A DNA stretch of 63,366 nucleotides, filler included, from Globobulimina sp. (Eukaryota), in assembly GCA_003354225.1 (NCBI GenBank). It is 38 parts of 38 records of this genome, joined end to end, with 100 filler letters (N's around TTAATTAATTAA, not from the genome) between each part and the next. Parts side by side here need not be neighbours in the genome. Positions count along the whole stretch, not along the records: positions 11,701 to 13,271 come from PIVH01014680.1; 37 more parts are not named here. One strand, written 5' to 3'. Within the stretch, counting starts at the first letter, position 1; each line of letters begins with the position of its first letter. Under the pieces are notes generated by a model. That model saw nothing but the letters and a program-made list of their open reading frames with translations. It did no database searches and was not told where the DNA came from. Below, piece by piece: positions 1 through 63,366 of the stretch. Both the position numbers and the translations under genes were made by a program.

Positions 1-152
1 CAAAGGAATGATATAACTGAAACCAATGTACATTGCATTTTCCGATATTGTGGTATGTGCAAAATACTATTTATACAGAATTGAAATAGCAGGTTAATGT
101 ATTTGAGATACCAAAACTTTCTTTTTTAGTCAACTAAACTACTCAAACAAAC

Positions 153-749
153 ATGACATCAGTTTTTGGTTTTGTGGCAGTGATAGTATTTATATTTTTA
201 AACAATGATTGCGTGGAAGGATATGATTGTATTGTTATTGAGGATGATATTCCATCGCCATTTACAGATAATCATTGCATTCAAAAAGTGGAGAAATTGT
301 TGTTAAAAGACAGGGAATTTATTTTAGAAATTGCATCACCGAATGAACAATTACTCCGAGAAATTAATAAAATTATAAATAGAAATAGTTACAACGGTGT
401 TTTTACGAATGAAGGTACAATGCAACGTACATTTGGATCATTCATACACGAAACAACAAAACAAGGCATCCCAACGACTGTCACCTCCGCATTGGCTTAT
501 TGTGCTTGGAATATTGTTGATAATTTTGGTAAAGATAAAATGTTTAATTTGTATGAGTGGATAAAAGATATATCTGTTTGTGGCAAATCGTTCAATTGGA
601 AGGAAATGATGACTCACTCTGTAATCTGGGGCACTGCGTCGGGCGTTGTCAGTGGCGGTGTGAAGGCATACAAAGAAATTAAAATTGTAAAATGGACATA
701 TTCAACCTTTAAACCACCAAAAACTACTGTATTCAAAAAAGATATTTGA
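153..749 (+). CDS. Hypothetical protein with N-terminal signal/TM segment
   Basis: 198-aa ATG ORF with hydrophobic N-terminus; no recognised domain. Confidence 0.5.
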   Translation: MTSVFGFVAVIVFIFLNNDCVEGYDCIVIEDDIPSPFTDNHCIQKVEKLLLKDREFILEIASPNEQLLREINKIINRNSYNGVFTNEGTMQRTFGSFIHETTKQGIPTTVTSALAYCAWNIVDNFGKDKMFNLYEWIKDISVCGKSFNWKEMMTHSVIWGTASGVVSGGVKAYKEIKIVKWTYSTFKPPKTTVFKKDI

Positions 750-1428
750 TTGATCTCATTTTTTTTAATTTATTATTATTTATTTATTGTGTTGAATGCA
801 GTATATTTACATCATACTTTTACTAAAAAGACCGAACGGAGTGGTTAATTACAACCGATTGGGTACAAAAAGTACAAATCAAAAATGAATATTCTGTGCA
901 TCGGAGATCTACAAAAACCTATCGTTATGGCGAGGTTTATCCAATTTGTTGGCAGTTAAGAAAATATAAAAAATCAACATAAGAAATATAAACAACAATT
1001 GATGCTCGACAATGATGAATTATCGCGGATCAACGGCTCCATTTACTTCATTGAAATCTAATTATTCCGTTATGTTTTAAACGGAGCGGTGATAACAAAA
1101 GATGAGAAGTCGAGTTTTAAGGATCCAGTCAAAGATTATAATAAGTTATATTTTAATAGTTTAATTAATTTCCCATGAACATAAACATATTTTTAGTTTC
1201 ATTCATTGGCAAATCATTTCCCCTTTAAATAGAGAGAGATTTTTTTTAATGTTTATAAGATATTGAGTACGTCGATCGGAAAGGGACAACTCCATTACCA
1301 CTGATTACATTGCACCTTGACCCAGATAAATACATTGCAGTCAGAACTATTGACCCAACCAGGCTAACCACCACAAAGTCCACAATGAACATTTTGTCAA
1401 AACCTACTTCAATTAACTTAAGTCAGTC

Positions 1429-1572
1429 ATGAAGATCATTTTATTGATATTGTGGATCACTTGCACAACAACTTTATCTCAATCAACAACAAGCGAGGAT
1501 ATTCAAACAGCAACTACTGTCATTGAACAATTGCGTTTTGATTTAATTGCAGCATTCGACGCCTCTGGCAAA
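1429..1572 (+). CDS. Secreted protein, 5' fragment
   Basis: MKIILLILWITCTTTLS signal-peptide-like start; truncated by contig end. Confidence 0.4.
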
Positions 1573-1672
1573 NNNNNNNNNNNNNNNNNNNNNNNNNNNN
1601 NNNNNNNNNNNNNNNNTTAATTAATTAANNNNNNNNNNNNNNNNNNNNNNNNNNNNNNNNNNNNNNNNNNNN
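1573..1672. other. Artificial contig spacer (N-run + TTAATTAATTAA + N-run); first of 37
   Basis: The same 100-nt linker with stops in all six frames recurs every ~1670 nt. Confidence 0.99.
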
Positions 1673-2567
1673 TGATCAGTTTATTTCAATCTGAAGACCC
1701 GCGAGAAAGGGATTACTTAAAAACTATATTGCATCGCATATATGGCAAATTCATGTCGTTTCGCTCATTTTTGCGCCGTGCCATTAATAACGTCTTCTAT
1801 CAAGTTATTTATGTCTCGCAGCGACACAACGGATTGGCTGAATTGCTTGAGATATTAGGTATGTATTCGCAAAATCGCATGTAATTGTAACTGCAATGCA
1901 GTATAATCTATGATATATAGGGAGTATAATAAATGGGTTTGCAACGCCATTAAAAGACGAACATCAACGCTTTTTACGGAATGTGTTGATCCCATTGCAT
2001 AAAGTCGAGACCTTATCGCAATATCACGCACAATTGGCGTACTGTGTGGTGCAATTCATAGAGAAAGACCCGCGTTTATCCTCCTTAATCATTGGCGGAT
2101 TGCTTAAATTCTGGCCCATTATCTCTTGCAGTAAGGAGTTATTATACTTGTCCGAGTTGGAAGAAGTACTCGAAATGACGGAACAGCCCCAATTTGAGAA
2201 GCTAATCATCCCCGTATTTAAGCGCATTGCGGCCTGTATTTGTTCGCCACATTTTCAAGTGGCAGAAAGAGCGCTTTTCTTATGGAATAATGATGTCATT
2301 GCCGCTTTTATGAGCGATCATAGGCCTATAATATTACCATTGTTGTATCCGGCGTTACATCTCAATTTAGAGCGGCATTGGAATAATACGGTGACGCAGT
2401 TGACTACGCATATTATGCAACAATTTATGGATATGGATGAGAAACTATTTAAATCTGTAGAGTTGAAATTCAATCAAGAACATAAACCCAAAGAAAAAGC
2501 CAGAAGAAGGTTGGATAAATGGCAGAAAATCAAACTAATATCGCAACAAACTTACTTTCCTATATAA
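1673..2567 (+). CDS. PPP2R5: PP2A regulatory subunit B' (B56), 3' part; intron 1859-1920
   Basis: [51 protein letters not shown]; removing a 62-nt GT-AG intron restores the frame. Confidence 0.93.
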
Positions 2568-3008
2568 CATATATATTTTCTATTTTTTATTTTTGTTTTT
2601 TGCTCTTTGTCTTGCAATGTTTTTGTGTTGTCAGTGTTTTGTAAATATATATGAAAAAAGCTCAAAAGAATTAACGTGTTTTAATCATTTCCTATCTTTT
2701 TTTTTTATTTTTTTTTTCAACCATTTCATATATTTTGCGTTGATTTAATTTTATAAAAAATATTCAAATATCCCACACTGTTGTTTGCTGTCTGGAATTT
2801 TTTTTTCGATATTTTTAAGTTTTATTTTTTTTCCCTTCTTGCCTTCTATATTTTTATCCATATTTGTATCCATTTTTTTTTGTCTGTTTGGCTTTACTGT
2901 GCGACTAAAGAAATAAACTCATTGAATCAGCAATTTTTGTGCATTATTGTGAACAAAATCCGACAATTTTTGCTTGTGACATGAAATAACTGGCTGATAC
3001 AGTGCTGC

Positions 3009-3100
3009 TATAAATGTGTTTTCGTTGTGCAAGGATACAACTCCTCAATTATATAATCAGAATGTTTTAATAATCCTTGCACATCGAGTTAACATTTATA
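3009..3100. repeat. Imperfect 28-bp inverted repeat (hairpin)
   Basis: tataaatgt..tcg.tgtgcaaggat (3009-3036) pairs with atccttgcaca.cga..acatttata (3073-3100). Confidence 0.75.
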
Positions 3101-3344
3101 TTTTGAAAAACACGCTCAATTTGAATATTTATCATTGATAAGGTGTTTGAAAAAAAAAATTATACAACATTCCAACAATACAGAGGAAAAAAAAAAACAA
3201 AAAAGAAATCCATGAGTTTATACTGATTTATTCATCATTGTTTTNNNNNNNNNNNNNNNNNNNNNNNNNNNNNNNNNNNNNNNNNNNNTTAATTAATTAA
3301 NNNNNNNNNNNNNNNNNNNNNNNNNNNNNNNNNNNNNNNNNNNN

Positions 3345-4916
3345 CGGAAACATTACTATGCAATTTGGTATAGTATCTAATAAGCATCATGGGAAGACAG
3401 ATGAAGATATTGATGCAAACAATTCATGGGTTTGTAGCCATAGAGGTAGTGTACGGATTGATGGTAAAGTTTACAACGAGACAAAAGGACATAGAGTTAT
3501 TGAGGGTGACACAATCACATTGACATTAGACATGAATAAAGGACAATTACTGTCCTCTAAAAATGATGACACCAAGGTGTTAGTGCAGGATATTAAAAAA
3601 AGCGATGATATCAAATATAGATTTGCATTATCAATGTTTTATCCTGATATTTCATTGACTGTAAAGTGGAATACTTTAAAAATATACAAACAACGGACAA
3701 ACAAACTACAACAACAATTGGAACAATGTCAAAATAAAATAATTAGTTTACAAAAATCAAATTATAATTTACATTCAGTGTTAAACAGTTATATGAATGA
3801 CGAGAAAGAGCAGAATTGGAAGGAAGAAAAAAATGATTTAGATCAAGACAATGAAATATTTGCCAAACATAATAACTTTATGTCTGAATGGAATACGACA
3901 ACGAAGCAAATTATTGGAATATTACATTGTTCAGAAGATGAAAAACATGATATATTATCAGGTGAAACATTGTATAATGAATATATAAAAAGTGTGGCAT
4001 TGATCAATGTTCAAACCCAACGATTAGAAAACGTGTCAACTAACAATCATATCTTAGAATTATTAAAAAAACAACAAACTTTAACTGTTAAGCCATTAGA
4101 ATTAATATTACAAATAAATATTAAATTCATTTTATTTTTATAGAATATTCAGAACTCATTAAATGAAGCAATAAATATTGACCAACATTCATTGGGAGAC
4201 ATTTCAAAACAATACGATACCGTTCAAAATAAAAGAAAAGGATCACAGCAAAAATTGACAAAATTATTCACCGAATGTAATGATCTGATTCAAAATGAAA
4301 ATAATTTATTTATTTCAATGAAACGAAAGGAGTTAATATTAAAAAAAAAACAAGCTCAATGTTCAAAATATAAAGCATCGTCTGGTTGTTGCAGATCATT
4401 AATAAACGCATATAGTGATTTTACAAAGACAAATAAAGTAAATATTGAAAAAGTAAAAATATATTTAAAAACAAGATGGAAATCGTTTGAACAACAATGG
4501 CATTTATGGACATCATCAGATATTATGGCATGGTTTAAATATAAGACAAAAGGAAAAGACTTAGTAAATACGGATTGGATGCAAATTGAGAAAGAATTAT
4601 CAAGGCAGAATTTTAAATGTTCAGCATTGGACTCAGTGGAACAAAATGATTTATATATGTTTGGATTTACAAATTATGAAATTAGGAAATATTTATCTCA
4701 GCAAATTCATGTTTTGGTAACGAAGTATCCGGCAAAGAACGGCAATGAAAACATGGCTGAGAATGTGAATAATGATTCAGGAACAATCACACCATTAAAA
4801 TATTTATGTCCAATCACAAAAAGTATTATGGATGATCCAGTCGTTGCGTTTGATTGTATGACTTATGAAAGATCCGCAATTGCAGAATATTTAAAAGAGC
4901 ATAATAAGTCACCAAC
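3345..4916 (+). CDS. SPRY-like + coiled coil + SAM-like + U-box protein (putative E3 ligase), partial; intron 4087-4143
   Basis: EGDTITLTLDMNKGQL (SPRY); WTSSDIMAWF..NDLYMFGF (SAM-like); YLCPITKSIMDDPVVAFDCMTYERSAI (U-box); a 57-nt intron joins two same-frame ORFs. Confidence 0.75.
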
Positions 4917-5456
4917 NNNNNNNNNNNNNNNNNNNNNNNNNNNNNNNNNNNNNNNNNNNNTTAATTAATTAANNNNNNNNNNNNNNNNNNNNNNNNNNNN
5001 NNNNNNNNNNNNNNNNCGATTAATTGTAAGTTATTAAATCTTGTTAAATATAAAAGTATTATATTGTATAATAGATAATTATTTAGTATAGTAATTTTGT
5101 CTTTGGTAAATTTAGAAAATTTTAGTATTTTATAAAATGTTATTTTTGTTATAAATTCTATTTTTTCCTTATTGTCTTTTATGTTGTCGGTCAAGTAGGA
5201 ATAGACAACTACGATATAACAAAAGTGAATGTCGTTTATTTATTTTAGGTATTGGTGATCATTGGTTCGATTGCTTCCCATCGGATCGTAATCAAAAGTA
5301 ATTTAATTAATTAAAAACACTATCTTTGCCTAAGGTATCCTCAGGACGAGCATGGAATGCGATGGCGACCGGCTCGATCTGATTAAGGAATACTAAGAAA
5401 GCAAAATTTAATTTTTTTCTAATTATTAATGATTATTGTCTGGTTTTATTTTTGAA

Positions 5457-6587
5457 ATGTCTAAACGACAACGGTTTAGGGCAGAAGAAGATACCCCTCA
5501 AAAGGTGGTACCACCTCGGTTGTTAGCCCCTAGATTACCTTCTATTGCTATGCCAGGACCAGATGTAGCAAGTACTTCGGCAACGACAAGTGGACCACGA
5601 TTTACTGGTTTGGACTTTATTCAACAATTTCGACAGACAACTGGACCCCCGTCGGCAATGGCGATTACGAGTCAAAGTCAAGCAGGTGTATTACAGACGG
5701 GTCAGATTGCGCAAATCCCAGAGCGTGCTCCTATTGTTTTGTCAACACATGTACCAGTACCTGACCCTGCATTACATAGTATACAACCTCAATTGCAACC
5801 TATGGACACACAAGAAAACATACAGACACAAACACAAGAAGAGGACCCTATGACGTCACAAGCATCAACTAAGTTGGCAGATGCAATTAAACTTATTCAC
5901 TTTCAGAGAAAAGCTGTGAAATCGGCAGGTCGAGTCAACCCATTTGCAGTGGATAACAGTTTGGATGCCATACTACGACAAACGGAGATATCGAAGGAGA
6001 AAATTACGCTGATACGGGCAGTTGACATAATCGAACAGATTTTAGTTAATCATAAATTTGTTGAATTACGAACAATTATTCTAGAAGTACCTTTTACACT
6101 TCGATCGAAGGTGGCGGCGAGATTTGGCTGGAGAATGGAACATGGTCAAATAATATTACCAACAGGCGACGAATTACTGCAACAAGCAAAAGATGTGCAG
6201 GTACCGATGGATCAAGAGTTAGTGTATGTATTGACAGAAGAACAGAAAATCAATTTGGTTAAAGAATGGCAGATGCAAGCCCGCAACAACAATGGCTGGT
6301 GGTTTGATAAGTTTAAATATTTCTTTCAGAAAGTGGCACCTCCTTTACTAATAGACAGTATCTGTGAATTTCTGATTTGTCATCGTGATTTACAGTTATT
6401 GGCTAGATATGTACCCGCTACTTTTCTGAACGGAATATTACCACAGTCCCATCCAAACTATATTGTATCTCGTAGCTTTACTATGTATTCAGGACAGGAT
6501 GCCGAAGGCGAGGAACCGTCAAGTCATGACCCGGCCGGTAATTCCATCAAAGGATTAAAAATAGGCTACGATCGAATGGCACATCAT
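5457..6587 (+). CDS. Hypothetical intronless protein, possibly ORF1/Gag-like of a mobile element; partial
   Basis: Long ORF with P/Q/T-rich N-terminus, higher GC than host genes, no introns; no recognised motif. Confidence 0.45.
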
Positions 6588-6691
6588 NNNNNNNNNNNNN
6601 NNNNNNNNNNNNNNNNNNNNNNNNNNNNNNNTTAATTAATTAANNNNNNNNNNNNNNNNNNNNNNNNNNNNNNNNNNNNNNNNNNNNTTTT

Positions 6692-7579
6692 TCATGTAAA
6701 AGGTTGATATGGTGAATGTTTCTCAGATGGTACATATTCACCGCGTTGTTCAACAATTTCAATTATTCCAGCTCCCTTAACCCAACTGTTTCCACCAAAA
6801 TCATCAAAAAACCCCATAACAATTTGTAAATATCCAGTGGAACCGCTGTATTTTACCAAATTACTGATTGGTAATTCATATCTTTGTATGTTTGGATTGG
6901 TTAAATTCGTTATAAAACATTCTAATTTCACCAAATTTAGTGCTAACTCCACTTCATCATTATCCTTAAAAATATCATCAGTATGACCGGATACAATTGA
7001 TTTACGATCATTTCTTCCAAATTTATTGTAATGAAAATATCCATTTTTCCAAATAATTGCTGATCGCAAACCATATACATTCTGCAATAACGTATTCCAT
7101 TCTGTATAGTCATTCGCGCAAATACCAATACCTATATTTCCAGAAATCATTTTAAATTTAAATTTATAAATCATACATGCGTCTAAACCATCATATTTTA
7201 TTCGTGGTCCAAATAGCACAGAACATTGCGTTTTTAATAATTGATGACAGAGTAAACCATCTTTGTAAATTCCTACTTTTTTCTCATTGCCATATCGAAA
7301 TTTAAACGCTGGGACAGAATAACTTGTAATTAAATATATTAATATTCCTGCGATGCTATGGTTTTTAAATAATTTTGCATTTCGCGCCCAATGATCAATG
7401 ACTAATTCATGTTGAATTGACTGCGCATATGGTTTTGACATATTTTCGTTCCATTGATATGATGCAAAATAATTGTTTAATAAGTCTGTTGCTGTTTTAA
7501 TTGATTGTTTCATTTGTTTATTTTCCTGACCACGGAACAACTCTTTATGAAGAATATGTGAAGATGAAGAAGTTGACAT
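6692..7579 (-). CDS. SPRY-like domain protein with N-terminal box-like motif
   Basis: NIGIGIC..FKDNDEVELALNL beta-sandwich pattern; ELVIDHWAR..ILIYLITSY motif. Confidence 0.55.
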   Translation of the reverse strand: MSTSSSSHILHKELFRGQENKQMKQSIKTATDLLNNYFASYQWNENMSKPYAQSIQHELVIDHWARNAKLFKNHSIAGILIYLITSYSVPAFKFRYGNEKKVGIYKDGLLCHQLLKTQCSVLFGPRIKYDGLDACMIYKFKFKMISGNIGIGICANDYTEWNTLLQNVYGLRSAIIWKNGYFHYNKFGRNDRKSIVSGHTDDIFKDNDEVELALNLVKLECFITNLTNPNIQRYELPISNLVKYSGSTGYLQIVMGFFDDFGGNSWVKGAGIIEIVEQRGEYVPSEKHSPYQPFT

Positions 7580-7642
7580 TCTTCTTAAGAGTGACGCAAC
7601 TGAGGAAAAACTGTAATGTTGCTTGCATTTTGCTTGCATTTT

Positions 7643-8258
7643 ATGAAAACAAAGATGGCTATCTTCTTGTTGCTTGCATTTTGCTTCAAAATCAATTTTT
7701 CATTTACCATTGATGCTGCTAAATGGTCAGCCGGTAAAATACGATATTCCAAAACTCTTTCCTCGACCACATTGGATGTTGTTGGTGCTGCATCGGGATC
7801 GGATGGAACATCTATTTATTTATTTGGTGGTACACCAGAAAATGATCCATCTTCACCATATACAGTTATCCATAAATATACCCCCTCTTCGGATGAACTA
7901 ACCACTGATACATGGGACAATTGGGGTGTTTCCTCGCCATCAAAATTTGTAATAGACACAAATAAATATGCACAATCCACCTCATCTAACGGTGCTACGT
8001 ATATCTCTGCCATTGAGTATGATATAATAATATGTCCATCTTATAAGCTCATTATATATTATTTATATATTAAAATATATTCAGTTGGAAAGCAGATGTT
8101 GACCAAACTGGATCTATCAATAAATTCTATGCACAGTTGGATGGTGTGACGAGCGCTGAATATGGAACAGTGCCTGATCCACTTTATAACACACAAAGTG
8201 GTAACAGTAGAGGTTGTGTCTATATTTTCAAAGATTTGGCGTATATCACTGGTAAAGT
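7643..8258 (+). CDS. Secreted Kelch/beta-propeller-like protein, partial, with intron
   Basis: Signal peptide MAIFLLLAFCF; IYLFGG..IHKY..W Kelch motif; probable intron ~8017-8083. Confidence 0.55.
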
Positions 8259-8358
8259 NNNNNNNNNNNNNNNNNNNNNNNNNNNNNNNNNNNNNNNNNN
8301 NNTTAATTAATTAANNNNNNNNNNNNNNNNNNNNNNNNNNNNNNNNNNNNNNNNNNNN

Positions 8359-9659
8359 TTAAAGGCGTTGAAACATTTTTAGAGCAATGCAATTTTGAAG
8401 TAGTTCCGCATGACGATTCTATGGAAATTATTAAAGACATTAAACAATTTAAAGACAAATATATTAAACAGCACAATTAGTATAAGCGAAAATGGTCTGA
8501 CGAGCCAGCACTACATTAAACCCATGAAATGCACAAATCCGTTGGAGCCCGACAGCCACCACAATAAAAATATATTTTATGCGATGCCAATAACGTTATT
8601 ACGCGAAGTCAGAGTCGTTTCTGACGATAAATTCCTGCACAATGCTATGAGTCGAATTGTATTGGAATTATTACAAGCCGGCTATTCAAAAAACGCCGTA
8701 TTAAACACATGGAAGAAATATACCAATATGTCGAAAATGGATTTATTATTTGTATCGAAGGATAAATATAACTTAACAAATATTCGCACACAATACAATT
8801 TTATTAACGATCCATACGAAGAACATTTAAGATCAAAGAAAAGAAAAATGAAAAATGATTATGGCAAAAAAACAGAGAAAAAATACCATAAAAATCGCGA
8901 TAAATCATTCTTTAACACAAACAATATTCAATTAATTTTGACTCATCATCCAAATCTACCAAATATAGATCAAATAATTGATAAAATGTTCAATATTTTT
9001 AAATTAGATCCTGGAATTTGTGGCAAATTTGGCTTTATTACAAGAAAAGACATCGAAATTCACTATAAAAGAGATAAAAATATCACTGAATTACTACCAA
9101 TTGGTTATTTACCAAAACTATCGGAGTTATCATTAAACTCACAACAAATAAAAAACGCATTGGATATTATACAAAAAGCAAATATTAATAACCAACCACA
9201 GACTTATTTAGATAGAGAATATTGGAAAATTACAAAGCAAATTCGGAAAATAAATTAAAACATTGTAGATTTATGATTTTAGATGGATTATCAGATAAAA
9301 ATACGATTTCTTTCCAGGCAGCGGACCAAAGACTGAATAAATTAGAAATTAAATATCAGGGCGATTTATTAACACATTTCAAATCGGGGAACGACAAAAA
9401 AGATTTCAATAACAAAGGATTAAACCGCCGTAATTTTAATACAAAATTTAATAAATATGACAAAATGATTAGAATTGATAGAGAAAAGGGAAGAAAATTA
9501 ATGAAATTATGGAATATTAATTGGATTTTAAACAAAGAAACAACAAAATATGAATTTAATATTTATAAATTACACAAATTAAATTATAATAAATCCGACA
9601 AAATCAAATACACTGAAAAATATATTAATACACAAACAACAAAAATAAAAAAAAAATAA
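8359..9659 (+). mobile_element. Penelope-like retroelement, post-RT (thumb) region and degenerate endonuclease tail; frameshifted
   Basis: HYIKP..L..DSHH..LLQAGYS and LILTHHPNLPNIDQII match the PLE RT C-terminal pattern; RLNKLEIKYQ..LLT..KGLN resembles a GIY-YIG C-terminus. Confidence 0.7.
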
Positions 9660-10241
9660 AAAGTACACAACAATCATCACCAAATTAACGGATTCAATAT
9701 TTTATGATTAGCTGAATTCGTTTTATTCGTTATTAGAATCTTTGAGGTATTTTGCTTTCGATTTAAATATTTTGTGACATTTTTTGTTGTCTAAATTGTC
9801 TAAATTCTCCCATTCTGACTTTGTATAAAACTGTTTTTAATTTGTGATATTAAATCACTTATCATTTTGTAATCTGTTTTTTGTGATTTGTATATGATAT
9901 TTTCTTACTTTTCCTATGGTTACCATGTCNNNNNNNNNNNNNNNNNNNNNNNNNNNNNNNNNNNNNNNNNNNNTTAATTAATTAANNNNNNNNNNNNNNN
10001 NNNNNNNNNNNNNNNNNNNNNNNNNNNNNACGACATCACAAAATGCTTCTAACAACAAACAATTGGCTGACTTTTGTAACGAACTTAGAAATCCTCTGCA
10101 AATAACAGCTCCAGTACCAAATACTTGATTGTATCTCTTTGCTTTTTTATATTTTTGTCTTAATTGGATTTATTCTGGGTTTGCAAATCCAGCACAAAGT
10201 CAGAACAAATTTATAATTGAATTTTCGGTATACAAAGCAGG

Positions 10242-10480
10242 GTTATCCAATTGACTCGTGCTTACTAACTTTTTTCTAAGTACTAATACTTAAATTTTGA
10301 TTAATTAAAAGTACTCATTCCACTCATCCCTTGACCTGATTATAGAATTTATAAATCATTTGAAAAATAGTCATCCACATGCAACAAATAAGAAAAATGA
10401 GCAGCTAGCTCAATTGGTAGAGCATTGGTTTCAATGAATTACAAACCAAATGGATGTAGATTCGAATCCTACGGTGATAA
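10242..10480 (+). repeat. Dispersed repeat family A (tRNA-bearing), copy 1
   Basis: Matches the reverse complement of 53453-53703 (e.g. ttaattaaaagtactcatt..actcatcccttgacctga and the tRNA-like body). Confidence 0.85.
10399..10480 (+). ncRNA. tRNA-like element/pseudo-tRNA (putative anticodon CAA, 8-nt insert in anticodon loop)
   Basis: A box TAGCTCAATTGGTAGAGC; T arm GTAGA-TTCGAAT-CCTAC; anticodon stem TTGGT/ACCAA; poor acceptor stem. Confidence 0.7.
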
Positions 10481-10822
10481 GATGGAATGGAATGGATGGA
10501 TTATAAGATTAAACACGAGCCTCTGCTATGACATGCAAGCTCAGAATATGATAAGCAAATGCCGTCAGTGAAGGAAAGCCGGCGAATTATTTGAAGGAAA
10601 GCAGTCACGATTGGTGGTTAGCCATCAATACCATCTATGGAGGAGATAGAATTCCAATCATTTGTTGCATTTACCATTTTTGAAAAAGTAAATCTTGACG
10701 AGGCAATTTTAGATTGCTTTGAATCGGTTTTATATGAATTTAATACTTAATTGGGTTAAATTCATTAATGGATTCCAGGCCATGTGATATGGCATTTTGG
10801 AATCTCGTACGGAATGTATAAT

Positions 10823-11238
10823 ATTTCGGTGCCGCTCCTATTTTAACTGCAGCTATTTTTATTTGGTTAGCGTTTGATCCGTCATTGTGTAGAAATAAAA
10901 TTAAAACCTGTGACGAATATAAATTAATATTTCGTCATTTATTGGCTGGAGCTGGTGTAGCAGCGATTTCGTGCATAATATGGGGGATAACGGAACATTT
11001 CTGTCAAACTGTGTCATTCGTAAAATGGATTCCAGGCCATGGCGTATGGCATTTTGGAATCTCGTACGGAATGTATAATATGATACAAGGTCTTATCTTT
11101 ATTATGAAAAAGCAAGATGGAACAAATACATTTCAGAGAATATTGTTTTTTCTTGTTCCCGTATTAGTAATCATTGATAAAAGTAATGTTGTTCACGAAA
11201 ATGAGGATCCTGAATCCCAACAAGAGTTGTTGAGTTGA
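10823..11238 (+). pseudogene. Alkaline-ceramidase/CREST-family membrane hydrolase C-terminal fragment, rearranged
   Basis: W..TEHFC..GHGVWH motif; 5' part replaced by a duplicate of an internal segment. Confidence 0.55.
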
Positions 11239-11700
11239 AACTATACTGTTTATCGTAGACAAACAAATGTTTGTATGTTAATTATGCGCTTAACAAAATA
11301 CGACTAAAACCTCAGTGAACTTAAAGTTTTCGCGTATTTTTCGCTTTTACTGCTTTGATTTGGTTGACAATTTTCAAGAATATTCGATTTTATTGAAATT
11401 TTAAATTGAATTTTCTTTTTTATAGGTTTAGACGACCTTTGCGGATAATCCTTTTATATTATCTAGATAGAATATGTCTGCAGTAGCCTGTTTACAGAGA
11501 ACTAGTTTTAAATTTCATTTATAAGACTAGACGCTACAAAAAACTATCTAACTTTGTTAGACCTCCTTTTTGGAGAGTAAGACCATGGTACCGTTTTGGT
11601 NNNNNNNNNNNNNNNNNNNNNNNNNNNNNNNNNNNNNNNNNNNNTTAATTAATTAANNNNNNNNNNNNNNNNNNNNNNNNNNNNNNNNNNNNNNNNNNNN

Positions 11701-13226
11701 CATTCCAAGCGGGATCTCAATTATATATCTATCTCTATATTCAACACAGTATTGGGTCCAATACCGTGCAGCACACGACAAAGAATCAAAGTCGCGTCCT
11801 CCCAAGGAAGACCACTTCCTGTACCCCGCGGTGGCACCAGCAGCGTCCAAGCATCCAACTGGAACTGGAACTGGGACGACAAATATCAATCCAACTATCC
11901 AACACCATCAAACCAAAGAAGACATCAATTGGATTCCCAGCAATAATATTAAAATCAGGCATGGTGTATAAAAAAGGCGAAGGTGTAATGACCAACACAT
12001 ATAAACAACGCCTATTCGAGCTAACAATAAACGGCGAATTAAGATATTATGAAATCAAGTCCAATGGTAATAAAATAAAAAAAGATGAAATCATACTAAC
12101 ACCGTCCGTAAAAATAGAGAAACGGTCAGGTGGCAGACGCCGCGATGCCAAATTTATCATTCACATCAACAAAAACAAAAAATGGTACTTATGGTGCAAT
12201 AATCGACCAAATAACAGCCATATTCACAGAAAATCGCCGGCTTCCACCATCTATAAATATTATCCAACTTCGCCCAAATCGAAAACGAATTTAATCTCAT
12301 CACCAAACTACACAACAACATTATTTTTATCCCCTTCCAAAACAGCATTATTTTCTCCCAATATAAACATGTCAAACTCCTCTGGCTATACCTCATTAAG
12401 CTCGATCTCCACGAACTTATCCACAGCGTCAAACTGCTCCGCTTCATTGCTATCGCCCAACACAAAGATATTAATCCCACCGAAACTCATCAAAAGTATG
12501 ACCTCCTCTGTCCATGACAATGTGTATGATGATCGACACAAAAATGGCAAGAAACAGGCGCAAGAATGGTGCGACATTTTGAACAATTTTATCCAAAATG
12601 TGGAGCCTGATAATCACACAAAACATAACCATGATACTCTCAAATCGCGATCAAGTATGTTAGCGTTGTCAGCGTTGAATATGTTCAAATGTAACGTCTG
12701 TAATGTCCAGCGAGCAAATACAGCATAAAGTGTTGTTGCTGGACATTAATGGGTTACATTTGAATGTGTTTAAGAGTCATATCCATTGGCATTGAAAAGT
12801 GAGGATTGTGACGATGAGAAAATCACTGTTGAATGGACTATAAAAGAATGTTATTTGATGCTGAAATGCCATCGCGTCTATAAAAGGATGTATTTCATAT
12901 TGAGTATAAATGGGAAATTGGATTATTATACAAATGATACAGTCAAAGATAAGAAAGGATGCATTGATATAATAAATCAGTGTATCGGCGTTGAGAAAAG
13001 AAGAGGATCACAAAAACGCGATTGCAAATTTATAATACATGCACGAAATAATAGTTACTATTTTTGGTGTAAAGACGATGAAAAATTGAGTTTTGAATGG
13101 TACAATTTGTTGAGAAGGATAATTTTTGATAAAATGAAGAATTTAAATCATTATTTAGAGATCGCACATGCAAAATCGTTAAAATTTAAATCGGATTCTG
13201 ATGATAGAAAACACAAAGATTATTAA
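11701..13226 (+). CDS. Two-PH-domain protein, 5' partial; intron 12655-12774
   Basis: SGMVYKKG..YKQRLFEL..LRYY and YKRMYFIL..LDYY..KKGCIDI..EWYNLL; splicing GTATGT..AAG joins both ORFs in frame. Confidence 0.8.
12655..12774 (+). other. 120-nt intron containing a ~99-nt stem-loop (12675-12773)
   Basis: 21-bp stem with G-U pairs, an internal loop, then a further ~13+ bp stem; ends at the 3' AG. Confidence 0.8.
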
Positions 13227-13516
13227 TGTTTATTTATGTTTTTATAGTTTCATTGTTGTAAAAATGGTCAANNNNNNNNNNNNNNNNNNNNNNNNNNNNN
13301 NNNNNNNNNNNNNNNTTAATTAATTAANNNNNNNNNNNNNNNNNNNNNNNNNNNNNNNNNNNNNNNNNNNNGTCTATATGCTTTCAAAGTAGTAATGGAT
13401 GACACAAACAATACTTCAGATGTAATCGATAGAGAAGAATATATCGTTTAGTAAAAGCTCTAGCAGAACTTGCCGGTTGTGTTTTAAAAATCCTTTCAAA
13501 AATTCTTCCTTCCACC

Positions 13517-14680
13517 ATGTCCTATACTGGCTATACTCAAAAGCATTACAAATTTTGGACCGTTTTAGATACAATAGAATGGATAATTTCACTTAATCCC
13601 TCAAAACTTGCAAAATATAGGGATGTATTAACCACATCATTCACCGAAAACAATTTTGATGGCTCCTGCATCAATGATTTGGATCGCGAGGATCTTAAAC
13701 AATTTGGTATTATAAATTTAGATGACAGGAAAGCTATTTATAAAGCAATCATAACATTAATGGCTACCCAAAAAAGACGTGACTCTCAAATAAGTTCCGT
13801 TAATTTACAGCACACAAAAACCGACCAATTTTTCTCATTATCCGATGACGATGCAGACGATGCTGAAAGTGCATCAAAACCAGACTATAAAACATTATTA
13901 ACAGCCAAACAATTTGCAACATTGAATGAAAGAGGATATTGTGAGATGAACAACGATGAAACAGAAAACAAATTATTGGTGCATTTAATAGCAGGCTGGA
14001 TTCGTATCAACCACAATGGCGATGGCATCATCACAGAAATCGTCAACGCAATCATATATTTCCACGGTGCCAAATTCGACATCGATTATTATGTGCAGTT
14101 GAAATCGGGCGAAGAAGAAAATGCCAGTTATTTTCTGACCACTAAACAGAATATACGGCTGAGTAACTTATTGCGAATACAATGCGATGATACCTTGGAA
14201 TGTACGCAAGTACCAAAGCAGACATTGGCCGAAGTATTGTTATATTTAGGCCGGCATAAAGGAATCGAGCCAGATCCATTGCCGTGTCCCGTACGGTCTG
14301 TTGATATGCGCCAGATTTGTGGAGATAAATGGGATGCTATTTATATAGATTCGTATGATAAAAAGACTATATTTGAGATAATTTTGGCGGCCAATTATCT
14401 TGATATCAAAGCGTTAGGTTTGTAGCAGAATGTGTTGTGTGTTATGTGTTATGTTTATGTGTGTAATGTGTGTATAGTGCATCTCGGCGCAGCCAAAATA
14501 GCAACGTTAATTAAAAAATTGGATCAAAGAGAGATTAATAGGATTATTGAAGAGGAAGAAAGGTATCGGAGAGAACAAGCAGAGAAAGAAAAGGAATCTG
14601 TGTTTGGTTTGAATGAGGAATATGAGGATTTAAATGATGATAAGGTAATAATGGGATTGGATGAGGATGAAGAAAAATAG
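13517..14680 (+). CDS. SAM domain + Skp1-like domain protein; intron 14418-14477
   Basis: WTVLDTIEWI..FDGSCI..DLKQFGI (SAM); WDAIYID..IFEIILAANYLDIKAL|VHLGAAKIATLIK (Skp1). Confidence 0.85.
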
Positions 14681-15042
14681 TAAATTGTTATAGCCATGCA
14701 TGCAATATACTGATTTGAATTAAGAATCAGTTTCTACATCAATACGTGTGATGCAATGCGTGTGATGTAGTTTATGTTTTTTTTTTGATCAATAATTATA
14801 TTCTATACTATCAAATTTTTTTTATGGAGACATATGATATGTGCCTAATTAAAAAAACTAAAAATACTAACTATTCTACACTTATATATATACAAAACAA
14901 ACAAAAAGAAATGCTGCTAACTAATTAATCAGCAAACTCATCNNNNNNNNNNNNNNNNNNNNNNNNNNNNNNNNNNNNNNNNNNNNTTAATTAATTAANN
15001 NNNNNNNNNNNNNNNNNNNNNNNNNNNNNNNNNNNNNNNNNN

Positions 15043-15200
15043 AGCAAATTGGCATGGCCCCGTTTTAACTTGCGTGCGCTGGAGCCACACAAAATAAAAC
15101 GTAATCCCCTGTTTTCAATTAACCAATGAACTTCATCCAATAAAGCTGGAATTTTTTGTATTTCATCAATAATGATTGGGGATTTTTGGTTTGTCTCATT
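15043..15200 (-). CDS. Bacterial AAA+ ATPase fragment (AAA_14/DUF4143-associated type), chimerically joined
   Basis: IIIDEIQKIPALLDEVHWLIE..FILCGSSARKLKRG Walker B/sensor motif. Confidence 0.8.
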
Positions 15201-15235
15201 TAACACACTATGCATGACACACATATACAATACAG

Positions 15236-16546
15236 ATGTAAATGCAACTGGTCTGATGTGGGAAAATGCTGATTCTTATGATGCAATCATGGTATTTGCA
15301 GGTATGATGCACATTTATTTTATCTCAAAATACAATGCATTTAATTCCATTCCAAGAACATCGGTATTTTGGTAGTTCGTTACCTTTTGGATCTGATGAA
15401 GCCGACATGAAGAATGAAAATATTGTATATTTATCCTCTGATCAGGCAATGGCGGATTTTGCAGTTTTAATAAACAGTTTAAAGATGGAATGGGATTCCT
15501 GGGCGTCCCCTGTCATTGGATTTGGTGGCAGTTACGGAGGAATGTTATGTGCCTGGTTCAGAATAAAGTATCCGCAGTGGGTTGACGGCTGCATAGCGGG
15601 CTCTGCGCCAATCATAAGCTTTATGGGTGAGACACCTCCAGTGAATTATAACTTTTTTGCTGACGGAGAGACGTATGATTGCAGCGCACGCGGCGGACTT
15701 CCAAATGATTATTGCGCTAATAATTTGCAAGCAAGCTGGGATATTATATTCGCGAAAGCAAATGAGGCGGCAGGCAGACAAGAGCTGGCCACTGCGTTTA
15801 ATTTATGTGCAGTGCCAAAGGATTATGCTGACGGCGTGAATGTGGCCTATTGGGTTGCGGACGCATTGGCTTTTATGACTATGGGCAGTTTTCCCTACGC
15901 TTCCAGTTATATGTTGAATGGCGATGGGATGTTACCTGCTTATCCGATGCGTGTTGGTTGCAGTTATTTGACCGATGGAGTTATCAACGATGAGATGGAG
16001 TTATTGCGAGCTATCCGAAATGCAGTGGGTGTCTTTTATAATTATAGCGGAACAGTCGAGTGTTTTGATACAAATGCAAATGCAAACAATGCCACTCAGA
16101 TTGATGGCATATTATGGGATTATTTATATTGCACGGAAATATTCCAAACCTTTGGGCAAAATGGAAATAAGGCGGAACCTGAGGATATGTTTTGGTATTC
16201 GCCATGGAATGCGAGTGCTGCTGCGGAAGGATGCTATGCGATGTATGGCATTGCGACGAGACAGTTGTGGGCAGAGATAAATTATGGACAGATGCTACCA
16301 TTTACATCTGGCTCAGTGAGTAATATTGTTTTTAGCAATGGCGAGTTAGATCCGTGGAAGGGTGGAGGTGTACAAAATTTAAACAATAGTGCTACAAATA
16401 TATATTCTATAATAATACCAGACGTTGGACATCATATTGATTTATTTTTTAGTAATGAAAATGATACGGAAGCAATACGAAATGCAAGACAGTTTGAATT
16501 GGATCAGATTACAAATTGGATAAAAGTCAAGCAATCTCACACATGA
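15236..16546 (+). CDS. PRCP: Lysosomal Pro-X carboxypeptidase (peptidase S28), 5' partial; intron 15302-15356
   Basis: AEHRYFG, QAMADFA, FGGSYGGML, SNIVFSNGELDPW, GHHIDL. Confidence 0.9.
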
Positions 16547-16713
16547 ATAGAGACACAGTTGTAACCATATGCAATACAATAGTAAGTAAGTATAAAAAGT
16601 CTTTAAAAACTGTNNNNNNNNNNNNNNNNNNNNNNNNNNNNNNNNNNNNNNNNNNNNTTAATTAATTAANNNNNNNNNNNNNNNNNNNNNNNNNNNNNNN
16701 NNNNNNNNNNNNN

Positions 16714-18284
16714 TGGTGGTCGAAGATACGTCAAAATATGCACATGAGGCCGTAATAATTGATGAGAGCAGAGAGCAGCGCAAAATCGCAACCCATGACA
16801 TAACCACATTGTATTTGAACCATTTAAGTAGACAAATCATTACCGGCAGCTTCAAATACCTCAAATGCGCCGAAAGCAGTACAACAGCAACGCGCAAACG
16901 AACAAAATAAGAAAGCCCAACGCCAACAGTTCACAATAACTATATAGCAGCCACAGAAACAAGATAAAACCCATGGTAATAATGACCATAATCATAATAA
17001 GAAGAAACGACAGCGTCCCCGGACGCACTCAGAATCAGTGGACATCTTCTTTGATGCCACAAACTAATCTCTCGACATCGCAACAACCAAAAGCAGCTTC
17101 AAAACATACCAAACCAACACGAGAACACAGCACTTATTATGTAGGATCATCGCATTATGCATTCGATCATGGCCGGTCGCCTATGATTCGACACGATGGC
17201 TCCGAGAGTGCATATTCTCCAAAACAAACCGAACCAGCATCTAAACCGACGCCTAGACCTCAACCCATACTTGAATCGCGACCAATACTTAACGATGACG
17301 ACGATGATGAAATAATTGATGACATTCCCGCATTAACCACGGTGCACGAATACTTACCCATGAAAATTAAACATAAAAATCGAATAATTACTACCAAATT
17401 CTATGTATTGCCGCAATTGCCGGATACTATCAACTTTCTTATTGGCAGGGCTTTGTTACATGTGCTTAATTATAAATTGGTACAAATGACGATGATTTTG
17501 ATGATATGCCGTGTGAGCTATATCCATTAGATACGGATGCCGAAAATGTCAATTTCGACGTGATAATCCATGACGAGGCCGCTCGTGAACCCATACTCGA
17601 TTTAATTCATTCATACGCCGACAATATATCAAAGGGAGGCAGCGGAGCAGACATCGGCAAAATACCTGGTGAGAAGTTCAAAATTATATTGCGTGACGAT
17701 ATTAATGTGGACCCGGTGGTGAATCCTACATATTACATCAATCAAAAATATTTTGATGGACTAAAAAAACAAATACATAACTTATTGGCGGACAAACGTA
17801 TTGAAAAAAGCAGCAGCCATTGGAGATCGAGCCTTTTTCCGCGACCTAAGAAAACCGGCGATGTCCGCATCGTTTTCGACTTTCGGCGCCTAAATTACCT
17901 CACAAAACCCGACCAATTTCCAATACCGAATATACAGAAATTATTACAGCGGTTCAGGGACAAAACATACATCACATCGCTTGATATGAAGGCCGGTTAT
18001 TGGCACATTCCATTGGATGACGAAACGAAGCCGATCACTGCATTTGAGTTCGACGGACAATTATATCAATGGACTGTGATGCCGATGGGCTTGAAAAATG
18101 CGCCAGCGATGTTCCAGCGAGTAATGACTAAAATATTTGAGGATTTGGACTTTGTGGCAGTATACATCGACGATATCGCCATACTAAGCGATACATTGCC
18201 GGAGCATCTAAAACATATAAAAATAGTGTTTGAGCGCATAAAGAAATATAATATAAAACTGCGAATTGATAAATGCTTATTTGC
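16714..18284 (+). mobile_element. Ty3/gypsy LTR retrotransposon gag-protease-RT fragment, degenerate
   Basis: FLIGRALL (protease end); RIVFDFRRLN, LDMKAGYWHI, MPMGLKNAPAMFQR, YIDD; stops/frameshifts upstream. Confidence 0.9.
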
Positions 18285-18384
18285 NNNNNNNNNNNNNNNN
18301 NNNNNNNNNNNNNNNNNNNNNNNNNNNNTTAATTAATTAANNNNNNNNNNNNNNNNNNNNNNNNNNNNNNNNNNNNNNNNNNNN

Positions 18385-19201
18385 CTTATATTTTCAACAC
18401 ATTTCAAATAGACGCACTCCTCACTGCCAATGCTGAATATCGGTATATTTATATTCCTATTTTTATTTATATCGAACAACTGATACAAATTCGCTTGTAA
18501 TTGCTTCTTTTTCTGATAATCATTACATATAAATCTCTCCCTTTCTTTGCCTTCAATCCGCGTCAAAACAATGACCAAATGTCTCCAGAATTTAGCACCG
18601 AAAAACGCCTCGTATTGACGCAGCATTTTCTGAAAATTGGCATCAAATCTTATATTCGTGCCGTTACGCACCAAAATAAAGGCATTCACACCGCCACAAC
18701 CATACAAATAATGCACTAAATCGTTGATGTGCGCGTCGTCGCTGCCTACCTCTGAGTCATTGATGCCTGGCGTGTCTACGATGACATACTTGTTATATGT
18801 TATATGTTTGACATGTTTTGTTTGTGATTTTGCATCGTCAGACACCTCGAATGCAGCCTTGTCGCCATATTCTGAGTTATCGCCGACCAATCGGTTGCAA
18901 AGAGTGGATTTGCCATCGCCGGTATTCCCAATTATGACCAGAAACTTTGTATTCTCGTCGTTTATGGCATTCTCGTAGTGAGAGATTGCTTTTTCTTCAC
19001 ATTGTTAATTTCTTTTTGGTTTTTGCGATATCGCTTCTCTTCTTGCGCTTTAATCAAAAGCCAACGTGTTTTCGCTTCCAATAAATCGATTTTTTGTTGT
19101 TGTAACTTGTGTAATACTTGTTCTTTTTTCTGGTTGTTCAATTGGTTGACAACTGTGCCGGCGACATATGCCCCGCCGAGCATGAGAGCTGAGGTTGCCA
19201 T
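18385..19201 (-). CDS. AIG1/GIMAP-like P-loop GTPase with N-terminal coiled coil; 1-nt frameshift near 19005
   Basis: IIGNTGDGKSTLCNRL, IVDTPGINDS, VIVLTR; the N-terminal ORF is out of frame by one base. Confidence 0.8.
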
Positions 19202-19296
19202 GAGAGTTAGATAAGCGTTTTTAAGTATAGTAGTGAAAAAACTCTAGTAACTGACCCACGATAAATCACAGCAAAGCTAGGTGCCAACCTCATTTC

Positions 19297-19955
19297 ATGT
19301 GGATAACGTACCAATTTTTGTTCATATGCACCACGTTCATTCAGCCTAAAGGTATGCTCATATTACAATTGCTGAATTTTGACATACTCACCATACATTA
19401 TCTAAATAATACAGGGATAAACTTTATACATTTTCCTTACAGCGTGGATCATTCACATCAACTCGTAAATTATAACTCTGGGCCAACACCAACAACTCCG
19501 ACAACATATCAATTCCAATCAATTATGTTAGATGACGTGTTCGTGCATTTTGATGAGGGCTCAGAGCATTCAAACGCTGTAAAAACTAAATTTATGGAAA
19601 TTTTTTCTAAAATCGGATATGAGAAACATTTGGAATCATTTACGAACAGTCCAAGCAAATCATGGTTTGATAATCGTTTATATTATGCATGCCGGCAATT
19701 GATGCAAATGGAAAATAATGTTGCTGGAGCATACCAAGTATTGCGTGGCCTGCAATCATACGCATTGAGTCACTATAATTCAGTATCAATCACATGTTAT
19801 ACGGTGATGTTTGGCGCACACATTCTAATCACAGCAATTAATCATAATTATATTCCGTCGCACTATAACATTGCCGTGGAAATTGATGCTTTTATGACTG
19901 TTATTGTGAACAAATTAACTTATGAATTGACAAATCCTGTCATTTACCCGGTAAT
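19297..19955 (+). CDS. Hypothetical protein, partial, probably intron-containing
   Basis: Open frame to contig end; GTATGC donor at ~19352. Confidence 0.4.
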
Positions 19956-20168
19956 NNNNNNNNNNNNNNNNNNNNNNNNNNNNNNNNNNNNNNNNNNNNT
20001 TAATTAATTAANNNNNNNNNNNNNNNNNNNNNNNNNNNNNNNNNNNNNNNNNNNNTTTTTATTATGTATGTCATTATTTTCTTGGTATTTTGAAAAATAA
20101 AAACTAGGAACACTGTTTTTTTACCTAACGTCTAAATTAGGAGACGAGCAAGTGCATTGTCTGACACC

Positions 20169-21626
20169 TCATAGTGTTGTCATTTGCATTTGGTTCATGC
20201 TATCTACTCTGTCAACAAACTGATCCAAATGAGCATCTCCAACATCACAAAAAGTGAAGGCTCGGAATGCGAATTCTTGCAAATTTGATGACTCAGAATC
20301 AGCTCTCCTTACAAACTGATCCAACTTCCTATCATCAAAGGCTCGGCTATCCATTCTTACTCTGAATTCTTCAATGATATTAATATTGTCACTATTTTCA
20401 CTCAAATCCTTCTCATCGACTACATTTTGATTCGGTGAGATTTCTAATTCAGTTTGCTTCTGTACATGTTTTGGTATTTTATTTTGTCTTTTAACTTTAA
20501 AATAATTAGTAATTCCAGGATGCAATGTGTATTTATCAACCTGTTTCCTTTTTTCCTGAACAATATCATCACCACATAGCATATGCATTGATAACAGAAA
20601 CATATATGATACAAATTCAACAAATAAAGAGATCCAAGCAGCATATATACAATATTCAACATAAATATTTTCATTCATTGCTCGTTGATCCCACTCTGTA
20701 CACATAAAACATTCAAATTGCACCACCGCAAAAACGGTAATCACAGCCAATGAAAATGCATTATCAATAACTCGAATCATTGCCAATTTCTTTTCTTTTC
20801 GCAATGGAACTCCAACCAAAGCTTGTACCGTGAAAATAACTGTAAACGTTCTCGTTACTCCTTTAGCCACAACGCGAGCTGTACCGCTTTTCGATAAAAA
20901 TAAATAAACACTCAATGATATGATGCAATAAATTCCTAAATATAAACCTCCCAAAACAACAAAGAGCAGCGTGAATATGATGAACCGTACAATCAATTCA
21001 GTGAATCGCCATAAAAGCCGCAATAAATAAGAAAACGAAAGACATGGAAACTTGCTCATGCTACAGTGGAGGGTCTCTGCTCTGTCGCTGACCGAACGTG
21101 CGTCGTCATACATAAACTTGTTTGTAATGCTGGCGATACTCGCAAGCAATGAGATGAATATTAATAGCAACGGCACTTCCTCTAAATCGGGCTCATTTAT
21201 GCTCCGAATAACAAATGCAAACTGTAGAATAAGTTGAGGCATGGCTTCGAACAAACTTTCAAATAAATTCAACATTTTATGAAATACCGACGGTGATTTG
21301 TAATAAACTTTGGATGATTCATGCACCAATTTGATTATATAAAAATCTGTGACTACCAAAAACAAATCAAAATATGAATAAATGCGTTTCCCCACCTTTG
21401 TTTTGAAAAAATGATTGTAATATAATCCAGCCACAATGCGGTAAAACAGCATAAACAATATACTCCAAATAAAGAATGATAACATATTGATGGATTTATA
21501 ATCTTTTTTGCCAGATTCTTCAGCGATGGCTAAGCTGCCGAATTGTATACAAACACCAATATCAGTCGAGGTGTCATATAAATGAACCAACACAGCGCCA
21601 TATATCGAGCGCAATGACCATAATTC
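20169..21626 (-). CDS. Multi-pass membrane protein, XK-related-like, 5' partial
   Basis: YDTSTDIGV, ESLFEAMPQLILQ, multiple TM helices. Confidence 0.65.
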   Translation of the reverse strand, partial: ELWSLRSIYGAVLVHLYDTSTDIGVCIQFGSLAIAEESGKKDYKSINMLSFFIWSILFMLFYRIVAGLYYNHFFKTKVGKRIYSYFDLFLVVTDFYIIKLVHESSKVYYKSPSVFHKMLNLFESLFEAMPQLILQFAFVIRSINEPDLEEVPLLLIFISLLASIASITNKFMYDDARSVSDRAETLHCSMSKFPCLSFSYLLRLLWRFTELIVRFIIFTLLFVVLGGLYLGIYCIISLSVYLFLSKSGTARVVAKGVTRTFTVIFTVQALVGVPLRKEKKLAMIRVIDNAFSLAVITVFAVVQFECFMCTEWDQRAMNENIYVEYCIYAAWISLFVEFVSYMFLLSMHMLCGDDIVQEKRKQVDKYTLHPGITNYFKVKRQNKIPKHVQKQTELEISPNQNVVDEKDLSENSDNINIIEEFRVRMDSRAFDDRKLDQFVRRADSESSNLQEFAFRAFTFCDVGDAHLDQFVDRVDSMNQMQMTTL

Positions 21627-21726
21627 NNNNNNNNNNNNNNNNNNNNNNNNNNNNNNNNNNNNNNNNNNNNTTAATTAATTAANNNNNNNNNNNNNNNNNN
21701 NNNNNNNNNNNNNNNNNNNNNNNNNN

Positions 21727-23296
21727 CATCGCCTATCACTTCTTTAATGCTGCTCAAACTACCAAGAAACGCATCACTTTTTTCCTTTTCCTTTATAACC
21801 TCCGCATTATAAATATCAATAAACTGTTGGCCACACTTTGCATACATACTAAAATAACTGTTGGCCCAACTAAAGAATTTCCGCGTAAATTTTGTATCCT
21901 TATCCACATTGAAACTTTCATGCATTAAGCCAGTGCCGCCTGTATTACTTAATAACATGTGCAACAATTCATACTTTTCCTGTTCATTATCACTTGTAAA
22001 TCCTTGTGTAATTAATGCAAGTGGCCATATATTATTATTTGGTGTATGTGGTGATCCGATACCGGCCGCATGTGCACCGACAAAATAATATGGATTAGAT
22101 CCACTTAACAACCATTTACGTGTATTATTATAGATCGTTGCGTTATATTTATGACTAATCATTGGTATTGATAGCAAACTGGGGATATTTGCATCATCCA
22201 TCAAATTATAGTTACCGTTTCCATCCACTTCATAACAATAAATATCACCAAAGCCGACAATATTCACCACCCCAAATTGATGAATTCCATTATAAATTTC
22301 TTGTTGTAATTGTGTGGAGACAATCTGCATTGTATTATTGTGCCAGATTTGAGTTGCAAAATATTTCACAAACTGCAATATCTGATAAATAAAGAAGTTA
22401 TCTGCAATGTGGTAGGGATATTTACACAAATCGTCAGAGGGCCTATGACTGCTCCATACCATGCCGGTGTAGCTCACATTTGGTAAATTCAATTTTATTC
22501 CATGTGTCACTGTCTTATATCCACTGAAAATCCGCACAGAAACATATGTTTTTGCAATGTGGGTATCAGATTTTTTTATTTATCTTTTTTTTTTGACGAA
22601 AACATAGGTTTCTGTACTAATGCATACATACCTTAATGTATCATGATATTGTTCTGTTTGCCACATATTTATTAATTCAATAACTGCTAATTTGACAAGA
22701 TTGTCGTGCTGGAAAAATACATTTCGATCTTTTGTTTGATAATAATATGCATATAATAATTTGATAAAATATGCGCCAGAATCTATTTCGTCATCGCGTG
22801 TGGCCACAATGGAGGTTTTAATTAATATTTGCAATTTGGAATCATAGCAATAAGCTTCTTTTCTAAATGCATTCGCATAGACATCGGCTAGAATAAATTG
22901 TGCCTGCTTCAGGACGACACCACGTATCATATATTGAATGTATTTATATTTCTTAATTAAGTCAAAATATGGCCATATTTGTTCAGTGCTGTCGCGAATC
23001 CACATATCTTGGATGTCGCCAGTGATTACAAAGGTGGTATTGTCGATATATGAATAATATATTGTTCGTTTCAGAGCATTCCAAAATGTTATATTGCATA
23101 TTTTGGACATTTGCTTCTCGTCGATGTTGTATTCTGATTGCAATCGGAGTTTATTCCATGAATGTTTTATGTATATTTTGTGCCATGGAGATATCATTAA
23201 ATCTGACTGTGAGTTGTTGACATTCGAATTCTCAGTGGATCTGGTGCTGATTGGTGGCAATTGTATGTTTTGATGCATATGGTTGGTGTGGTTGAC
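21727..23296 (-). CDS. Glycoside hydrolase family 125 (exo-alpha-1,6-mannosidase type); intron 22524-22631
   Basis: ITGDIQDMWIRDS, RPSDD, YEVDG, MDDANIPSLLS, GIGSPHT, MHESF, FSWANS. Confidence 0.88.
22524..22631 (-). other. 108-nt intron with stem-loop (22535-22616)
   Basis: GTATGT..TTCAG restores the frame; UACAGAAACCUAUGUUUUCGUCAA pairs with UUGCAAAAACAUAUGUUUCUGUG. Confidence 0.75.
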
Positions 23297-23397
23297 NNNN
23301 NNNNNNNNNNNNNNNNNNNNNNNNNNNNNNNNNNNNNNNNTTAATTAATTAANNNNNNNNNNNNNNNNNNNNNNNNNNNNNNNNNNNNNNNNNNNNA

Positions 23398-23541
23398 TAA
23401 CTCTTTTGGCTTAGTTTCGTTTAATTCGTTTCATTTCATCGATTGGCAAAGTTTTTGGGTTAGCTAGAGTGGTTTTCAACTTCGAATACTAGGTCAACTT
23501 CGATCGAAATGAAACGAAACGAAACTAAGCCAAAAAAGTTA
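23398..23541. mobile_element. MITE-like element, family M (TIR type 1)
   Basis: ~40-bp TIRs taact.ttttggcttagtttcgttt..tttcatttc around the core gggttagctagagtggttttcaac. Confidence 0.8.
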
Positions 23542-23551
23542 ATTGCAATGT

Positions 23552-24955
23552 TTAACGTTTACAAAAATAAATTTTTTGTTTTATTCCATGCTGAATATTT
23601 TGTAATGTTTGAACAACATTCATTTTGTTTCCCATTTCTTTCATTTTAATATCTATACATTTTGTCATGTCATCCAAACAGATCTTCTTTTTATTTCTAT
23701 TCAAAACATCATGAAATGAATTAATTAACACACCGCCATTTGGTGAATCAAACGAAACATATTCATCTGAATTTGCATTAAAAATAATAATATTATCATC
23801 GGGATGTGTACTTAGCCCATTTGCACATTTCATAGCCACACTGTACTTACTATTATTATCACTTTCTATCTTTGGCGCCACATCGCCTCCTTTGCACGCA
23901 TCAATCACTAATAATTTTGGTTTATCTTTGAAAGGTTTACAATTCAAACCATTGAAAAATTTGTATAAATCTATGCGACCAAAACCATTCCCATCCGACA
24001 AATAAATGTTTTCCTTACTGCCATGACCTGAAAACACCAAAATAAACGAATCGTAATTCAAATAATTATAAAATAATTCATATCGCGCTTTGTTTATAAA
24101 CCCATCAAAATCCTGTAAATCCACAATGTCTTTGTCGTTACATATCACTTTATATTTATACGCATTGCAAAATAAATCTTTCATCAAATGTTTATCTTTG
24201 ACGGTCCCATACAAATTACTCAATGTCTTCCCACTCAATGTCTCATAATCTTTAATGCAAATAATTAGCACCAACGCATATCCACTGCGCACATTATACG
24301 CCGGCAGCAAAGTGTCATTATCATCGCCACTCGAACTTTTTCGCACTTTTCTTTTTTTCCGTTTTTTAATTTTAAGTTTGATTTTTCGTTTCTTTCTAAT
24401 TTTTGCTCCATTTCCATGTGCAGCAGGTAACGGAAACGTATTTGACGGATCATTGAGCACAAAAAAACTAAATCGCCGGAACTTTTCATATTCATTTTTA
24501 TCATTCACATTGAGCTGAGATTTTTTTTTATATTTTAATTTCCCATTACTGTCGCGATAATAATTTGGATCATTAACCTCGCCGTTTTTGATTAACTGTC
24601 TCCAATAATTTGAACATTGGTATCCGACGCGACCGTTAATAACAACGCTGAATAAGCCCCATTTCTCATTAACGCCGAACTCGGAGACGCGTTTCATGAA
24701 TGCTTTATGTTCGTCGCTGTCCCAAGCTCCATTTCTTTGCGATTCGCCATCTTTATTAAATCTGTAATAATACGAATTGTCATTTTTACCTTTTTGCAGA
24801 AACGTTTGTTGTCTTATTTTGGACATTTTCGATGGATCCGCCATTGCGACATCTAATCGATGTTTTTTTTCTGGAGTGGATTTTGATGGTTTTTCATGTT
24901 CAGATTCTGACTCGGATTGTGTTTCTGGTTCGGGTTCGGACATGTTTTTATTCAT
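23552..24955 (-). CDS. Myb/SANT domain + caspase-like (peptidase C14) fusion protein
   Basis: GAWDSDEH..KWGLFS..GRVGYQCSNYW (Myb); basic NLS-like tract; FSGHG and VIDACKG catalytic motifs. Confidence 0.85.
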   Translation of the reverse strand: MNKNMSEPEPETQSESESEHEKPSKSTPEKKHRLDVAMADPSKMSKIRQQTFLQKGKNDNSYYYRFNKDGESQRNGAWDSDEHKAFMKRVSEFGVNEKWGLFSVVINGRVGYQCSNYWRQLIKNGEVNDPNYYRDSNGKLKYKKKSQLNVNDKNEYEKFRRFSFFVLNDPSNTFPLPAAHGNGAKIRKKRKIKLKIKKRKKRKVRKSSSGDDNDTLLPAYNVRSGYALVLIICIKDYETLSGKTLSNLYGTVKDKHLMKDLFCNAYKYKVICNDKDIVDLQDFDGFINKARYELFYNYLNYDSFILVFSGHGSKENIYLSDGNGFGRIDLYKFFNGLNCKPFKDKPKLLVIDACKGGDVAPKIESDNNSKYSVAMKCANGLSTHPDDNIIIFNANSDEYVSFDSPNGGVLINSFHDVLNRNKKKICLDDMTKCIDIKMKEMGNKMNVVQTLQNIQHGIKQKIYFCKR

Positions 24956-25066
24956 ACTTTTCGTTTNNNNNNNNNNNNNNNNNNNNNNNNNNNNNNNNNN
25001 NNNNNNNNNNTTAATTAATTAANNNNNNNNNNNNNNNNNNNNNNNNNNNNNNNNNNNNNNNNNNNN

Positions 25067-25433
25067 AAACTCTCTTGTGGCCAAACAAAATATAGATTTC
25101 AATTCAAATATGGTTATTGATGAACTGCAGTATGAAATGGCTAAGTTAATCATTAATGAGTTTGATATTATAATGATATTAGAAATGTGGGAACAGACAA
25201 GTGTGCAGTTGAAATGTTATGGGATAAGTGATAATAATTTGCCACATGCAAATATTGGTAAGATGAGAGCAGCAGTGGACCAATACAAACTTGTTAATTT
25301 CCCCACATTAAAACGACATATTGTCGAATTGAATGAGTATGATATAAAGTTGTATCAATTTGCAACAGAAGTAGGGTTACAGAAAACCAATGCATGCAAT
25401 GCATACTTGATGCAAAACCATACGAGTTCATGA
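25067..25433 (+). CDS. Sulfotransferase-like C-terminal fragment
   Basis: AKLII.EFDII.ILE..HAN..LNEYDIKLYQFA pattern. Confidence 0.5.
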
Positions 25434-25532
25434 AAATGTGTTTTATTTAAACTTTCAATCCTCTTTCTTCAACCATCATATTACAGTATTCCGGCACTAA
25501 GGTTTTTTTTTAGTAGAAAGTATTAAAATGAA

Positions 25533-26636
25533 ATGTCACAGCATGTCTCATTTAAAAAAAAGGTGAAACAGAAGGTTTTTGTAAAACAAGAGTCGTTGCC
25601 AAATGTGCCTATTCACAACTTTTACCCGTGTCCTGTGTCATGCATATTGGATGCGTATAATAATGGTGACGAAGAGATAATATTTGTATCACATCACAAT
25701 GATTGTAAAGTAATTACATATAATGTGTCAACAAAACAATACAAAAAAATCATAAATTATCCAAAATCCAAGTTTAAATTTCATTCCATACAAATCAATA
25801 CAAAAACGAAACAAATGTATATTTATGATGGTTTGTGTATTATTTCTTTTATTATATGATACACAGTATATTTATAAAAACAACAAGGCGTACAACCAGT
25901 GTTTATGCTGTTATCCATCGGAAAGAGTAGCACTCACTCATCCGATTTACGTGTAAGCTCAAAGAAATTAATCAAACAGCACAATATAATCAAAACAGGA
26001 CAGTCATTCTCTACATTATATATCCAATATCCATACAATGAATATCATATTATCGGTGGTACCGCATCCAATAAACATTATAAATGGAATCCCGTGGCGC
26101 AAATCTTTGAGTTATATTCAATATTCACGTACAAAAAACGACTTTGCAATGTACACTTTTTATTTATAAAAACGAAAAATATATTCCTTGTGTTTGGTGG
26201 CAATCTGAGCCATTCAATGTATGCTCTAAATTGTAACAATGAGAATAGAGTCTGGAATAAATTTGGTGCCTCCATTCCATTCTATTTATATCAGGATTAT
26301 GGCTGTATATTATATAAAGATGACTATATTATCACTTTTGGTGGAAACAAAACCTTATCGACAGCAAATAGCGGAAGGTATGACAGTGATATTAGCAAAT
26401 TAATACCGCAGAAATGGGGACTGATGGATGATATATTTATATGTTGCATTAATAATGGATTCAAATGGTATGAGGCAATGATAAAATGCCCAGAAGAAGG
26501 GAGATATCATGCAATTTACTTGAAATATAGTGATAAAATTCATTTGTTTAAACGCTATGAACAGCATAAACATTGGCAAATATTCCCGGAGTTCATCATT
26601 AAAAATGAGAGTGAGAGAAAAGAAGATGATACAAAA
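25533..26636 (+). CDS. Kelch-like repeat protein, partial; intron ~25831-25888
   Basis: YHIIGG, FLVFGG, IITFGG repeats with Trp-ending blades. Confidence 0.65.
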
Positions 26637-27005
26637 NNNNNNNNNNNNNNNNNNNNNNNNNNNNNNNNNNNNNNNNNNNNTTAATTAATTAANNNNNNNN
26701 NNNNNNNNNNNNNNNNNNNNNNNNNNNNNNNNNNNNAGATTTATTCTTTGTAATAATATATGTTTAAATACGAGAATACGTTTACAGTAATGCAATAAAT
26801 GCACTTCGAGCTATTATAAAACTGAAAAAGATTTTCATTTTGAACTTTTCAATGCGTTCTAGAGTTATGATCGGACTTCAACTTTTGGAATGGCCTCAAT
26901 TATATTAAACTATAAAAATAGCAATATATAAAAGAAATGATGTGTAAACTTGCAAATGCATGTAAATCATTTATTAAATAGAACTGAGATAAGCTAGAAA
27001 GTGAA

Positions 27006-28306
27006 TCACATAAAAGGGTGATTTTGTGGTCGAGATGGAAGCAAACAACATCCAAAGCATAGACCACATAAAAAAGTAAATATTACGACAACACCCAACG
27101 GTAAAAAAAATTGTTTCAATGAAAGCGTATGAAACTGTTGGAATATTTTCTTACTTTGTGTTTTTGATAAAGTCTTGTTTTGCTTTTTATTTTTATTTCC
27201 TTTTTCTATAAATCTATTTGTTAATTTTGCAATTCTCGATTGTAACTTAATTCGCTGCATTTTATCATTCATTAAATCGCGACAAATATTATTTATTGTA
27301 TTTTGAAAGATATTTATAAACAAATTATCAATTTCCGATTTGTATTCAACTAAAATGCATTCAATTTTGTCGTATTTCGTGTTAGAATATATAGAATCCA
27401 TTGAATAGGAATGCAAATCGTGGATTATTCTGAACATTACGCTCAACAATTTATCAAAACTATCGTCGGAGGCATGGCATATCTCATTTATTAAAACCAT
27501 GACAAATTCACTCATAAACATCTCGTTCAATCGATTGCAATTTATTGAAATTAGTTCGCTGTGCTTGATATTCACATTGTTGTTGTTATTGTTTATCTGA
27601 TTAATAACTGGCTTATTTGATGCATTTTTGTGCTCTTTCTGGCGCTCACAAATAAATGTAATGATTTGATTCAATTCTTTTTCAAACAGCTCTCGAAAAG
27701 AAGCCAATGAATTATCAATTGCCGACTGTTGCGATTCTTGTTTGAACTGTATGCCATGTAATAATTTTTGCAAATCGTTTGTTTTCAAATTAGTGGTACT
27801 CAAATCGTCGATTTTGCTCTCAATTTTGCGATAAACTGTGATTATTCGTCGATCAATTTCCAAAGTTTGCAGGTATTTGGTCAAAGAGTCCAGTTTCTCA
27901 CTTATCACATTTATGCTATTTGCATCATTTTGCGGCGAACAAATCGAACTAAATGACGTGTTCATCGATTTTTGCACATGTTTACTGATCGCATCCTCCC
28001 ATTTGGACAATGACAATGTTTGGTGAATCTTGTGATGTTTATCCTGTTCTTGGCAAACATGCTTCATTCTACTATGCAACTTTGCAAATTCAGCTAATTG
28101 TTTCTGATACGATTGCTTGATATTCGCGATTGTTTTTTGCGTTTCTTGTTCTTGCAAACCTTGCAAACCATCTATTTTTAACATCAGTTTATAAACACCT
28201 AAAATGTCTCGATATTTCAAAATCGCTTCTTCCTTTTCAATATTTCCAAGGTCATTGTCATTGTCATTGACTGTTTCGTCGTCGTCATCATCACCAGCTT
28301 CAAAAT
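27006..28306 (-). CDS. Coiled-coil protein with C-terminal TM anchor, 5' partial
   Basis: Long ORF ending FFLPLGVVVIFTFLCGLCFGCCLL. Confidence 0.55.
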
Positions 28307-28406
28307 NNNNNNNNNNNNNNNNNNNNNNNNNNNNNNNNNNNNNNNNNNNNTTAATTAATTAANNNNNNNNNNNNNNNNNNNNNNNNNNNNNNNNNNNNNN
28401 NNNNNN

Positions 28407-29071
28407 AATACTTCGGGAGCCATATAGCCGGTCTTTCCCACCCTTTTATTGTTCACAAATTTATTGTCAGGATAGTATTTGCTTAATCCGAAGTCAATAA
28501 TTTTAATCTGATTGCCATACTTCTTGGACCGGTTGGCGATCATCGCATTCTCCAAACTCAAATCTAAGTGACAGACTCCTTTGGAGTGCATCCAGGCGGT
28601 ACAAGACACAATTTGCGAAAACATATGTTGTACCACTTTGATCCATTCGTTTGTGTCATTCATTGCTTCCTGTTTTAATCGCGATTGTTGTCGCGTATAA
28701 TGAGCCACTGCGCCGTCAGCATGCATTCCTTTGATATATTCAAATAATTCGCCACCTCGACACATTTCCATCGCATATAAATAGCAATCTTTGTCTTCCC
28801 ATTCATCGATCAAACGAACAAATCCTGAATGTGCGTCTTTTTTCGATGATAAATAGTTTAAAATTCTTTTTTCTTCTTCAAAATTTTCGGGTACACTGTG
28901 GCCATCGCGTGATTTGCCTAATTTTACCAACTGTCTCCAGGTTTCTTTTACCACACAAAATTCACCGGTCTTACGATCGATCGCACTGTAAATTCTGCCT
29001 TGTAATGTATCTGCTAATTGTCGTTTCAATTCAAATCGTGCCTCACCAGCAAGTTCAACAACGTCTGACAT
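28407..29071 (-). CDS. Ser/Thr protein kinase (CAMK-like), 3' truncated
   Basis: VVKE, MEMCRGGELF, HLDLSLEN, KIIDFG, VGKTGYMAPE. Confidence 0.9.
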
Positions 29072-29167
29072 CCTTCAACTTCAAGTAAGGTCAAATAATG
29101 AAACAACTCTTTTTTGCTTAGTCTGACCAGTTAACTAGTCATCATCCTTTCGGCTGACTCTTGAGAA

Positions 29168-29977
29168 ATGAACGCGAAGGATTCAGCAAATCACGTTGCA
29201 AAAGGACTTAAAAATTATTATTTTAAATATATAATGCCAATTGAATCACGGACGCATTTTGATAAGTTCATGACGCCCATTCTATCTGAGGCAGATTTTA
29301 TGGCCTCACCAATGGTATTATTAATGGGCCAATATTCTGTGGGAAAAACAACATTTATAAAATATTTATTAGAGAGAGACTTCCCGGGTTCGCGTATTGG
29401 GCCAGAACCGACCACGGATAAGTTTGTTGCGGTCATGTATAACGACAAAAAAGAGCGCATAATACCCGGCAATGCGGCCGCCGTCCAACGGGATAAACCA
29501 TTTAAGGCTTTGGAGACCTTTGGAATGTCCTTTTTAAATAGGTTTGAAGTGTCTGAAGTGAGTGCGCCTTTGTTGGAGCATATAACCTTAATCGACTCAC
29601 CGGGCATTTTAAGCGGCGAAAAGCAACGCATAGCGCGCGGCTATGACTTCTCCGCAGTCGTTTCTTATTGGGCCACGCGCGCAGACCGAGTCATTTTGCT
29701 CTTTGACGCACACAAATTAGATATTAGTGACGAATTTAAATCTGCAATCTTGGCCTTACGGGGCAATTTCGATAAAATCCGGTGTATATTAAACAAAGCA
29801 GACGCAATAAACCAACAGCAATTAATGAGAGTGTATGGCGCCTTATTATGGAGTTTAGGGAAAGTTGTTCAAACACCGGAAGTGATGCGAGTGTATATAT
29901 CCTCTTTTTGGGACAAACCATATCAAATCAAAGAATGTGAGAAATTGTTTGACTTAGAAAAGCAAGACTTATTAAAN
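29168..29977 (+). CDS. EHD: EH-domain-containing protein (EHD dynamin-like ATPase), 3' truncated
   Basis: GQYSVGKTTF, IGPEPTTDKF, IDSPGILSGEKQR, LFDAHKLDISDEF, LNKAD. Confidence 0.95.
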
Positions 29978-30076
29978 NNNNNNNNNNNNNNNNNNNNNNN
30001 NNNNNNNNNNNNNNNNNNNNTTAATTAATTAANNNNNNNNNNNNNNNNNNNNNNNNNNNNNNNNNNNNNNNNNNNN

Positions 30077-30645
30077 TTCTTTTTCTTTTTTTTGTTGAAA
30101 AGTATTGTTTTTTATTCGTGCTTTTTTCTTTTCCATTTCAAATTCCTTTTTTTCATTCTCCAGTTTCTCTTTTATTTCATTTATATTATTCATTTCAATT
30201 TTATTTGCTTTATATTGAGCTAATTTTTCTTGCGCAAATTTATCCATTTTTATTGAATCTTTTCTCCATTCGGTTTCCATATATTTTTCATATTGTTTCT
30301 ATGTTTTTTATTCAACATTTTTAATTGTAAATATATAAAAACATACAGACAAAGTACGTATACCTTCTCTTGTTCTAATTCTTTTATTTTATTTGTTAGT
30401 TCTAGTGTTTGGTGTTTTTTTTTATTTTTGCATTTTGATGTGACTGATTTGGATCGTTGTCGTTGTTTTTTTGATGTTTCCTGCCGATGCATTGAATTGA
30501 GACTAATTGATTGTAATGGATTGCATTCAGGTAGTTTTGATGGTGTTTGCTTTGCTTTTCTTTTTCTTTTTTTTTGTTTGCGTATATGAGTTCGAATTTT
30601 ATCTGCATCATCACCTATGATGATTGAACATCTTTTTTTATTCAT
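30077..30645 (-). CDS. Basic/coiled-coil protein, partial, one intron
   Basis: K/R-rich then E/K-rich ORFs joinable by a GTATAC..ATAG intron (~30299-30363). Confidence 0.5.
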
Positions 30646-30781
30646 TTTAAGAAAGGAATGAATGTTGCTTATTGTGTAAAAAATTAATATATATATATAT
30701 TCTTGTTTTGGTGGTGTTGACTTACAAAGGTTTTTATATATACTTTTCAACTCAAGTTTTTATACTTTTCAATTTATCTAA

Positions 30782-31126
30782 ATGACAGGTCCTGGAGCTG
30801 AATTTCCTGATTGGTCACGTTATGACCATGGAAAACGGACGGACGATTATTTTACATTTTATTACAAATCAAATAATAGCAAAGCAAGCTGTAAATATAA
30901 GATCGACCATCGAAAAATTGTCGATCCAGCGCGTGGATGTCGGAAAACATATGTTTTTAAATATAAATGTTCCACTCGGACAATGTACGATATTCCTAAG
31001 ATGAATATGGGTGCAATGAAGTATGTATTTATGGGGAACAAGTATGTATATAATCAAACATATCGATTTAATTGTCATAAACATATCCATTTCCCACTTG
31101 TTCCAATACTAATATTTAACGAGTAG
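30782..31126 (+). CDS. Hypothetical protein or degenerate ORF
   Basis: 114-aa ATG ORF; no recognised family. Confidence 0.3.
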   Translation: MTGPGAEFPDWSRYDHGKRTDDYFTFYYKSNNSKASCKYKIDHRKIVDPARGCRKTYVFKYKCSTRTMYDIPKMNMGAMKYVFMGNKYVYNQTYRFNCHKHIHFPLVPILIFNE

Positions 31127-32283
31127 TCATATTTTCATTTTTTTAATTACTTTTGCGACTTTTGGACCTACAAACATTGAAACCTTGAATCATTGATTCC
31201 ATTTTTCTGTTAGAATGAACTTGTTTTGCTGAGTGAAATATCGAAAAAACCTGAAACCTCAAACAGGAATACGTTTGAATTATCCTCGAACACACGGAAG
31301 ACGGTGATCACTGCTTCTCAAAAAAGAAATGTTCGAAAGTACTTAACAATCACACACAGTCAAAAATTAATAAATCTTGTCTATAACAAGAATTAGTACG
31401 TGTTTGTTGCATTGATATTTTAATTTTTGGATATTTAATATTTAATGATGATGAGATTGATGAATATACAAAATATAACCAACTACGTCTCCCTTTTTCA
31501 CACTTCCATACGCCATATAATGAACATTTTATTTTATTTCTTTTTCTTGTTTCACTTAAAATATCCAATAAACCACATAATGAAAATTGATATGAATAAC
31601 CTCCAAAACCATCTGTACATTGAATAACAATATGATCCAACTTTGGNNNNNNNNNNNNNNNNNNNNNNNNNNNNNNNNNNNNNNNNNNNNTTAATTAATT
31701 AANNNNNNNNNNNNNNNNNNNNNNNNNNNNNNNNNNNNNNNNNNNNTATCGAGACTGGGTAACGTGTTTTTCATGTCGATGGGGCGCGCCCTTGGCGCCC
31801 CGAGAACATAATAATAAAAAATAATATTCCCGTGATATTTTTGAAATTATAAATATGACATGTACATATTTATAATTTCAGAGATATTGATTTGTTTCAT
31901 GGGACATAAAAAATAACAAAACACAAAACAAAACAAAACAAAACAGATAATATAGATTCTTAATGCAATAAATCTATAATATAACATTAAAATACCATCG
32001 AAAGACGAAACGAGGATGACATTAACTTAAAGTCCAAAACAGTTTTTGGCAACATACATCAAAAAGAATGGATGCTTTGCCGAGCAAAGCGAGTAATATA
32101 TGGATATTATATGGATTATTTATTTGGTATCTATGGTGGCGACGCAGTCGCCTCATCTATTTGGATATGGATTATTTTATTTGGTATCTATGGCCGCATA
32201 ACATCAACATGTCTGAGACTGAGATGCATTCATTTCAGTAATCATTGGACAGTGGCTTTGTCACTCCAAATACAACAGTTCAT

Positions 32284-32353
32284 TGTGATGATAGCTTAAG
32301 GAAAGCAAATATTTGAAGAAGATTTGGGTTCCAATCCCAATCATCACATTTTA
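32284..32353 (+). ncRNA. Mini tRNA-like element family B, copy 1
   Basis: Acceptor GTGATGA/TCATCAC; D arm GCTT/AAGC; T arm TTGGG-TTCCAAT-CCCAA; then oligo-T. Confidence 0.65.
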
Positions 32354-32747
32354 TTATTTTTGTTATTTATTGTTTGTGTTTCTGTTGTATATGTTTGTAT
32401 ACTTTGTAATTTTATATAAAAAAAACACATCAGTAATTCCACAAATATCAAACAAAAAATTCTAACATGGAATTTCTGATGCTGTATTATCACTATTATG
32501 GAATTTCTGATGCTTTTTATGGGTATTTATGAGTATAATAATTTTATGCAGAGGTAATTTTGAAATGAATTTTTGGATATATATATCTTGATAGATGTTT
32601 CGAAGGGACGTGAATCACTTTTTAGAACGCCTCCAGCTAAAGCCCTTCAGTATTAAACAAAGAATAGTTTCTAACTTTTAAAGCTCAGAACTTAGTTGAC
32701 ACTAGTCAAATATGGGTTGGTTATTCAAACTCATGACAAAGTAAAAA

Positions 32748-33072
32748 ATGACTTTTTAGGTTCACACTTCTAAACACTTCTTTTGTGATTGACTAAGTTT
32801 TTTAAAGCTTTTTGCACCTCCATACATGAAATATATATATTATTATCTGATCATATATGATCCCTTGACAGGTCCACCATATGATTAAACCTATAATATG
32901 CGTATATCTTATCGGGCACACCTCTGTGTGTTATTTCTCACATTAAAAGAAATGCATTATTACTGTCCTTATAAGTAATGTCCCAAAATATTTCATTAAT
33001 TTTCAAACTTTCTACATTAGGCTACATTTAGGGGCAAAAAGCTTTAAAAAACTAGCCAATCACAAAAGAAGT
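32748..33072. mobile_element. MITE-like element related to family M
   Basis: Left end gactttttaggttcacacttctaaacacttcttttgtgattg; ~40-bp IR acttcttttgtgattg..aaagctttttgc / gcaaaaagcttt..caatcacaaaagaagt. Confidence 0.7.
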
Positions 33073-33118
33073 CTTCTTCTTCTTCTTCTTCTTCTTCTTC
33101 TTCTTCTTCTTCTTCTTC
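33073..33118 (+). repeat. (CTT)n microsatellite
   Basis: About 15 perfect CTT units. Confidence 0.95.
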
Positions 33119-33122
33119 AAAA

Positions 33123-33256
33123 CACTTGACTTTTTAGGCTTACACTTCTAAACACTTCTTTTGTGATTGTCAAGGTTTTTGGGTTAGCTAGAGTGGTTTT
33201 CAACCTAGTATTCGAAGTTGACCTAGTATTCGAATCCTAGTATTCAAAGTTGAAAG
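33123..33256 (+). mobile_element. Family M element (TIR type 2 left end, core, tandem CTAGTATTCGAA units)
   Basis: Near-identical to 34327-34408, followed by the unit array in the opposite orientation. Confidence 0.8.
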
Positions 33257-33416
33257 CATTTGAAAACCATGAGAACTTTAGCTATGAATGTGGTGAATAT
33301 CATGATATATAATTTANNNNNNNNNNNNNNNNNNNNNNNNNNNNNNNNNNNNNNNNNNNNTTAATTAATTAANNNNNNNNNNNNNNNNNNNNNNNNNNNN
33401 NNNNNNNNNNNNNNNN

Positions 33417-34233
33417 CATCAAACATGAACCAATGGCTAGCATCAAACATGAACCAATGGCTAGCATCAAACATGAACCAATGGCTAGCATCAAACATGA
33501 ACCAATGGCTAGCATTATTTTACAGTCTGCCTCTCATGCTCTTACCAATTCCAACTCCAACATGAACTCCAACACAAACACAAACTTCAACTGTGGAGGA
33601 AAAGGTCTCACTTTGACTGTACAAAGCATGCAAGAAAGATTGGGCACCTTTTATTCCGAGGGAAACCAACTCGACAAAATTGAAAATGCCATAAATGAGT
33701 CTAACCGGGTTGATGCGTTGGTAGAATGGCTCAATGTCGGGTTCTTACTCCAACAGTTAATGGAATGGAACAAAACTGGAACAAATTTAACCTGGACGGA
33801 ATACGTTAAGCAACGTATGAATTTCAGAGGTATATCTCAAATTCTCAAATATCGAACCATTTGGAACGGACGGCATTTGATCATGGAAGGATTTGAAAAC
33901 AGGATGAAAGAATTGCCAAAAAGCATCGATAAATTGGTTGAATGGGTTAGAGGTATTAAAGCCAAACAAAATAAGTGTCTGGGAAACGCTCAAAAAACTG
34001 CGAAACAACGTGTACAAAAACATCGCACTGTTAGAAAGAATCGAACCAATGCTGCATTGATTTCTTTGCGAAAACATTTGAAATCCACGCCAGAAAAACT
34101 TCCGAATGGTCATGTATATTGTGAATGGTTAGAAGAAATAGTGGAAATATGTAAACAAGAAGAAATCAGAAAATGGAACTTAAAATTCTCTGGACCAGTA
34201 CCACCTCCCTCAAAAAAACAACGAATCGGTTGA
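33417..34233 (+). CDS. Putative nuclear protein with tandem ASIKHEPM repeats, 5' partial
   Basis: 24-bp tandem repeat; C-terminal PPSKKQRI NLS-like motif. Confidence 0.6.
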
Positions 34234-34326
34234 AGCAAATGACAAAAACTTGAGACATTAATGACTATTTAAGTTTATAAATTTTATCCTTGATTTATAT
34301 CACATGCTGATACGAAAAGAGTACCA

Positions 34327-34466
34327 CATTTGACTTTTTAGGCTTAAACTTCTAAACACTTCTTTTGTGGTTGGCAAGGTTTTTGGGTTAGCTAGAGTGG
34401 TTTTCAACTTTGAATACTAGGATTCGAATACTCGGTCAACTAAGTGTGAACCTAAAAAGTCAAATG
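34327..34466. mobile_element. Family M MITE, complete (TIR type 2)
   Basis: catttgactttttagg.. / ..cctaaaaagtcaaatg TIRs around the shared core. Confidence 0.85.
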
Positions 34467-35086
34467 CAAACTTTGTATAAAACTCACTGTTTAGTAGTGT
34501 ATCCTTATTTAAATAGCAATTTTTAAATTGAAAGGTATTCACAGATTACACACGACAACATTGTATGTATGTAATATCACTCATATATTGATTTAGTTTC
34601 CTATCCATTGATTTAGAAGCAACATTAATGAATTTATTTGTTACAATTTGTGGTGTACTGATTTGATTCGCTGGTAATATCACATTCATATCACATTCAT
34701 CCATTTCGTTTTCTAATTCCACAGTTTTCAACTTACAATTTCGCAAATTACATAACAACGTTCTTAATATATCTTTATTATTGCTGTGTTATTATTATTA
34801 TAATCATTTAATATTGGAATAGAAAACTAATGTAAATACATACATTTTAGGCAGCGAAATATGTCGCAGTTGCACGGAATTAATTGTTTCTGCAAATGAT
34901 GCATCATCTTGAGACTGTATACTTATGTCGTTGTGTTTTATCGATAATGATGATATTTTGTAAGTATTTTGTGCAAAACAATATAANNNNNNNNNNNNNN
35001 NNNNNNNNNNNNNNNNNNNNNNNNNNNNNNTTAATTAATTAANNNNNNNNNNNNNNNNNNNNNNNNNNNNNNNNNNNNNNNNNNNN

Positions 35087-36656
35087 ATTGCAACATAAAA
35101 GAGATTCGTCAGTGATTACGGATATTAACATTGAGGAACATGATGTTGATGTTGAGCAAGGTGCGAATCCATACAAATATATGTAATTATATTTTAATTT
35201 TATATTTATATTTAGGGGTAACTCTGTGCTCAATATTTATGAATGAAAGTATCAACGACTACAATCCCTGCGATGACAACGACGCCGACGATGATGAATG
35301 CAAAGTTATTATAGAATTGTTAGACTATGGAAGCAGTGCAAACTGCAACAAACCTGATGTAGTGGATACTGATGGTTTGGACGACGAACAAGAAAATGAG
35401 AAATATATTCAATTGTATTTGCATTACATCACAAACCATAGCGAGTACACACTACAATGCAATGACCCACATTTATGCCAATATAAGCAATGGAAAGATA
35501 ACCCACAGCAAAGCATGCGGCAAATGATCCATTCTGAGTTTTATTATCATCGCGAATCTATCAACATCATCGTGACCGGCAACGAAGAAAAAAAAGCAGT
35601 CAACGAAGATACAGACACTGCGGGAACAGAGGAGGAGGAGGAAAAGGAAGAAAAGGAATTGACGCAATTGCGGCAAATCTCGTATCTTCCCACAATGTTA
35701 TCCATCATCAAAAGCCAAACCAGCACTGTGCACAATGACGAACAGGACGTGACTAACAGCGACAGTATGGTTAATTTGAATATATTGCAATTTGGAGTGC
35801 CATTCTTAGCGCGAAGCTACAAATTCAAAAATCCGAAACAGGAGATACTGAAAAACTCATTTAAGAAAATCTCGACTCGCGCTTGGAATGACTTGCTGCG
35901 GAAATGTGTCGGTTTGAGCAAAACCACCAAGGCTCGCTGCACTCGATTGACAGTGAAACAGTTAGTCGCTCTGAAGCTGTATACAGATTTTGACGATTTG
36001 CAGCGTGAATTACGGAAATGTTTTCGCAAAGTGCGAGACCAAAAGGAAAGACAGGAACAGTTTTATCATTGGAACTTGTTATTGGAAAACGCCTGTAAAC
36101 AGTCTACGGATATTATAACGTGTCGGTTGTACCACGGCGTGAACAAACCATTGATCCCGTCGTCATTCAGCGGTACTTACTATGGACCGATATCAACCAC
36201 CACATTGTTCGATGTTGCCAAGGTATGCTACATTGTACGTAAATGTCTATAATTTGCTGGATTTGACCTAAACTGATCAGCAATTTGCTGGTCCAATTGG
36301 GAAAATATTGGAATTGTACCCCTCATTTAGCAGAAAAGGGCTACGTGTTTCGTGGCTGTCGAACTTTCCCGACGAGGACGAGGTGTTATATATGAACGCT
36401 TCATTTCAAATTGTAAATATTTACACAAACGATAACCCGAATAATATATATAAATCACCGTTGGATGTACGAAAAACTGCACATACTGTTAGTACCATTT
36501 ATAAATTCCAAACTGATGACGACGTGGACGATGATGCTACGTTTTCAACCACAATCTCAAAGGCTCTACACCCGAACCAACCGGACAGTAATGGCAATAA
36601 TTTGGAATTGGAATATAAGACACAGTTTTTTGAGAGATCTATTATGAAAGCAATAC
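35087..36656 (+). CDS. Mono-ADP-ribosyltransferase-like protein, partial; introns ~35161-35215 and 36223-36280
   Basis: LKLYTD..LYHGV..ISTTT..VAK|QFA..VSWLSNFPDEDEVL (ART-type H/R, STT, ExE motifs). Confidence 0.65.
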
Positions 36657-36755
36657 NNNNNNNNNNNNNNNNNNNNNNNNNNNNNNNNNNNNNNNNNNNN
36701 TTAATTAATTAANNNNNNNNNNNNNNNNNNNNNNNNNNNNNNNNNNNNNNNNNNN

Positions 36756-37192
36756 NTGGAACGGATATCAATGCCGGAGCAGAAATCTATGCACAGACTG
36801 CAACACAGGAAACATGTTCAATACAATCCTATGACACTACAGAATGTAGTTGGAAATGTCAATATAATTTATCATCTGGGAAATATGAATCATGTCATAA
36901 TAATTGTCAATCATGCACTGGGACTGCCTACACATACGCTGTTACGGTGGAACATAAATGCTATGAACAGGAAATAAGTAATACGGATATATTGCAGAAT
37001 AACCAATGTCCAGAATCATTGAAAGAGGTTGGAACTGAACACAGTTGTTTTGTATTGCAATGTGACGAGTTTAGTTGGGAGAGTCCTCAACAATTAAAGA
37101 CCGTAGGCACTATGTATATAGTTGTTGGCGGTTTGTTGCTAGCCGCGCCTTTTTGTTGTTTTTTTTGTTTTTATTTTTGTTGCAAGGACTAA
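36756..37192 (+). CDS. Cys-rich membrane protein, 3' fragment
   Basis: Cys-rich region followed by TM and CCFFCFYFCC tail. Confidence 0.45.
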
Positions 37193-37259
37193 TGTTACTA
37201 ATCAAGGAAACAAAAGAAAAAGCTATGACAAAAAAATATTTACACAATGACAATGATAT

Positions 37260-38159
37260 TTATATACCAGTTCTGTCATCATCAGATCGCCCACATATCA
37301 TAGCGACTACAAAAGGAAATCCGCAACATATTCCACCAATGGCTGATAACGTAATTAAAAAGCCAAAAGCAAGCAATTTATCGCCTGCTGCCTCTTGCAC
37401 TGTATCAGGCGTACAATTTTTTGACGTCGCAATAAAATCAAGACCAGAAACGATGCCCACCATTATCCAAAACCAAATCACAATCAAAATGAACATAAAA
37501 AACCATAAAAACGTTTCAAATCGACAACATATCCGAGTATTACCCACATTCCATTTTGCCGTTTCCTTCTTTGCCTCGCCATTCTTATCAATAACATATG
37601 GTTTATCAGTCCAGAATGCATAACACGACGAGCAAATACCAACAATGCATGTAACTATTATTATGGCACAGAGATATTCCCAAGCTTGAAATGCTGATAT
37701 TTTATCTTCAACTTTCTCCCCACCACAGGTCGCTTGCGCCCATTCAAAATTAAATTGGTTCATGTCAATGACGAAGGAATATATCATCAAAACAATTCCA
37801 ATCAATGATATAAAAATTACACAAAGACTGCAATGTGCGGATGCTTGTGGTGTATACCATTCTTGTTATTATATTATTTTATTTGTGTAATTTGTTTTAA
37901 ATTTTATTTTTAGTATATTTTTATTTTTATATGTACAGTGTATACCGTTGCTTGTTCCACAGAATGGGCTGTTTTCAATGTCTTTTATTTCATATACATT
38001 ATTTTCCACAGATGATCTGCCTATTTTCTTTTGCCACGTAGCATTTGGATTGTTTCCGCGTGAACCGGTACTGGTTTGGCCTGAACTTAAATTCTGCCGT
38101 TCTCGATCTTCTTCTTGCTCTTCTTTTGGCGCTTTCTTCTGCTTTTGTTTATTTGACAT
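37260..38159 (-). CDS. Four-TM membrane protein, one intron (~37862-37945)
   Basis: Hydrophilic first exon plus four hydrophobic helices. Confidence 0.55.
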
Positions 38160-38457
38160 GACTAAAATGTTTTAATTAATCTTCGTTGTACATCTCTCTT
38201 CAAAATACTAATTAATCTTCGTTGTAAAATTTGAAAGTCGTATCTCTTCAAAATACTAAGAAATCAAAAGCGTTTCAGTTAAGAACAATTCGTTTTGTTG
38301 GGATATAGTCATATCTAAAAAAGGAANNNNNNNNNNNNNNNNNNNNNNNNNNNNNNNNNNNNNNNNNNNNTTAATTAATTAANNNNNNNNNNNNNNNNNN
38401 NNNNNNNNNNNNNNNNNNNNNNNNNNCATTAATTACATATTTATATTATAAGTTGAA

Positions 38458-38784
38458 TTAATATTTATCAGAACATGATGTGTTTTGATTTTTGCATTTA
38501 TGACATAATGATTTGATATGATTTTTTAATGGATCGCTATGCCTTTCATCACAAACACATGGTTTTTGTTTACATTCTTGACATATTATTGGTTCCGTAC
38601 GATAAGGAAATTTTGAACATCCGCATCGTTTACAATCTTGTTTATAATATACTTTTGATGTTCCTCTAATCTTCCATGTATATGCGGATTCCCATGTTTT
38701 ATGACAATCACTGCATTTAAACCAACCATATACTCGCTCTAAATCTACCCGTGCCTTTTTTCTCCGTTTACGGTTGCTATACAT
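38458..38784 (-). CDS. ZAR1-like zinc finger (zf-3CxxC) protein
   Basis: YGWFKCSDC..WESAYTW..GTSKVYYKQDCKRC..PYRTE..CQECKQ..C.C..RH.DP..H...LCHKCK..SC. Confidence 0.85.
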   Translation of the reverse strand: MYSNRKRRKKARVDLERVYGWFKCSDCHKTWESAYTWKIRGTSKVYYKQDCKRCGCSKFPYRTEPIICQECKQKPCVCDERHSDPLKNHIKSLCHKCKNQNTSCSDKY

Positions 38785-38991
38785 GTTAAAGTTTGATGTC
38801 TGATCTGATCTGAAAACGGAGAAGCAATCTGGGTTTTGTATTAATTATGTAAAATGACACTAAATGTATAGATTTTCACGTAATCATACCAATATCAATA
38901 TGACTGTTCCTTTTTAGTGGCAGAGATTGTGAGTTTTGAAATTTGCTTAAAAATCTTTTACTCAAAGTTTTGCGCACTAACTATTTTCTTG

Positions 38992-39750
38992 ATGTCTGCT
39001 GTTGCTGTTAATATGTTAAAATCGCGAGAACAAAGACAACAAAAACCGATGCAATTGCTACCACGTATTATAAACCATAATATTAATACTAATTATAATG
39101 ACAATATGGATACCACTACGAGTGGGTACAAATATTTTCAGATTTTAGATTTATTAAAAGAAGCAAGAATAATTTGGTTTGGATTATGTTTTGGAATTGA
39201 TGTTTATGATACATATTTGCATAAATATCCGTCACCCGATCCTATTGATGTCGAATTAAGAGAACGTGGTGCTTTTGCAAAATATGAAAGTGTTTATGGT
39301 CGGCTATGTTGGATGGGTTTATCGTGCGGAGCCTATGCATTATTATTAAAGAAAAACATTGGAAGAGCGGAAAATAAGCAAGCTTTAAATAAATTTGAAA
39401 TTGGATGTATTGCGGGTATGATTGGTGGGTGGATATTACGTATTTGGTGTAAATATTTAATGGGAGAACGGTATACTTATTCCATTGTTGTATATAAAGA
39501 CCATCGGATTCTGACTAACGGACCTTATGCTTATATACGACATCCTGGGATGTTTGGCATGTTATTGAATTTAGGCTGTACCTATTCGTGGTTAAATCAT
39601 TGGTGGGGATGGGCCGTCTATGCCCTTTGTGTTCGCGATACATATGTTCAAATTGTTGATGAAGAGAAATATTTATCACAATTAATTGGTGAAAAACATA
39701 AGCAATATACAAAAAAAGTCACTTCGAAAATCATTCCATTTGTTTGGTAA
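38992..39750 (+). CDS. Isoprenylcysteine carboxyl methyltransferase (ICMT/STE14/PEMT) family protein
   Basis: TM helices, LRIW..MG..Y, HRILTNGPYAYIRHP, EEKYL..Y. Confidence 0.8.
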   Translation: MSAVAVNMLKSREQRQQKPMQLLPRIINHNINTNYNDNMDTTTSGYKYFQILDLLKEARIIWFGLCFGIDVYDTYLHKYPSPDPIDVELRERGAFAKYESVYGRLCWMGLSCGAYALLLKKNIGRAENKQALNKFEIGCIAGMIGGWILRIWCKYLMGERYTYSIVVYKDHRILTNGPYAYIRHPGMFGMLLNLGCTYSWLNHWWGWAVYALCVRDTYVQIVDEEKYLSQLIGEKHKQYTKKVTSKIIPFVW

Positions 39751-40096
39751 TAAAATAATGGACGAAAATTTATTGTTATTATTGTAAATTTGAGTTTCTT
39801 TATAAACGGCCCTTGTTGGAGGGATAGAGTGTATACTCTATGTTATTTGATTTGAAAACAGATTGCTTTTGGAGGGACCATTTATGAAACAGATTGGTTT
39901 TAGAGGGCTGCTTTTCATAAATCATCCCACTCGGAAACATGTACAAATCATAAATGTCCCTCTAAAATTCATACAAATAAAAAAAAAACTTAGTCCNNNN
40001 NNNNNNNNNNNNNNNNNNNNNNNNNNNNNNNNNNNNNNNNTTAATTAATTAANNNNNNNNNNNNNNNNNNNNNNNNNNNNNNNNNNNNNNNNNNNN

Positions 40097-41185
40097 GATT
40101 TGCCCGTTGCGGCATCCGTAACTACGCTGAATTCGACCTCTTCGAATCTTTTTAGAAAGCGAGCGCCGTAAATATGGCAATCATCGATGTGTACAAAAAA
40201 ACCGCTGCCATCCCCTCCACTTTCGACATCGAACGGAGCTATGAATCCATATAATTTCTCGCGAGAATAGTTTATAATGTATCCACGGCGCCGATTCTCG
40301 CTGAAATCTTTGGGGATTTGAGCTTGGATATCATTGGGGCCATACATGGCACCCAACAATCTCCGAGAATGTCCGGTGTTTCTGCGTTCCGCAGTGATTA
40401 AGCCATTGCCCCGACGAGTTATCTTTGCATTTTACACACAGAAAAATCAAGAAATTTCTAGGCAAATCAATGTATTGCACATACGCAGACTCCGCGGTCT
40501 TTTTGATCGCGTTTGGATGGACGCGCATAGAATTCGATCTCACTAAATCGCTCTAATCGTTGTGCTCCGGTCGACTATGTCATATATAATGTGTTTTTGT
40601 AGTATAAGTCCGTACGTATAAAAATATAGAATGTAACCTGTATTTCAGTGGTGGCGAATCCTACGGCACCGAAATTGAGTCTGTCCGGTACGATTAAGCC
40701 GCCTTTGCCCGACGGTAAGACAGATACAACGACACCGGAATGGCGCTCAAGCTCAGAGTTGGGTAATTCCGATAGATTTCGGTTTCTTTCGTGCTCTTTC
40801 ATCTTCATATTTGCGTGCGAATAACGGATTGGTTGACCACCCAACGACGATATATCGCGCGCCATAAAGTTTCCACCGCGGCCTTCAATTATACTAAATT
40901 CGACGGGCTGTAAGGGGCTGGAGATTGGAATATGTGAATATGGCTATTATTTTCTGGAAATTTCACATACCGCACACGTGGTATATTCTCGGCGTGTAAG
41001 TCGGTGACATGGAAATAATACTCTCTTTCTGGCGCATCTTCGCGCACTACAAAGCCAAATAGATTTTCGTTATGGAAGTAATTGACGTAGCCAGAATATC
41101 GAGATCCAGTGAAAAAGTTCCGATGTCCTTGGTAGTGAATCCGTGTTGATTTATACTTTGGTGCTTTTTTCAAGAACGTTGCCAT
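40097..41185 (-). CDS. Triple cold-shock-domain protein, three short introns, 3' truncated
   Basis: SGYVNYF..LFGFV..YYFHVTDL; SGVVVSV..GGLI; RGYIINY..YGFI..FFVHIDD..EEVEF. Confidence 0.8.
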
Positions 41186-41286
41186 GTTTTGTTGGGGTAA
41201 CTAAATATATATTTCTTAGTGTTTTGAAGAATGTGAGCATTAACTTGGCTCTGTTAACATTTTTTTCAAATCGAGAGCTGGTCGAT

Positions 41287-41666
41287 ATGTCGGGATCGAG
41301 GGATGACGCAAATTCGAAAATAACACTGTCGCAAGACATTGATCATTTGATAGCTTGTTTGCAATCAGCATCAAAACCAGTTAATACAGTTTCTCATTTA
41401 TATTATTACATGATTTCTATGTTTCTTTTTATTAATTGTTTATAAAGATAACATCGACAGCAACAACAGATACATGTTATGACTATGAAGAGATATTACA
41501 ATTTTGGTTTGGCACAAATAACATTAATGGTCATGATTGGACAGATAATTTACGTCAAAAATGGTTTGTGCCCACCAATAGCAAAAAACAGCGTGAATTG
41601 GATGATTATATAAAAAGTAAATACAATTTATTATTGCACTCATTATTAAATAATAAAAATAATTTA
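41287..41666 (+). CDS. DUF924-like protein, 5' fragment with intron
   Basis: EEILQFWFG..QKWF..ELDDYIKSKY. Confidence 0.65.
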
Positions 41667-41766
41667 NNNNNNNNNNNNNNNNNNNNNNNNNNNNNNNNNN
41701 NNNNNNNNNNTTAATTAATTAANNNNNNNNNNNNNNNNNNNNNNNNNNNNNNNNNNNNNNNNNNNN

Positions 41767-41963
41767 TTATACAAACCGCCAGAATTCTAGCGGTTGCTAA
41801 TGCTTTTGTTGCCATGATCAGCCCCAGAGCCTACCGCAATAAACTAACCACCAGCGAAGCCCTTGAACAGTTAATGCAGGGTGCAGACAGCCGCTATGAC
41901 CGCAAAGTTTTAGCCGCTTTATTTCATGTAGTTGAAAATGAGATTGACTGGTCGGAATTCTGA
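41767..41963 (+). CDS. Bacterial HD-GYP domain protein C-terminus
   Basis: RILAVANAFVAMISPRAYR..EALEQL..YDRKVLAAL. Confidence 0.75.
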
Positions 41964-42098
41964 CCAGAAGGGGTTTAGGCGCAGTGGTGAAGTATGAACA
42001 ACTTACGGTGTAATATTGCTGTTTTTAATTTCAAAATAAATTTTATTCAAATGCTGCCGCGCCAGTATCAAGTTATCATTTAGCAGTTAACTATCAAA

Positions 42099-43336
42099 TG
42101 CCAGGACATCGTTAACCCAAGTCTAACGGTAAAAAGTGCCAAGACATCGCTTACCCGGCTATTAAAATTATTAAAATAGTTATTCCCAAATAATGGAGTT
42201 TTCCAACAATCATTTATGTTACTTACGGAGCATATTTGTTTTGGCTGCGAGAATGGGCCAAACTTGAGCTCGTCGGAGCAGCCAAAATAAATATGCGGGG
42301 CGCTACCTCCGTTGATTAATTTATTTTATCTGGTGAGTTGATAATTAAACTGATCAACCAACTCATCCCCCAGATAGACCAAAAGTAAGTGCGTCTGGGT
42401 TACAATTATTGCTTTGACATATGAATATACCAATTCCTTTGAGAGGACAAATTTTTCTCCAAAAATGTTAAGGATTCGATTACTTCGGATGAATCGGATT
42501 AATATAATATTGCCATCTGGCACATAATCAAGATTTGGCATTTTTGTGTTTGGGCTTAGTTTTCTTTGATGACAACCATCATTGATGATATCCACTGGAG
42601 TTCTTCCTTTGAGGCAACTGTAATGATGATGCTTATTATGAAACCGTTGAAAATTCTTGCTTTGTCTCTTTAAGGAAATATAGCTTGGGAACCATTGGCG
42701 TCGAAAAAATTTCTTACTGTATGTATTATTAAATCTCTCGATTACTCCGTTACGCCAGGGTTCACCAGCTGGAATAAAAACAGGTTGTATATCAAAATAT
42801 AAACAAAGCCTTAATACAAGGCCCGGAGATCTGGGGTAACGATTACTGCCCCGGAAACTCAGCTCATTGTCAAATTGGAGAGAGTCTGGCATGCCAATGG
42901 CTTTCCAGCACCTCAGCAAGCTGGAAGCTATTTGTTGATTCTCTTTGGTTCGTTGTGATTCAATGTATACTTGATGGCTGTACAAATCGATTACATTGAA
43001 TGAGTAGAATTTGCCGTCTCCTTTTATGTACCTTGGCCCAACTAGGTCGGCCTGGTGAATATTATTAACGTCGAGTGCTTCCTCGAAGTAGGGATACTCG
43101 ACACCTTTGGGAACATAAGAAGTTTTTTTTGATAAGACCTTCGCTTTTAAGAATGCGATTTATAGTCCTATCTGAGGGAAAGACTTCCCCTGACTTGCTC
43201 AGTTCCCATTTAATTGCAGAAGCGCCAACTTGGGCAAAGCGTTGCTTATCTAGCCTTCTCCTGGTTGAAATGATACGCTCTTTGTCTATTCCATCTATTT
43301 TTGTTGGCTGGTTTTTAGGTGCTCTTGATTTGTCTT
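42099..43336 (-). mobile_element. IS481-like insertion sequence (rve DDE transposase 42326-43336, frameshift at an A8 run)
   Basis: DKSRAP, RTINRILK, HQADLVGP, QFDNE, NGVIERFN, FHN..H..LKGRTP; two ~20-bp repeats tgcca.gacatcg.t.accc at 42099 and 42137. Confidence 0.8.
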
Positions 43337-43436
43337 NNNNNNNNNNNNNNNNNNNNNNNNNNNNNNNNNNNNNNNNNNNNTTAATTAATTAANNNNNNNN
43401 NNNNNNNNNNNNNNNNNNNNNNNNNNNNNNNNNNNN

Positions 43437-44771
43437 ATCAAATATATTTAAAATCAAATAATTTTGTGTTGAATATAATACATAATAATTATCTCGAAAT
43501 ATTGTACGATCTCTTTCTTTCTGGATTTTATTAAACAGTTCGATGTCAAAATCATTCCTTCCCTTTGTTAAAAGATAAAATAATAAATTATATTCTAATA
43601 ATAGTTGATCAGTACGAATATCATTCATTTCCTGACGTCTATAATATAAATAACACGCATCTTGTAAATATTTGGAAGCTTTTTCATAATCATTTAATAA
43701 TAAAAAGACTTTAAAATAATTAAAATATATTCCATAGAGTTCATAATTAGCATCATTTCCATGATATAAATTGCAAATCGTTTTACTTTGGTTATAAATA
43801 TCCATTAATTTTAATTTATATTTTTTACCCATTACATTTTCAATACAAATATCGACCAAAATATCATTGATTTTACATGAATAATATTTTGAAATTACAG
43901 CTACATCAAAGAAATGTAAATTTTGTACAAATGTATGGTTATCCATCGATTTCAAAACACTTTTACTATTTTCATATTGTCCTCTTTCAATATATAAGTC
44001 ATATAAAATTATACCATATTTAAACCACAACACATTCTTTTTCATTTGCAGAAAAATAACTGTATTCCATAATATTTGTACCAATTCATTCCTTTTTTTA
44101 TTCAAACAATATCTTTGCATATAATTCCAGATAAAACAGATCGTATCGCTTAAAATAAGATCGTTTGACTCTGAATGCTGTAATGTAATATATTGGATAT
44201 CTTTTCGTGAATAAACGTTGTCTTTAATAAAATATGTTAACTCCAATAATTTTGTATAATGAGTTATTAATTCATTATAAAAAACAACACATAAATTGAG
44301 TAAAGACACTGGAATTAATATATCATCATTATCAATAAATTCATTATTGACAATATTGCGAATATATCCATATATCAACAATGAATATGACTTATTAATA
44401 TTTGAACGAGATTTGTTGAATAAATATTGTGTTTTTACGCAATATTTCAATGCGTTATAATGATATTTAAGTAATTTTAATTTATGATTTGTGTCTTTAA
44501 CGTGTGGCTTCAAAGAATATTTCATATTATAACTCTCGCAAAGTTCAATACATTTAAAAAATTGAATTAATGATTCATTTGGTTGTATTTTATGATCTGC
44601 CCAAGCCATAAAATAATTATTTTCAATCTCCAAAAAAGTGTTATTTTTATCTGTTAAATTGTCTGCATCAATGGGTAGTTCCCAACAAGTATAAGTGCCT
44701 TCATCTGACTGCCAACCATCATCATTGTTATTATCATTAGATATCCATTCATCTTCATCAGCAGTGGACAT
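43437..44771 (-). CDS. Divergent COP9 signalosome subunit 2-like protein, 3' truncated
   Basis: Acidic N-terminus, EIENNYF..P..SL..F.KCIEL, ALK..VK, Y.KLL, N.LWFK..L..LY.E..Y. Confidence 0.6.
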
Positions 44772-45168
44772 CGTGTATATTTAGGAGTTGAATTTCGCTT
44801 ATTTTAAAAACTTCAAAAAACAGTTTATTTGTCAACCGTAAATTCGTAAAGAAGGCGTTAAAAATGATAAGTTCACACAACGCGACCACAAAAGACAGCG
44901 AACAACAGTGGGAAACAATGAAATGGTGTATTGTTGCAAAGTGTTTATCCCCTATGGATTTTATTATTTTTATGTTGGTTAATAACATGGATTAAATGTA
45001 ATTATANNNNNNNNNNNNNNNNNNNNNNNNNNNNNNNNNNNNNNNNNNNNTTAATTAATTAANNNNNNNNNNNNNNNNNNNNNNNNNNNNNNNNNNNNNN
45101 NNNNNNCACTTTAATTGTCTAAATTAACAATGACTTGCTCACTAGTCACACTATTAGTTCTCACAGAC

Positions 45169-45276
45169 TAGGCTTACTTTCGTTTCGTTTCATTTCAACG
45201 ATTAGCAAGGTTTTGGGTTAGCATATAGAGTGGTTTTCAACCTAGTATTCGAAGTTGACCTAGTAAAAAGTTAATT
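45169..45276 (+). mobile_element. Family M element (TIR type 1 left arm + core)
   Basis: ggcttactttcgtttcgtttcatttc..gggttagc..agagtggttttcaacctagtattcgaagttgac. Confidence 0.8.
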
Positions 45277-45304
45277 ATTTCGCACCTCCAGTTTAGATGA
45301 TCAT

Positions 45305-46676
45305 ATGGAACATGCAAGATATTCACAGATCCCATATGCATATGAAAAATATTATAATCAAAAGAGGCCATCATTCAAGAATTTCCCTCCAAACAACAAA
45401 TATCATTTTGATTTAGTAAAATACAAAACGGAATATCATAACATAAAACCATCACACTTAAAGGCATTCGAACTGAGGCGTCGGTATCCAAATCATCCTA
45501 CAATAAATGATGTGAAACGGAGCTTGTTGTATTTTTGCGGCTGCTGCTTGTTGTGTTTGGTACTAGTTTTAATTTATTATACCTTTAATTTATATCAAAC
45601 CAACATTTTATTAAAAACTGAATTGAAATCCTTCAAAACTGAATTGAAATTCAAAGCGACTGAACTAACCCAACAACAATCTAAAACCGAAGAATATGAA
45701 TCAATAATAAATGCATTGAAAATCGATCATGAATCACAGAAAACAGAACTAACACAAAAGATGACTCGGCAAAATGCAGAATGGAAATCAAAATATACTG
45801 AACAAACTCACAAAAATCAGTTAGAGCTCGAAAATATGCAAAATGAAATCATTTTGAGTCAACATATCACGCAACAAATGCACCGATTGAATAATTTATA
45901 TAATGATTTAACAGATTTATATGAAACTACTAAGCAAGATATTGCATTATATAACCATGACATCAATGAAATAAATTCGGAATATAATCATATTTATCAA
46001 TATCATCCGGATCAACTTTCCGCAGAATCCAATATATATAGCATCGTATTGATCGGAGAAACGGGTCACCATAAATCTACACTTGGTAATAGATTATGTG
46101 GTGATATCTCAGAGTATGCCGAATCAACAGAATTTAATACATCCACTGCATCAGCTTCCTGCACGAAGAATTTCACAAAACGAATTGTTAAAAATCTATA
46201 TTCGAAGACGATTTCGGTGGTAGACACGCCAGGCTTCCATGACACAGACGATGCGGATCGTATCAACGCAGAAAACTTGGTGTCATATTTGCGTGGTAGT
46301 GGCGGTATTAATGCATTTGTTTGGGTTACAAAGGAAACAAAATTTACTACATATTACGAAAATAGTTTGGAAAAAGTACAGAATTTATTAGGTATATACA
46401 TGCACTGTCAATACAAATACATTGTGAAAGAGCAGGAGGACCTTTGTCACTTAAAGAGGATACAAAAAATCCTCTAACTACATGTACACTTTCATAATGC
46501 CATGTTTTGACAGTATTTAATTTAGCAATATCTTTAGGTAAAGGTTTTTGGAAACATGTGATATTTGTTCGAAGTATGGTGAATAATGGAACGCCAGCGA
46601 TGAGGGATAAAGATATTTACGCCTCGCAATTAAGGAACTCTGTTCGTTTGAGATTTGGGCTGGATGACAGCTATAA
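45305..46676 (+). CDS. TM + coiled coil + AIG1-like GTPase; intron 46392-46537; 3' truncated
   Basis: LIGETGHHKSTLGNRLCGD, VVDTPGFHD, GGINAF, LG|KGFWKHVIFV; paralog of 18385-19201. Confidence 0.8.
46392..46537 (+). other. 146-nt intron with branched stem-loop (46404-46514)
   Basis: actgtcaa/ttgacagt, cattgtgaaag/ctttcataatg, inner agaggat/atcctct. Confidence 0.75.
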
Positions 46677-46776
46677 NNNNNNNNNNNNNNNNNNNNNNNN
46701 NNNNNNNNNNNNNNNNNNNNTTAATTAATTAANNNNNNNNNNNNNNNNNNNNNNNNNNNNNNNNNNNNNNNNNNNN

Positions 46777-47174
46777 ACAGCAATGATACATTGGATGTGG
46801 GTGAAGCGTGTTGGATGGCGCATTGGTTTTTGAATCAGGAAGAATGGGCACAAAGCATTGCAATCAAAAGTTTGAAAAGTTTGAATAAATTGGGTGAAAG
46901 AGGCGTATTTGAATCTAGTTCGTATTATCGATTGGCGTTTAGAGAGTTTGGGACAACATTAGGAACACAATGTTTGTATTATAATTCTGGAGAATTGAAA
47001 AACATTCGCAAATTATCGCAACCATGGAAGGAGAACATTGTTCCGAAATTGTTATCGTTTTGGAAACGGGATAGTATATATTCGAGAGATAATGATATTA
47101 CGCCACAAATGTATTGTTCTTCATTGCTTCCTGGTGTTTGGTGTAAGAATTTTAAGCAATTCATTAAAAAATAA
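46777..47174 (+). CDS. Conserved-looking hypothetical protein, C-terminal fragment
   Basis: YRLAFREFG..G and DI...MY..SL.PG motifs; function not assignable. Confidence 0.5.
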
Positions 47175-47337
47175 AACAATATTTTACTGTATTATATGTG
47201 ATATACTAGTATATAATATATTCGATCAGCAGCTCCATGAGATGGTGTGAGTTGTTTTTTGATTTTGCAATTTAAATTCCAATTCTTAAAAACTTTTAGC
47301 TAATTAAACTTCAGTTACTAGATAGAATAGCGATAAA

Positions 47338-47700
47338 ATGTCACAGAGAAAAAAAGATCAAATGCCCAACATTTGGGATCATCCTCTTGATGGTATCTAA
47401 TTTTATTTGCTTATGAATGGTAATCTCAAATGTTAATTGTAAACGAATAAATAGCATCAATGGCTCATTTAAAAAAATTCTCCAAGGATTCATACCATTT
47501 AATCATGAAATGCACAAAACCTGATCTTAAAGGTACGTCTATTTATTGCTAAATGACGTATAATATTAAATAAATATATTTTAGAATTCAAAAAATTAGC
47601 AATGGCCACATCAATTGGTTTCTTATTGATGGGATTTATTGGCTTTTTTATTCGATTGATCCATATTCCAATCAATAATATTATTCGTGGATCTGGATAA
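47338..47700 (+). CDS. SEC61G: Sec61 gamma subunit (exons 47338-47392, 47455-47532, 47585-47700); absent from the ORF track
   Basis: Spliced product ..[52 protein letters not shown]. Confidence 0.95.
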
Positions 47701-48585
47701 CTTTAAAACAAAATATCAAAAATAATTATTGTTTAATCCGTAAACATTGCTTTGTTGTCATTTCTTTCTTTTGCGCTTTCTTCACTCTCACGTAGAATAA
47801 ACCTAATATTTAATTGACTCAATCATATCCTTGCACACATAATCGAATTGAATTAATGTGTTCTTGCACTGCGACTACTTGCCAGAAACGTTTATTTTTG
47901 GATATTCAAATTTCGTTGTAATAGTACTAGATCATGTCAATGGTAAATACACATATTAAAAAAGCATGCTTTGTTTCAAGCGGTTAAACTAAGTTTTCTG
48001 ATATAATATTTTGTTATTTTTGATTTGTTTGTGAGATTCGAAATCGATTCAACTCAAAATATTTCACGTAATAAATAGTTCCACACACATTACATTCTAA
48101 GAACAATAACAAATATCATATTGAATCATTAGATACTTTTTGTTCAACATTATTTTTACTGTTACTAGCACTGCTTGATATATTTGCGTCATTTAATTCA
48201 ATTTCGTCACTTTTAGTTTGAAGAGAAGCATTTTTAGCTTCCTCATTTGTTTTATTCTTTCGTGTTTCTCTCCAATTCCTTATTATTTTGCCAAAAGTGA
48301 GCGTTTTGTCCTCCTCGTCAATGGTTAACCAGCCACTCCTTCTCANNNNNNNNNNNNNNNNNNNNNNNNNNNNNNNNNNNNNNNNNNNNTTAATTAATTA
48401 ANNNNNNNNNNNNNNNNNNNNNNNNNNNNNNNNNNNNNNNNNNNNAAACACACACACACACAAAAACGAAAGGGGTTAAAAAAAAGTTAAAAAGAAAAAG
48501 AAAATGAGAATATTGCGATACAAACAATTGTTAGTGTTTATGATGAATCACATCCAATAACAAATATATCAAATATAAATATAAA

Positions 48586-50014
48586 TTATGGCAAAGCAGT
48601 CAATGCTTCCATAATCAAGGCACGATGTATTTCATCATCAACACCTAACTGCTGAAAATTAAATGCGTTTAATTTTTTTAATTGTGCTCCGTTGATATTT
48701 AATTTTTTTAATCCATTGATTATATCTGGATATATTTTAAAAATTAAACCATTCTCTAATGCTTTTATCCAAAGTAAAACATCATTATTACTCCAGGTCT
48801 CTGCATGTTTACTATTTACTGCCTTATCATATTTATATGCAATGGCACTGGTGCTAGAAATAGGCGATGTTGGTGATTTACTGTGGCTGTAACTGGAAGT
48901 ATTGCTATTGCTACAACCACCAGTCTCTGGTTTTGCCATTCTATCAATCATTTGCTTGATTTCATTAAACTTATAATCTTTTGTACCATTAAAATTTTCA
49001 TACTGTATTAGCGCACTCGAAATGTATGACGACTTATAACCTAATTTAACCAGTTTGTTATAAATATTTTGTCTTTGCGAACATTTTAGGTTTTTTATGA
49101 TATTAATCCATTTTTGTGCATTTTTTTGATTATTTGGATGAGGACATAAATAATGTTCAATATTACATAACTTTATCATAAATATGCATTGTAATCCGCT
49201 CATATCATCTTTACACTCTTCGTTAACTATTTTAAACTCAAACTGCGGAATACTTAATACATTCACTAATTCATTTAAAGAGATAATTTTTCTCATTTGT
49301 GTGACGCAAACTAATTTAAACTCATTCTCTCCATAACATGTGACGGATTGCAGTTGTTTGCATGCTATTTGATTCTCGAAACAACACAAACGATTTTCTG
49401 TTTCACTTTGGTCGATGGCAAAGTAATATTTATGCCATCGATGTGTCAATGTATTATATAACGATAAAAAACCACTATGAATGGGCACAAATGTTCGTTG
49501 GTGTTGTTTCATAATGCATTTTATGCCATTTATCCAAATGTTTTGTTGTTGTTTGTTTTTCGTGGCTAATATCCAGGTTCTCTCCTCAGTAAATAGTTGA
49601 ATACAAAATGGGTAATGATATTCATTGGAATTTGTCGCTCTGATTTTAGTCACTTTATTTAATTCAATTTTACCTTTTTCCTTTAATAACGAGTCATCCT
49701 CAAAATAACGTATTTCATTCACATCATAAATCACAAAGAATCGGCGTCGCCATGTTTTATATTTTCCGCCTAATTTTCTTAAATATCCACAATGTAATAA
49801 AGTGCCAAAACACAGATCACGCAAAACGTTGATCCATTCTTCAAATGTTTGAGAGTCGGCACAGCTAAAAATCCAGGTTCGTTTTGGAGAAACTAACTCA
49901 AATCCAAACGTATTATTGTCACCTTTTAAGGATATATCTTTTACATTTAATGAACAGCTACGCGGTTTGCGTTTTGTTTGATTAAGGTTGGTATCAAACA
50001 TATCAATTGATTTC
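48586..50014 (-). CDS. Multi-PH-domain + SAM protein, 5' partial
   Basis: CGYLRKLGGKYKTWRRRFF, RTWIF..EEWI; WSNNDVLLWI..INGAQL..QLGV (SAM). Confidence 0.85.
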
Positions 50015-50535
50015 NNNNNNNNNNNNNNNNNNNNNNNNNNNNNNNNNNNNNNNNNNNNTTAATTAATTAANNNNNNNNNNNNNNNNNNNNNNNNNNNNNN
50101 NNNNNNNNNNNNNNTATTACGGAGGTGTCGAATGTATGGTATATTTAAACAATAATAAAAATATGGAATCAATTACGTTTAACGTTGACGAATATTTTAC
50201 TGAATTGGAGTCAAAAGGAATGAGTATTATAAATATTGAGTTGAGTGTAGAGATAGAATCAACCCAACAACAGCTGGCCAATGTAGTTGAAGCATTTCGT
50301 AGAATTAGTAATCCTGGAAAATTGAGCAATATATTTGCGTTGAAATGGATTGGAGATTATCCAGGTTTGTCAGTTTGTTTCTTCCCATAAATGATTCCAA
50401 TTTTTATAAATTTACTAATTGCACTGTTTGGGTTTTCACCTATACCACAGTTATCATTTTAGTTTTTTCCATTGAGTCCAATAAACGATAAACTCCATTC
50501 ACTGCACCTTGCACATCAGAATCCGTTCAGAGTCA

Positions 50536-50631
50536 CTGCAGTGCACTGACCTAATTTATTGTGGCGAGCGATCAACTCCAAAAGTTAAGTCCGATCACCA
50601 CAATGAAAATTAGCTGAATAGTGCACTGCAG
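50536..50631. repeat. Short foldback/MITE-like element
   Basis: ctgcagtgcact/agtgcactgcag, ctaattt/aaattag and attgtgg/ccacaat nested IRs. Confidence 0.6.
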
Positions 50632-50702
50632 CCACACACCGCAATGTTTGACCGAATAGCCATTTCCACAGAGGATTCAACTGTGATGAATATACAGGTG
50701 GA

Positions 50703-51533
50703 ATGTATCAGGAATTATACAATTTCTTCGGTTGTATCACCACAAAACAAGACCAAATGTACACTGAACGTGTAAACATTGCCAAACGTGCATTGGATGA
50801 AAAACAAGCATTTAGTTTATCTCCGCAAGAATTTAATAATATTCCCGGAAAACTCGAATATAATGTTTTATTTACAAACTTCTTATCGATTTACAGCAAA
50901 CCGGCATTACAAACAATGCATTGTTTTAGCAAAGATTCGCAACTGCATTCACAATGTATTATGATTCAATTAACGCAGCAAAATGTAATGTGTCAATACG
51001 ATTTAGAAATTCTTAAAAACGCAGTATTCCAATGTGACCAATGTCATTTATCGCAATATATCCAAGATTTTGCACCATATTATAAAGTATTACTAATTGA
51101 AGTGCAAATGTCCGAAATTCCAAACATGCTCAATGTTGTAAATAAAAATAAAAATATATTCAAGCATATCTGTGGTGAACAAGTCCAATCAATTGAAATT
51201 ATTCCAATTCCAAAACAATTGCCAATTGAACAAATATCGAAAGGATTTGCGACTGCCAACAATGTGCTGGCATCAAACACTCGCAATTACCTTCCGGATT
51301 TTGATGAGAATTTTGCCACAAATTTCGAAAATATCCATATGTTAATTAAATTTGATCAAATTAAATTTAATACGTTTCAAGACACACAACACAAAGATTT
51401 ACGAGATAACATTGAACAAATATTTGAACAATGCTTCAAAGCGAATTCAGCTCAACTTGAGCTACAAAAAACATATCAATACATCAGGAGCTATGATCTC
51501 GTATCCTATAGACCTGCATTTCAAATTAGTTAA
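50703..51533 (+). CDS. Hypothetical protein (3' end probably cut by a chimeric junction)
   Basis: 276-aa ORF; no recognised domain. Confidence 0.5.
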   Translation: MYQELYNFFGCITTKQDQMYTERVNIAKRALDEKQAFSLSPQEFNNIPGKLEYNVLFTNFLSIYSKPALQTMHCFSKDSQLHSQCIMIQLTQQNVMCQYDLEILKNAVFQCDQCHLSQYIQDFAPYYKVLLIEVQMSEIPNMLNVVNKNKNIFKHICGEQVQSIEIIPIPKQLPIEQISKGFATANNVLASNTRNYLPDFDENFATNFENIHMLIKFDQIKFNTFQDTQHKDLRDNIEQIFEQCFKANSAQLELQKTYQYIRSYDLVSYRPAFQIS

Positions 51534-51683
51534 GTTATATATAATTGGTTTGAAAATACAACAAACATTTACCAACCAGAATCATCAAATATTTTTAGGT
51601 TCAGTCTACATCAGAATTATCCAAATCCATTTAACCCGGAAACAACAATTGAATATAATATCCCAAAATTATCTGCTGTAAAA
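51534..51683 (+). CDS. Bacterial T9SS C-terminal sorting domain fragment
   Basis: FSLHQNYPNPFNPETTIEYNIP in a frame not shown in the ORF track. Confidence 0.8.
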
Positions 51684-51783
51684 NNNNNNNNNNNNNNNNN
51701 NNNNNNNNNNNNNNNNNNNNNNNNNNNTTAATTAATTAANNNNNNNNNNNNNNNNNNNNNNNNNNNNNNNNNNNNNNNNNNNN

Positions 51784-51885
51784 ACTTCAACGGGACCGAC
51801 AGCTTCACCTACGGGACCCAGGACACTCACGGAGAGAACTCCAACATCGCGATCGTCAACATCAACGTCGTTCCTGTCAACGATG
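51784..51885 (+). CDS. Bacterial cadherin/Ig-like (Big_9/tandem-95) repeat fragment
   Basis: FNGTDSFTY..NIAIVNINVVPVND; GC-rich codons. Confidence 0.75.
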
Positions 51886-53021
51886 TTACTTGTTTGTGTT
51901 ATTAGTAGTTTATTCAAATGCACTGTGTCTGTACCAGATGGTTTTGTAACAACATCAGGAAATAAATTCATGTTAAATGGTAAACCATATTATTTTGCAG
52001 GCGCAAATTGTTATAATTTATTCACATATGGCTCAGGTGCTGGTGATACGGAAACTCAATACATGGAAAACAACAAATTGATAAAATGATGCAAATTATG
52101 GAATCAAATAAAGTGCAAGTTGTGCGAACCTGGGGTTTTAATACAGAAACTTGGCATGGATTTGAAACAAAACCAAATACCTTCAATGAACAACAATTTG
52201 ATGAATTTGATTACATTGCTTTATCTGCAAAGGAGCATAATATAAAATTGATTGTTACATTAACAAATTATTGGACAGATTATGGCGGCATCACTCAATA
52301 TTTACAATGGGCTGATCATGATTCCTCCAACCAAGCAAATCAAGGCTTGTTTTTCAATGATTCAAAAGCAATTCAATTATATAAGAATTATGTACAACAT
52401 TTTATTGAAAGAACGAATCATTATACAAATATATCTTACATTAATGATCCAACTATATTTGCCTGGGAGGTATGTAATGAGCCAAGGCATCAAGATTTAG
52501 GCGATGATATTACTTCAACTGTGCTTAGAAAATGGATGGATGACATTGGGCAATTTATAAAAAAATTGGATCCGAATCATTTGATTAGTTCCGGTTTAGA
52601 GGGACAAGGCTCACGTTATGGATATGGTGGGAATGCTGGGAATGATTTTATAACAATTCATCAATCGCCGGGTATTGATTTTTGTTCAGCTCATCCATAT
52701 CCCACAGAACCATGGGCACTGTTAAATATTTCAGAAACACAACGTTTAATATCGGAATGGATTTATGACTGTCAAACAACTGTTGGAAAACCAATGTTTT
52801 TGGGTGAATTTAATACTTTGAGTTATAATGGAGAAGGACATACAAGATCTGAATGGTGGAAAGCGATATATGATGTGATTGAAAATGAAAATGCTGGTGG
52901 CGATGCATTTTGGTGGTTTCAATATCATGATTATGATCCAAATTATGGCGTAAATGATGGTGATGCTGAATTAAAAGTGTTTCAACAACATTCTATAAAT
53001 ATGCAAATGAAATCTGGTTAA
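51883..53021 (+). CDS. Secreted GH5 endo-beta-mannanase-like enzyme; 1-nt frameshift near 52070
   Basis: FVTTSGNKF.LNGKPYYFAGAN.Y, VVRTWGF, NYWTDYGG, AWEVCNEP, SAHPYP, FLGEF. Confidence 0.88.
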
Positions 53022-53084
53022 TAGTTTTTAACATTTCATAAAAAAAAAACTCTTACTTCTTGAAGTTGAAATCGATCTTGCGTG

Positions 53085-53352
53085 ATGTTTGTATTACTGT
53101 TGTTGTGTTCAATTCCCATCCAAATTATTTCTGCGTTTCATCATGTAAACGCAGACTCTGTTGAACAATGGGACAGATTTGGGATTTCATTAACAGGCCC
53201 ATCAGATGGAAATCCTTTCGTTGATAATGAATTCCAAGCAACTTTTACATTCAATGGAAATGGTGATAATGACCAATTTGTTGTCAATGGCTTTTATGAT
53301 GGCAATGGTGTTTATAAAGTCCGATTCATGCCAAATCAAATTGGTTCCTGGT
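53085..53352 (+). CDS. Secreted DUF5060-domain protein, 5' fragment
   Basis: Signal peptide; VEQWDRF..GPSDGNPF..GFYDGNGVYKVRFMP..G.W. Confidence 0.75.
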
Positions 53353-53452
53353 NNNNNNNNNNNNNNNNNNNNNNNNNNNNNNNNNNNNNNNNNNNNTTAA
53401 TTAATTAANNNNNNNNNNNNNNNNNNNNNNNNNNNNNNNNNNNNNNNNNNNN

Positions 53453-53703
53453 TCACCGTAGGATTCGAACCTACATCCATTTGGTTTGCTTTCCATTCAA
53501 ACCAATGCTCTGCCAATTGAGCTAGGTGCTTATCAGCATTATCTAATTCCTATGTGGAGGACTATTTTTCAGGTCAAGGGATGAGTAGAATGAGTACTTT
53601 TAATTAATCCACGCTCCCAGCAGGCAATTGACTAAGTGCTTTTTGAGTATTTAAGTATTAGTAGCTAAGAAAAAGTTAGTTGGCAGTAGTCAATTGGGTA
53701 ATC
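53453..53703 (-). repeat. Dispersed repeat family A, copy 2, with tRNA-like body at 53453-53531 (putative anticodon GAA)
   Basis: Reverse complement GCACCTAGCTCAATTGGCAGAGCATTGGTTTGAATGGAAAGCAAACCAAATGGATGTAGGTTCGAATCCTACGGTGA plus shared upstream flank. Confidence 0.85.
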
Positions 53704-54495
53704 AAAATTTAAATCAAAATGCACAAAACAACAATAATAACAATCAACAAAACGCTCAATAATTTGTATTTAATGCTTATTTGCTTTGTATTTTATTTAT
53801 GTGTTGTTTTGCCTTGTTCATAATCTTTCTATAATTTGTGCCATGTCAGTGTACATTAATTTTATTATATCGTTCTTTGTTTTCTGTTTTCCGTTCACCA
53901 TCGAAAGCTGTCCCATAAAATCACTTCATAACATACATAGCGTTATATTTAGGTTAATTGGCAATACATACAAAAACAAATATATGCTTGCCCACCAAAT
54001 ACAACATACACTCTTCGGAAACATAATTTAACACAAAGTCAAGATTATTTAAAAACACATATATCACATCGACTTGAAATCCGTGATGTGCATATCACTG
54101 CGGTCATGTGGAAGACCCAAATAATTTACGCAAAGGGCGGAATTTTGTTTTTCCAACAAATCCATCACCGCGTCACATGGAACTTGTTTTGAGATTTGTC
54201 AGTATAGATGACTAATATGAGCATTTTTCTATCTTCTTTGTTCTTGGTCCTATATATTTGTAACTTTCAAAAAATCATAATGGGTATATTTGCCCGACCT
54301 GTGTACTGCTACGATGTTCTAGAACAGTCTGGAAGCTGATATATGATACCCATGATAAAATTGTCTACCTCCAGTTACCTCCAGTTTTCCCGTTTTTCTT
54401 TTTTACCACCATGGCACAGCTTCGACGGTAAACGTAGCATAGGCAGCTCATTATGAGTATTATGGTGGATTTGTACCAATTGGTACCAGATATTA

Positions 54496-54870
54496 ATGAG
54501 ATTTCATGGCTATGGATGAGATTTCATGGCTATGGATGGATTTCATGGACCAGATTATTCATGATTGATGAATGAGATTTATGGCCGGATGAGATTTATA
54601 TCATATGCAACATGGCCTAAGCCACCGTTTACATACCACTGTGGTCATAACCACCGTTGGCAAAGCAACCGTTGACACAACCACCGCGACATACCACTGT
54701 GGACATAACCGCTGTGGACATAACCGCTGTGGTCTGTGAACATATCGGTGAACGACCACGTGGACACTGGACGTAACCACCGTGGAAAAAGCAGCCGTTG
54801 ACATAACTACTGTGGACAAAGCAACAGTGGACACAGTTTAGCCTTTCGTTACAGTGGACAGAGCAACCTG
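54496..54870. repeat. Two adjacent minisatellites (~20-bp atgagatttcatggctatgg; ~15-bp accgctgtggacata)
   Basis: Visible degenerate tandem units. Confidence 0.8.
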
Positions 54871-54894
54871 GACATTCCCACGCGTGTAATTTAT

Positions 54895-54968
54895 TGTGAT
54901 GACAGCTCAATGAGAGCATCTAATTAAAGAAGATTTGGGTTCAAATCCCACCATCACATTTTTTTTTT
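54895..54968 (+). ncRNA. Mini tRNA-like element family B, copy 2
   Basis: TGTGATG/CATCACA; D arm GCTC/GAGC; T arm TGGG-TTCAAAT-CCCA; T10 tract; downstream tail shared with copy 1. Confidence 0.65.
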
Positions 54969-55713
54969 CATCATAATTTAAAAAAACTATAATTTTTGTT
55001 TGTGTTTCGGTTGTGTATGTTNNNNNNNNNNNNNNNNNNNNNNNNNNNNNNNNNNNNNNNNNNNNTTAATTAATTAANNNNNNNNNNNNNNNNNNNNNNN
55101 NNNNNNNNNNNNNNNNNNNNNAAAAATAGTACAGTATATTATTGGCCTCGAAAAGTATAAAATACGCGATGCAAAAAGTGGGCGGTGGTGGGTGGTGGTG
55201 GTGGAGTGAGCCGAAACCACAACCACTAAGAATTCGACCAATCACCGTTGCCTGCTGTTGTTTTGCCATTGACGCGAACGAAACATTTATTCCAGAAACA
55301 AAAAAAGTCCACAAACTATACCAGATTCTTGCGCATATTTTAAGACTATTTCCACGAAAATTGGTTAAGTATTGACAGAGTTATACTTCAATTACAAAGG
55401 CACATATGCTTCATGCGCATGGATTAGTTGTTGCCATTTATAATCATCATCATACTGTACATAAGCATACAGTAACACGAAATAACTTGATTCATGTATG
55501 AATAATCGTTTTGGGATATGAAAAAAATGTTTCTTGTTCCATGCTTTGCATGCATTTTTCTTTCTTTCCTCTCGCTCTTGGGTAACTTTTTTACTGCTCT
55601 GCTAGTAGTACTATACTACAGCTTGTTATACCATCAATTAACTATTACATTCTGATGTGAGTGTAGAAACGTTAACACTGTAATGTATTAAAAGTTGGTT
55701 GTTGTTTTAGTTG

Positions 55714-55965
55714 ATGATGGAGGAAAACGATTTATGCTCTTCCAGTCCATCGAAGAAACGGCAACGAATAGATACTACCCATGTGCCTGATACCTCCTTG
55801 ACAAGGTCGACCGTTGCTGTTGTTGATATGTCTACATTTGATGCTCTCCCCGATGAATTGTTGACGTTGATACTGCACATGATTCCGCTTAATATATTCA
55901 ATATGTTCCCACAACTGTTCAGACTGGAAACTGTTTGTAAACGATTTCGGAACGTATGTTGTTGA
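55714..55965 (+). CDS. Short F-box ORF (possible pseudogene or first exon)
   Basis: PSKKRQR NLS-like motif; FDALPDELLTLIL..L..VCKRFRNV. Confidence 0.6.
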   Translation: MMEENDLCSSSPSKKRQRIDTTHVPDTSLTRSTVAVVDMSTFDALPDELLTLILHMIPLNIFNMFPQLFRLETVCKRFRNVCC

Positions 55966-56194
55966 CAATAATATTGATTTTTACTAACAGTAGTGGACAC
56001 TCTCACCATTTTTGGTACCATTATAAATCTATGCATGTATCCCACTGTACTGTACAGTACAGTACAGTTTTTATTATTATTATACCAAAATTAATTCTGC
56101 TAATAATAGTAATAAATATTAAAAATGCTCTGTTTTTGTTTTCCAATGAATTTTTAAATAATTGGTTTGGTACCTAATATAGTCGGGAAACTTA

Positions 56195-56400
56195 CGATAT
56201 ATATGGTACTTGATCCATATATGGACCCGGTACCATATATGGTACCCTTTCAAGCCAAGTGGAACCATATATGGTATCAGTACCATACATGGTAGAGGTA
56301 CCATACATGGACCTGGTACCATATATGGTACCCTTTCAAATTCACTCTCAAGGGGTACCATATATGGATCAAGTACCATATCTATCGTAAGTTCCCTGAC
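56195..56400. repeat. Minisatellite of palindromic GGTACCATATATGGTACC-type units
   Basis: Repeated self-complementary 18-mer with variants. Confidence 0.85.
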
Positions 56401-56866
56401 TGTACATGATATGCACAATTATTGAACCTATTCTGTAAACCGTACAGTACATACCTGGGAACACACCAGGCACAGCCTGGCCAATATATGTGTAAATGGC
56501 AGCCAACAAAAGCAGATGAGCGAGCGCAAACCAAATATTCATAGGGAACATAATCACTATATTAACAATAGCCTGAAATATTAAATACATATTGTTATAG
56601 TCTTAAATATATGTATTGCAAATCACCCCAATCAATGAGCTCCAACGATTACAAAACAACGAATACCAAGACTGACGTTGGTTTATGATTNNNNNNNNNN
56701 NNNNNNNNNNNNNNNNNNNNNNNNNNNNNNNNNNTTAATTAATTAANNNNNNNNNNNNNNNNNNNNNNNNNNNNNNNNNNNNNNNNNNNNAGCCAATGTT
56801 AGTAGAAAAGGCCAAAAACCCTAACAAGTACAGACATGGCAAGCCCAAGCGCTGCTAAGATGCGGG

Positions 56867-57523
56867 TCATCTCTTTGAGACCGATGTAGCGCCAAGAAAA
56901 CTTGGGGCGCCGCTGATTGAATGCAGTTGTCCATAACGGCCAACAAACCCGCCATAGTCTTTAAATGCTGGGTTATCATCCAGCAATTGCATTCGTGCCT
57001 GTATGGAGGGCAGCGGGACTGACATCCTTTGTTTGCCCCCGTAATTCATCCGGAAAAGCCAGCCAAGGCCGCCCGCCAGCGTGTGAATATTATGGTTGCC
57101 GCTCATTTTCAGGATTTGCCCCAGGCTGCGGCGCCTGCCGGTGTCCAATGTCATAAAACTTTTGGCTTCGGCGCCGGTAATCAACACCGTTTGAAAAGAA
57201 CAACCCGATTGCACGCACGCCATAAGCCGGTGCTGACCGTCAACCAGATGCCAGCGGCCCGCCTCTTGCGTCAAGATAATCGGTGCGCCGTTCATTACCC
57301 ACAAACCCGCCTCCATGTCGCTTTTCAAAACATTAACATGGGTTCGCGTGGGCGTTCTATTAGCTACATTATAATGCATCAGTTCGGTTGCAATTTCCGG
57401 CGTCATAAGGCCCACTTGCACCGAAATATTTTTTGTTATGTCGGTTTCATCCAGGGTTGGTATAACCGGCAAGTTTAGCCGGTCGGTTTCGTGTATCAGT
57501 TTTTCTAGTTTTGTCACTTTCAT
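56867..57523 (-). CDS. Phage-type ParB/Srx-like N-terminal domain protein
   Basis: MTPEIATELM..N..NR, G.W..NGAPI, LVDGQHRL.A, TLDTGRRRS. Confidence 0.7.
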   Translation of the reverse strand: MKVTKLEKLIHETDRLNLPVIPTLDETDITKNISVQVGLMTPEIATELMHYNVANRTPTRTHVNVLKSDMEAGLWVMNGAPIILTQEAGRWHLVDGQHRLMACVQSGCSFQTVLITGAEAKSFMTLDTGRRRSLGQILKMSGNHNIHTLAGGLGWLFRMNYGGKQRMSVPLPSIQARMQLLDDNPAFKDYGGFVGRYGQLHSISGAPSFLGATSVSKR

Positions 57524-57538
57524 CCCCTATAATTGTTT

Positions 57539-57853
57539 CTATTGTGGTCCGTAAGTTCTCACAATATCCTGTCGTTTTTGTATCAAATGATCAAACATGC
57601 CAACAATACCCGGCATAGGATTATTAGAGCTTTGCATGTTTTTGTATTCTTTCCAAAACGTTTTATTCGAATTGATTAATTCTTTTTGTTCAGAATCATT
57701 GGGTAAACGCCCCTTATGGAGTAAGAACTCATACATGCCCAAACCCCAGCCATTGACAACGGCATGATAGCAAAGCGGCGCGCGGTGCATTTCCTGTTGT
57801 GCAAGCGTGAAATACTTTTTACGGGCATAAAATTTCATTGGTATAACAGTCAT
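57539..57853 (-). CDS. Phage-like hypothetical protein
   Basis: Tightly packed, co-oriented, intronless. Confidence 0.5.
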   Translation of the reverse strand: MTVIPMKFYARKKYFTLAQQEMHRAPLCYHAVVNGWGLGMYEFLLHKGRLPNDSEQKELINSNKTFWKEYKNMQSSNNPMPGIVGMFDHLIQKRQDIVRTYGPQ

Positions 57854-57945
57854 AATGCCCGAATTATAAGGAGCGCCTAAGTATTAGAAAATACTAATAT
57901 ATAGAAGAGGGGTTAAATAATTAAAAACTGTGGCTTTTTTCCCGG

Positions 57946-58335
57946 CTAATGCAGGTCTTTAAATTTTCCCTTTTTAAAATCTTCCCGTAATTGTTTTGAC
58001 CATTTTTCACTGGCTGCGGCATTCATGAAAGCCTCTAAAAACCGCGCGAATTCTTTCTCTTTGGTTTCGTCATCAAGCGGCGCAATAGTAAATAAATGAA
58101 GAAGAGTAGAACCCATCGCCGCACAAATAACCCGCAGATCAGAATAATCTATGTCTTGCTTTGATTTTTCCTTCATAAATTCAAAAATCCCGTCCTGGAC
58201 CTTATCAATTTTTTTTATAAAATCATCTCTACTCATTAGGCTCCCCTTTTTCTTTGGCCCTTCGTCGTTTTTCAAAGTCATCGATAGCCCTGCGCGTGAC
58301 CAAAGGTCGCAGACTGTCTGCCTTCTCTGCGTCAT
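57946..58335 (-). CDS. Phage-like hypothetical protein
   Basis: Co-oriented intronless ORF. Confidence 0.45.
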   Translation of the reverse strand: MTQRRQTVCDLWSRAGLSMTLKNDEGPKKKGSLMSRDDFIKKIDKVQDGIFEFMKEKSKQDIDYSDLRVICAAMGSTLLHLFTIAPLDDETKEKEFARFLEAFMNAAASEKWSKQLREDFKKGKFKDLH

Positions 58336-59324
58336 AAACCGCGAGCAGATCCGGCGCGANNNNNNNNNNNNNNNNNNNNNNNNNNNNNNNNNNNNNNNNN
58401 NNNTTAATTAATTAANNNNNNNNNNNNNNNNNNNNNNNNNNNNNNNNNNNNNNNNNNNNAAGCTCTGTATAAATTTGATCATACATAAAGTATGATCACA
58501 TATTCCAGAAATCACAGAATTGTTTAAATACTTATATTCAACAAATACATAATATAATATTGGATTTCTAGATTTTTTTTCATTATGAACGCCTTGTTAC
58601 TATGTTCAAATATGAATCCCGAAATATGCGGTTTTTCACAACTGTGATCTACAGTATTAAATAATTTGATATATTATTCAAAGGATAATGTAGACATAGA
58701 ATGTAGACACACATTGTAGCCAGTTTTCATGTCTACATAATTTAAACTCTTGTACTGTGCTATCATGGCACTCATTTGAGTACCAAACCATTCCTACAGT
58801 CACGACCAATGATATCCATGGTCTAGAAATGGTATCCATTGCAGTTATTGCCATCATCATTTTATTCTGGCAAATCCAATTAATCAAAATCCATGGGAAA
58901 AGTGTTATTTTTTTTGTGAATCAATATCATCAAAACAAAGCCAATAATGAATCCCACCGAGCAACCGCCACATCAATAACCCGCACAATATCCAATCCCA
59001 ACTATTCTGTGCCATATAGTATGTATTCCATGGCCACGCACTGCATTTTTATGTTGTTTTAGCGCGGTGTAATAATATATAAAAACAAAAAATACTATTT
59101 TTGTAAATTATTATATACAGATTGTTTACGACAAATCGATACGTCGTTACAACAAATACCAACAACACCAATCCAACAAAGTGCACCATTAGGAGCTAAA
59201 TCCAGTGATGAACGACAATCCGTCGCTGGACCATATTATGGAATATTATTTATTTATTTATTTTATTGTGGATGTTATGGAATATTATTATTCATTGTAA
59301 AGCAACTTATTGTACATTACAAAG

Positions 59325-59555
59325 CAACTCATGGACATCGCATGGCAACTCATTGTATAGCAATTCATGGACATCGAATAGCAACTCATTGTATAGCAAC
59401 CTATGGACATTATATAGCAACTCATAGACAAAGCGGTTGGAATGAGATTGCGCATTCCGCCATGATTAATGCGGTAAGAATGAGAGAGTACATTCCGTCA
59501 TGAATAAGGCGGTAGGAATGAGATGGCGCATTCCGTCATGACGGCGGTTGGAAAG
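59325..59555. repeat. Two minisatellites (atagcaactcatggacat-type; ~40-bp gcggtaggaatgagatggcgcattccgtcatga x3)
   Basis: Visible tandem units; the second has an internal ggaatg/cattcc hairpin. Confidence 0.8.
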
Positions 59556-59651
59556 AAGAGAGAGAGAAAACTCCGTCGTATATCAAGGCGGTTGTTTGTG
59601 TTTGTTTTTGTTTTTGTGTTTGTGTTTTTTTTTATTTTTGTACATGATATG

Positions 59652-60028
59652 TTTTTGTGGTGCATTTTAATATTAATTTTGTACATATCTCGTGATAACT
59701 GGCCATTGAGCTGTGGCTCTTTTCTGCGTTTTGTTCCCCTCACATTACTGCCACTGTAAGCATAACATCAATATGTACCATTAAGATTTTCCATAAATAT
59801 TAAGAAATTTCAATATGTTGATTCTGTCTATGAATTTATATACAAACTTCACTCGCCGTTTGTCCAAAGTAAAATAATCAAATATTTATGGAAAATCTTA
59901 ATGGTACATATTGATGTTATGCTTAAAGTGACAGTAATGAGAGGGGAACAAAACGCAGCAAAGAGCCACAGCTCAATTGCCAGTTATCACGAGATATGGA
60001 CAAAATAAATATTAAAATCCACCAAAAA
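59652..60028. mobile_element. Foldback element with ~150-bp imperfect inverted repeats
   Basis: 59652-59801 is the reverse complement of 59881-60028 with scattered mismatches; ~79-bp spacer. Confidence 0.85.
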
Positions 60029-60136
60029 NNNNNNNNNNNNNNNNNNNNNNNNNNNNNNNNNNNNNNNNNNNNTTAATTAATTAANNNNNNNNNNNNNNNN
60101 NNNNNNNNNNNNNNNNNNNNNNNNNNNNGGTTAACA

Positions 60137-60835
60137 ATGTCACAAACAATGTCTCCTGATTTTAAACCAAAAGCAACACCAACCAGTCAATGGAAAAAAC
60201 AAAGGCCAGCAGCAAGTCAACATCAACATGCACCATTCCATTGGGTTAAAAAACATGCCAAATTGAAGAGTATGGCTAAATATGGTGGTCCTGGTAAGTA
60301 TACAATGGAGCAAGTAAGTAAGCATAATAAGGTCGAAGATTGTTGGATTGTATTGAATGGCAATATATTTGATATTACGGAATATATACCATATCATCCC
60401 GGCGGTGATGATATATTGAAAGCAAAAGGAAAAGATGGCACCGTATTATTCTATCATTTGCATAGATGGGTTAATGTTGACGCATTGATTAAAAATTGTT
60501 GGATTGGACAGGTTCTAAATTATAAACCACCCAAAATGGATTCCATTGGAACACAGAGAAATTATAACAATAAAAATAAAAACAAAGCCAAAAAGAATGT
60601 GCCAATCAATCCAAATGATAGAAATAGACAAGAAACAATGTCCAGAACACGTAAACTCATCACACAGCGCAATGAAATTGCATCCAGGCTGGCAAACAAA
60701 AATAAAAAATCTAACGCGGATTCAAAGGACGGCAAAGAATCTAAAAAATCAGAAGTTGATCAAATAACAAATGACTTTGAGAAAACTAAATTCATTGAAA
60801 TAGAAAAAGAAGACAATTTGGACCAACTTGAATGA
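60137..60835 (+). CDS. Cytochrome b5-like heme-binding domain protein
   Basis: YTMEQVSKHN..DCWIVLNG.IFDITEYIPYHPGG..GKDGT..H.WVN. Confidence 0.88.
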   Translation: MSQTMSPDFKPKATPTSQWKKQRPAASQHQHAPFHWVKKHAKLKSMAKYGGPGKYTMEQVSKHNKVEDCWIVLNGNIFDITEYIPYHPGGDDILKAKGKDGTVLFYHLHRWVNVDALIKNCWIGQVLNYKPPKMDSIGTQRNYNNKNKNKAKKNVPINPNDRNRQETMSRTRKLITQRNEIASRLANKNKKSNADSKDGKESKKSEVDQITNDFEKTKFIEIEKEDNLDQLE

Positions 60836-60945
60836 TACCACTCAGTGAAAGGATAACAATATTTAAATTTAGAAAACTTCATTGTCAGAGAAACAAATCT
60901 TTTCTCTCAGCCTTCAGCTGAAAAAAGAAAAGCAAAAATGTCATT

Positions 60946-61697
60946 TTATAACTCAGACTTATCTCTATTCCTTCTTTTATTCCTTCTTTTTTGTTTCTCC
61001 TGCTCTTTCTTTCTATATTTGCGAGCTTGCGAATAATCCCAACCACCATACGAATCCAAATGTGTTTTCAAATCACTCCTTTCCTGCTCATTTAATTGAG
61101 GCAATTGCACATCGAAAGAAACATACAAATGTCCGCGAGTCGTAGCACCCGAACCAAATCGGGGCAAACCTTTCCTTTTTATTTGAAACGTATGCGAATG
61201 TGGCATTTCTTCAATCCATTCTTGTATCAACTCATTATCAATGGTCATGACTTCCAAATTAAATCCCAACAAGGCCTGTTCCAAAGTAATGCTAACATTT
61301 GTATACAAATCAGATTTATGAGATAATAGTCCCCGTTTATAATCATCATGTTCCGATGCATAGATCTCAAATGCAATGCCATTCTCTTCAATTACATGTC
61401 CATCCGGACATCCTTTGGGAATCTCTAATTCAATGTTTCCAAATCTTTTCACAGAAACACTTTGGAAGGAATCCTCCATTAAATTATCCAAATCAACATA
61501 CACTTTCTTTGCTTGTGTTTTTGCCTTTTTATCCGAACGCATATGTTGATGGTGCTGACCATACATATTCTGTTGCTGCTGTTGCTGTGGTCTGCCACCG
61601 CCACCAAATCCAAACTGTGGCCCACCACCACCACCGCCAGTACCAAAGGAAAAACCACCCGGAAATCCACCAGCATTGCCAGAGGATCCTCGATTAT
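60946..61697 (-). CDS. DnaJ/Hsp40 (G/F-rich + C-terminal domain), 5' partial
   Basis: GGFPGGFSFG, IPKGCPDG, SDLYTNVSITLEQALLGF, KGLP..RGHLYVSFDVQLP. Confidence 0.85.
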
Positions 61698-62167
61698 NNN
61701 NNNNNNNNNNNNNNNNNNNNNNNNNNNNNNNNNNNNNNNNNTTAATTAATTAANNNNNNNNNNNNNNNNNNNNNNNNNNNNNNNNNNNNNNNNNNNNACA
61801 AAATGCATTGAAAATAATGGTGACAACATGGTCTCTGTCAAATGTCATAATACATTGTTTAAGGAATTTATTAATACAGATTTGATATTCTTCATCATTC
61901 AAAGAATCACTCGCTTTTCGAAATTTTATAATTTCTTCCATTTTATTGTTATTGCGCTTGGTGATGGAGTTTGGCAGTTTGCTAAGGATGGAATAACTGA
62001 CAAAGCAGTAGACTTTTCTGAAATTTTTAAGAACAAAGTTTTTCACGCCATTCGCCAGTCCGCCACTGACAAGTGACAAAACAAAAAATATGTTTTACAA
62101 AAAAATAAAACATCCTCCACATAAACCAAATTATTAAATAAATCAAAAAATATACAAGAAAGAAAAT

Positions 62168-63226
62168 TTACAAAAATGAGGAGTTATTATAAGAAGTAAT
62201 AAATGGATAGTCGACGCCATAATATTTGTTCGAATATAAAATGCCAAACACAATCACTTGAAATGTATGCTGATAATATTTGTTCTTAAAATTGAGCAAT
62301 AAACCAATGAAAACAAGAAATGCTAAATCTAAATTATTGATAATCATCCAATACATCGCAGTCCACGAATACGTTAAAACCACCAAAGAGGCCAAATATA
62401 ATTCCATCGATCGTCTTTTTGTGATATATCCGCGGAATGACAACGTGTGCAAAAACATAGCAATCGTCGTTGAAAAACTTGCAACGAGCAACATCAAATA
62501 AATATCAATCTGTTCGCCACGATTTACCCGATCCATAAAACGGATATAATTTAAAAAATAACCAATAAAATGTTTGCTGAAAACATAAAAAGTCTTGACA
62601 AAATATGGGGAATGCACGAAAAAATGGAAGTCTTTTGCTGTTTTATTAATGTCATTGTATAAAGAATCCCGAAATGATGTTTTTGGGAATAAAGGACGCC
62701 AAACATATGGGAAAAAGATAAATGCGATGCGTATCATATTAGGAATGTATGAATTGATGAAATCTGAAAAATACCACCATTGAAAGCATAAAATCATCGC
62801 AAAAAACACATTCTCCACAATGAAGGCATAAGAAACACCAAATTTATCGCCCATGAATGCAGCGTCGATTTTTCTGGGTAAAAATGTGAAATAAAAACTT
62901 GCCGAAACCGACTGTAATAAGCCAAATAAGGGTAAACTGAAAACTAAAAAGGAATCAATGAATGAATCGCAATCATAAATGTAATAAATGCACGCTGCCA
63001 CATATTGCAAAATAAATAATAATCCGCCTAAGCGGTGCAATTCGAATTTACGCGAAAAAAATAAATGATAGGAACCAACCAAGAATCGATCGATTTTCAT
63101 GTCATAAACAAAGCTATTAATCATAGCAAATGCAATTAATAAAAATATTGAGATAACTCCAAACCAATCAGCTGCATGAGATGATGCATCGAGTGCTGAG
63201 GAACTTGTGTCATTCACTTCATTCAT
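62168..63226 (-). CDS. Multi-pass membrane protein of unknown function
   Basis: 352-aa ORF with many TM helices; LHRLGG and MFLHTL motifs. Confidence 0.65.
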   Translation of the reverse strand: MNEVNDTSSSALDASSHAADWFGVISIFLLIAFAMINSFVYDMKIDRFLVGSYHLFFSRKFELHRLGGLLFILQYVAACIYYIYDCDSFIDSFLVFSLPLFGLLQSVSASFYFTFLPRKIDAAFMGDKFGVSYAFIVENVFFAMILCFQWWYFSDFINSYIPNMIRIAFIFFPYVWRPLFPKTSFRDSLYNDINKTAKDFHFFVHSPYFVKTFYVFSKHFIGYFLNYIRFMDRVNRGEQIDIYLMLLVASFSTTIAMFLHTLSFRGYITKRRSMELYLASLVVLTYSWTAMYWMIINNLDLAFLVFIGLLLNFKNKYYQHTFQVIVFGILYSNKYYGVDYPFITSYNNSSFL

Positions 63227-63366
63227 CGTTAAACCACTTTGTTTGAATACTGTTAATTTGAACTCACCTGAGAAGGACTTTGGTTTGCGAACGAAGTGAT
63301 GCTGACAGTGTAAAGTAAGCGTTCAAGCTAAGTTCTTTATTTAATTAATTATTTATTATTGATATC

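What the first reader, a model, noticed from the sequence alone, without database searches (positions are those of the whole stretch)
12655..12774. 5'-tailed mirtron-like hairpin intron in a PH-domain gene
12675-12773 forms 21 contiguous bp (four of them G-U), an internal loop, then ~13 bp plus bulged pairs. It ends one base before the end of the intron. Arm differences are mostly G-U-compatible on the transcribed strand, which suggests selection on RNA rather than DNA symmetry. Size and 3'-coterminal geometry match 5'-tailed mirtrons.
Basis: partly seen in the sequence, partly recalled or inferred. Interest (0 to 1): 0.7.

Follow-up and report, generated by a model that had tools for sequence, protein, structure and literature searches.

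The report
Hairpin-filled intron in a foraminiferan gene
A real, cleanly spliced 120-base intron in a foraminiferan signalling-type gene folds into an unusually strong hairpin shaped like a microRNA precursor, but hairpin introns recur in this genome and nothing yet shows that this one makes a small RNA.

Summary
12655-12774 is a GT-AG intron: contigs of three studies join exactly 12654 to 12775, and a fourth run keeps it. The hairpin 12675-12773 is real (z -7.6; antisense -5.8) and single-copy. The host is a tandem-PH gene whose only homologue found is from Bolivina. A paralogue lacks the intron, and there is no target-site duplication. Dicers and PIWI-like Argonautes are present.

The mirtron reading is unproven. 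In 0.93 Mb of this genome, 10 of 120 predicted long introns carry strong inverted repeats (shuffles: 0 of 120), with no clear sense-strand G-U bias (34:23) or 3' anchoring. This intron is the most stable, but its 6:0 G-U count is only p 0.02-0.06 before selection and its unpaired tail is also G/U-rich. No targets stand out, and no small-RNA data were listed.

Best reading: an intron lengthened by local inverted duplication (0.52). Dicer-processed hairpin about 0.25; strict mirtron about 0.12. The scan noted fold-back introns elsewhere in this genome before.

The parts
11703..12654 (+). Exon 1, coding frame open from the contig start (true start not fixed; candidate ATG at 11961). First PH domain, split by a Ser/Pro/Thr-rich insert before its C-terminal helix.
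   Evidence: PF00169, E 4.5e-4, below the curated cut-off; aligns to Bolivina P0001; covered by joined contigs from 11899
12655..12774 (+). Spliceosomal GT-AG intron, 120 nt, phase 1, three in-frame stops, no target-site duplication
   Evidence: joint 12654>12775 in X1, X3, X5, with both=0
12655..12674 (+). 20-nt 5' tail with the donor GTATGT (the commonest donor among predicted introns); G/T-rich (14 of 20); contains a 9-nt tandem duplication
12675..12695 (+). 5' arm of the outer 21-bp stem (would be the 5p strand; begins with U)
12696..12700 (+). 5' side of the 5x4 internal loop
12701..12713 (+). 5' arm of the inner 13-bp stem
12714..12735 (+). Bulged apical stem and 8-nt loop
12736..12748 (+). 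3' arm of the inner stem
12749..12752 (+). 3' side of the internal loop. A12749 is unpaired (0.97), 25 nt before the intron end, in a TTAAT motif: a candidate branch adenosine (inference; the branch consensus is recalled and was not enriched by position in my intron set).
12753..12773 (+). 3' arm of the outer stem, covering the acceptor region; the last G of the intron (12774) is free
12775..13226 (+). Exon 2, second PH domain, stop at 13224-13226
   Evidence: PF15413, E 2.1e-7, above cut-off

Best explanation
An ordinary U2-type intron that was lengthened by a local inverted duplication, one of the fold-back introns that recur in this genome. Shown: it is spliced at GT-AG, holds a single-copy inverted repeat, and has no target-site duplication. 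Inferred: a short intron of usual size (20-nt donor part plus 45-nt G/T-rich acceptor part, about 65 nt, against a mode of 55-65 nt) gained an inverted copy of its 3' half by template switching or repair. Later transitions left G-U pairs because the intron's sense strand is G/T-rich. The spliceosome tolerates the stem, perhaps because a candidate branch A stays unpaired in the internal loop. The excised intron is most likely degraded; any dicing would be incidental.
For: Inverted repeats scoring 36 or more occur in 10 of 120 predicted introns of 85-330 nt and in 0 of 120 shuffles. Those 10 show G-T:A-C of 34:23 (p 0.18). Long introns fold no better in sense than antisense (43 of 90, Wilcoxon p 0.53). 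Repeats end within 6 nt of the acceptor in 3 of 10 against 1.8 expected. The antisense strand of this intron also folds at z -5.8. The unpaired tail is 14 of 20 G/T. No second copy of either arm and both=0 at the joint.
Against: This intron is more extreme than any predicted intron tested: z -7.0 and -0.41 kcal/mol per nt, against a minimum of -4.6 and -0.34 among 90 introns of 85-200 nt. It has no A-C mismatch, while unselected decay should give some. All-one-way repeats number 3 of 116 against 1.1 expected. A wider scan of 23 intron-labelled repeats gave a mild sense G-T excess, 92:61 (p 0.015 against 50:50, near the 56% expected from composition). 0 of the other 24 repeat-bearing introns end within 1 nt of the acceptor (1.1 expected). 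A paralogue lacks the intron, so a short ancestral intron is not shown. My gene finder miscalled this very intron, so the background boundaries are rough and atypical introns may be missed.
Confidence: 0.52

Rival explanations
1. The hairpin is a Dicer substrate that yields a defined small RNA. It could be a 5'-tailed mirtron (spliced, debranched, 20-nt tail trimmed, diced from the acceptor end so that the 21-bp basal stem is the duplex; about 0.12). Or it could be a splicing-independent intronic microRNA or hairpin siRNA cut by a plant-like Dicer, as in Chlamydomonas and Ectocarpus (about 0.13).
For: The 21-bp stem is flush with the acceptor, begins with U, ends at an internal loop one duplex-length up, and has a 1-3 nt 3' overhang. 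It is single copy, has 6:0 G-U and is the most stable intron in the sample. The genome has two helicase plus twin-RNase-III Dicer genes, a third twin-RNase-III fragment, and 3 PAZ-Piwi proteins among 11 Piwi matches. MicroRNAs are reported in another rhizarian, Plasmodiophora (PMC13547706, abstract and passages).
Against: The three PAZ-Piwi proteins match PIWI better than AGO structures (E 6e-44 against 1e-23 for the best one), and Pfam finds no PAZ domain in either Dicer. In Ectocarpus none of the intronic microRNAs were mirtrons (PMC4513859, passage). In Chlamydomonas splicing was not required for the intronic microRNA tested (PMC4817775, passage). No exonic complement with 2 or fewer mismatches was seen among the hits inspected, and there is no excess of exonic complements over shuffles (5p 13 against 7.6, 8% of shuffles reach it; 3p 8 against 8.3). 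All Rfam microRNA hits lie far below their gathering scores. The arms lack the G-rich 5p and C-rich 3p pattern of mammalian mirtrons (PMC4556696, PMC5953923, passages).
Confidence: 0.25
2. A recently gained intron made by a small foldback or MITE-like element (introner type) whose other copies are lost, diverged or missing from this fragmented assembly.
For: Paralogue C21996 is uninterrupted across the same linker (RSKS-P motif). GC 0.375 is at the 90th percentile of predicted introns. Strand-symmetric MITE-like repeats occur in the sample. X4 holds a 37-nt contig matching the 3' arm with 5 differences in 35, origin unknown.
Against: No target-site duplication (both=0). The repeat is not terminal at the 5' end (20-nt offset). 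No second copy in 70 Mb at up to 2-3 mismatches over 22 nt or by BLAST at E 10. The 20 of 40 weak 21-mer hits that were fetched show no extended likeness or comparable hairpin. The intronless paralogue could be a loss or a retrocopy.
Confidence: 0.12
3. A selected cis-acting RNA structure that tunes splicing: it masks the acceptor, presents the branch A in the internal loop, or brings the splice sites together as in Giardia and Trichomonas long introns.
For: The stem holds in pre-mRNA context, and A12749 stays unpaired (0.97) 25 nt before the intron end. G-U only, on the transcribed strand. Folded long introns are described in diplomonads and parabasalids (PMC6679479, passages).
Against: In those species folding leaves 25-45 nt of single-stranded span, and splice elements were modelled as unpaired. 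Here only about 21 nt stay free and the acceptor tract is buried. No retained or alternative form appears in three runs, though contigs drop rare variants. No branch consensus was enriched by position in my set.
Confidence: 0.11

Closest known systems
5'-tailed mirtrons of mammals (Wen et al. 2015, PMC4556696; passages read)
   Same: Unstructured 5' tail, then a hairpin at the intron's 3' end; short intron (100-200 nt bin); low folding energy; 5' U on the 5p arm; long hairpins are allowed in mirtrons generally.
   Different: No diced reads shown. The arms are A/U-rich without the G-rich 5p and C-rich 3p pattern. The host has one intron in the part seen, while mirtron hosts are intron-rich. The Argonautes here look PIWI-like.
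Intron-derived microRNAs of Chlamydomonas (PMC4817775) and Ectocarpus (PMC4513859); passages read
   Same: Long single-copy foldback on the host strand inside an intron of a protist gene; Dicer with helicase present.
   Different: Those are shown by small-RNA reads and are not mirtrons (the Chlamydomonas case is splicing-independent). Here the duplex would abut the acceptor, and no reads exist.
Folded long introns of Giardia, Spironucleus and Trichomonas (Hudson et al. 2019, PMC6679479; passages read)
   Same: Short plain introns coexist with longer introns that form stem-loops.
   Different: Here the stem swallows the acceptor tract and leaves about 21 free nt. Only about 8% of predicted long introns carry a strong repeat, and there is no sense-strand folding advantage.
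Introners and introner-like elements (fungal ILEs, PMC4457414, search listing only; TIR/TSD introners, recalled)
   Same: Hairpin-rich intron that is absent from a paralogue.
   Different: Single copy, no target-site duplication, and the repeat is not terminal at the 5' end.

Membership tests
5'-tailed mirtron | Lies in a real spliced intron | tested here: met
   Joint 12654>12775 in 3 of 4 runs, three studies
5'-tailed mirtron | Hairpin 3' end abuts the splice acceptor, with an unstructured 5' tail | tested here: met
   Stem ends at 12773, 20-nt tail with only a weak hairpin, overhang 1-3 nt
5'-tailed mirtron | Precise diced small-RNA duplex, 3p read ending at the acceptor | not testable with these tools
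   No small-RNA library listed; all runs are kept as contigs
5'-tailed mirtron | Biogenesis needs splicing and debranching | not testable with these tools
   Needs mutants. The DBR1 family search found nothing and rang in no control genome, so it is uninformative.
5'-tailed mirtron | Dicer and an Argonaute in the genome | tested here: met
   Two Dicer genes (C172, C375) and 11 Piwi-domain matches. Caveats: no PAZ found in the Dicers; the three PAZ-Piwi proteins are PIWI-like; one more is weakly AGO-like (E 8e-5); two gave no match.
5'-tailed mirtron | Mammalian sequence bias (G-rich 5p, C-rich 3p) | tested here: not met
   The 3' arm is G/U-rich with one C in 21 nt. This is a mammalian tendency, not a universal criterion.
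microRNA locus (any) | Arm conservation with compensatory change in relatives | not testable with these tools
   Related runs X1 and X3 (about 94-95% alike in exons) hold only the joined form. The metagenome scan found no orthologue, only one 28% PH hit.
microRNA locus (any) | Complementary target sites above background | tested here: inconclusive
   5p arm: 22 other genome matches at up to 3 mismatches against 5 for the control. In the 0.93-Mb sample, 13 exonic complements against 7.6 +/- 3.2 for shuffles; 3p arm at background.
TIR/TSD introner or MITE | Multiple copies in the genome | tested here: not met
   the assembly is fragmented (48,370 contigs)
TIR/TSD introner or MITE | Target-site duplication and terminal repeats at both element ends | tested here: not met
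   both=0 at the joint; repeat offset 20 nt from the donor
Known Rfam RNA (microRNA, snoRNA, riboswitch) | Reaches a family's gathering score | tested here: not met
   Best of 14 matches scores 27 bits against a cut-off of 101

The most novel reading that the evidence does not exclude
The intron is a true splicing-dependent 5'-tailed mirtron. It would be processed by a Dicer with no recognisable PAZ domain and loaded on a PIWI-like Argonaute, showing mirtron biogenesis in a foraminiferan, and the genome's many fold-back introns would be the raw material from which such microRNAs arise. I found no such report in my searches, which cover open-licence papers only.
Probability: 0.12. Interest if true: 0.75.

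Novelty: new member of a known kind. Interest (0 to 1): 0.33.

Why it matters
As a fold-back intron it adds one splice-verified example to a pattern already noted in this genome and known from other protists, so its value is modest. It is, however, the best candidate in the 1.3% of the genome I screened for a hairpin-derived small RNA in Foraminifera, a group for which my searches listed no small-RNA study. It gives a precise prediction (a duplex from 12675-12695 and 12753-12774) that one small-RNA library would settle. If confirmed as splicing-dependent, it would extend mirtrons to Rhizaria.

Tried and rejected
Sequencing runs: no RNA holder on record was listed; this is no evidence on expression. 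The lack of intron cover in X1, X3 and X5 is explained by the joined contigs and says nothing about small RNAs.

Alternative junctions: the acceptor two bases downstream and the internal donors proposed by my gene finder are contradicted.

Other RNA classes: H/ACA or C/D snoRNA, riboswitch and known microRNA families were rejected; there is no Rfam match at cut-off and no boxes by eye (box motifs recalled).

Target-site duplication: AAG or AGT duplications were considered; neither keeps the frame, and the joint has both=0.

Orthologues with DNA: the metagenome scan gave only a distant PH protein. Paralogue C47806 begins just after the junction and C2474 ends before it, so both are uninformative.

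DBR1 search: uninformative.

Branch-point consensus: not recovered from the predicted introns.

The strongly strand-asymmetric hairpin in L042 is a tandem repeat.

One short intron scored z -17.7. I take it as an artefact of a tiny shuffle spread and did not inspect it.

The genome sample stopped at 0.93 Mb, mostly contigs of 5.7-6.4 kb, so it is small and biased to long contigs. In one search, 22 of 175 repeats were dropped as tandem or low-complexity before counting.

No tRNA was called in the window. No supplements were read.

Full report
Setting. The window is a string of 38 unrelated contigs of about 1.57 kb joined by spacers. The finding lies in contig C14680 (window 11701-13271) of a 70.2-Mb assembly in 48,370 contigs. 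The gene encodes two PH domains (PF00169 below its cut-off in exon 1, PF15413 above it in exon 2). The only hit among 75 candidates in a search of longer proteins is a 401-aa tandem-PH protein, 48% identical, from the foraminiferan Bolivina argentea. The organism is therefore most likely a foraminiferan.

The intron is real. The frame carries three stops between 12726 and 12773. Contigs from runs X1, X3 and X5 (three studies; RNA status guessed or not on record) join 12654 to 12775, skipping 120 nt with GT..AG ends. Run X4 carries the intron unspliced in a near-identical contig. No letters fit on both sides of the joint, so there is no target-site duplication, and no other junction at this place was listed.

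The hairpin is real. It has 21 contiguous pairs with 4 G-U, a 5x4 loop, 13 pairs with 1 G-U, and a bulged apex. MFE is -49.2, z -7.64, 0 of 200 shuffles. The antisense strand also folds well (z -5.78), so this is an inverted repeat in DNA as well. The end pairs fray, leaving a 1-3 nt 3' overhang. The stem persists with flanking exons, and A12749, 25 nt before the intron end, stays unpaired. The outer 14 nt of the two arms are also an 86% direct repeat of a near-palindrome, and the tail holds a 9-nt tandem duplication, which points to local copying.

Copy number and origin. BLAST at E 10 finds only the locus and its own reverse match. Two 22-nt patterns from the 3' arm find no other site at up to 3 and 2 mismatches. 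Two 21-nt patterns at 3 mismatches give 22 and 18 other sites against controls of 5 and 13. I fetched 20 of those 40; none extends or forms a comparable hairpin. Paralogue C21996 (60% identical over the second PH domain) runs uninterrupted across the same linker, so the intron was gained here or lost there. Two other paralogues break off beside the site.

Background in this genome. I screened 219 sequences, 930,537 bases, with a self-trained gene finder that gave 353 well-flanked introns, modal length 55-65 nt. The finder miscalled the intron under study, so its boundaries are rough. Strong inverted repeats (strand-neutral score 36 or more) occur in 10 of 120 introns of 85-330 nt and in 0 of 120 shuffles; this intron scores 56, above all but one. 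Their G-T:A-C count is 34:23 (p 0.18). A second scan, of 23 intron-labelled repeats, gave 92:61 (p 0.015 against 50:50), close to the 56% expected from intron composition. Sense and antisense z-scores do not differ over 90 introns of 85-200 nt (43 of 90, p 0.53), and none reaches this intron's z or energy per base. Repeats end within 6 nt of the acceptor in 3 of 10 against 1.8 expected, and within 1 nt in 0 of 24 against 1.1. Fold-back introns are thus a recurring class without a sharp 3' anchor or strong strand bias, and this intron is its extreme member in the sample. Earlier scan notes reported the same class on other contigs.

The G-U argument. In a strand-neutral alignment the arms differ by 6 G-T, 0 A-C and 2 other. 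The chance of 6 of 6 is 0.016 at 50:50, 0.03-0.06 at background shares, and 0.36 at the composition of the intron's own unpaired tail. Three of 116 repeats with five or more such mismatches are all one way, against 1.1 expected. G-T on the sense strand also corresponds to A>G and C>T changes on the non-template strand, the direction of transcription-linked mutation bias (recalled, not tested). The pattern is suggestive of RNA-level selection but does not show it.

Machinery. The genome has two Dicer genes (DEAD helicase, helicase C, twin RNase III; one with a Dicer dimerisation domain), a third twin-RNase-III fragment, and 11 Piwi-domain matches, three with PAZ. Pfam finds no PAZ in the Dicers. 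The three PAZ-Piwi proteins match PIWI structures better than AGO; one other is weakly AGO-like and two gave no match. Silencing machinery is present, but that is common in eukaryotes and does not imply microRNAs. Target tests were inconclusive or flat.

Literature. Mirtrons are defined by diced duplexes at splice junctions (PMC4556696, passages; PMC5953923, passages). Plasmodiophora, a rhizarian, has microRNAs made by a Drosha-like enzyme; that paper's main text does not mention mirtrons or foraminifera (PMC13547706, abstract and passages). In Ectocarpus no intronic microRNA was a mirtron, and purely computational candidates failed read tests (PMC4513859, passages). The Chlamydomonas intronic microRNA tested was splicing-independent (PMC4817775, passages). 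Few protists pass strict microRNA criteria (PMC11014262, passages). Folded long introns are described in Giardia, Spironucleus and Trichomonas (PMC6679479, passages). Searches listed no paper on foraminiferan small RNAs or hairpin introns among their top rows; subscription papers are not covered.

Verdict. The feature is real and the intron is verified. The likeliest mechanism is inflation of an intron by local inverted duplication, tolerated by the spliceosome (0.52). A Dicer-derived small RNA is a live alternative (0.25, about half of it the strict mirtron), ahead of an orphan foldback insertion (0.12) or a splicing-control structure (0.11). It looks like a 5'-tailed mirtron in shape, but it cannot be filed as one, since the defining reads could not be tested. 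Interest 0.33.

Noticed in passing
L028 (G000:C172) 205-7126 and L029 (G000:C375) 579-5711; L023; L010, L011, L013: Two full Dicer genes without a recognisable PAZ domain, a third twin-RNase-III fragment, and an expanded Piwi-domain family (11 matches) whose PAZ-bearing members look PIWI-like rather than AGO-like.
   Followed up: partly
window 59654-60028: 148-nt inverted repeat, 94% complementary, 79-nt spacer, running to the contig end; MITE-like or an assembly fold-back.
   Followed up: no
window 56178-56404: 47-nt terminal inverted repeats enclosing an array of about 18-nt palindromic units; the strongest fold in the window.
   Followed up: no
window 22524-22631 (-) and 46392-46537 (+): Two more predicted introns (108 and 146 nt) with inverted repeats above shuffle level; boundaries not verified.
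   Followed up: partly
L084 minus strand (predicted 121-nt intron) and L183 plus strand (predicted 116-nt intron): Hairpins ending 4 nt before the predicted acceptor after 48- and 30-nt tails: similar geometry, but A/T-rich; the L084 one folds better antisense.
   Followed up: partly
L153 1440-1585, L126 2407-2519, L041 3530-3636, L140 379-481: Long non-coding hairpins of precursor-like shape in the genome sample, some more stable on one strand; further candidates for a small-RNA screen.
   Followed up: no
window 12730-12764: A 37-nt contig in run X4 matches the 3' arm with 5 differences; it may be another copy, an allele, another organism or chance.
   Followed up: no
L004 (C19393) and L008 (C29882): Rearranged, broken fragments of the PH paralogue fused to a shared repeat, in two near-copies.
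   Followed up: no
window 10398-10475: Looks tRNA-like by eye but ARAGORN calls nothing; possibly a tRNA-derived repeat.
   Followed up: partly
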